Assembly: GCA_964016885.1 (NCBI GenBank)
Contig: OZ024740.1
Span: 100,812,001 to 100,876,000, forward strand
Direction: 5' to 3'
DNA: 64,000 nucleotides
Source: Eledone cirrhosa
Lineage: Eukaryota
The position numbers and the translations under genes were made by a program. How positions within the stretch are numbered: position 1 is the first letter of the stretch; the number at the start of each line of letters is the position of its first letter. This document shows, in pieces, positions 1 to 64,000 of the stretch. The notes under the pieces are model-generated. The model saw nothing but the letters and a program-made list of their open reading frames with translations. It searched no databases and had not been told where the DNA came from.

Positions 1-36
1 CCTCTATTTATACTGTCTTGTTATCGAAGATTTAGT

Positions 37-85
37 CTTGCTTGATGATCCTGTGAGTGTGCAGGAGAAACTCCAGAGTTACAAG
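37..85 (+). ncRNA. Type I hammerhead ribozyme motif, slightly degenerate
   Basis: cttg-c-TTGATGA-tcctgt..gcagga-GAAA-ctc(ca)gag-TT-acaag; stems I, II and III pair, but position C3 is altered. Confidence 0.6.
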
Positions 86-106
86 TTATCACTTAACCAT
101 AATAAA

Positions 107-147
<41 letters not shown>

Positions 148-534
148 ATATATATATATACATATATAATTCATTAGAAAATATTTTAAAATATTATCAC
201 ATTCTATGTTGGACACCCGTATTCAAAACATGATCAAGGTTAATAGTTGCCAGTCAAATTTTCTGTTGTTTTCTTTTCTGCTGGCAATTTATCAATAATG
301 AATAAAATATCAATAGCCTTTAAACCATTAAATAGGAAACTAATTGTATCACAAGTCCTAATTGACTTATTATCATATGAGATACCTGATCTGGAAAAAT
401 ATTTACTACATCAATATCATTTGCTGTGAAATAGAAAGAACAGTTAATATTTACATCTTGGTTTTGTTGTGTGATAGTTTTATTAAGTTACAAACTTCCC
501 TTGAGGTATATATTATTAATATTATTTTAGGGCA

Positions 535-720
535 GTGGATTGGCAGTACCGGTAGAGGGTCGGAAGCCATGCTTTCCAGCATAGGTACGTCCCTTTACGA
601 TCTGAGTTCAAATCCCGCTGAGGTTGACTTTGCCTTTCATCCTTACGGGGTCGATAAAATAAAGTACCAGTAATTCACTGGGTAATTGCTGGCCTTGTAC
701 CTAAAGTAGAAACAATTATT
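535..720 (+). mobile_element. tRNA-derived SINE family 1 (Meta-SINE-like central domain)
   Basis: A box tggcagtaccgg, B box gagttcaaatccc, central gcctttcatccttacggggtcgataaaataaagtacc; many near-identical copies in the window; two older diverged copies follow at about 727-1130. Confidence 0.85.
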
Positions 721-1129
721 GAGCGGTGGTGGATTGGCAGAGTTGTTAGAGTGTTTGACAAATACTTAGCAGTATTTATTCTAGTTCTTTACATTTTCTT
801 TTCAGATCCTTCCAATGTCAACATTACCTTACATATTTCCGTAGTCAATAAAATAAAGTACCAATCAAGTACTAGGGTTAATTTAATCGACTTTTGTTTT
901 CCCCAAAAACTTACTTATCTTGTGCCTATATTAGAAACCTATATCTTAGGAATATAATTGTCATCGGTTGGTAGAATTGTTAGAACCCTGGCCAATATGC
1001 CTCATGGTATATATTGCATTTCTTCATATTTTGTGTTCATAGTTTGCCAATGTGGACCTAGCCTTTCATTTTCCCAGAGTCAATAAAATAAAGTACCAGT
1101 TAATAACTGGGATCAATATAACTAACACC

Positions 1130-2300
1130 CTGTCCACCAATGTCTGTACATCTACTACAAACAATGTTTACCTTTTCTGTTAGTCTGCTTGGTATTACAC
1201 TACATCTCGTGTGTACCCAAGATATATGTTTTGTATATCATATAGAGTTTCTACCTATCCCATTTTTAGATGTTGGACAAAGTCAATTCCTTGATGGGAT
1301 CAGAGTCATGTTTTCTTTCTTCTTTGACTTTTGCAAAGTTTACTCTAAGTCATCTGGATTATAACTTCTGTTTCCATAACAAGAATTTCTTCTCCTGCTT
1401 TACTACAGGTTCACCTATATGAACCAGTTTGTCAGTACATAGAAGTTCCCAAAGACAGATGGCCTGGAAAACTTTGATAAACAGAATTGGACTGAGGATT
1501 TAACCCCCAATGAACACATACCTGCACATTGAATTATTTATTAAACACATCACCTACTCTCTTTTTATTGACAGATCCTCTGTACATGGCTTGCATTGCT
1601 CCCACTAGCCATTCATTTACACCTATTAAGTAACACTAGATGACAAATCATGGTACTCTGTCAAAAGTCTTCTTCAGATCAAAGAAAGCTGGATGTAGTA
1701 GCTTACACTTAGCTAGGAACTTCTCTTGTAACTGGCACAACATTTACATCTCATCTAATTTGACTCTATCCTTAATTCTAAAAGTCTAAAATCTGTCTCA
1801 AACCCAGAGGCTCATCGGGCTGTGGCTTAGCCTGGTTTCTGTGGTATGAAGCAACTGAGAGTATAAGACTCCTCTTTGGATAGGATGCCAGTCCATCATA
1901 GGGTTAAACCCTCAGATATTGCTGCAACTCATTTTCAGATGAGTATACGAGAGCAGCATGAAATGAAGTGTTTTGCTCAAGAACACACAACCTAGCCCAG
2001 GAATCAAACCCACGACATTATGCTCATCAGTCCAATACCCTTACTATTAGGCCATGCACCTAATTTGTCAAGTTAAAATTATTTTTCTCACTTTCATAAC
2101 TGGGCCATTATTTCTATGTCTCTGTAGTTGCTTCTACCCAGCACATCACCATTTCCCCTGTAACTATTAATGGCCACAGCCTATATCAACTAATTGATTA
2201 TTGAACCCTCCCTGTATTACCTGGTTGATTACTAGATACCTGGTTGGAGACTAGATACCTAACACCTCAGATTATTTCAACATCTCAGTAACTATTTCAG
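1130..2300 (-). mobile_element. Decayed RTE-clade LINE reverse transcriptase fragment, interrupted by a SINE
   Basis: Minus-strand remnants of RT-region coding sequence with stops and frameshifts; similar to 3300-4410. Confidence 0.55.
1795..2060 (-). mobile_element. Old tRNA-derived SINE
   Basis: Minus-strand B-box-like ggtttgattccc, CORE-like ttcttgagcaaaacacttcatttc, and gatggactggcatcctatcca segment. Confidence 0.6.
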
Positions 2301-3035
2301 CTAGAATAAATACATCTCTGTCGTTTGTAACTGATGTCGTGTGTTCCTCATACAAATGGCCCTAAAAATAAATATCTGAAGTTACTCACAGAGACTCTAT
2401 GTATGAGAAATGTAAGAAAAGTTAATGTTAACATAATTAATGTAGCTAGCATTAAAAGATCTAATTAGAAATAATTGTGTGGTGGCAGAACAAGTCAGCA
2501 TGTGTTCAATGATTAATATTATTATAATAATTTTGGCATGTGCAAGAGACAGCTCTGGATACGTTCCTGTCTTTTTAGACCTCCCCAGCGAAGTATAGGC
2601 ATCACCATATTTTCTGAAGTGATTGTATAATGTTGCATTTATGACAAATTAAATGAAATAACATCTGTTAACTCACATCAAATTTTCTTGCAATTGCAAT
2701 AGAGCTTTGTTGTATAAAAGGCAGAATATTTGTTTGAGAAAGGAAGTAGACATTTGAAGTGACAAGTTTCAGCCATGTCAGTGTACAGTGACCTTAGCTT
2801 TCTCTTTTTTTTAGTCACTGGTTTGAATTTAGTAAAATCCAATTGAACAAACTTGTGGACAAATGTATTCTGATCAAATAAATATATCGTTTATATAGAC
2901 ACCATCTATCTAGAACTAAATTATTCAATGTATCCTTGAGTTGAACTTACTTGTTGGTTCATACATTCATCCATACATAAATATATAAATGTACATACAA
3001 CAGATTCATACATACACAGAGATTCATACATACAT

Positions 3036-3066
<31 letters not shown>

Positions 3067-3081
3067 CATACATACACACAC

Positions 3082-3172
<91 letters not shown>

Positions 3173-3299
3173 GCATATACATACATACATATGTATGTAC
3201 GTATATGCATGCATGTGTGTAATATAATATTCAACAAGTAATGAGAGAGCTGAATATCCATTGAAAAGCTATAAAGTTACATTTGTTGAGTAATATTAT

Positions 3300-4410
3300 G
3301 AAGTAGATCTATATATCTTCCCTCTAACTTAATATTCATTGAATACTAGCTTGATCCAACAGAATAGGTTCACTTCATTTTTATCCAGCCTCTGCATATC
3401 CTCTGCATTCACTGATCATATCTCTCTGCAAAGCAACCTCACACTTCTTACAATCTACCCTTCACTCAGAGAGAAATTACTTTTGTTGTTAACTGAGATA
3501 GTAATTCCCTGAACTTTTTTCTACCTGTTTTTATTCTAGCTATTGTGCTTTTAAAGCAGCCTCCTCCAGTGCAAATTAGATCACCTAGGTAACATAATCT
3601 ATCAACTACATCTATAGTACCAACCAACTATCCCTGTGCATCTGCTACATGCAAAATCTATCTTTTCATTTAGCCTGCCTACAATGCCACTACATCTCTT
3701 GTGTACCCAACATTTAAATTGCGTACCTTGTATAAAATTTCTGCCTATACCTTTTCTACATATTGAACATGGCCACATCTCTGAAGGAATCAGAATCCTA
3801 TCTACTTCCCTACTTATTAAAGATTTGCGCTTTCTTAGATTTACTCTGAGCTCTTTTTATTCTAATTTCTGTTTCTACAACAGTAATTTATTTTCAAAAA
3901 TCTTCCAAAGATTTGGCTATAAGAATTAGATGTTCAGCATACAGAAGTTCCCATAGACATCTAGTCTTAAACAGCTCTGTTATAGCCTAGAAAGCTATAA
4001 TAAACAGGTGGGGTATGAAAACTAAGTGCTGACGTACACCAACCTGCACACTGAATTCCTCATTAAACTCATTATCTACTCTCACCTTACTGACAACACT
4101 TCACTTCACAACTTACACTGCTCTTACAAGCCACTAATCTATACCCAATTTCGTTAAGGACCACTAGAAAACAGATAATAGTATTCTACCAAAAACCCTT
4201 TCCAGATCAACAAAACCTTGATATAGCAGCTTATACTTAACTAGAAAAATCCCTTATTGTTGTCCCACTAAGAGCTAGCATCTGTGGTATAAAAAAAGCA
4301 TCCGTCATAGAAAACCAAACTTCACCTCATCCAATTTAATTTTTCCTAATTTTTCCTAATTAGTTGTATCAAATTCTTTCTACCATTTTCACAACTTGAT
4401 ACACCAGGGT
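3300..4410 (-). mobile_element. Decayed RTE-clade LINE fragment
   Basis: Minus strand encodes broken homologue of VDxFCYLGD...WKKFRELL seen intact at 29670-30140. Confidence 0.65.
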
Positions 4411-4462
4411 TATGAGTCTAAAGATGCTCCCAGAAGAGAATGTTTATAAATGGTCAATATAT

Positions 4463-4647
4463 TAATTGTTTCTACTTTAGGCACAAGGCCAGCAATTACC
4501 CAGTGCATTACTGGTACTTTATTTTATCGACCCCGTAAGGATGAAAGGCAAAGTCAACCTCGGCGGGATTTGAACTCAGATCGTAAAGGGACGTAACTAT
4601 GCTGGAAAGCATGGCGTCCGGCCCTCTACCGATACTGCCAATCCACC
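4463..4647 (-). mobile_element. SINE family 1 copy
   Basis: Reverse complement of 535-720. Confidence 0.85.
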
Positions 4648-4759
4648 TTCAATATATTAATGTTAGGTTTTAAAATGAATATATTGTGAGTGTATAAATA
4701 TATTTATATATCATCACAATTATCATTTGACATATCTGTGTAATAATAATATACATGAA

Positions 4760-5240
4760 TGACAAAGCATAAATGAACTGAGAGAGAAATTGGGTATAAG
4801 AAGGACCAGATGCAGTGTGCTAAAGAGAAAATTGCTTTGGTATAGTCAAGCGATGCATATGAAAGATGACAGCTGTATAAAAATGTGCAGGGCGATCAAA
4901 GTTGATGAAAGCTATGGAGTAGAAGAAACTGACCTTGCACATTGCACCTCTCAAAGAAAGACAATAACACAGAATCAAGATCCTTGGCCTTATGCTGTAA
5001 TACAGAAGACCTGCCTTCCCTTGCACACAGACTGAAACATACATCTAGTAGGCACCTCCTAACTACTATACCTCCTTCCATACACCTCACATGCCCAAAC
5101 ACCCACCCACTTCTGTTCACACCACTCTTATAATGTAAAGTTGTTGTGTTAGTACCACAAATAAAGCATCCAGCCCACATTGTAAAGTGGTCATCTATGT
5201 GCCATGACAAACATTTCCCAGCCTACACTGTAAAGTCTTT
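4760..5240 (+). mobile_element. RTE LINE 3' fragment
   Basis: [32 protein letters not shown] is homologous to 29990-30100; followed by cacattgtaaagtgg 3' UTR subrepeats. Confidence 0.7.
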
Positions 5241-5456
5241 GAAATTTGAAATGTTTATGTTGTTATGCATATGCCCATTATAAGTGTTGATCACATAATA
5301 ACTCCTATTATATTCTCAGAAAATATATACACATTCAAGACACTTGTGTCAATGATTTATATATATACATGATATATATATATACATACATTTATATATA
5401 TACATTTATATATATACATATAGTAGACGCGTTCTTGAAGCTAGTAAAATGAGGTA

Positions 5457-5546
5457 TCCTCTTGATAAGTCGGCAGACCTCGCAAGGGCTCTATATCTTT
5501 ATGATGTACTGTTTTTGTTTATGCCACAAAACTACGTAGTCGAGGA
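5457..5546 (+). ncRNA. Type I hammerhead motif, U3-A8 core variant, G12 mutated
   Basis: tcctc-TTGATAA-gtcggca..tgccac-AAAA-ctacgtag-TC-gagga; 5-bp stem I and palindromic stem III. Confidence 0.65.
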
Positions 5547-5777
5547 ATCTAGGAGCAGTTTAGGTATGATACATTTTATTACTAATTATATCTAAATGTT
5601 CCTTCTCTCTTCATAATGTATTTTTAACTCTGATACTGGTGCAGTCTGATTCAACCGGATTGGTCTGTCCCAGTCATTCATTGAGCAACATCGGTAAGGT
5701 TGGCACCATTAACTCACGGTTGGATGTAGATGCATTCATGTATATGTGTGTGTCCGCATGTATCTGTGTGTTTCTAA

Positions 5778-5845
<68 letters not shown>

Positions 5846-5859
5846 TATAAATATCCATA

Positions 5860-6895
5860 CCTCCGAAGATCACAACCCTGTTCTAACAGCTCTATAACAG
5901 TGCTGAGAGCTGCATGCAAGTGAATGGGAATAATTCCGACTGGTTCCTCATCAACAATTGGGGCAGACAGGGCTGTATAGCTGTCTTTGACCTCTTCAAA
6001 TGTGTCCTCAACTATTTGATGACCAAGGTCTGTGAGCAAGTTTCTTGCATTACCACCTAATCGACCTGCAGTACGCAGACATAACCACCCTATTCAGCAA
6101 CTTTATCAATCAGCTCAGAGACACACTGACCATATACCGGGAGGAATCAGCAAATCTTGGCCTTCAGGTAAGCTGGGCAAAGACAAAGCTGATGGATGTC
6201 AGCAATTGTCTGGATCCTTCTTCACTTCATATTGATCATGGAGTTTGAAGCTTCTTCATTTAGCTGGGTTCAACTGTCACCAACAATGGAGACCTGACCT
6301 TGGAGATCAACCATAGATGTGGCCTGGATGCACTCTCTGTGGAAGCCTCTTTCACAACACTGCTCAATCTCCCAGAAGACAAAGCTCTATTTACAATGTA
6401 TCAGTCCTCTTCGTTCATCTCTATGGAGCAGAAACTTGGCCCCTCACAAAGACTTTGGGAAAGAGGATTGACAGCTTTGTTAGCAGAGCCATGAAGACCA
6501 CTAAAAACATCAGATGATACTACCACGTTTCCAAAAATGTGTTGTATGCATGAATGTATAGCCCACAGCTATCAGCTACTCATAGCTATCAGCCATATGC
6601 ACTAGCACGGACATGTCCTCTGCTTTCCACCAGATCTTCCTCCCAAGGCCTTACTCTCATTTGACACAGTGACTGTAGGCTAGAAGAGACCACATGGCAG
6701 GCCCTGCACCAGATGGCTGGATGTCATCAGGGAAGATCTCTGAAGGTTCAACATCACCTTGGATGATGCATAGTAGCTGGCATGGGTGGGCTAGTGATGG
6801 AGGGTACTGGTGGACTTGGTCGGCTCTATGCACAATAATGCTTCTGGGATTGCTGGCTTTGGATGACGCTGGCCTCATTGAACAAGAGCAAGAAT
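5860..6895 (+). mobile_element. Decayed RTE-clade LINE (second family), RT C-terminal half
   Basis: DLQYAD, GLQVSWAKTKLM and LYGAETWPLTKTLGKRIDSF motifs spread over shifted frames. Confidence 0.8.
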
Positions 6896-6904
6896 AAAAA
6901 GAAG

Positions 6905-8077
6905 ACATATTTTTATATTACCAGATATTTTTCTATTTTGTTCCTCTACCATTCACCATCTTTGAGGCAACTTCATGATCCCATCCAACCAGAACTTGAC
7001 ATCTTTCCAGGTCATGAACTGGTCTAGGTAGTTTTTCCAGTCTTCTGAAGAATCAAAGTTCTTCCCATTAGGAAATTGTTATAGTGATTGGAATACATGA
7101 TAATCTGAAGGTGCATGGTCAGGTAAATATAGGTGGGTGTGGTAGGACATTCCAGCGAAGTTGTACCCATTTCTGCTGGATCTGCAAAGAAACGTGTGGT
7201 CTAACATTGTCCTGATATATGACCACACCCTTCCAGATTACCAATTCTGGACGTTTTCATCGATTACCTTCTTTAATTGTTCTAATTGGGAACCATGATA
7301 GTTTGAATTTAACATCTGATACCATGGAAGGAAGGAGGCCATAATACATAATTGTTTCTACTTTTGGCACAAGGCCAGCAATTACCCAGTACATTACTGG
7401 TACTTTATTTTATCGACCCCGTAAGGATGAAAGGCAAAGTTAACCTCGGCGGGATTTGAACTCAGAATGTGGATGATTTTTGTTTCCTTTCAGTAGCAAA
7501 TCATAGATGAAAATGTGCTCTATTAATTTTTTTTCCATTAAATTATGAGGCACCCAAACATCATAGTGATTCACATATCCAAGTGTTTTCAAATAGTTTG
7601 TAACACTCATATAATATACATGAAGTATCTCTGTGATGTCTTGCATTGTATTAGATGGATTATTTTTTTTTTTATTAAAGGCTTTATTTGGTCATTACCA
7701 ATGACCATAGGTCTGCCTGAATGGGCATGGTCTTTTAGGTCAAAAGTTTTGGTTCTAAACCTAGTGAACCACTTGAGAGCTATGGCACCATCACCATAAA
7801 CAGCACATATCTGTTTTGCTGTTTGTGCAGCAGTTTTTCCTTTCTGGAAATAAAAGGATATCAAATGATGAAAATGCATCTCGCTTCCCTCCATTTTCAA
7901 TTTTATCATAAAAACAGTAGAAGTGAATATTCCACACAATATTCAGATAGGAAAATGTGTTGAGATATCTTTCAGAATATATATATATGCCATATGCTTC
8001 TGCCACATGATAAACAAAACCATGTGATTAAACATAAACAATAGAAAAACGCTACAAACTTTTGTTACCATCCAATA
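6905..8077 (-). mobile_element. Mariner (Tc1/mariner) transposon relic, pseudogenised
   Basis: HTH region KGKTAAQTAKQICAVYGDGA..WFTRFR..SGRP, WVPHNL, and HPP..APSDYHVF motifs; one TIR tattggatggtaacaaaagtttgtagcgtttt at about 8047-8077; SINE inserted at 7349-7466. Confidence 0.88.
7349..7466 (-). mobile_element. SINE family 1, 5'-truncated, inside the mariner
   Basis: Matches the 3' two-thirds of family 1. Confidence 0.85.
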
Positions 8078-8497
8078 TATATACATGTATATGTATATGT
8101 GTCCCAGATACCAGCTATCCAGAAGATCGCTGGTATCTGAGAGATATGGAGTTTGATGCCTCATAGTGACTGATGGCAACTTCTTTTTCCATCGTTAAGG
8201 GTCTTCCTCCAATTTTATAAGCTATTTTATAGCAACCTCATGCATGAGCACACCATTATATATATTAACTTTATCACTTTATTGTTTTGTAAAAATTAGA
8301 GAGATTGGCTATGTAGTATGTACACATTATGTTTGTTGATATATATTGTCTCTATCACTATTAACGTATAAGTGTGTATTCTGCTTTCATTTTGGTTGGT
8401 ATCCTAATGATGCTGGCTTAATTAAAGCATTGAGTGAGTGACAGAACAGTTGGAGATACACTGGTTCTTTCGATGACTCTGTTTCAATATTATTATT

Positions 8498-8835
8498 GGT
8501 GGATTGGCAGTATCGGTAGAGAGTCAGACGCCATGCTTTCCAGTATAGTTACGTCCCTTTACGGTCTGAGTTCAAATCCCGCTGAGGTTAACTTTGCCTT
8601 TCATCCTTACAGGGTCGATAAAATAAAGTACCAGTAATGTACTGGGTAATGTACTGGCCTTGTGCCAAAAGTAGAAACAATTATTATGCAGCACAGTTAC
8701 GTCCCTTTACGGACTGAGTTCAAATCCCGCCGAGGTTAACTTTGCCTTTCATCCTTACATGGTCGATAAAATAAAGTACCAGTAATACACTGGGATAATT
8801 GCTGGCCTTGTGCCAAAAGTAGAAACAATTATTAT
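8498..8835 (+). mobile_element. SINE family 1, full copy plus tandem 5'-truncated copy
   Basis: Copies at 8498-8686 and 8695-8835. Confidence 0.85.
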
Positions 8836-9819
8836 TATTTATATATATATATATATATGAGGTGGTAGAGTTTAAATAAATCAAGATTTGACTGCTATTT
8901 TTTAGCAGGTCGACTAGTACTATAGATATTCTACAGAAGAAAGCATACAAAAGACAGCATAGAATTTTGCATACATAGATAGTAAATCTTTTGAATGGAG
9001 ATAGATTAGCGAAAGGGATTGAATTAATATTATAAGGATAAAGTTTTTATAATGGAGTTTTGAGTGGATTAGGTGAGAAAATGTTAAGCTTGCTAAGTTA
9101 TGAAAATCTGTGATTAAACTAGTTCTCTATAGAATTTAATTATTTAAATGGATCAGTAAAGTTGTATGGAATAATATTTCATTTCAATTATATCATACAT
9201 AAATGCAACACATGAAGACACAAATATATATATATGCCTGTATATATACATATATATATATGTATATATACAGATGTATCAATAATAATCAGATCACTTA
9301 GAAATCTATACAGGTATGTATAGGAATTTATATGAAGCGACCATGCTGAAACTACAAAGTCATTGCAACTTTACTTGGAAAATAAAATGTGCATTCTACT
9401 TACAATTATTGTTTGCTCAATCAGTTAATGTTTGAATGTTTTAAAGACAATGTTATTTTGAACCCATTCTAATATATATGGGGTTAGTGTGTTTGGATAA
9501 TGATTGTAATGCTAAGACTTTGATTCTTGGACCAGGTTGTTCATTTTATTCTTAAGCAAAACACTTTATTTCTTGTTGCAGCAGCCAACTCAGCTGACAA
9601 AAATTAGTTTTATCTGTAATTCAATGGGTCATGCTGAATCTCCCTGATAACTACATTTAGTGTTCAAATGTTTATGTTTGTGTAATACTCAGTCAATTAA
9701 ACATTAATTCCACATTAATTTCATGAGTAGGAAGTTCGGTTGATTGAATCAACTGGCACACCTGTCGTTGGAAATAAGAGACGCTCCCTCCTCACACCCA
9801 TATATATATATATATAAGT

Positions 9820-10182
9820 GTCCATCCACATTGTAAAGTGATGATGGAGGTGTCACAACAAAAATCACTTAGTCCACTGTAAAGTGGTCGTGTAAGTGTC
9901 AGGATAAAAAGTGCCCAGTACACACTGTGAAGTGGTCATGTAGATGTCACAACACAAAAGCTCTGTCCACACTGTAAAGTGGACATGAAGGTGTCACAAC
10001 GAAAACCAGCCAAAACTCACTGTAAATGTAGTTGGCGTAAGGAATGTCATCCAGCTGTAGAAACCAAACCAGAAGCAGTTCTGTGGGACAAATACACAGT
10101 CAGCTGATCTGGCTTGCTCACAATGTGTCAACTCATAAACCCATGCTAGCATGGAAAAATGGACATTAAACAGTGATGATGA
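9820..10182 (+). mobile_element. RTE LINE 3' UTR with ~45-bp cacactgtaaagtgg subrepeats and (tga)n tail
   Basis: Same layout as 30290-30553. Confidence 0.7.
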
Positions 10183-10199
10183 TATATGTCAGCAGGGTT

Positions 10200-11114
10200 C
10201 TTCAAAACACAAGAGAACCCTCTGTATTCTGATAACGTGAGGCCGCTTGTGAGACGTGGGACCGGCTGGGACTTAGCCCAGTAGACGTCCCTCCTCCTTC
10301 TCCCCCTGTTGACGTCAAGTCCCCCCAACGCACTTGGGATGACATCCAGTGCAGCCTGGCCTCAGACAGGCTCATGCGCCAGCTCGACCAGCACCACCTT
10401 GCTTGATTTTGTCTGGCCTCCAAACCCCACAGTGGTGCCTGGCTCCATGCCCTACCCCCCTTCTCCACTGGCACGCAGCTAGACAACCATAGCCTGTGAA
10501 TCGGTGTTTCCCTGAGGCTCAGCCTCCGGATCTACCAGCCACACCAATGTCGCTGCAGTTCCACCGTGGACTCTTTCGGCCTCCACCAGCTTTCCTGTCG
10601 CCACAGTGCCGGCCGCATTCCACGCCATGCTGCCCTCAACAAGGTCATTAAGCATGGCTTGGGCACTGCAAGCTTCCCTTCCCAGCTCGAGCTGGTAGGG
10701 CTGGATCGAGGGGATGGCAAAAGGCCAGATGGCATGACCATCTTCCTGTTCTGCGGTGGCAAACCCCTCGTCTGGGATGCCACTTGCACGGCACTTTCTG
10801 CAGTTGCAACCTGGTGCAGTCAGCGACTGACCCAGTCTGCTGCACATTGGGCGGAGGTGGCCAAACTCCTCCAATACCAGTCACTCTCCAACAGGTTTGC
10901 GGTCGTACCCCTGGCAGTGGAGACTTCTGGTGTCCTCGGCCCCAGGGCTACCTCCTTACTCACCACCATAGGCGCTGAGCTGGCCAGCCGCAGGTGTGAG
11001 CCCCGCGAGTTGGAGTGGCTTTTCCAGTGTGCCTTTCTTGCTGTCCTCTGGGGAAACGCCTTCTCCATTCTGTCTGCTGGGGCTGTGGGTGGGCCCCATT
11101 GCGTACCGTTGTAG
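10200..11114 (+). mobile_element. CRE-clade-like non-LTR retrotransposon 3' fragment (zinc knuckle plus restriction-like endonuclease)
   Basis: CxC..H.LSC..GRIPRH..LN..DGKRPDG..PLVWDATC..PLAVETSG..GNAFSIL; in-frame stops upstream; markedly GC-rich. Confidence 0.75.
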
Positions 11115-12696
11115 TTGTTGTATACAGATATTAACTCATCAATCCCATCTGACAAATGGAGAAATAACCACCACATATTATTTCTGATATCTTATATAGT
11201 AATTTATATGTGGATCAGATGGTATTGAGTTGGTAGTTACGGTGTTCAGCTCATTATCGTAAATTCGTGAGTTCAATTCCCCATGATGCATTGTTTCTTT
11301 GATCAAGACACTTTATTTTATGTTGCTCTTTGATTTCTGTTATCGATCTAACGGTGAGAATCTATCAGAGGAGGTGTGTTTTGTTCCATACACTGACTTG
11401 ATTCATGTAGATAAAATGTACCTAGCTCCACTAAAAGATTTGTGGTTCGATACAAATAGAAAACTACTAGAAAATAGCAAGAATAGGACTAGAAAAATAT
11501 TTAGATGCAAGCAAAGTGAAGCTGATAAGAGAAATAAGGAAACACGAAAAACACAAATAGAATCTTTTCTTTATATACAAGGAAATGAAGATGTATATAA
11601 AAAAAATAATAATAACTGCATTGAAATAAAGATTTAGATAAGGATGAAACAAGAGAAAAGGTAAAAAAATAAAAAAAGACAAAATCAAATTCTATTCTGA
11701 AATACACTGAAGAAAACATGAAAAGAAAACCCACTCCATGTTCAACTCCCTGCAGAGCTTGACAGAGAAAATGCAAGCAAGTTTGAAAGACAACAATGCA
11801 TCAAAGGTTTTGGGCTAAAAGCAGATACAAAGGGTCTAATTCTTTCTGAAACGACCAATGTCTGACCATAATTAACTACAATAATATTGAAAAAAAAATG
11901 CTAAATTCGTGTGTAGACTATACATTCAATACTAAGAGGTGTTTAGCACGATCATGTCCAACTGCCTAGTCTCGACAAGTCCAAATATATACTTATGTCC
12001 AGCTACCTAGTCCTTGATGTGCTCAAATATAAATACAGACATAGTCAGGTCAGGAAATATGTCCACTGATTAATAGGTGTATCAGGGGTGAGGTTTTAGA
12101 GGGGTGTCAAGGAAATCAGTTTGACATCATCAAGATGCATGGGATATTGACTGGAGAGAATGAATGAGGAGTGGTGAAGAGAAGACTTGTGCAAACTATT
12201 GTGTCCTCTACATGTTGGTTTCATTTCGTTTTGTGCACATGGGAAGGCAGGACTTTTGTAGTACAGCATAATATCAGAGAACTCAATCTTGTGTCATCTC
12301 CTTTGTGAGGTTTAATTGGGCAAAGCCAGCTTTTATCATTTCATCTCAAGCCTTCCTAGGTCTTCCTATTCTTTAGTTTCTGTCAAACATTGAATTCACT
12401 GCCCTTTTTGTTGCATAGATTGAAGTGGCTTCTAGTCCATTGAAGAGCTCAGTAGCTCTGAATAAACACTGATTTGGTCTGTGATGGCCAGAGGTTTGCA
12501 AGATTGGAATCAACCATCCAACATTTTAACATCCATTTTCCCTTGCAAGCTTGGAAAATGGACGTTAAATCATCATTATGAAGATGATAGTTTCAATATA
12601 ATATGAAATACATACCCCAAGCATAAAACTGTATATATCCAAGGCCCAGAGAGCTGTGCTCAGTAATACAGTGAAACAAGAAATATAACTAACATT

Positions 12697-12883
12697 GTGG
12701 ATTGGCAGTATCAGTAGAGAGTCGGACACCATGCTTTGAAGCATAGAGTTACGTCCCTTTATGATCTGAGTTCAAATCCCGCCGAGGTTAACTTTGCCTT
12801 TCATCCTTACGGGGTCGATAAAATAAAGTACCAGTAATGTACTGGGTAATTGCTGGCCTAGTGCCTAAAATAGAAACAATTAT
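12697..12883 (+). mobile_element. SINE family 1 copy
   Basis: Near-identical to 535-720. Confidence 0.85.
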
Positions 12884-13484
12884 GAAAAAATAGTAATAAA
12901 CTAATTCTGTTATCTTCAATTATCATTTGTTGGGATGAAACTAAAAATATATTGCTAGTGTTGTATTACATCCTTTGACTAATGCTTTTGAAAAAAAATA
13001 TTGAATTGTGTGTCTGTGTGTGTGTATGTGTGTGAACCATCCAAGCTTTACTAATGTTTGAAATATCTATGATCTAAAAAGAAAATATGATAATAAAACA
13101 AAAAGCAAAGAAAAAAAAAAAAAAAAAAAGAAAGATAGAAAGATAGAAAGCCAAACGATGTTGTGATTCGTTAATTCTGTTTCAAGAACATTAAATATAT
13201 CTTAATTGATGATTCATTCAGATGCTTAAGAAAATAAACATTTATTGACATAATTGAAATATTTTCAAAACTGCTCGACAATAATATTTGAGAAGTTGAA
13301 TATCTTTATATAATTTAAGGAAACATTCTCACACATAAAAGTATGTGTAAATGTATGCATGTGTATATATTATACATATGTGTGTGTGTGTGAACTTTCC
13401 TTCAACTATATTGAGCTTCTCAAATATAACAAATATACAGCATTCAGGAGTGGCCTGGTATGTGTGTATATATATATGTGTGTG

Positions 13485-13527
<43 letters not shown>

Positions 13528-13836
13528 GTCCCAAGGCTCTGATACCATCAACACTATACACACAGAGCTGGCATACAATGTGGAGATTTTTCTAGAGATA
13601 TAAATAGTTGTACATAAAGATATGTACAACTATTTAAATATTCACAATGGATTTCACTTAAAAAGCGCTATTCTTAAAATCAAATATATATATACATATA
13701 TCGTTTGTTCTAGCCCATATGATTCCAGTTCCTCGGAGGACTAACAACACACCCAGGAGCTGGACATATCGATGTATTGACAGAGTAGAACACACTTCAA
13801 ATGCATTTGTACCTGTCTTTTTCATACCAATTCGGA

Positions 13837-13889
13837 CTGCCTGAAGAGGTCACAACCAATAATAGCTGTCACCGAAATATATATAGCAG
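13837..13889 (+). ncRNA. Minimal type I hammerhead in a solo PLE-like terminal fragment (about 13700-14035)
   Basis: ctgc-CTGAAGA-ggtcaca..tgtcacc-GAAA-tatata-TA-gcag; fragment flanked by TA runs. Confidence 0.7.
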
Positions 13890-14137
13890 AAAATTATAAT
13901 TTATAATAAACAAAGCCAAATTTTACATGTTTGACTTACTTATTTTACATTACTCCGGGGTAAACAAACCAACCTGCATACTTCATCGAGTGTTCAATCT
14001 GCATACTGAGATGTCGGTAAACAACCAACATATACTCAAAATATATATATATATATATAACTCATGCTAGCGTGGAAGATGGACGTTAAACAAAGATGAT
14101 GATGATAATGATGATGATATATATATATATATATATA

Positions 14138-14201
<64 letters not shown>

Positions 14202-14604
14202 CATACTATATGTTGTAACTGAAACAATTATATTATATATAGTGTGATTTTTACCAGAAAAATATTAAAAAAACGTAATGTATTCACTTTTCATCAACTT
14301 TCTTGAGACATGGTCACCAACACAATTCCACTGTGCAACTGTAATCTTTGTCAGTGATCAGGCAACAAAGATGCACATGAAAATTGTAATAACACAAAAC
14401 AAATGAAAAGTGAATATTGAAAAATATTGTCCTGGATAAACTAATACACAATGCTTTCCTCTTAAAAGAACAGGATAATTGTACGTGGAATATTTTTGAT
14501 TACAGGGCTGCCCTTGGTATAAATATAACATAAATGTACAGTAATTATCAACTGAGTACAACTCTGGCTTGCAGGGAAATTAGACATTAAATGATGATAA
14601 GGAT

Positions 14605-15213
14605 GACCATCACCACCACCACCATCACCACCATCATCACCACCATCACCACCATCACCACCATCACAATCACCATCATCACCACCACCACCACCATCAC
14701 CCCCACTATGACCACCACCACCATCACCATTACCACCACCACCACCATCACCACCATCACCACCACCATCATCACCACCAACCACCACCACCACCACCAC
14801 CACCATCACCACCACCATCATCACCACCAACCACCACCACCATCACCACCACCATCACCACCACCATCACCATCACCACCATCACCACCACCATCATCAC
14901 CACCATCACCATCACCACCACCACCACCACTACCATCACCACCACCATCATAACCACCATCACCACCTCCACCACCACCACCACCACCATCACCACCATC
15001 ACCACTACTACCACCACCCCCACCACCATCACCACTACCACCACCATCACTACCACCATTACCTCCATCACCACCACCACCACCACCATCACCACCACCA
15101 TCACCACCACCAACACAATCATCAACACCATCACCACCATCACCACCATCACCATCACCACCATCACCACCACCACCACCATCACCACCACCATCACCAC
15201 CACCATCACCATC
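14605..15213. repeat. (CAC/CAT)n trinucleotide microsatellite
   Basis: About 600 bp of imperfect CAC/CAT repeats. Confidence 0.95.
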
Positions 15214-15371
15214 CCCTCCTCCTGAATGTCTTATGCCTACTTCTTCTTTGATTTTGCTATTTCATCATCATCATCATTTAATGTCTGTTTTCCTTGCTAG
15301 CAATGATTCTACTATATCTATCTCGTGTCTTCCTTCATATTTCACTGGGAGGATAAAGTTGTAAAACAAGT

Positions 15372-15560
15372 ATAATGATACTATGTTAATTTAAATCTAA
15401 ATTAAATTAATTCAAAATGGATGTGGTTAATTTGGACTTACTGAAATAAACTCAGCAGTTCTAGGGAACTGGAAAAAAATAATCAAGATATTTATATAAT
15501 TAGAATAATTATAACAAGTATGTGAATAGAAATAAAATTTAAATAATGTTTAAAAACTAG
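15372..15560 (+). repeat. Dispersed ~190-bp repeat, second copy at about 19358-19545
   Basis: aatgatactatgttaatttaaatct..ttactgaaataaactcagcagttct..ggaactggaaaa present at both sites. Confidence 0.75.
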
Positions 15561-16213
15561 GTTTTTAGTCATGCAACTAACCATTGTCGACATAACATGG
15601 TTAGTTGCATGACCAAAATCCTTTAGTATTCTTTTTATCTTTCTTAAGGCAGGCTGTAGTAATAGCAACAACAGGGAAAATTCCAACAGGATCATTTCTG
15701 CTTAATGAACATATACTTCATAATGAACATATACTAGGTCAGTTCAAATTCAAAGGCAGCCGAGAGGTTAACTTTGCCTTTCATCGTTATGGGGTCGATA
15801 AAATAAAGCACCAGTAATGTACAAAAGTAGAAACAATTATTTCAGGTAGTGTATGTAGCATTACATTAGCAAATGTGTCTTTCATTTTTGAAAACTGTTG
15901 AGGATGATTCTTAACATATTTGGCTGCTATTTCTAGGAGCTTGAGTGACTGCTTGAAATTGCTTTTAAGACAATTGAGTAACCATGTAGAGACACATATA
16001 TGATAGTAAAATGACCGTGTGAGATTTCCCTTAAGATATTTGAGTGACTACATAGAAGTGTATTTAATAATCGAGAGAGCAAGTATGATCCTGCTTAAGA
16101 GAGCTGAGTAACAACATAGAATCTCACATATGTCCCAATAAATGAACATTATGCAAATTAGTTACACAGTGACGATGATGATGATGACATAAACACACAC
16201 ATGTATATATACA

Positions 16214-16552
16214 TGGAGGCACATGGCTTAGTGGTTAGAGCATTGGCCTTGCAATCGAAAGGTTGTGAGTTCAATTCTCAGACCGGGTGATGTGTTGTTT
16301 CCTTGAGCAAGACACTTTATTTCACATTGCTCCAGTTTACTCAGCTGTAGAAATGAGATGATAGGGACTGAGGTCCCTATCATTCCACTGCAAAGTGGTC
16401 GTGGAGGCGCCACAGCAAAAAAGCACCCAGCACTCACTGTAAATGAGGTTGGTGTTAGGAAGGGCATCCAGCTGTAGAAATCAAGCCAGAATCAGTTCCT
16501 GCCCCACCCTTGCAAACAAGGAAAAAGCGGACGTATAATGAAATGAAATGAA
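16214..16552 (+). mobile_element. tRNA-derived CORE-like SINE family 2 with RTE-derived 3' tail
   Basis: A box tggcttagtgg, B box gagttcaattc, ccttgagcaagacactttatttc; tail ggtgttaggaagggcatccagctgtagaaa shared with the RTE at 30400-30550. Confidence 0.88.
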
Positions 16553-16564
16553 TATATATATATT

Positions 16565-17130
16565 TGCCACAAAATTCTCTAAATGGCTATAAAAAAATTC
16601 CAGAATACGGGTGCGAAATTTAATGTACTTGTTCACGTGACAGCCATAATTTCATTTATAACCAATCAAATTACATTTATAAAAAAAAGGCTTCGTGAGC
16701 CACTTTTTTCAAGTAAAAAGAAATTCAAACACAAACTAGCACGAAAGCTGATGTGTTTATTCACGTGACTGCATGAATCAACCAAACTTCACTCATATAT
16801 GAAAAAAATAACCTGAGCCCCTCCCCCCCCCCTTGTTTGAAGAACTTTGTAACCCGAACTGGTGCAAAATTTATTATACTTATTCACCAACCAATCAAAT
16901 TACTTCTCTAAAAACCTGGCATTTCGAGCCACTTTTTTCCATATAAAACAAGTAACATTCAAAGACCAACCAGATGTGAGAAAAACCACAGACCCTCCAT
17001 CTCAACTACTCTAATTGTGAAAATCAGAAGAACTGCGAAACCGGTAAAGGAACCAAATAAATAAATATATATTTTTTTTAAAAAAGACTCCAGTTGCATT
17101 TTCGATTTCATCTTTTTTCCTTATATTTTC
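16565..17130 (+). repeat. Orphan copy of the PLE 3' region also found at 52300-52790
   Basis: Long co-linear match from caaaattctctaaa to gactccagttgcattttcgatttcatctttttt. Confidence 0.8.
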
Positions 17131-17146
17131 ACTTGTGTAGGACACA

Positions 17147-17541
17147 TCAAGAGAAGAAGTTGGACGCATTCGATTCCAGGTGTCTGCGAAAGATCCTGGG
17201 GATTAAATGGAGTGACCATGTAACAAACCAGGAAGTCAGGAACCGCACCAACCAGCAGCTAGTCTCTTCTGCCATCTGCAAGCGACGCCTGGGCTGGTTT
17301 GGGCACGCTTTGAGACTTCCCCCGGAGAGACTGGCAAACCAAGTACTTAAATGGAACACACAGGGAAGCAGACGGAGAGGGCGACCCAAAATGAACTGGC
17401 GCCAGACAGTTGAGAGAGACCTGCGAGCGACAAACAGACAATGGCGGGACACTGTGCAACTGGCTGCTTACCGAACGCGGTGGAACACTATGATTGCCTC
17501 ATGCGTCGCAAGACGTGGGAGCTTCTGAGTCTGAGTCTGAG
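17147..17541 (+). mobile_element. 5'-truncated RTE LINE (third family) with (ctgagt)n tail
   Basis: LDAFDSRCLRKILGIKWSD..RRLGWFGHALR..GRPKMNWRQTVERDL; possible TSD ggacac/gaacac. Confidence 0.88.
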
Positions 17542-17581
17542 AACACCTCAGTTATTTTTCATTTTGTAAAAAAAACCTAAC

Positions 17582-17630
<49 letters not shown>

Positions 17631-17948
17631 GTGTGCGTAGATAAATCTACCAAAATATACGGTAGTGTCCAATCCGTATGAAGAACTCAATGTAATCCAA
17701 ATATGAAAAGAGAAGATGCATTAAAAAATATTTGATGAAAATCACAGGAAAACAGAGTCAAGATAAATTAATAAAAACATTGAATAAAAACAAAGAACAA
17801 GTTCCTTATATTAAAAAATTCATCATTTTACGATCGTTTCTAGAATATATATGTGTGTTGGTATGTATATCATAGATCTATGTAAAAAATATTTCAAACT
17901 ATCAGAGGAAATATACATACCTTCACATATATATGCTGTCTTCAGAAA

Positions 17949-18133
17949 TAATTGTTTCTACTTTAGGCACAAGGCCAGCAATTACCCAGTACATTACTGG
18001 TACTTTATTTTATCGACCCCGTAAGGATGAAAGGCAAAGTCAACCTCGGCGGAATTTGAACTCAGACCGTAAAGGAACGTAACTATGCTGGAAAGCATGG
18101 TGTCCGACCCTCTACTGATACTGCCAATCCACC
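17949..18133 (-). mobile_element. SINE family 1 copy
   Basis: Reverse complement of 535-720. Confidence 0.85.
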
Positions 18134-18199
18134 GTCAAACCGTCTTCAGAAATAATCATATTTATATATATATAAATATGGCTTAGTGGTTAGATATAT

Positions 18200-18675
18200 A
18201 TGGTTTAGTGGTTAGAGCATTGGCCTTGCAATCGAAAGGTTGTGAGTTCAATTCTCAGACCGGGTGATGTGTTGTTTCCTTGAGCAAGACACTTTATTTC
18301 ACATTGCTCCAGTTTACTCAGCTGTAGAAATGAGATGATAGGGACTGGGGTCCATATCATTCCACTGCAAAGTGGTTGTGGAGCTGCCACGACAAAAAAG
18401 CACCCAGCACTCACTGTAAATGAGGTTGGTGTTAGGAAGGGCATCCAGCTGTAGAAATCAAGCCAAAATTAGTTCCCGTACCACCCTTACAAGCAGGGGA
18501 AAAGCGGACGTAAAATGGAGGTGCCACCACAAAAAAGCACCCAGCAACAAATGTAAATGACGTTGGTGTTAGGAAGGGCATCCAGCTGTAGAAATCAAGC
18601 CAAAATCAGTTCCCGTACCACCCTTGCAAGCAGGGGAATAGCGGACGTAAAATGAAATGATGATGAAATGATGAT
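18200..18675 (+). mobile_element. SINE family 2 with duplicated tail
   Basis: Full copy to about 18515, then the tail is repeated to 18675. Confidence 0.85.
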
Positions 18676-19037
18676 ATATATATATATATATTGTTATATT
18701 TGGGGAGGGTCATGTTGTTATAATATTGCCACTTGCAAAACAAATACATAGCCATTGCAGCACAAGCATATATATATTCATTTATATGATGATTGATGAT
18801 AATAACGATTTCCATAGACACACAAACACACACATATATATATAAACTAACAAAATTATACCATTGTTTAAATATACAACTGGATTCAATTAGTGATTAG
18901 CTGAAACATATACAATGTGGCTCCTAAAAAAATTATTCTATACACAATTTCAAGGCTGTTCTGAAACCAATGTTTTGATTTGTATCTAAAGCAATAACAT
19001 TAATGTAAACAATGTTTACAAATGTAAACAATGAGGG

Positions 19038-19225
19038 CGGTGGATTGGCAGTATCGGTAGAGGATCGGGCGCCATGTTTTGACGCATAGAGTTACGGCCC
19101 TTGCCATTCTGAGTTCAAATCCCGCCAAGGTTAACTTTGCCTTTCATCCTTACGGGGTCGATAAAATAAAGTACGAGTAATGCACTGGTTAATTGCTGGC
19201 CTTGTGCCAATAGTAGAAACAATTA
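19038..19225 (+). mobile_element. SINE family 1 copy
   Basis: Match to 535-720. Confidence 0.85.
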
Positions 19226-19722
19226 ATGCAAACAATGTTTTCTGACTTATATGAAAGCATAGAAAACTAGGTTTACATGAGTTAGACTTCAGAAGTATAT
19301 GGAATAATATTTATTGAGATGTGTGCTAAGTTAATTGGGATCTGAATTAAATTAATTCAATGATACTATGTTAATTTAAATCTAGATTAAATTAATTCAA
19401 AATGGATGTAGTTAATTTGAACTTACTGAAATAAACTCAGCAGTTCTGAGGAACTGGAAAAGAATAAACAGGAGATTTACATAATTAGAATAATTAAAAC
19501 AACTTTGAGAACAGAAATGAAATTTAAATAAGGTTTAAAAAATTGTTTTTAAAGTTAAAGCCTATAAATAGGTATAATAGAAACATATATGAACAATGCA
19601 ATTTTGTAGAAACCTATAATATATAAATATCTTGTAAGTTTGTACACAAAAGTAAAAATATATAGAGAGAGTAACACATGAGAAATGTAAAATTAATAAC
19701 CAAATTAAATAAAGGCTTACAA

Positions 19723-20025
19723 TGGAGGCACATGGCTTAGTGGTTAGAGCATTGGCCTTGCAATCGAAAGGTTGTGAGTTCAATTCTCAGACCGGGTGAT
19801 GTGTTGTTTCCTTGAGCAAGACACTTTATTTCACATTGCTCCAGTTTACTCAGCTGCAAAGTGGTCGTGGAGGTGCCACGGCAAAAAAGCACCCAGCACT
19901 CACTGTAAATGAGGTTGGTGTTAGGAAGGGCATCCAGCTGTAGAAATCAAGCCAGAATCAGTTCCCGTCCCACCCTTGCACGCAGGGAAAAGCGGACGTA
20001 AAATGATGATGATGATGATGATGAT
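19723..20025 (+). mobile_element. SINE family 2 copy with internal deletion
   Basis: Match to 16214-16552. Confidence 0.85.
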
Positions 20026-20429
20026 CTAAAATAATAAAAACAATAAGGAAATAAAACAGAATAATTTTATAAATATGCAAGTACTGAAAAAAAGGGAATA
20101 TAATATATTGAATTATAATGGTGAGAGAGAATCTGAGCATATTTCAGTCATACTATTGACTACCTGTTGGTTATCCATGTAGCAAGCAGAGATTCAAAAG
20201 AAATGAAAATAGCTGAAAATCTACACATGCATCATTTAACAAAAGATGCTTTATTCAGACACCAAACAGTTCTTTCCAAATTCTGTTGCGAAAATTAGTG
20301 AAGAGTATTTCAAAGGTCTATGTGGCACATAAATACCAAGGTCTCTTGCTTTCAACATATGAAGGAATTGTGCACTGTTTGTCAAAAATCGCAAATCCCA
20401 TATCCAGGGCCTTCTTATGCCTGTTTGAG

Positions 20430-20660
20430 GAAACCCTGGTTGTACTCCACTGCTTCCTACCTCTAGCCATATTGGACCATGTGGGGCCACAGTATTGGGT
20501 CAGATCATCATGCTATCTCTGGTTCTTCTCCACAGCCTTAGTGTCCATTCTGTCACTTTAATAGTATACCTTTTGTCTCTAAAATAAAAGATGTGGCCAG
20601 CCCATCTATGTTTGCCTGTCTAGCTGGTCTTGATTATGCCAGTCTTCTGTCGAATCCAGG
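20430..20660 (-). mobile_element. Old RTE LINE 3' remnant
   Basis: Minus strand gives KHRWAGHIFYFRDKRYTIKVTEW. Confidence 0.55.
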
Positions 20661-22046
20661 TGTTACTCATCCTGCACTGTTTCTACTATTGTTTAAATTC
20701 ATTAGCAGAAAGATTAATATCTGTCTTAATTAAAGTTGCATTATGTAAATTGAATTGTTATACAATATCCTGAGTTAAGCAGTTGGAATTTAAGAAACAA
20801 TACCTATAGTGAGTGCAGTTGCAATTATTAGAGCTAGAGTCACCATTGATTTGCTTCAATTCAGCAAGGTTGAATTAACATATTTGATGCCAAATTTGGT
20901 GTGGAATATGAAACTTTAATGTGTTTTTATTGAAAATTCAACAGTAGTTATAATGGCTTTGTTGTAGATTAAAGAAAATCCTGCCTATATGAGCAAACAC
21001 ATGAAGCAATTGGTGTTTCTCTTTATATATGATTAACTGCTGTAGTATTTGATTGAATTTAATCATCTACTTCTGTATTGGGATTTATTGTAATGAGTCA
21101 AGAAATCCTTAAATAGATGTTCATTAGCAGAAATAGTTAATAGTCTAAATGTTACATTCCATACTAAATTATTCTTGATGGTCTCATTGTGGCCTGAGTA
21201 TTTAACTATACAGGTTAAGGCTTTATCAATTTTACACAATGGGTAGGTCAACTTATTGGCTAAATTAAACATTATATATAAGAAGTTATCTATGGCAAGG
21301 TTAGTTTCTAAGATGTTAAGTAGTTCTAGATTTAAAGAAAGGAAATCATTTCTATTTTTGTATGATCAGGAATTACAAATTGCACATGCAGGAAGTCACC
21401 ATCCTGATATAAACCACCCTCTGTAAATTAGAATCTATCTTTAAGATTAGGTAAACCAACAAATTATGTGATCTCAGCTAAATCATTTGCTTATATGCTA
21501 GCATAGAAAGTGGTGCTTATTTATTTTTAGAAAACAGTCATAATACATAACTGTTTTTCTAGAGATCATTATTATCTCTATCAAATTATCAGTTATGACA
21601 TTTGATATAGCAAAGGTGAGGACTTTAATTAGTGGAAGTTCGGTGATAGAAGTGTAGTACTCTTTAATATTGATTTGTAATAATTTGGAGTTAGACTTGT
21701 TTGGGTGAGAGGCAAGCTAATTAATGGCAGTGTATTTTTATTTATAGATCAATATACATATGAAGATACATGCATACACATGTATATGTGCCCACATATG
21801 AGTACACATATTCATATACTGAGGTATTGAAAAGTAAATGTTGTTGAAAATGCTCTTGAAATACTTTCATTCATTTATATAATGAAAACTGGTTTCAACA
21901 CTTTGATATGAGTATATATAAATATATAAATAAAGGGTGTGGGTAAAGACCTCTTTTGGTTATGAATAACGATGGGATTTACACCAAGAAAGGTCCCACA
22001 CATACATATCAGTTTCCGCTTTCCATGCCTCCAATGTTATCCTGCT

Positions 22047-22500
22047 CAATTCTCACCCGGTCTGAGAATTGAACTCACAACCTATTGATAGCAAGGCCAA
22101 TGCTCTAACCACTAACCCATGTGCCTCCATATATATATGTATATATATATATATCATCATCATCATCATCATTTCATTTTACGTCCGCTTTTTCCCTGCT
22201 TGCAAGGGTGGGACGGGAACTGATTCTGGCTTGATTTCTACAGCTGGATGCCCTTCCTAACACCAACCTCATTTACAGTGAGTGCTGGGTGCTTTTTTGC
22301 CGTGGCACCTCCACGACCACTTTGCAGTGGAATGATATGGACCCCAGTCCCTATCATCTCATTTCTACAGCTGAGTAAACTGGAGCAATGTGAAATAAAG
22401 TGTCTTGCTCAAGGAAACAACACATCACCCGGTCTGAGAATTGAACTCACAACCTTTCGATTGCAAGGCCAATGCTCTAACCACTAAGCCATGTGCCTCC
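22047..22500 (-). mobile_element. SINE family 2: full copy 22154-22500 plus head fragment 22047-22128
   Basis: Reverse complement of 16214-16552. Confidence 0.88.
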
Positions 22501-23142
<642 letters not shown>

Positions 23143-23198
23143 ATATATATATACATATATGTATATATCTATACATATATATATATATATATGTATAT

Positions 23199-23279
<81 letters not shown>

Positions 23280-23433
23280 TTGGAGCTCTGAAATAGCAAT
23301 ATATATATGGATGTATATATAATGTATTTTGCAATACACTTTATGCTTAATTAAAAGCATTTTGAAGACCGTAAGCTATTGTTTTAAAGTAGTGACAAAT
23401 TCACTTACTTTGATCTCAGCAAACAGGGGAGAT

Positions 23434-23477
23434 AAGCCGACAAGGCCTTGTTTTGCTTTTGTTGAAGCTTATCAAGG

Positions 23478-23480
<3 letters not shown>
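23434..23480 (-). ncRNA. Type I hammerhead, U3-A8 variant, G12 mutated; part of element 23275-23480 related to 46050-46265
   Basis: Minus strand: aagcc-TTGATAA-gctt..aagc-AAAA-caaggccttg-TC-ggctt. Confidence 0.65.
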
Positions 23481-23550
<70 letters not shown>

Positions 23551-23581
23551 GTATGTATATATATATGTATATATATATATG

Positions 23582-23640
<59 letters not shown>

Positions 23641-23647
<7 letters not shown>

Positions 23648-24690
23648 TAACAGATTAAAGTTTAAGCAAAGAATTGCTGCTTTCACCATTAACGGGATCT
23701 TCTGAAACTAACAAAGTCAATCTGTGAACGCAGGAGTGAATATTTCAAAAAACGTTGCAACCGGAGGAAGACAGGAAGACGATACTTTGCTTCGTGGAAA
23801 CGTTCCCTGGCAAATAACGGGGAAAAACGAATATAATACGTCATTATTTGGAGCGGTGAAAAACAATTACGCGCAAAGACAGAACCACGTTTATGGTATG
23901 AAAGAAGTTGTAGACTAATATTTTCTTAGGTGGTTCATAGAGATGTTCTCTGGCAATGAACGGAAAAAACGAAGATAATACGTCATATGTGGTGCGGGGA
24001 GAACAATTGCACGCAAAGACAAAACAAAGTAAATGGTATAACTGAAGTCGTAGACTAATATTCTATTAGGTGGTACATAGAGACGTTCTCTGGCAATAAT
24101 TTCAATAAACTCTGTATTTTATTTACTTTATTCTTAAGTCTGAAGCCGAGAATCATTCGGTTTCTTAGTTAGAATTTTAGTCTACCACTTCTGTTATACC
24201 ATTTACGTGGTTTTGTCTTTGCGTGCAATTGTTCTCCACCTCTACATATGACGTATTATCTTCGTTTTTTTTCGTTCATTGGCAGAGAACGTCTCTATGA
24301 ACCATCTAAGAGAATATTAGTCTACGATTTCTTTCATACCATAGACGTGTTTTTGTCTTTGCGTGTAATTGTTTTTCACCGCTCCAAATAATGACGTATT
24401 ATATTCATCTTTTCCCCTTCTTTGCCAGGGAACGTTTCCACGAACCAAAGTATCGTCTTCCTGTCTTCCTCCGGTTGAAAAGTTTTTTGAAATATTCACT
24501 TTTGCGTTCACAGATTGACTTTGTCAGTTTCAGAAGATCCCGTTAAGGGTGAAAGCAGCGTTTCTTTGCTTAAACTTTAATCTGTTATTTTAATAAATAT
24601 TTGCTCTACGGTTCTTATATATTTGATATATATTTATCCTTATCGAGCCATCTTTGGATTTTACTCTTCAAATTTATTATTATTACTATA
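23641..24690. mobile_element. Head-to-head fold-back of PLE 3' ends (family A, same as 47373-51180)
   Basis: Inverted arms at about 23641-24060 and 24175-24595; the right arm carries a ~95-nt extra tail; (TA)n on both sides. Confidence 0.85.
24526..24576 (+). ncRNA. Type I hammerhead, family A (CAGAAGA core); other copies 23659-23709(-), 41628-41678(-), 47399-47449(-), 51016-51066(+), 54264-54314(-)
   Basis: agttt-CAGAAGA-t-ccc(gttaa)ggg-t-GAAA-gca..tgc-TT-aaact. Confidence 0.7.
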
Positions 24691-24696
24691 TATATA

Positions 24697-24767
<71 letters not shown>

Positions 24768-24796
24768 CTATAAATGTATATATATATATATGTATA

Positions 24797-24829
<33 letters not shown>

Positions 24830-24967
24830 GTATGTATATATATATAACGGAGGAAATGTGGTAAGGAACCAGGGGGACCATAACGCACCAAAGTACTCAA
24901 TACTTAGGGTAGTAGATATATATATATATGTACACAAAATTACACAAATATGACCCTTTCCAAGTAT

Positions 24968-25712
<745 letters not shown>

Positions 25713-25728
25713 TATATGTATATATATG

Positions 25729-25797
<69 letters not shown>

Positions 25798-25874
25798 GTA
25801 TATACATATATATATATATATGTATATATATGTGTATATATATGTATATATATGTATATATATATGTATATATA

Positions 25875-26245
25875 TAATATTATAATGAAATGACAGGAGG
25901 CTGGACTTGTGTACATCCTTCACTGGTTTATTATACTATGATCATTTCAATGACCGGGTTCCGTATGAATCCGGTGATATCATCAGGTATTCGAAATATA
26001 ATAAATGAATGTAATAGATCAAATCCAAGGGGCTGAAAAATCAAAGACCGGAGGACGACCGCCATCCACCATCTTCCACCTTTGCCGGTCGCCCTGAAGA
26101 GAGGTGGCTAAAGCTTATGGTGTGCTACTACCGGTCAAATAGAGGAAAACAGAAAGGGAGAGGAAGATAAGCAGCGTTAATATCATGCCACAAGAAAAAG
26201 GACAGAAAGAAGGGGGAAGAGAAGGAAGAAAAGGAAGAAGAAGAA
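25875..26245 (-). mobile_element. Solo arm of family C terminal repeat with hammerhead at 25933-25990
   Basis: Diverged copy of 26283-26650. Confidence 0.75.
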
Positions 26246-26282
26246 CAGTCAGTATGTATATATATATATATATATATATAAT

Positions 26283-30644
<4,362 letters not shown>

Positions 30645-30671
30645 TATATGTATATATATGTATATATGTAT

Positions 30672-31394
30672 ATATAAGTATGTATACGTACTTACACATA
30701 TGTATATAGACGTACAGTAGTATGTATATATATATATACGTACATGCACACATATATATATGTACGCATGGATTTACCGAACATTTATTATAATGCTCGG
30801 TGTGTTTGTAAACAAACATCCCGAATTAAGCCGTACAGTGTCTAGCAACCATCGTTGCTCTTTTGTTCAACACTGACAAAGGAACGCTGTACTAGTTTCA
30901 AGCATATTAGCTATCGTCAGCAACGTATACCTTCCTCCCAGATGATTGAACGTCTGAAAGTATATACTTTCCTTATGCATATTAACGGCTGAGCAGCCTA
31001 ATTTGCATATCGAGTGAGTTAATCGGCCGGGCGCACCGAAAACGATAAACGGAAAAAAATGAAACGAAATTTTATTTCTCACTCTTAGTACGGCTGTTAC
31101 TTAAATATAAGTATGTATACGTACATATATATATGTATACAGACGTACAGTAGTATGAATATATATATACATACATGCACACATATATATATATATGTAC
31201 GTATGGATTCACCGAACATTTATTATAATGCTCGGTGTGTTTGTAAACAAACATCCCGAATTAAGTCGTACAGTCTATAGCAACCATCGTTGCTCTTTTG
31301 TTCAGCACGGACAAAGGAACGCTGTACTAGTTTCAAGCTTATTAGCTATCGTCAGCAACGTATACCTTCCTGCCAGATGATTGAACGTCTGAAA

Positions 31395-31397
<3 letters not shown>
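30672..31397 (-). mobile_element. Retrozyme-like tandem, 435-nt unit x ~1.7
   Basis: Direct repeat with period 435; one hammerhead per unit; no ORF. Confidence 0.75.
30885..30925 (-). ncRNA. Minimal type I hammerhead; second copy 31320-31360(-)
   Basis: Minus strand: cgttg-CTGACGA-t-agc..gct-t-GAAA-ctag-TA-cagcg. Confidence 0.82.
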
Positions 31398-31471
<74 letters not shown>

Positions 31472-31474
<3 letters not shown>

Positions 31475-33106
31475 TAAATCATGTCTTTAGAATCATCAGA
31501 TAATAAAATATATACTATTTCTTCTTCTAATTAGCATAATTAACAATATAAAAAATCAATTAGAACAAGCTATAAGAATAAATGCCCTTATGGGGAAATC
31601 TCCGACAAATAACCGAACGAAGCCTCTTCGCGGCGGCCTCAATCGCGTATTTATCCAACATTTCGACAGCATGTAGAAACTGACTAAATATACCATCAAC
31701 CATACACAATTAGGTGTAAAATTAAACTTAGAAGAAATGCGCACATACCGTAATTATATCTCTACCATGGTTTCTTCCTTATTTTTAGACATCCAAATAA
31801 TAGGAATGTCCTGAGTTAGGATTCATCAGGAGACAAACTCAAAATCAGACATCTAGTTTTTCAATCCTATCCCGCCAAAGATAGATTCAAAAATGGCTGA
31901 GAATCGCTATGTGGCTGTGGTCAAGCCAGAAAGAAAGAATGTGATTGGTTGCTTACGTCGGGTAGGCTTGCTGCTAGAAAGCGCAGCCAAATATCGCCAA
32001 ATTTAATCTCAACCTATTGGGAGATTATTAAATATAAAGGTTAACATATACATAAAGTTATAGATATATACATGTTGCAACTGGTCACTTTTAAGCTCTA
32101 TGAAGAATTAATAAATTAAAAAATCAGAGCAGTATATCATAAATCATGTCTTTAGAATCATCAGATAAATACTCGATTGAGGCCGCCGCGAAGGGGCTAC
32201 GTTCGGTTATTTGTCGGAGATTTCCCCATAAGAGCATTTATTCTTATAGCTTGTTCTAATTGATTTTTTATATGGTTAATTATGCTAATTAGAAGAATAA
32301 ATAGTATATATTTTATTATCTGATGATTCTAAAGACATGATTTATGATATATTGCTCTGATTTTTTAATTTATTAATTCTTCATAGAGCTTAAAAGTGAC
32401 CAGTTGCAGCATGTATATATCTATAACTTTATGTATATGTTAACCTTTATATTTAATAATCTCCCAATAGGTTGAGATTAAATTTGGCGATATTTGGCTG
32501 CGCTTTCTAGCAGCAAGCCTACCCGCCGTAAGCAACCAATCACATTCTTTCTTTCTGGCTTGACCACAGCCACATAGCGATTATTAGCCATTTTTGAATC
32601 TATTTTTGGCGGGATCAGATTGAAAAACTAGATGTCTGATTTTGAGTTTGTCTCCTGATGAATCCTAACTCAGGACATTCCTATTATTTGGATGTCTAAA
32701 AATAAGGAAGAAACCATGGTAGAGATATAATTACGGTATGTGCGCATTTCTTCTAAGTTTAATTTTACACCTAATTGTGTATAGTTGATGGTATATTTAG
32801 TCAGTTTCTACATGCTGTCGAAATGTTGGATAAATACTCGATTGAGGCCGCCGCGAAGAGCCTATGTTCGGTTATTTGTCGGAGATTTCCCCATAAGAGC
32901 ATTTATTCTTATAGCTTGTTCTAAGTGATTTTTTATATGGTTAATTATGCTAATTAGAAGAAGAAATAGTATATATTTTATTATCTGATGATTCTAAAGA
33001 CATGATTTATGATATATTGCTCTGATTTTATTTATTAATTCTTCATAGAGCTTAAAAGCGACCAGTTGCAACATGTATATATCTATAACTTTATGTATAT
33101 GTTAAC

Positions 33107-33112
<6 letters not shown>
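31472..33112. mobile_element. Retrozyme-like element, 665-nt unit, two greater-than-unit arrays joined head-to-head
   Basis: Period 665 in both arms (31472/32137; 32164/32829); junction microhomology GATAA at about 32164. Confidence 0.8.
32649..32727 (+). ncRNA. Type I hammerhead with long stem II; second copy 31757-31835(-)
   Basis: tgtctc-CTGATGA-a-tcct..gacattc..ggatgtc..agga-a-GAAA-ccatgg-TA-gagata. Confidence 0.82.
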
Positions 33113-33180
<68 letters not shown>

Positions 33181-33185
<5 letters not shown>

Positions 33186-34219
33186 GTATAATAAACAATA
33201 CAATATTATTACCTCATTACCAGAGGTTTCCCGAATAAGACGAATACAAGAACGTCCTCATTCGTTCGTGGGTCAAGGCAATTTAAAACATAGTGAAATA
33301 TTTAAAATCTCCTCAAGAAAGGCAAAAGTTTAACGGGCAAAAAAATATATGAATAAAATAATGCAAGAGATATATAAAAGATAAAATAAGGAAATATAGT
33401 TATGGTATGTGTATAAATGTGTGTATATTCATTCACAAATGTACATATGTGTGTATGTATAAATGCATGTGTATAGTGAAAAAATGTGTGCGTAAGTACA
33501 TATATGAGGGAAAGCATATCAATGTATGTTTGACCATAAATACCTATATAATATATGTTGAAAAAGAAATTGTAAGATAATAGAGTTAACGTACATCCCG
33601 ACTCAGGTACTAAGGATTGAAATATATACACATACAAGTATGAAAGCACCCGTATAAATGTGACTTTTTAGTCCAGCCAGCGACTTGAAAACTCTGGTAC
33701 AAAGACTACACTTGTGACCATTATTGACACATAGTGCATCATATTGACCATGTGATGACAAGTGCAGAGAGATCTCCAAATATAAAGCAATGCCTGTGCT
33801 GTGAAGCTTTTATAGTGAGCAAAGGCACTGCACAAAGCCAGTCCCACTCTCTTAACCAAGATGATATTTACCAAAAAGAAGAACAAGTCAACATCATTGG
33901 ATACCATCAGGGTTGCAGGTGTTATATCAGAGTTTTCCTTCTCCTAGAATTCTGCCTTGACAAAGGCTAAGGGGTCATCTCTCCCGGTGATTTTGGATGG
34001 CTATTGAGTCTTAAGAGCTCCCTTGCCCTTTGACAGGTTTTGTTTTTAGTCCTGCAGGATGTCCAAAGTCACCCTCCTCACCAAGAAACCTGGGTGGGGT
34101 TGCCAGTTTAGTCGCCAACGACCCGACCATGAGACAGGTTGTACTGGGATACATGTTACCAGTAGCACCAACTGGTGACCTGACATAATATATATATATA
34201 CACATATACATACACACAT

Positions 34220-34288
<69 letters not shown>

Positions 34289-35556
34289 CATATATACACA
34301 CACACACACACACATATATATAAGTATGTAAAAAACATAGATATAAATACACACATATACACACACATGCATTCGTATACATATACAAACACGCATACAC
34401 ACACTTGCACGCTCACACGCATAGATACAATATAAAAACCAGCCGTATGAATAAATGAGTACAAATTATACGCAAGTAAACATACATAAAAGCGGCTGAG
34501 AAACAACAGAATATATCTGGAGTTGAAAACGCAAGTGACATGTGATATCAGGTAGTGAAAGAAAATGGGGAAGTAAAATATGTAAAATTGTGAAGATATA
34601 AAGTAAGTGAATCAAAAATAGGGGGGGGGGGGGGCTGGTGGATGTGAAGTAAAAATAAAGTTAAAAATAAAAATAAAAGTAAATCAGAAAGAGAAGTCTG
34701 TAAAGAGGGTAATTTAAGGAAAGTGAAGAACAAGAGTTTATGGAGGATAAGTATCTGAAAGTGAGTTAAGTTTATATGAGCTGGAAAGCAAGTGTGATTT
34801 CATGTGTGGGCAACTGGTGAAAATTTCTGTTTTTGCATTTAGGCAGGTTTTTTGTGATTTAAGGTTCTGTAAAATCCAATATTTTTCACTTATGCAGAGT
34901 GGGCATCTTCTTGTTCCTCTTGCATATTCTTTAGATTGGTTCACAATTGACCAATCTAATTTATATTGGATACTTTGGTCTTTCAAATCACATATTCTGC
35001 TAGCCAGAGCTGTTGTAAATCTTTTTTCAGAATGTCGGAAAGATCCGATATGTGAGTAATAACGCGTTTTGAATTTGTCTTGTGTCATACCCACATATTG
35101 TTCGCTGGTGGCTGGTAGGTTATTGCTGGTGATTGTCACTTTAGCTGCATATACAATGGCTTTGGTGTTACATTTACCTTGTAATGGGCATTCACATTTA
35201 ACTTGATATGCTTGCCATCATATATGTACTAACGCACACATTTTTTCACTATACACATTTGTACATTTGTACATTTGTACATTTGAACATTTGTACATAT
35301 GTACATTTGTGAGTGAATATTTACATACCCTAACTATATTTCCTTATTTCATTTTTATATATCTCTTAAATTACTTTTATTTATATATTTATTTGCCCGT
35401 TAAACTGTTGCCTTTCTTGAGGAGATTTTTCAAATATTTCACTATGTTCTAAATTGCCTTGTCCGACGAACGAATGAGGACGTTTCTTGTATTCGTCTTA
35501 TTCGGGAAATCTCTGGTAATTAGGTAATTATATTGTATTGTTTATTATACATTATA
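33181..35556 (-). mobile_element. 5'-truncated PLE (Hydra-like) with inverted terminal arms (33181-~33520 and ~35205-35556)
   Basis: GIY-YIG ORF 34738-35195 (CPLQGKC..IVYAAKV..YVGMT..CPLCISEK); degenerate hammerheads at 35456-35525(+) and about 33210-33280(-). Confidence 0.85.
33650..34185 (-). mobile_element. RTE LINE 5' end (5' UTR plus decayed APE endonuclease start) inserted in the PLE 3' UTR
   Basis: 5' UTR motif ggcgactaaactggcaacccc and broken FFW..G(T)GF-type endonuclease codons. Confidence 0.55.
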
Positions 35557-35559
35557 TAT

Positions 35560-35735
35560 ATTGGCAGTATCGGTAGGGGGTTGGACGCCATGCTTTCTAG
35601 CATAGTTACGTCCCTTTACAGTCTGTGTTCAAATCCCACCGAGGTTAACTTTGCCTTTCATCCTTACGGGGTCGATAAAATAAAGTACCAGTAATGTACT
35701 GGATAATTGGCTGGCATTGTGCCTAAAGTAGAATC

Positions 35736-35740
<5 letters not shown>
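35560..35740 (+). mobile_element. SINE family 1 copy
   Basis: Match to 535-720. Confidence 0.85.
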
Positions 35741-35771
<31 letters not shown>

Positions 35772-36084
35772 ATACTTTGGGAGGGTCATGTTGCCAATAA
35801 AAAAGACACGCACCAGTTGCTTTCACTTCAATTTATTATAATAAATTTATAAATTTAGGAATTTATAAATTTCCGGTTGGTTTGTTGGTTCCACAACCAG
35901 ATGATTGTTCATATATTGTGAAAGTTCTTTCGTCACACATTCTGTGACCTGTTCAGTGACTGGGGATTCTTTTCTTTGTTTTTGTGCCTCTCCTTTGTTC
36001 TGTCCTACGCCATCTTGTTTTTGTGTGTGTTGTGTTAACACAACACACACAAAAACAAGATGGCGTAGGACAGAACAAGGACCA

Positions 36085-36739
36085 GGACCTTAGACACCCT
36101 AAAGTAAATCAACCAAAACTAAAAGCTCTTCCATACATCTCCACACACAACCCCCTCAACAATGAGGCCTTTGACACCATCCTCCAGAACATCCCTGTAT
36201 TGAAAAAGGACCATAGAATGAACCAAATTCTACGAACACACGATATCATAAAGAGCAAAAGACAATCCAAGTCAATGAAAAACATCTTAACACATGCCAA
36301 AGTACTGCCAACCACAACAACGAAACCCACAGTAAAAAAATGCGATAGACCCAACTGTGGCATTTGCATCAACCTAATAGAGGGTTCGGAATTCTATTTC
36401 AAAGATGGACAACGTTTTATAGTAAAACACAATTTCACATGTGCATCGGAAAATCTAATATATGTATTAACTTGTTCAGGTTGTCGAGAACAATACATAG
36501 GCCAGACCAAAAACAGCCTCCGCCAACGCATGACTGTCCATAGATCCCAAATTAAAATACGGGAATACAGGAAAATACCACTGAGTGAACACATTGATAC
36601 CTGTGCCGCCCAAAATCATCCCAACTTCAGAATCTTTCCCCTCTACAAATTTAAAGATAATGCCACCCACACCCAGCGCATCAGCAAGGAATCTTACTTC
36701 ATTAACAAATACGGACCCCGTCTAAACACTTCTCCCTAA
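36085..36739 (+). pseudogene. 5'-truncated PLE ORF (Neptune-like linker plus GIY-YIG endonuclease)
   Basis: LPYISTHNP..CDRPNCGIC..FTCASENLIYVLTCSGCREQYIGQT..LRQRMTVH..ESYFI..LN. Confidence 0.9.
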
Positions 36740-37244
36740 GACGAACCCACAACATACACACGTCAACATACATACCTACATCAGCACACATCTCTACCCA
36801 CATATAAACACAATGACACACGTAAACACACATGCTCTATGGTGCAATACAAAAAAATATATGTGCATATATATGTATGTATATATGTATATATATATAT
36901 ATATATATATGTAGTGAATATATGTATGTGTATATATATATAGTGAATATCATTTCACACCTTTTATTGTTAAGATTTTTGATGTTCTATTAAGAGAACC
37001 GATTTTACTGAAAAAATCGAATAATGTACACCATTTTACCAGGGGGAAAAAAATACTGGTCCACCCACACACACACAGACATATATATACACAAACACAT
37101 ACACACGCGTACATCAACATACAAAGAGACTTATACACACACACACACACGCACTTCTCCGTATAAGACAAAAGCTGAAAAATATCTTTTGACATGCTAA
37201 AATTGCTTTCAGACACATTCTTACTGACCATCGAATTACTCTGC

Positions 37245-37348
<104 letters not shown>

Positions 37349-37422
37349 CACTTATCTTAATAGCCATTTGACACACATCGCTGCTGGCCATTGTCGCAGC
37401 ATCGAACACCTTACTACTAATA

Positions 37423-37551
<129 letters not shown>

Positions 37552-38223
37552 TATTTGTTGTGAAAGAGTCATTTCTCAATCTTGGCGCAAAACCAATTTT
37601 TTATCCACATGACCTCTACCGACCAATCAAAATTGTTTTGACCAAGAATTTTTGCTGGAGCCACTTTTTTAACATAAAAACAGTCTTGGCGCAAAATCAA
37701 CTTTTTACATTCACATGACCTCTACCGACCAATCAAAATTGTTTTGACCACAAGCATTTTTGCAACACAAAAATAACGCTGGAGCCACTTTTTTAACATA
37801 AAAACAGGTAGAATTCCCAAAACTAATCAGATCAGAGCAAACAGCACGGACACTCTATCTCAAAATTATTTTTGAAAAGCATTTAGAAATGCGCAACCGG
37901 TAAAAACTTAAAAAGTTAAAACCACACCTGAATACTAACCCATACAATCAATAATACTCTTTTATTCCTAATTAAACCATTTTTCAACTGTGAACAATTT
38001 GTCAGCATTTTCTATTCCGTTTACCAATATATATATATATATATATATAATGTATACACATACATACACACATATGTGAGTGAATATGCACACATTTATA
38101 CACATACCCTAACTATATTTCCTTATTATATTTTTATATATCTCTTGCATTACTTTTATTTATATATTTATTTGCCCGTTATATTCATACAGAATAGACC
38201 CCACAGCTTTCAGTATATACCTC

Positions 38224-38279
<56 letters not shown>

Positions 38280-38376
38280 GTAATTCCATCGGAAAAGTCC
38301 AGGAAAAAAGAGTGCTCTATGTAAGCAACAGAACTTAATTATTATTATTATGTAATAAACAACATAAGGCAATTAT

Positions 38377-38434
38377 TCCATTTACCAGTGGTTTCTTAAA
38401 AGCAAAAGGTTTTGCTTTCAATCCTCAGAATGAA
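38377..38434 (-). ncRNA. Type I hammerhead; paralogue 39795-39852(-) has a GUG triplet
   Basis: Minus strand: ttcatt-CTGAGGA-ttgaaagcaaaa(cc)ttttgcttttaa-GAAA-ccactgg-TA-aatgga. Confidence 0.82.
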
Positions 38435-38634
38435 AAATCCTGGTTTGTTTATTGAATATGGATTCTAAAAACAAAAATGCAATCTATATGAAAGTGAGGC
38501 TGGAAAAGGGAGAAGGAAAGGAAAAATAAAATAAAATAAAACTACACATGCAAACACACACAAAAAAACACAAAAGCATACTTACACACACACATATATA
38601 CACATATAATTTGCACGCATACACATATACACAT

Positions 38635-38674
<40 letters not shown>

Positions 38675-38748
38675 AGCGTACACCTACACACACATACACA
38701 TATATACACACATATACACATACATATATTCATACATACACACACACT

Positions 38749-38784
<36 letters not shown>

Positions 38785-38818
38785 TACACACACACATATA
38801 TATACACATGTACATATC

Positions 38819-38866
<48 letters not shown>

Positions 38867-39296
38867 CATATACACATATATACACATATACATACACACA
38901 CACACACACACACATGTGTGTGTACAAGCCTACACATACACACACACATATATATACACACACATATATACATACATTCACACAAACATACAACGTACAT
39001 ACACATACATGAATGCACTCCACTACATATTAACACACGCAAATAAATATAAGAAAAAAATATATAAATAATATTAACAAATATGCCCCAGCTAACAGGA
39101 CAGACACGCGTGGTAAGTAATACACACATAAGCACATATACATACGTTCGAAATAGTAAACACATACACACACTCTCACACATAAATATACATATACAAA
39201 TACATAAACACGTACATACACATACATACGCAAACACGTACACGTATACAATATAAACACACACATGTATATGTAATTATATACACACACACACAC

Positions 39297-39343
<47 letters not shown>

Positions 39344-39926
39344 CAAAAATATAAAAATATAAACGCACACACACATATAAATACGTAAACACACATATAC
39401 ATACATAGCTAAACAATTATACACATGCAAATACGTATATATCAAAAGAACGCACAACCAAATACAAACACACACACATATATACACACACACACACCCA
39501 CACACAAACCCACACATACATAAAAATAAATAAAAACACACGCAACATATACATACATACACATACATATACATATATACATATATACATATACATATAT
39601 ATATATACACATATATATATATAAATATATATATATACATATACACACATACACGCATACATACACACATGCATACACATACACACACACATATACATGT
39701 GTGTATGTGTAAAGCTCAGTATTAGATAAGACAAATGAACCTTACATAAACGTATATATAGTAGTAAAGTAATAAAGCCATACAAGGCAATTAATCCATT
39801 CACCAGAGGTTTCTTAAAAGCAAAAAAAGTTTCCTTCAATCTTCAGAATGAAAAAAAGCCCTGGTTTATCCACATATACATACATATACACACACAAATA
39901 TACAAATATATACACACATACAGACA

Positions 39927-40017
<91 letters not shown>

Positions 40018-40312
40018 AGACATATATACATACACACATATACACATACATACATATACATACATACATACACATATATATATACATACACAAACATATA
40101 CGTACACATATACATATATACACACAAAAATACATACACATACACATAGGTATGTGAAGGGCAAAACAAAAAGAATATATGGGGGGGGGGGCTAAGAGGA
40201 GGTAAAAATATAAGGGGAGGTAAGGGAGAAAAAAAATTTTTAAATACAAGAGTACAGAAGGTAGAAGCAGCAAAATAAAAGCCGTAACAAAAGTAAAGAG
40301 CAGAGAAGGAGT

Positions 40313-41750
<1,438 letters not shown>

Positions 41751-41964
41751 ATATATGTATATATATATATATGTTTATGCAGAGGTTATATTTAACTTGC
41801 TGGAATTTAACAGGCTTAAATTTTTTATAACTGATATAAAGCACTCAACAGTAATTTGGAGTAAATACACAATATATTAATAAATGGAAATTATATATAT
41901 AATACGATATTTATTTTATTATATAAAAGGCAACCGTAAAGGTTGGAGCTTCCAGAAGAATTAG

Positions 41965-43461
<1,497 letters not shown>

Positions 43462-43471
43462 AACCAGTAAG

Positions 43472-43565
43472 ACCCCGACAGCTGAGCTCAAGCCGTTTCG
43501 ACGGCTAATTCTGGACTAAATGAAAATTTATCCTGGTATTTAAATAGCCGATCTTCTCAAGGGGT
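43472..43565 (-). ncRNA. Type I hammerhead, U3-A8 core variant, at the 3' end of the PLE 43458-45640
   Basis: Minus strand: acccc-TTGAGAA-ga(t)cggcta..tagccgtc-GAAA-cggct..agctg-TC-ggggt. Confidence 0.78.
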
Positions 43566-44690
43566 AATTCCATATATGGTCAAAGTGATTGTCAAAAATC
43601 AGTAGTAATTCTGTGGTTGCAAATTAGTAGGGGAGATGGTGGCTAAACCTGCCAGTAGGAGAAAGAGGGGCGGGGGTGGAGTAGACCCAATCAAGCGTTG
43701 GTAGTGCCAGCTACAGCTGGGCATGAGGTCAAAGAAGATACAGGGGAGGGGGAGGGGGAGGAAGTCGGAACGGTAGGTAGAACAATGGGGGGTAGAAGGG
43801 GTAGAAATATATAGGAAAGAAAAAATACTGAGAGTGAAGAAAAGCAAATAAGTGTAAAGAAAAAAGTAAAGTAAATTAAATTCTACGACCTAGGTCTCAG
43901 GCTATTGTTAGGCTAGAATAAAATAAAGAAAGAAAGAAAGAAGTAAAGAAAAGAAAAAAATAAATAAAGAAATAACGAAATAAGTAAAAGAACTAGGTGG
44001 GACGAAATAGGCAAGGACCCTTTTAAGAGGTATAAGTACGTAAATGATACGGTGACGGGTCAACAAAAGGGGCCAAAATACTAAAGAGACTACCACGAAA
44101 TAAACAATAAAGGTTTCCAACCTGGGCCAGCAACGACCCAGTGCAGCAAAGTGAACTTGTACGAGATAATAATTCTGAGTCCCGAGAAAAATATATACTA
44201 ATGCTAACTCTAAAAGATCTAAAACAAGCTACATGAAAGTTCGTACGAAATAAAGGTAGAATACGGAGAAATAAATTCAGAATCCACCCCGCCCAGAAGA
44301 AAAGCGGAGCAAGAAAAACTGAAACGAAAAAATAAGGCATAAGTGCCACTAAGAAATATAGAGGGCACAGAGAATAGTGGGAGCGGTCGGAAAAAGGGGG
44401 CAAGTATCCGGGGTCTAAGCCAACTGCTATAAAGGGCGGAGTCCGCCAAATCTATCATAGACTAGGGGAGGGGTGGTGGGGGTACTAAGGCTACATGGGG
44501 CCAAAGGGCAGCCTCGGGTGGGCGAGAAAAGACGCCGACAAAGGAGAAGAGCTGGGGTAGAAGGACTAAGGAGAGAGGGGGGAAGGAAATAAAGGAAGCG
44601 ATAAAAGAATACAAAGAAGATCTTACGTCTTCCTTGGCAAGCAGGGGTTACCCATTGCAAAATCGGCAAGTGGGGTGTTATAGCCCTAGT

Positions 44691-45640
44691 CTACCCCCCC
44701 GGGTCATTATGGGGTTTGAGGGCGAGGTAAGTCCTACGCAATCTATGTTTACATGCAGTAACCAGTTCATCTTTCTTGTTTAGGAGTTGGTCCGTCGAAA
44801 ACAGCATTTGTAAAGTTTCCTCCGAGCATAAATTGCACGGACGGCGTCCTCCCGTGTAAGAATTGGCTCTGGACAGTAATCTCCAAGTGAGATCATAGGT
44901 GATGTTGTTGTCCTTGAGGTCCCATATGTGGCCCGAAAGTGTAGTGGCGTGACGCCGGGCCGGGTTACGGAAGGTATGTCTATGTTGGTATAGCCGGGTC
45001 TTGAAGTCACATGCGGTAAGTCCTATATAGGCTTTGTTGGAGGTATCCGTCCTCACGTTGCACTGGTAGATCACATTACGGTCTCTGCATCTATTGTCGA
45101 GTGGGCAAATAGATCTATCCGGGCAGTTACACCTCCTGGTCGGTTCTCCACTGCTATTTAGGTTATTTCTGCCATCGGGGTTGAGTTTTTTGTTGTTAGA
45201 GGAGACGATGTTTTGTGCGAAGTTTGGTGTAGTGCTGTAAGAGAGTTTGATGGTATTTTTGTTAATTATGTTGTGGTAGCGGTGTTGTAATGGGAAGTGT
45301 TTTTCAATGAGCCTAAAGAATAGTTTCCCGATGGGAGTTGTCACCTCTGCGTTGTGGGGAGGATTGAACCATGTTACATTGCGTGAGCGGCGGTGTCTCC
45401 TGCTGGTTCCGCTAATGGGAGCTGGACAGTAGGATATTTCCTCCCGGAAACCACTCCGCTTGAGGGCCTGGTTGTAATAAGGCGCATGTTCATCGAATAT
45501 CCGCTCATTAGCTGACAAACGGGATATGCGGAGGGAGATGTTTTTGACCAGGTTGTTTGTGATGTTCCTAGGATGGTTTGATCGGCGGTGGATGTAGTGC
45601 AGATTGTCATTAGGTTTCCTGTATGGGTAGTACAGGTCGT
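44691..45640 (-). pseudogene. 5'-truncated PLE ORF (Hydra-like thumb plus GIY-YIG), with ~1.2-kb 3' UTR to 43458
   Basis: [58 protein letters not shown]. Confidence 0.9.
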
Positions 45641-45663
45641 TTTATATATATATATATACACAC

Positions 45664-45731
<68 letters not shown>

Positions 45732-45928
45732 GTGTGTATAATGGTAGCTATGCTGCTTCCATAGGCGGTATGCCAAAATTAGCACTATATATATATATAT
45801 GTAATCTGAGTTTTTCGAATATTAATAACATTCGATTCGTTTGTAATTATACAAACAAGCCTCAATTTTATAACCATGTCAGTAGAATGAACCCTTCATT
45901 ACTGTTCTTGTGTTGGCATGTGAACAGA

Positions 45929-45974
45929 ACTGCAGACACTAATGTTTCTGGGTATCAGCCTTCATCAGTACAGC
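45929..45974 (-). ncRNA. Type I hammerhead forming the loop of fold-back 45733-46036
   Basis: Minus strand: gctgta-CTGATGA-a-gg..cc-a-GAAA-cattagtg-TC-tgcagt; flanked by ~58-bp inverted arms 45870-45928 and 45977-46036. Confidence 0.75.
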
Positions 45975-46049
45975 TAACTGTTCACATGCCAACACAACAG
46001 CAAGAATGAAGGGTTCGTTCTACTGACATGGCTATACCGTATGTTTAAT

Positions 46050-47040
46050 TCGGCAAAGGCGAATGATGATCACCAACAGTGTGAAACAGATTCTGTTAGC
46101 TTCTCTCCCTTCTTTTGCCAAAAAAAGGAAGTAAGTGACATAGTCACTACTTTAAAAATGATAGCGCAAGGTCTTCAAAATGTTTTTAATTAAACATACG
46201 GTATATTGCCAAATATACTATACATACATTCATGTATACATCGCTATTTCAGAGTACCAATCCTAACACCTAAACTTTGCTGCACCAGCAATTGCTCTGT
46301 ATAATCAGCTCCTGATTATTACTGGAATTCTATAAAAATCCAGCTTCTATGATTTTCGGCAAAGGCGGGAGTACCAACAGTGTGAAACAGACTCTGTTAG
46401 CTTCTCTTCTTTCTTTTGTCGAAAAAAGGTTTAAGTGGCATAGTCACTACTTTAAAAATGATAGCAAGGTCTTCAAAATCTAAAATATAATAAAGGAAGG
46501 TCTGCGGGATTGCGTACGGTTTATTATTTTTTTTATCCCGTTTGTAAAGTAAGTTGGATTACTTTGAATAAATAATGAATGAATATTACATAATTTATCT
46601 ACTAAATTTCGTGGCTGTTGATTAAAGATATTTTGTTTATTTAAAGATTCACTTCTTTAAAATTTCTGAAATGTCAACACTTCCGGTTGGCCCTCGCTTA
46701 AATAAACATACTAATTTTCTCCTAATGCAGTTCATATATAATATCGTCTTTTTTAAGGTATCATGGATTATGTTATTGATTAAATAAGACAGGGTAACGC
46801 AGTCTTCGTTCAATTTTTATGTATTATATATTGTCAATTACGATTTTATTTAATGTATCATATCTACATGTATATATACCTGCGTATAATATCAATATAC
46901 ACACTATACATTCTTGCAGAAAACCACCCGAAGGGTAGGGTGTGTTTTCTGCTAGTGGTTTTAATTAAACATACGTATATTGCCAGATATACTATACATA
47001 CATTCATGTATACATCGCTATTTCAGAGCACCAATCCTAA
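46050..47040 (+). mobile_element. ~305-nt tandem unit x ~1.7 with degenerate hammerhead (46058-46100), second unit split by a Helitron
   Basis: Repeat at 46050 and 46355; resumes at 46956; ATGATGA-t-cac..gtg-t-GAAA-cag(att)ctg-TT. Confidence 0.65.
46479..46955 (+). mobile_element. Non-autonomous Helitron, 477 bp
   Basis: 5'-TC...CTAG-3' ends, subterminal hairpin, inserted between A and T with no TSD; the empty site gtcttcaaaa|tgtttttaattaaac is visible in the first tandem unit (about 46171-46195). Confidence 0.8.
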
Positions 47041-47055
47041 TATATATATATATTT

Positions 47056-47370
47056 ATCATCATCATCATCATCGTTTTACGGCCATTCTTCCGCACTAGC
47101 ATGGGTTAGATGTGTTGTCCTGTTGTGGGCAGTGCCCGGTCGGCTGACCATGTCTTGCTCATATGGGAACTGATTCTGGCTTGCTTTCTACAGCTCGATT
47201 CCCTTCCTTACACCAACCTCATTTACAGTGAGTGCTTTTTTTTCCATGCCGCCTACACAACCACTTTACAGGGTTGGGTGTATTTTTGCCGTGTCACCTC
47301 CATGAGCACTTTGCAGTGAGAGGAGGTCGGGGCATATTGTCTATATGCTTCAGCTTCGGCTTATATCTGT
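47056..47370 (-). mobile_element. RTE LINE 3' UTR fragment
   Basis: Reverse complement of 30250-30553. Confidence 0.8.
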
Positions 47371-47372
47371 GA

Positions 47373-51697
<4,325 letters not shown>

Positions 51698-52794
51698 ATA
51701 TACATTATGTCAACACCATAACATGCTAACCCTCCAAACAGAAACATACACATAACCCCTGCTACTTTAGAAAATAAAAACCCGAACTAAATAAACCTTA
51801 ACATACGTTTGCGCTGACAATACAACAGAACAAATACGAATAAGTAAGGAAAATATGTTCATTCAAAAATATTCCTACTAAAGGAATCATTTTCCTACAC
51901 ACACACCCAATATATATATATATTCTCTTCATCTCAACATGCTAACCATACTCCCACACACACACATAACAACCCCCACCCCACACAGACAACTCCCTCC
52001 CCCATTTCTACTAATAGAATCACTTTCCTACACACATATATACACACACACAATATATATATATTCTCACCATCTTAACATACTCCCACACACACACACA
52101 CACAACTCCCTCCCCCATTTCTACTAATAGAATCATCTTCCAATACATACACACACACAAGCACACAAATAAACATACATATCTTTACTTTCTTTATTTC
52201 AATAGAAAATCTGAATTCTGACACCCCAGCGAACTAACCATATTCACTGAACCAGAACAATTCTCCCATCCCATTTCTTTTGACCATTATCTTTTGCTTG
52301 TCATAAAATTCTCTAAAAAGGCTACAGAATAGATTTCCAAATAAGGGCGCGAAATTTAATGAAAACTTGTTCACGTGAAAACCATAATTTAATTTATAAC
52401 CAATCAAATTACATTTATTTAAAAAAAGCTTTCGTGAGCCCCCTTTTTTTAAGTAAAAAGAAATTCAAACACTCATATATGAAAAAGCAACCTGAGCCCC
52501 CCCCCCCCTGTTTGAAGAACTTTGTAACGCGAACTTGCGCGAAATTTATTATAATTATTGAACAACCATTCAAATTACTTCTCTAAAGACCTGGCTTTAA
52601 GAGCAACTTTTTTCCATATAAAACAAGTAAAATTCAAAGACCAACCAGATGTGAGAAAAACCACAGACCCGCAATCTCAACTCTACTTTTGAAAAGCAGA
52701 AGAAATGCGAAACCGGTAAAGGAACCAAATAAATATATATATTTAAAAAAAATATAAGACTCCAGTTGCATTTTCGATTTCATCTTTTTTTCTT

Positions 52795-52839
<45 letters not shown>

Positions 52840-53053
52840 AAAAAAAATATATATATATTGATTAGTTCTATCGTTACTTTGGTAAATATTGTGTGTTAGA
52901 TTCGCCTACCACAATGTTCGATTTGTCAAGCTATTTAAACGTATGTTATTACTCTAAAGCCTTACCTTATCGAGTGCTTTGCTAACTCATCATTTCATAT
53001 AAGTAGGCCGAATTTACTTGCAAACCGCCAGAGATTCGATTTTACTAATTTCC

Positions 53054-53112
<59 letters not shown>

Positions 53113-53115
53113 ATT

Positions 53116-53325
<210 letters not shown>

Positions 53326-53333
53326 ATATATAC

Positions 53334-53650
53334 AATCGAAAGGTTGTGAGTTCAATTCTCTGACCGGGTGATGTGTTGTTTCCTTGAGAAAGACACTTTA
53401 TTTCACATTGCTCCAGTTTACACAGCTGTAGTAAAGTGGTCGTGGAGGTGCCACGACAAAAAAAGCACCCATCCCACACTGCAAAGTGGACGTGTAGGCG
53501 CCACGGAAAAAAGCACCCAGCACTCACTGTAAATGAGGTTGATGTTAGGAAAGGCATCCAGCTGTAGAAATCAAGCCAGAATCAGTTCCCGTCCCACCTT
53601 TGCAAGCAGGGAAAAGCGGACGTAAAATGAAATGACGAAAAATGAAATGA
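53334..53650 (+). mobile_element. SINE family 2, 5'-truncated variant
   Basis: Match to 16253-16550. Confidence 0.85.
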
Positions 53651-53678
53651 AGTATATGTATATATAAATATATGCATA

Positions 53679-53709
<31 letters not shown>

Positions 53710-54067
53710 GCGTGTGTGCATATATTTGTATATATGTATCATCATCATTTTACGTCCACTTTTCTCTGCATGCAACTTACCATTCATCGCAGTCCTTCGT
53801 CATCTCCTCCATATATAGATAGATATACTAGCAGAATGTGAATCTAAACATAGATTGGCATGTTTATCCCTCGTTTCTGAAACAGTACAGAGAAGTACGG
53901 AATACCTCGGCCTAGGGATGGTGTCTACATTTTGTGCTTATAAAAAAATTCGTCGTAGATTACCGGGGTTTTTTTCCGTGCAAAGAAAATCAATGCTTTA
54001 TCGCGAAATAAATACTTTTGTTTATATTTTGTTATTATGTATGAAAAATTATCTGTACATGAATATA

Positions 54068-54108
<41 letters not shown>

Positions 54109-54187
54109 CTACCACTATACACAAATATATACTATGGTCCTCCACAAGTAAAGCGTTTATGGAAGCACCATAGCTACCACTATACAC

Positions 54188-54252
<65 letters not shown>

Positions 54253-54559
54253 TAACAGATTAAAGTTTAAGCAAAGAATCGATGCTTTCAAACTTAACGG
54301 GATCTTCTGAAACTAAAATATCAATTTGTGAACGCAGAAGTAAATATTTCGAAAAACGTTACACACTATATATATATATACACACACACTATATATACAT
54401 ATATACACACACACACATACACACACATATTGCGTCATAATGTCGTAATGCAGACAGCCAGACATACAGACAGATATTATAAAGGCACAATGTTATATCT
54501 ATGTATCGTTCTAAAAAGAAAAACTAAGAATTATAAAGAGAGATCGCTAAATCGCCTAA

Positions 54560-54712
54560 TGCGGTCCCTAGCGCATTGAAAATTCGTAATTTTCTTTGCT
54601 CAAAACACTCATAGGACCATAAGTATTACATGTGTAAAGTTTGAAAACAATCGGTTGGGTGGTTCTCGAGTTTTAGGGAGTCAGACAGACAGACATTCTA
54701 TGTTTTAGATAT
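54560..54712 (-). mobile_element. Probable non-autonomous Helitron 5' region
   Basis: aagtttgaaaacaatcggttgggtggttctcgag..cagacagacagac layout recalls animal non-autonomous Helitrons; ends not resolved. Confidence 0.4.
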
Positions 54713-54723
54713 ATACATATATG

Positions 54724-54755
<32 letters not shown>

Positions 54756-54778
54756 TATATGTATATATATATATGTAT

Positions 54779-54895
<117 letters not shown>

Positions 54896-54934
54896 TATAG
54901 ATATTTAATTATTTATTTATATATATATATGTGT

Positions 54935-55215
54935 GTATGGTGTGGGTAAAATTCCCGAGATCCCTGGATGAGATCTCTGCAGTGGTCTCTGTCCCTCATT
55001 ATCGCTGCCATGTCCTACGTCTCCAAGAGACCAGTGTCTGTCCTTAGGGCATCAACATATGCCAACCTCGGTTTTCCTCTTCCAGTGTGTTCATGCAGAG
55101 GCGCCCACAAGAGTACTGAATGCAATATCTACTCTGGATGTCGGCGAGCATGTCCAGCTAACCTCAGTCTCCTCTGTGCTACTCTCGAGCAGACTTTTGG
55201 GAGGCTCCCGTACAG
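54935..55215 (-). mobile_element. Old RTE LINE 3' remnant
   Basis: Minus strand gives RRLRLAGHARRH..RGKPRLAYVDALRTDTGL. Confidence 0.65.
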
Positions 55216-55271
55216 TGTATATATATATATATCATCCTTTAACGTCCATCTTCCAGACTTGCATATATATA

Positions 55272-55344
<73 letters not shown>

Positions 55345-55400
55345 TATAAGTTATTCTGGGTTCAATCGGGGGTAACCACAGTAAGTAAGGTACTCAATCC

Positions 55401-55455
55401 AGAGCTTCCTGATGATTTCTCATGAATGAAACAGTTCTAGTCCTGTAGAAGCTTT
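55401..55455 (+). ncRNA. Type I hammerhead, family H, in mini fold-back 55340-55468
   Basis: agagcttc-CTGATGA-t-ttc..gaa-t-GAAA-cag..ctg-TA-gaagcttt. Confidence 0.82.
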
Positions 55456-55482
55456 TCTATATTAAATATATATATATAAGTG

Positions 55483-55516
<34 letters not shown>

Positions 55517-55769
55517 AGTGTATATGTATATAGAGATATAGATATATATATAAATATACAAATATGTATATGTGTTTGTGTGGCATGTGTGTTGTATGTA
55601 TAATGTTTAATATAGAACTGTTTCATTGAAAAGAAATCAGGAAACTGTTCTAGTCCTGTAGAAGACATTTCTGTATATTAAATTTGATGTTTACCCCCTA
55701 CTAATATATTGAGTGCCTTTCTGACTGTGGTTACCTTCCTTTGAACTCCATTGAATCCTTACAATTGTT

Positions 55770-56270
55770 TCAATACAGAGTTTTTCTTCTAACACATGTT
55801 TTTATTTTAGTCACCACATCTCTAGAGATGGAGATGTGGCCACTAAAATAGTAACATATCTGTCCTCCCTCTACTTGCTTTTTTATGCAGCTCTTAAATC
55901 TCTTGGGGAATACTAACTTTTTTAAATACATAATAACAGATTGTATATACACTATTCCTCTTGTTTCTGTTATTTTATTATGATTAATATTATTATTTTG
56001 ATTACATTTTACTCTGTGTTTGAAGAAAACATTTCTATTGAATCAAGGATTTAAGAATTTCTTTCTGTTATCTTAATTTGTTTTCATATGTTCTGTGGTA
56101 AAATTGCAACTTTTATTCTACCATTTAAAAGTCTCCTCACTATATTCCTATCTGTATAAACACTGGGCTTAAATCTTCTCAAGCACAATTTCTCTTCAAC
56201 AAACTCTATTTCATCTGATATATTATTATTTAAAAATATTTAGGAAGGAATATATATGTTATTTTTCTCA
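55770..56270 (-). pseudogene. Possible very decayed PLE RT thumb fragment
   Basis: Weak IPFLNI / SVY / FPKRFKSCIK-like remnants next to family H terminal pieces at 55604-55765. Confidence 0.3.
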
Positions 56271-57079
56271 GGTTTCATCATCATCGTTTAACGTCCATCT
56301 TCCACGCTAGGATGGGTTAGATGGGAGTTGTCCCAATTTGAGGCAAGGTTGGTTGGGTGACCATGTCTCGCTCATATAGGACTATCTGGCAGGTTTTCTA
56401 CAGCTGGATTCCCTTCCTAACACCAACCACATTTACAGTGTGGAACTGGGAACTTTTTACCGTGTTACCTACACGGCCACATTACAGCGTGGACTGTGTG
56501 TTTTTTTGTCGTGACACCTACACGATCTCAATCTCGATCTCGATCACATTAGCGCATTTATTTGGACTGGATGTTGTGGTACTAACTTTACAGAGAGAGG
56601 GTGGTGTTGGTGGGAGTGGGAGGATGGAGTAGTGGTAGTCGATTGGGGTATATATATATTTGTGTATGTGGGTGTATGTGTATATATAGTTAAAAGGTGA
56701 AGGAGAAAATGCACAGCAGTATATGTAAAGATCATTTTTTCTTTAAACAGAATGAATAATTTTGTAATTGTTGCATTAAATATAACTGGTTTAAATTGGT
56801 ATAACAATCTTAACTATTAGATATTAAATATCTTTTATAATGTTATTTCATGTATTCTGAGAGCAGTTCAAATATATGTGAGTTTTCTGTCAAACTTTCT
56901 TATATATATATATATATATGTGTGTGTGTGCGTGTATAAATCTACAGATATCTGTGTATTTGTACGTATTTGGTGCATTCTTATAAACACACACACATAT
57001 ACATATATATATATATATAGTTTTAATATAGATGAAATTCTATAGGACTAGAACTGTTTCATTCTTTAGAAATCATCAG

Positions 57080-57132
57080 GAGATTCCTGATGATTTCTAA
57101 AGAATGAAACAGTTCTAGTCCTGTAGAATCTC
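57080..57132 (+). ncRNA. Type I hammerhead, family H, in mini fold-back 57019-57215
   Basis: gagattc-CTGATGA-t-ttct..agaa-t-GAAA-cag..ctg-TA-gaatctc; stem I shows a compensatory change relative to 55401. Confidence 0.85.
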
Positions 57133-57270
57133 ATCTATATTAAAACCTTTATATTCTGCTATGTATTGAGTACCTTACTGTGGTTACCTCCAATTCAACC
57201 TGGAATAACTTACCTGTATATATATATATATAGTTAAATTTTAGACAGGAACAAAAACAGAGAGGCAGTA

Positions 57271-57306
<36 letters not shown>

Positions 57307-57319
57307 TACTGCCTCTCTG

Positions 57320-58714
57320 TTTTTGATATGAAATCGTGTGTCGAAACAAATATTGTTATACTTGGGGAGGGTCATATTTGTGTAATAATATTGCCAGAAT
57401 TAATAACAGAACACTCACTGCTTGGTTGGTTTTCGCTTCTGTGTCTTTTATATCGGTTAATTTAATTTATTCGGTCTTCAATGTTACCATTGACTGACCA
57501 AAGGTCAAAAATGCAGATATAATATAGACACAAACACATATGTATAGTCTAACAAAGTTCTTTCATTCAACATCTGCAACATCGTAAGTGGTGCTATTAT
57601 GTTTCCTCCTGTTGTATTGAATGCCTACGCCATCTTTATTTAGTCTGTTTATTTATTTATTTATTTATTTAGGTTTTTTTTGTCTTCTCTGTGCAAAGTA
57701 GCTAACCAGTGTAGAAAGGCGCTGAGAAAGACCCACTTAAAGATTAAGGTGGTAGAAAATCCAGGAACCACCATAAAATCCCTGATCAGCAAAACCTACC
57801 CTTTTAAGAAAACCCACTGTACTAATAGGAAATGTATTATATGTAAAGTAAACCCCCGGATAAACTGTAAAACTAGAAACGTAGTCTATAGCATAAGATG
57901 TACAGAGGGTACCTGCAGAAACATGACAACAACATACATAGGCGAGACAGCTCGTAGCATAGGTGAAAGGATAGACCAACACTAGGGGGGAACTAAAAGG
58001 ACGAAAAAACGGTTCATTACTATACGAACATGCCAGACAACAACACGACCGTAACATAGACAACATAGAAATTAGAATAATATCTAAACATAGAAATGAC
58101 CCAGCAGATAGGCAAATCAGAGAGGCCAGTGAAATAGAACTTAGAAGGTCAAAGCTAAACAGAAAAAATTAATGGAATAACAACAACACCCAAACAAACA
58201 ATACTGACCTAAGAGAAGTATAAATAAATAAATAAATACATACACAAGTACAATAACAACAAACACATATAAACACACACTAGTAAACTAAGATAGAATA
58301 CAATATCCAATACACAGTCACCCAAATATGAACACACATCAAATACTATACACACACACAAACACATGCGCAGAGAAGACAAAAAAAAAACCAAATAAAT
58401 AAATAAATAAATAAACAGACTAAATAAAGATGGCGTAGGCATACAATACAACAGGAGGAAACATAATAGCACCACTGTCGATGTTGCAGATGTGCAACGA
58501 AAGAACTTTGTTAGACTATATATATGTGTTTGTGTCTATATTATATCTGTATTTTTGACCGTTGGTCAGTCAATGGTAACATTGAGTACCGAATAAATTA
58601 AATTAACCAATATAAAAGACACAGAAGCGAAAACCAAACCAAACAGTGAGTGTATTCTTTTATTAATTCTGGCAATATTATTACACAAATATGACCCTCC
58701 CCAAGTATAACAAT
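57320..58714 (+). mobile_element. 5'-truncated PLE (family B) with ~340-bp inverted arms around a GIY-YIG ORF fragment (57690-58172)
   Basis: CTNRKCIIC..CKTRNVVYSIRC..YIGETARSIGERIDQH; arms about 57350-57693 and 58367-58714. Confidence 0.88.
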
Positions 58715-58757
58715 ATATATATATAATATACATATATATCTGTATATATTGATACAT

Positions 58758-59091
58758 ATCATCATCATCATCATTTTATTTTACGTCCGTTTTCCTTGCT
58801 TGCAAGGGTGGGACGGGAACTGATTCTGGCTTGATTTCTACAGCTGGATGCCCTTCCTAACACCAACCTCATTTACAGTGAGTGCTGGGTGCTTTTTTGC
58901 CGTGGCACCTCCACGACCACTTTGCAGTGGAATGATATGGACCCCAGTCCCTATCATCTCATTTCTACAGCTGAGTAAACTGGAGCAATGTGAAATAAAG
59001 TGTCTTGCTCAAGGAAACAACACATCACCCGGTTTGAGTATTGAACTCACAACCTTTCGATTGCAAGGCCAATGCTCTAACCACTAAGCCA
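58758..59091 (-). mobile_element. SINE family 2 copy
   Basis: Near-identical to 22154-22490. Confidence 0.88.
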
Positions 59092-59114
59092 TTTATATTG
59101 ATACATAGGTATAC

Positions 59115-59278
59115 AGTGGCTTCTGCACAGTTTCCATCTACCAAATTTCATTCACAAGGCATTGGTGAACTAGAATCTATAGAAGTATATACTTGTGCAA
59201 GGTACTGCACAGTGGGAGCAAATCTGAAACCATGTACTGCACAGTGAACTTCTTCACTGCATAAACCTGTCTGTGCCT
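59115..59278 (-). mobile_element. Old tRNA-derived SINE of another family
   Basis: Minus-strand tRNA-like head and ccttgcacaagt CORE-like segment; resembles a common octopus SINE from memory. Confidence 0.55.
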
Positions 59279-60552
59279 ATATATAGATGAATGTATGCTT
59301 ATATAAATGTATATTTGTATGTATGCATGTGTGTGTGTGTGTAGTATGTTGACACACACACATATACATATACACACACAAATGTTCTGGAGTAGAGAAG
59401 CTTACCTACAGTTTACAACACCTAAGGTAGCAAACTATTAAAATATTTCTATTTTGTTTTCTTTCGTTTTTTTTCATGTATCTTGTATTTTTTATTTTTA
59501 TTTTTTATTTTTTGTAAGTGTTGTAATAGCAATAATTAAAATAACAATACTTTCTGAAGATAGAATTTTTCAATAAAATAGAAGCAGCATTATCAAAACA
59601 GAAATATTGCACAAATCCAAGACACACGGATCTATGTTCAGTCTTGTAAACAATAAAGATAACAACAATAATAATAATAAAAGCAACAACAATAATAATA
59701 ATGTTGTTATAACAATAATGACAATAATAAAGAGGAGGGAAGCAATAATAACAATAGCAACAAGAATAATAATGATGATGATAATAATCATGATGAAGAT
59801 GATGTAAAAGATTTTATGCCTGCATTTTTTTTTTAAATAGGCAATTGTGTTATTTAGGAGATAAATTTAAAGAACAATCAAGTCCACATGAAATATTTTC
59901 ATTTTCTTTTCCTTTCATCATTTTTCAGTCATCAGCATTCTCTTAGCATAGCCACATCATCAACTGAAGCAGGTGTACGATATGACTAGGTAGAGAGAGA
60001 AAGATTGAGACTGTTGTCGTCAATCCTTACACATCAGCAGTACTTGCCTGCTACATAGACTGGCTAGCTGCATGCTTTGAACGAAAGAGAAAGAGAGAGT
60101 GTGAGACAGGGAGAGTAGGAGAAATTCAGACAGAGATAAAGTATGAGTATATGTATATAAATATATGTGTGCTTGTGTTTGTGTGTGTGTGTGTCTGAAG
60201 TAACCTACCAAAGTGCCCACATGCAGGCTGATCAGTAGCAACAGCCATGGTGTAGAAGGCTGCAAAACAGAGAGACCAGACCAAAACAGACTTTATTATT
60301 GCATATTAGAAACTAACGGAGGTTAACAAGCCAGTCTGATATCTTGGATTACATACGCAATCACTCAATTAAGAAATCATTATATGTATATAATTGCCTA
60401 TTTCATTATTTCAACATTTTTTTTTTCACATTTTAACTACTTTTTTTAGTTGTATCAAATTTGTTGTTAGTGTTGGTCTATGATAGTGTTGTGTGTTGTT
60501 GGTGGTACTGGTGTTGGTTTCAAAGATTTTCTTTATATTAATTCATTATCAA

Positions 60553-60624
<72 letters not shown>

Positions 60625-62983
60625 GTATGTATATATAATTATTCTTTTCTCTCCCTCTCATCAATTCTGACTCATTTATGTTATTTTTTGACTCAAAGAA
60701 TATATACTTTATAGTATCAAGCAACTCTATAATATTGGCATCCGTAGCTACAACCACGTTTAGCTTCCAAACATACATGCATACCTTCTCATAGCCCCCA
60801 CCCCCCCACTATCTCTGCCTCCCTCCTGCTCTCTGTCTCCTCTCCCCTTCCCTCCCTTCTACTTTCACTTTCACTTTTGAATGTTAGTTTCTCTTCTTAC
60901 TGTTGCTCTCATCTCTCTTTTACCAGACTTTTTACTGGATACACCAAAGTAACAGTAGCGAGAAGTAGACTTTTGATTTTATTGTTATTGTTTTTGTTGT
61001 GGTGGTGGTGGTAGCATTTTGTTGTCCTTGGTGATGGTGGCAGCGACGGTCCATTTTATTTGCTCTTTTGTTGTTATTAAAAATAACAACCTTATATATA
61101 ATTTCATCCAATTGTTATCATCTTTAATTAGAATTTACTTATATATCTGATCCTATTAAACAAAGCATTTTGTTTGTTTCGAGATTTTTAATTTATTTAT
61201 TTCTGTTTTGTTCTTTTTTTTTTGTTAGTGTATACTTTTAGCTATTTTGTATTTAACTTGATAACAATATAAAGTTACCCTAACACTCCCACTATCATAA
61301 AAACAGCAAAGAAAAACAATAAAAAAAAATTTTTTTCTGGAAAATTGTTAAATGCATGTAATTATTTTGAAAAGATATATTAAATAAAAACTTTTTAATT
61401 CTTAAATCTAATTTATTTTCTTTTATATTATTTTTGATTAAAAATTTAACACTCCAATCAAAATTCAAAATCGAACGTATTTTTACATCTGTGAATTTCT
61501 TTATTCTTTATTAATTTATATTTTTTCATCCCCAAGCCCAACTCCAGCCCAAACCCCATAAAATTTAAGGAAAGAATTAAACAAAATGAAAATCGATATT
61601 TCTTTTTATTATTTTAATTTTTGATTCAGTTTTAATGATTATTCTATTTATTTTTCAAAATACTTTTTCAGAATGTCATAATGATAATAGTTATCTTCTA
61701 AGATAGCAGCTAATATCATCTTATCATTCTTCTCCAACTGGACTGAAAGAGAAACAAATATATTTTGAATGACTTTTCTTCCTCGCCTCTTTCAACTTCT
61801 CTCTATTACTCACAAACCCTCTCTCCCCTTCACTCTTTCTTTCTTTCTTACTATCTGTATTTCTCTTCCGATCTCTCTCTTCGTCACTCTGTCACTGTAT
61901 CTCCTCTCTTCTTTCGCTCTCTCTCTCTCTCTCTCAGCCATACTTACTTGGATGATTCTTCATATACACCTCAACCTGTACAACACAACTAATATTGCTT
62001 TCATCACCTATCAGTGTTAATTTTGCTCATGTCTCTACAGTGAAATATCTGTCTTTTAACAATGGTTTTCTACCCTTACCTGTTCATTTTGTTTTCATAA
62101 ATCAAGAATGTCATAATCTGAAAAAAAAAATTACATTATCCTGGAGTAGACAAAAAAAAAAAAAAATTTACAAAAAAAGAAAGAAAAGAAAAAAAAAACA
62201 AAGAAAAAAATACAAAGAAGAGAGATATTACCAAAAAGGCTAAAACATATATATATATATACATATATATATATACACATATATATAATGCACATGAGAC
62301 TTCTACAGACTGGCTTTTGAAAAGTTAGAGCAACACTTAAACAACGGTAAGAATTTTTGTCTTTTAATATCATTATATTATTATTATTATTTTTTATTAT
62401 TATTATAATTGTTATTATTATTATATATACACAGACATAAACACATATTTAGATTGTATTATTGATACAGATTTATGATGTTTATGATCACAAATTTGAC
62501 TTAGTGTAATACGAAGGTTGTTTGTTATTGCTCTATATGATTTTTATATGGGTGTGAAGTGTCATACAAGTATGTGTGTGCACAGACATACACACACTCA
62601 CACGCAAACACACACACATACATATATATGTATATGTTTATGTATATACACTCACATACTCAAAGAGTGCCTGTGGTTTGAAGACCGGAAAGACCACAAA
62701 TCAAGGTAGTGCCCCACTATACCTGATGTGATGCAGTGTGAGTATATTAAAGAGGTGAATCCTGACCGCAAGCCCTACATTTTCCACTTGTTACGTCAAT
62801 CTCTTTCAAGGGTATGTATGTATATACATACATATATGTGTGTGTGCATGCATGTGTGTGTGTGTTCAATTTCTTTATACCATAATACTAAATCATCATG
62901 TAATGAAACAGGTGTGTGCGTATTGTGTATTTATCAGAATTTCACCCATACAGACTCTCACACATACACTCTTTGACTGTCTG

Positions 62984-63062
<79 letters not shown>

Positions 63063-63685
63063 TCTCGCTCTTTATTTATGTATATATATATATATATTAT
63101 ATATATATGCATATATATGTGTGAGTGAGTGTGTGCTTGTGTGTATGCATGTGTATATAGATTGTGATGGCTATTTACATATATACATTCAAATTTGATA
63201 TCTATATATTCATACACACACATGCACATATATGTAATCCCTACTATCATCAGCATCATTATGTCTTTGCAAAAGAAAAGATTCAAAATAATAGTTTTGT
63301 GTCCAGACAGGCTCTCTGGTCTGTGATGACTAATACTATGGGCAAGTGGGCCTGGGTCACAGCAGTAGCAAGAGAGATACCATTATGTGCATGGTGCTGC
63401 TGGGCTACAGATCCTTGTCCGTTTACATTTGTCATTAAGGTAGCCCTGCAAGTAATCTAGGAGGAATTAGTAGATTGGTGAATGCACTGTCACCAGGCCT
63501 TACAATCAAAGGCTATAGTAAACTGCAGGTGAGGGTTAATGTTATATTTATCAAGGATTGTATTCAGAGTGTACTTGTTCCTTTTCTTTGGTGAAGTTTT
63601 CTGAAAATGGAATAGGATGGGTTTGTTACACAAACTTGAGTAGGCAATGGTCTTCCATACTAAATTTACAGACACACACGGATAA

Positions 63686-63725
<40 letters not shown>

Positions 63726-64000
63726 GTAAGCCTATATCCATATGCCTATATTGGCTTTCATCTATATACACCTATACACACACACACACACACACACAGA
63801 AGCACGCGTGCATGCACGCACACACACACATATATATATACACACATATACTTTCTCACACATGTAACGTTATTAATTACTATATCTTACAATAATATCA
63901 GTAGTCCATCTATCCAACTTGTTGAATAATGCCAAAAAACTAATTTTCTATGAAATTTACACGCTCTCCAATCAAATAAAGAAAATGTATTTATAAGACT

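Follow-up and report, generated by a model that had tools for sequence, protein, structure and literature searches.

Two arms of a 665-nt unit lie head-to-head between two (TA)n runs at positions 31,467-33,117 of the window, the 64,000-nt stretch of Eledone cirrhosa DNA analyzed here, in a 3.0-Gb genome rich in TA microsatellite. In our view this stretch probably represents a single copy of a non-coding hammerhead repeat of 665 nt, dispersed in the genome and of the non-LTR retrozyme kind. A Hydra-clade Penelope-like element (PLE) likely inserted it into (TA)n, with a circular or multimeric RNA as the probable template. The features of the locus are listed below; window 32316-32980 serves as the ruler for the unit and is numbered u1-u665.

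31396-31472, no strand: (TA)n target microsatellite, left flank.
31467-32168, minus strand: left arm, 702 nt, 1.05 units; 3′ end at about 31468, fixed site E1 (u36-37); 5′ end at the junction.
31756-31835, minus strand: left-arm type I hammerhead motif; CUGAUGA starts at 31829, predicted cut after 31763.
32007-32024, minus strand: left-arm bulged hairpin 3′ of the putative start site E2.
32095-32130, minus strand: left-arm bulged hairpin 3′ of the putative start site E1.
32164-32168, no strand: 5-nt GATAA overlap joining both 5′-truncated arms.
32164-33117, plus strand: right arm, about 950 nt, 1.43 units; 5′ end at u514; 3′ end at about 33112, fixed site E2 (u137-140).
32316-32980, plus strand: full 665-nt unit (ruler u1-u665), 33% G+C, without an ORF.
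32354-32389, plus strand: bulged hairpin 3′ of E1 (4-bp stem, 2-nt 3′ bulge, upper stem); candidate RT signal.
32460-32477, plus strand: bulged hairpin 3′ of E2; putative function as for E1.
32649-32728, plus strand: type I hammerhead motif with 6-bp stem I, CUGAUGA at 32655, 47-nt stem II region, GAAAC and palindromic helix III; predicted cut after 32721.
32981-33112, plus strand: terminal partial unit, whose last 100 nt or so are the "tail" from E1 (33017) to E2; carries a 3-nt deletion.
33110-33183, no strand: (TA)n target microsatellite, right flank.

On the ruler the left arm, which is minus in the hammerhead sense, runs from u1 through the full unit to u37, and the right arm from u514 through the full unit to about u140. 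The two are 97.7% identical, with a direct repeat spacing of 665, and their 16 differences over 646 columns show that they are not a collapsed duplicate. Several elements of the original prediction were borne out by these measurements, namely arms that each exceed one unit, the GATAA microhomology at the inversion, (TA)n on both sides and the absence of an ORF, the longest stop-free frame in 32164-33117 being 49 codons on either strand. The RT plus GIY-YIG ORF of an autonomous PLE is absent from the unit, and the unit's G+C content lies below the 45-50% retrozyme criterion. A proposed likeness to a host repeat did not hold up: it comes down to a single 21/24 match at 15916-15939 whose flanks show no continuation. 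Capture of a host repeat is accordingly unsupported, this being a short match noticed post hoc, with two further weak look-alikes among the sampled loci and no extension. Immediately to the right, in the same (TA)n run, 33184-33338 (minus strand) derives from the 5′ part of a different PLE family and carries a degenerate hammerhead; a second copy lies at 35395-35552.

An 18-nt hammerhead pattern has 342 exact matches in the genome and its reversed control has none; the family so defined is a dispersed non-coding hammerhead repeat, and the window stretch is one copy of it. The best copies sampled diverge by a mean of 2.3% from the commonest letter at each column. A sister subfamily, B, is colinear with the window's subfamily (A), about 645 nt long, 78% identical and has a canonical G10.1-C11.1 pair; subfamily D (689 nt, about 80% identical) is also colinear. 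A hammerhead-like relic at 32320-32345 (u5-u30), just before E1, resembles the motif core at 57087 and is not kept in subfamily B. Arrays contain from 7 to about 40 units, with 10 at locus L049 and one on contig C1 spanning about 28 kb, and at least two consecutive hammerhead-bearing units occur at L014, L037, L048, L049 and in the C1 array. We observed an irregular higher-order spacing in the C1 array (L116, L117), which looks like a satellite born from a retroelement, and switches of subfamily within or between arms (L048:1980-2600, L088, L112), which suggest template switching among related RNAs.

To describe the ends of the family, arms were mapped at 120 distinct places. Similarity searches supplied 55 of these, a query with u37 as its last position gave 25 once five duplicates had been dropped, and the first 100 listed pattern matches yielded 40. 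Among 186 uncut arms, 107 end at E1 (u32-38), 54 at E2 (u136-143) and 25 elsewhere, so that 161/186 end at one of the two sites, and a TA run follows 152 of 162 E1 or E2 ends; target duplications are unreadable within (TA)n. In the pattern-chosen sample alone, 55/67 arms end at E1 or E2 and 23/67 exceed 680 nt. In contrast to these fixed 3′ ends, the 5′ ends are scattered along the unit. The two sites are about 100 nt apart, 296 and about 397 nt past the ribozyme cut, and they are used in pairs: of 57 inverted pairs, 39 combine E1 with E2, one is E1+E1, none is E2+E2 and 17 have an odd end. At 38 of the 57 junctions the arms overlap by a few bases. Intact young PLEs of the same genome obey the same two-end pairing (H1 18/18, N1 13/13 and H2 6/6; 37/37), with end spacings of 83 nt in H1, 41 nt in N1 and about 70 nt in H2.

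These data alter the reading of the arms that was first proposed. Because 3′ ends are fixed at two sites, copies are not freely permuted; free permutation is rejected, since the two sites are of PLE type and only the 5′ ends vary. The differing phases at which the two arms start and stop are real for the inner 5′ ends, while the outer 3′ ends lie at sites fixed throughout the family. Similarly, greater-than-unit permuted copies had been taken as the footprint of reverse transcription on a circle or multimer: such a template would explain the excess length, but the permutation is gone. The suggested genome-wide look for permuted tandem copies yielded dispersed copies and arrays, again with ends at E1 and E2. 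As for the possibility that copies are always attached to a PLE ORF with fixed linear ends, the 3′ ends are fixed, the 5′ ends are scattered and no copy fused to its own ORF was found in the family sample. Nor are inverted arms in (TA)n a special sign, since the same layout is the ordinary PLE footprint. The family combines the marks of PLE mobilization: two fixed 3′ ends, variable 5′ truncation, inverted arms and microsatellite targeting. Parts of PMC8557442 describe the PLE tail as an extra 30-40 bp at one end, and parts of PMC11167929 report that two internal RT start sites make the tail of a lizard PLE in vitro. By analogy, we read the distance between E1 and E2 (about 100 nt in the 665-nt family, 120 nt in subfamily D) as the PLE tail, arising from two reverse-transcription start sites. 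The near-exceptionless pairing of both start sites in inverted PLE insertions constrains any model of PLE integration.

A bulged hairpin lies 2 nt after E1 and 7 nt after E2. It has a 4-bp stem ending in U-A and C-G pairs, a 2-nt 3′ bulge and an upper stem that opens with a pyrimidine-purine pair. The same hairpin is found 5 and 3 nt after the ends of H1 and 5 nt after the first end of H2; in the 530-nt hammerhead family it follows an end by 3 nt. The second end of H2 fails the strict pattern. Its stems covary (GCUC/GAGC, ACUC/GAGU, GUUC/GAAC, UCUC/GAGA), and the pattern occurs in shuffled sequence at about 0.0003 per base. Since this pattern was written post hoc from several examples, all recurrent TA-flanked ends in 1.2 Mb were then tested. 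The hairpin was found after an end of H3 (7/10 read-throughs), which had not been used in the definition, and after ends of two unnamed families (4/6 and 4/5), against a background rate of 1.3%. In the 665-nt family, H1, H2 (first end) and H3 taken together, it begins 1-7 nt past the end. In the same test it was not found after the ends of Neptune-type N1 (0/21, 0/1) or of the 435-nt family (0/2, 0/3). Isolated hairpins fold modestly (z 0.2 to -2.8). Between subfamilies A and B, conservation is highest (0.86-0.94 versus 0.78) in the stretch u596-u70, which covers E1 along with the greater part of its hairpin.

The distribution of this hairpin bears on which PLE serves as partner. The proteins of H1 and H2 carry RW[RK], DKT and CxCx5C, which parts of PMC8557442 give as Hydra-clade marks. 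N1 has DKG and Cx2-5CxxC, from which we read it as Neptune-type. Pfam detected GIY-YIG or RVT_1 only in Neptune-type proteins and nothing in H1 or H2. Intact Hydra-type frames of 784 and 714 aa are present in the genome (L240:3256-5607 and L264:6355-8496), as is an intact Neptune-type frame of 784 aa (L242:2363-4714). Comparison of the 665-nt unit with the H1, H2 and N1 autonomous units gave no match beyond TA repeats, and tblastn of three PLE proteins against the A, B and D units returned nothing below E 3. Family arms are joined directly to Hydra-type pieces at three places (L147 to H1, L055 to H4, L004 to H3), H4 being called Hydra-type from its likeness to H1 and H2 plus its hairpin; among the mapped places none is joined directly to N1. 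Given no homology to the three autonomous units compared, the assignment rests on structure, ends and the three chimeras, and on these we think it likely that a Hydra-clade PLE is the partner of the 665-nt family. That the hairpin acts as a start signal for the partner RT is, in our judgment, the better guess about its function. Were this true, Hydra PLEs would have their first defined template signal, and the tail would correspond to the distance between two binding modules; a portable hairpin directing RT start in AT-rich DNA would also interest builders of RNA-templated insertion tools.

Several observations on the autonomous elements stand apart from this assignment. In H1 (L240:3150-3270), the most active-looking Hydra family, the repeat unit contains no hammerhead descriptor match but a hammerhead-like stretch with a non-canonical core. 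A Neptune-type element with a repeat unit of 4734 nt has a second open frame, of 455 aa, upstream of the RT frame (L242:5799-7163). Pieces of very young autonomous PLEs lie in the window at 44691-45641 (minus), 40313-41623 (minus) and 35960-36739 (plus), and many of the intact autonomous copies elsewhere in the genome are 100% protein-identical, some in tandem arrays.

Each 665-nt unit has one descriptor match to a type I hammerhead, with CUGAUGA at 32655 (plus) and 31829 (minus), and the motif is present on one strand of the unit only. In the plus arm the predicted cut follows GUA, after 32721. Helix III is the palindrome ACCAUGGU, stem I has 6 bp and the stem II region spans 47 nt. At positions 10.1/11.1 an A faces an A, and 11.1 is an A in 78 of 90 sampled units and a U in the other 12. 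The core columns are nearly invariant (90-91 sampled units), and stem II covaries between subfamilies (AUCCU/AGGAA, AUCCU/CGGAU, GUCCG/CGGAC; duplicate loci kept in). An Rfam scan gave no hammerhead model among the matches listed, which were simple-repeat and palindrome noise. Thus the claim of one intact hammerhead per unit stands as to number, while "intact" is weakened by the A-A apposition, the long stem II, the palindromic helix III and the Rfam outcome. The mismatch at 10.1-11.1 together with the palindromic helix III implies dimer-dependent cutting, and we predict that the unit's hammerhead would cut as a dimer. Hammerheads with a palindromic helix III work as dimers according to parts of PMC4209133 and PMC7229834; for dimers of Xenopus retrozymes, a portion of 10.64898/2026.07.22.740005 reports eight of nine without cleavage.

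A possible trace of cleavage in vivo was sought at the 5′ ends. A TA run joined at u410 has 45 genome matches, and 21 of the 30 examined are family 5′ ends located 2-3 nt past the predicted cut. Control joins gave 3/9 matches at u479 and 13/21 at u612 (eight of them subfamily D read-throughs), these controls being imperfectly matched to the cut site; the u479 pattern is kept in only 6 of the 21 cut-site 5′ ends. Family 5′ ends also cluster at other TA-rich points, and u400-415 holds 3/180 in a wider sample. The excess of 5′ ends just after the predicted cut therefore hints at cleavage in vivo, a suggestive result given poorly matched controls.

We also assessed whether one template was read more than once. 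In short insertions, recurrent alleles are common to units within one arm in 143/179 comparisons and across arms in 72/99, compared with 8526/70754 between places; the corresponding values for subfamily D are 64/80, 47/60 and 1240/12277. Changes private to a place are present in all units of the insertion in 17 cases versus 171 in a single unit for subfamily A, and in 18 versus 76 for D. Around the predicted cut (columns 395-420) no gap or insertion was seen in the first 55 places, a sample chosen for similarity. Array units share 851/990 alleles, and because arrays are fairly uniform too, linear multimers could also give such sharing. Two insertions (L041, L048) have arms of differing haplotype or subfamily, i.e. 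from different templates. The sharing of haplotypes within one insertion is consistent with repeated reading of a ligated monomer, and also with uniform multimers. The suggested folding of the circular monomer had a mixed outcome: the structure exceeds shuffled sequences in stability (z -2.9 for A and -1.7 for B, 25 shuffles each), yet is branched, with 61% of bases paired.

Among the alternatives to our preferred reading, PLE-driven insertion in which tandem arrays supply the template as a linear multimeric transcript, uncut or cut in part, with no circle and a weak or idle hammerhead, is unlikely though a serious contender. Arrays of the needed kind are present, most subfamily A units carry the A10.1-A11.1 mismatch, and one insertion (L300) reads past one ribozyme and stops at the next. 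Moreover, parts of PMC11167929 report that PLE insertion in vitro did not need ribozyme cutting and that uncut RNA was the main substrate. Against this, internal starts shorten each daughter, so length would have to be regenerated somehow; place-private changes occur in all units of short insertions; and subfamilies with about 78-80% identity preserve both the core and the helix covariation. That the copies are 5′-truncated pLTR pieces of a further autonomous PLE is improbable. Xenopus retrozymes do match pLTRs in the part of 10.64898/2026.07.22.740005 that treats them, and the genome holds more autonomous families than the three compared, but throughout the 120 places units abut without a spacer wherever an arm has more than one, nearby pieces of PLE ORF vary in the family they belong to, the side they lie on and how far away they are, and the tblastn comparison described above speaks against it as well.

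A viroid-like RNA replicating from RNA to RNA and reverse-transcribed only occasionally would agree with the stability of the circular fold and with the coexistence of many haplotypes. We regard it as very improbable, since the ribozyme motif is on one strand only, the fold is branched, and cycles from DNA to RNA to DNA explain all features of a family with hundreds of DNA copies. Least credible of all is a satellite-like repeat spread or inverted at the DNA level, or an assembly artefact. Long arrays do show signs of later local amplification (mosaic units in L049); nevertheless, the two set positions of the 3′ ends, the scatter of the 5′ ends, the pairing of E1 with E2 and the targeting of TA runs are marks of retroposition and, with the differences between the arms speaking against an artefact, largely refute it.

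Retroposition of the hammerhead repeat by a Hydra-clade PLE could proceed as follows. From the transcript of a source locus with at least two units, paired hammerheads would excise a monomer for a host ligase to close into a circle, a step that we hold to be somewhat favored. The PLE protein would bind two bulged hairpins and nick both (TA)n strands; one cDNA would start just 5′ of each hairpin, at E1 and at E2; each would continue across the ribozyme junction over a varying distance, in many cases more than one unit; and the two would be joined head-to-head at a short microhomology. In its fullest form, which we put forward tentatively and would not call probable, ribozyme RNA circles of 640-690 nt capture the Hydra-clade RT through their two hairpin copies, and two subunits start there and roll round the same circle to produce twin arms longer than a unit. 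The window copy has no consecutive hammerhead units, its two motifs sitting in opposite arms; with one hammerhead per arm it is unable to release a monomer by two cuts and is likely a dead-end product.

Other hammerhead families occur in the window. The 530-nt family (42584-43388, minus) has two TA-flanked ends 116 nt apart with a bulged hairpin after each, and one chimera with the 665-nt family was seen (L122). The 435-nt family (30725-31401, minus) adjoins the locus on its left and has ends without the hairpin. Because it lacks this feature common to the 665-nt family and Hydra PLEs, it probably uses another partner, which may be of a different PLE clade. A short-helix hammerhead family at 55409 and 57087 lies in inverted insertions, where one end is followed by a bulged hairpin containing one G-U pair. 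A 401-nt two-copy repeat at 25851-26645, with an inverted copy at 28339-28648, has no hammerhead by descriptor. The original prediction grouped the 665-, 435- and 530-nt families as viroid-like RNAs dependent on PLE machinery. PLE-type ends and the likeness of the 530-nt family agree with that dependence, the missing hairpin sets the 435-nt family apart, and "viroid-like" is an analogy only.

By its DNA-level features the 665-nt family can be classed as a variant of the non-LTR retrozymes: it has a type I hammerhead, consecutive hammerhead units, no coding capacity, low G+C and a unit size in the published range. Neither an undescribed class nor a size beyond that of known retrozymes, as first suggested, survives comparison with the parts examined of PMC7229834 and 10.64898/2026.07.22.740005. 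These describe low-GC, non-coding tandem units with one type I hammerhead, present as monomers, dimers and arrays in genomes that also hold PLEs; 665 nt exceeds the 170-400 nt circles tested in 2020 (PMC7229834) and falls within the published units of 51-972 bp (10.64898/2026.07.22.740005). The unit differs in its 47-nt stem II region and in having no pLTR match in the three autonomous units compared; those parts of the two sources do not describe two fixed starts, arms paired in inverted orientation or a candidate signal for the partner. Short palindromic helices III are shared with the dimer hammerheads of PLEs and amphibians in the portions consulted of PMC4209133 and PMC7229834. Helix II is much longer in the predicted motif of the 665-nt unit, and axolotl HHR_Amex2 also has a mismatch at the base of helix II, although U-U there and A-A here.

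Relevant sections of PMC8557442 and PMC11167929 share with the family 5′ truncation, an inverted arm, a tail at one end, two internal starts and AT-rich targets; the tail is longer here than the 30-40 bp of PMC8557442 and the unit has no ORF, and the lizard element (PMC11167929) starts in an AC-rich stem-loop whereas the 665-nt unit has the bulged hairpin instead. Hydra-clade PLEs, as far as they are treated in those parts of PMC8557442, resemble the family in (TA)n targeting and canonical hammerheads, and in this genome the tails of H1 and H2 are long and their ends are followed by the same bulged hairpin; unlike the unit, Hydra-clade PLEs code for RT and endonuclease, and they have no primary sequence match with it. 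Non-autonomous Chlamys PLEs such as MRC1 (same parts of PMC8557442) are, like the unit, ORF-less and multicopy head-to-tail through PLE machinery, but their 3′ ends are similar to that of the partner and hammerheads are missing from most of them; the unit differs on both counts. In the literature covered by title or opening text, with supplements, subscription papers and Repbase outside this scope, the 665-nt family, the E1+E2 pairing and the hairpin are undescribed. Copying from circle templates by PLEs, and hence the mover of animal retrozymes, was proposed earlier in parts of PMC7229834 and 10.64898/2026.07.22.740005, and to this the family adds testable specifics: start sites at nucleotide level, a named clade as partner, of which the genome holds young intact copies, and a small covarying candidate RNA signal. 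Judged from sequence, then, what appears to be new are the start sites, the candidate partner clade and the candidate signal, in a class of element that was already known.
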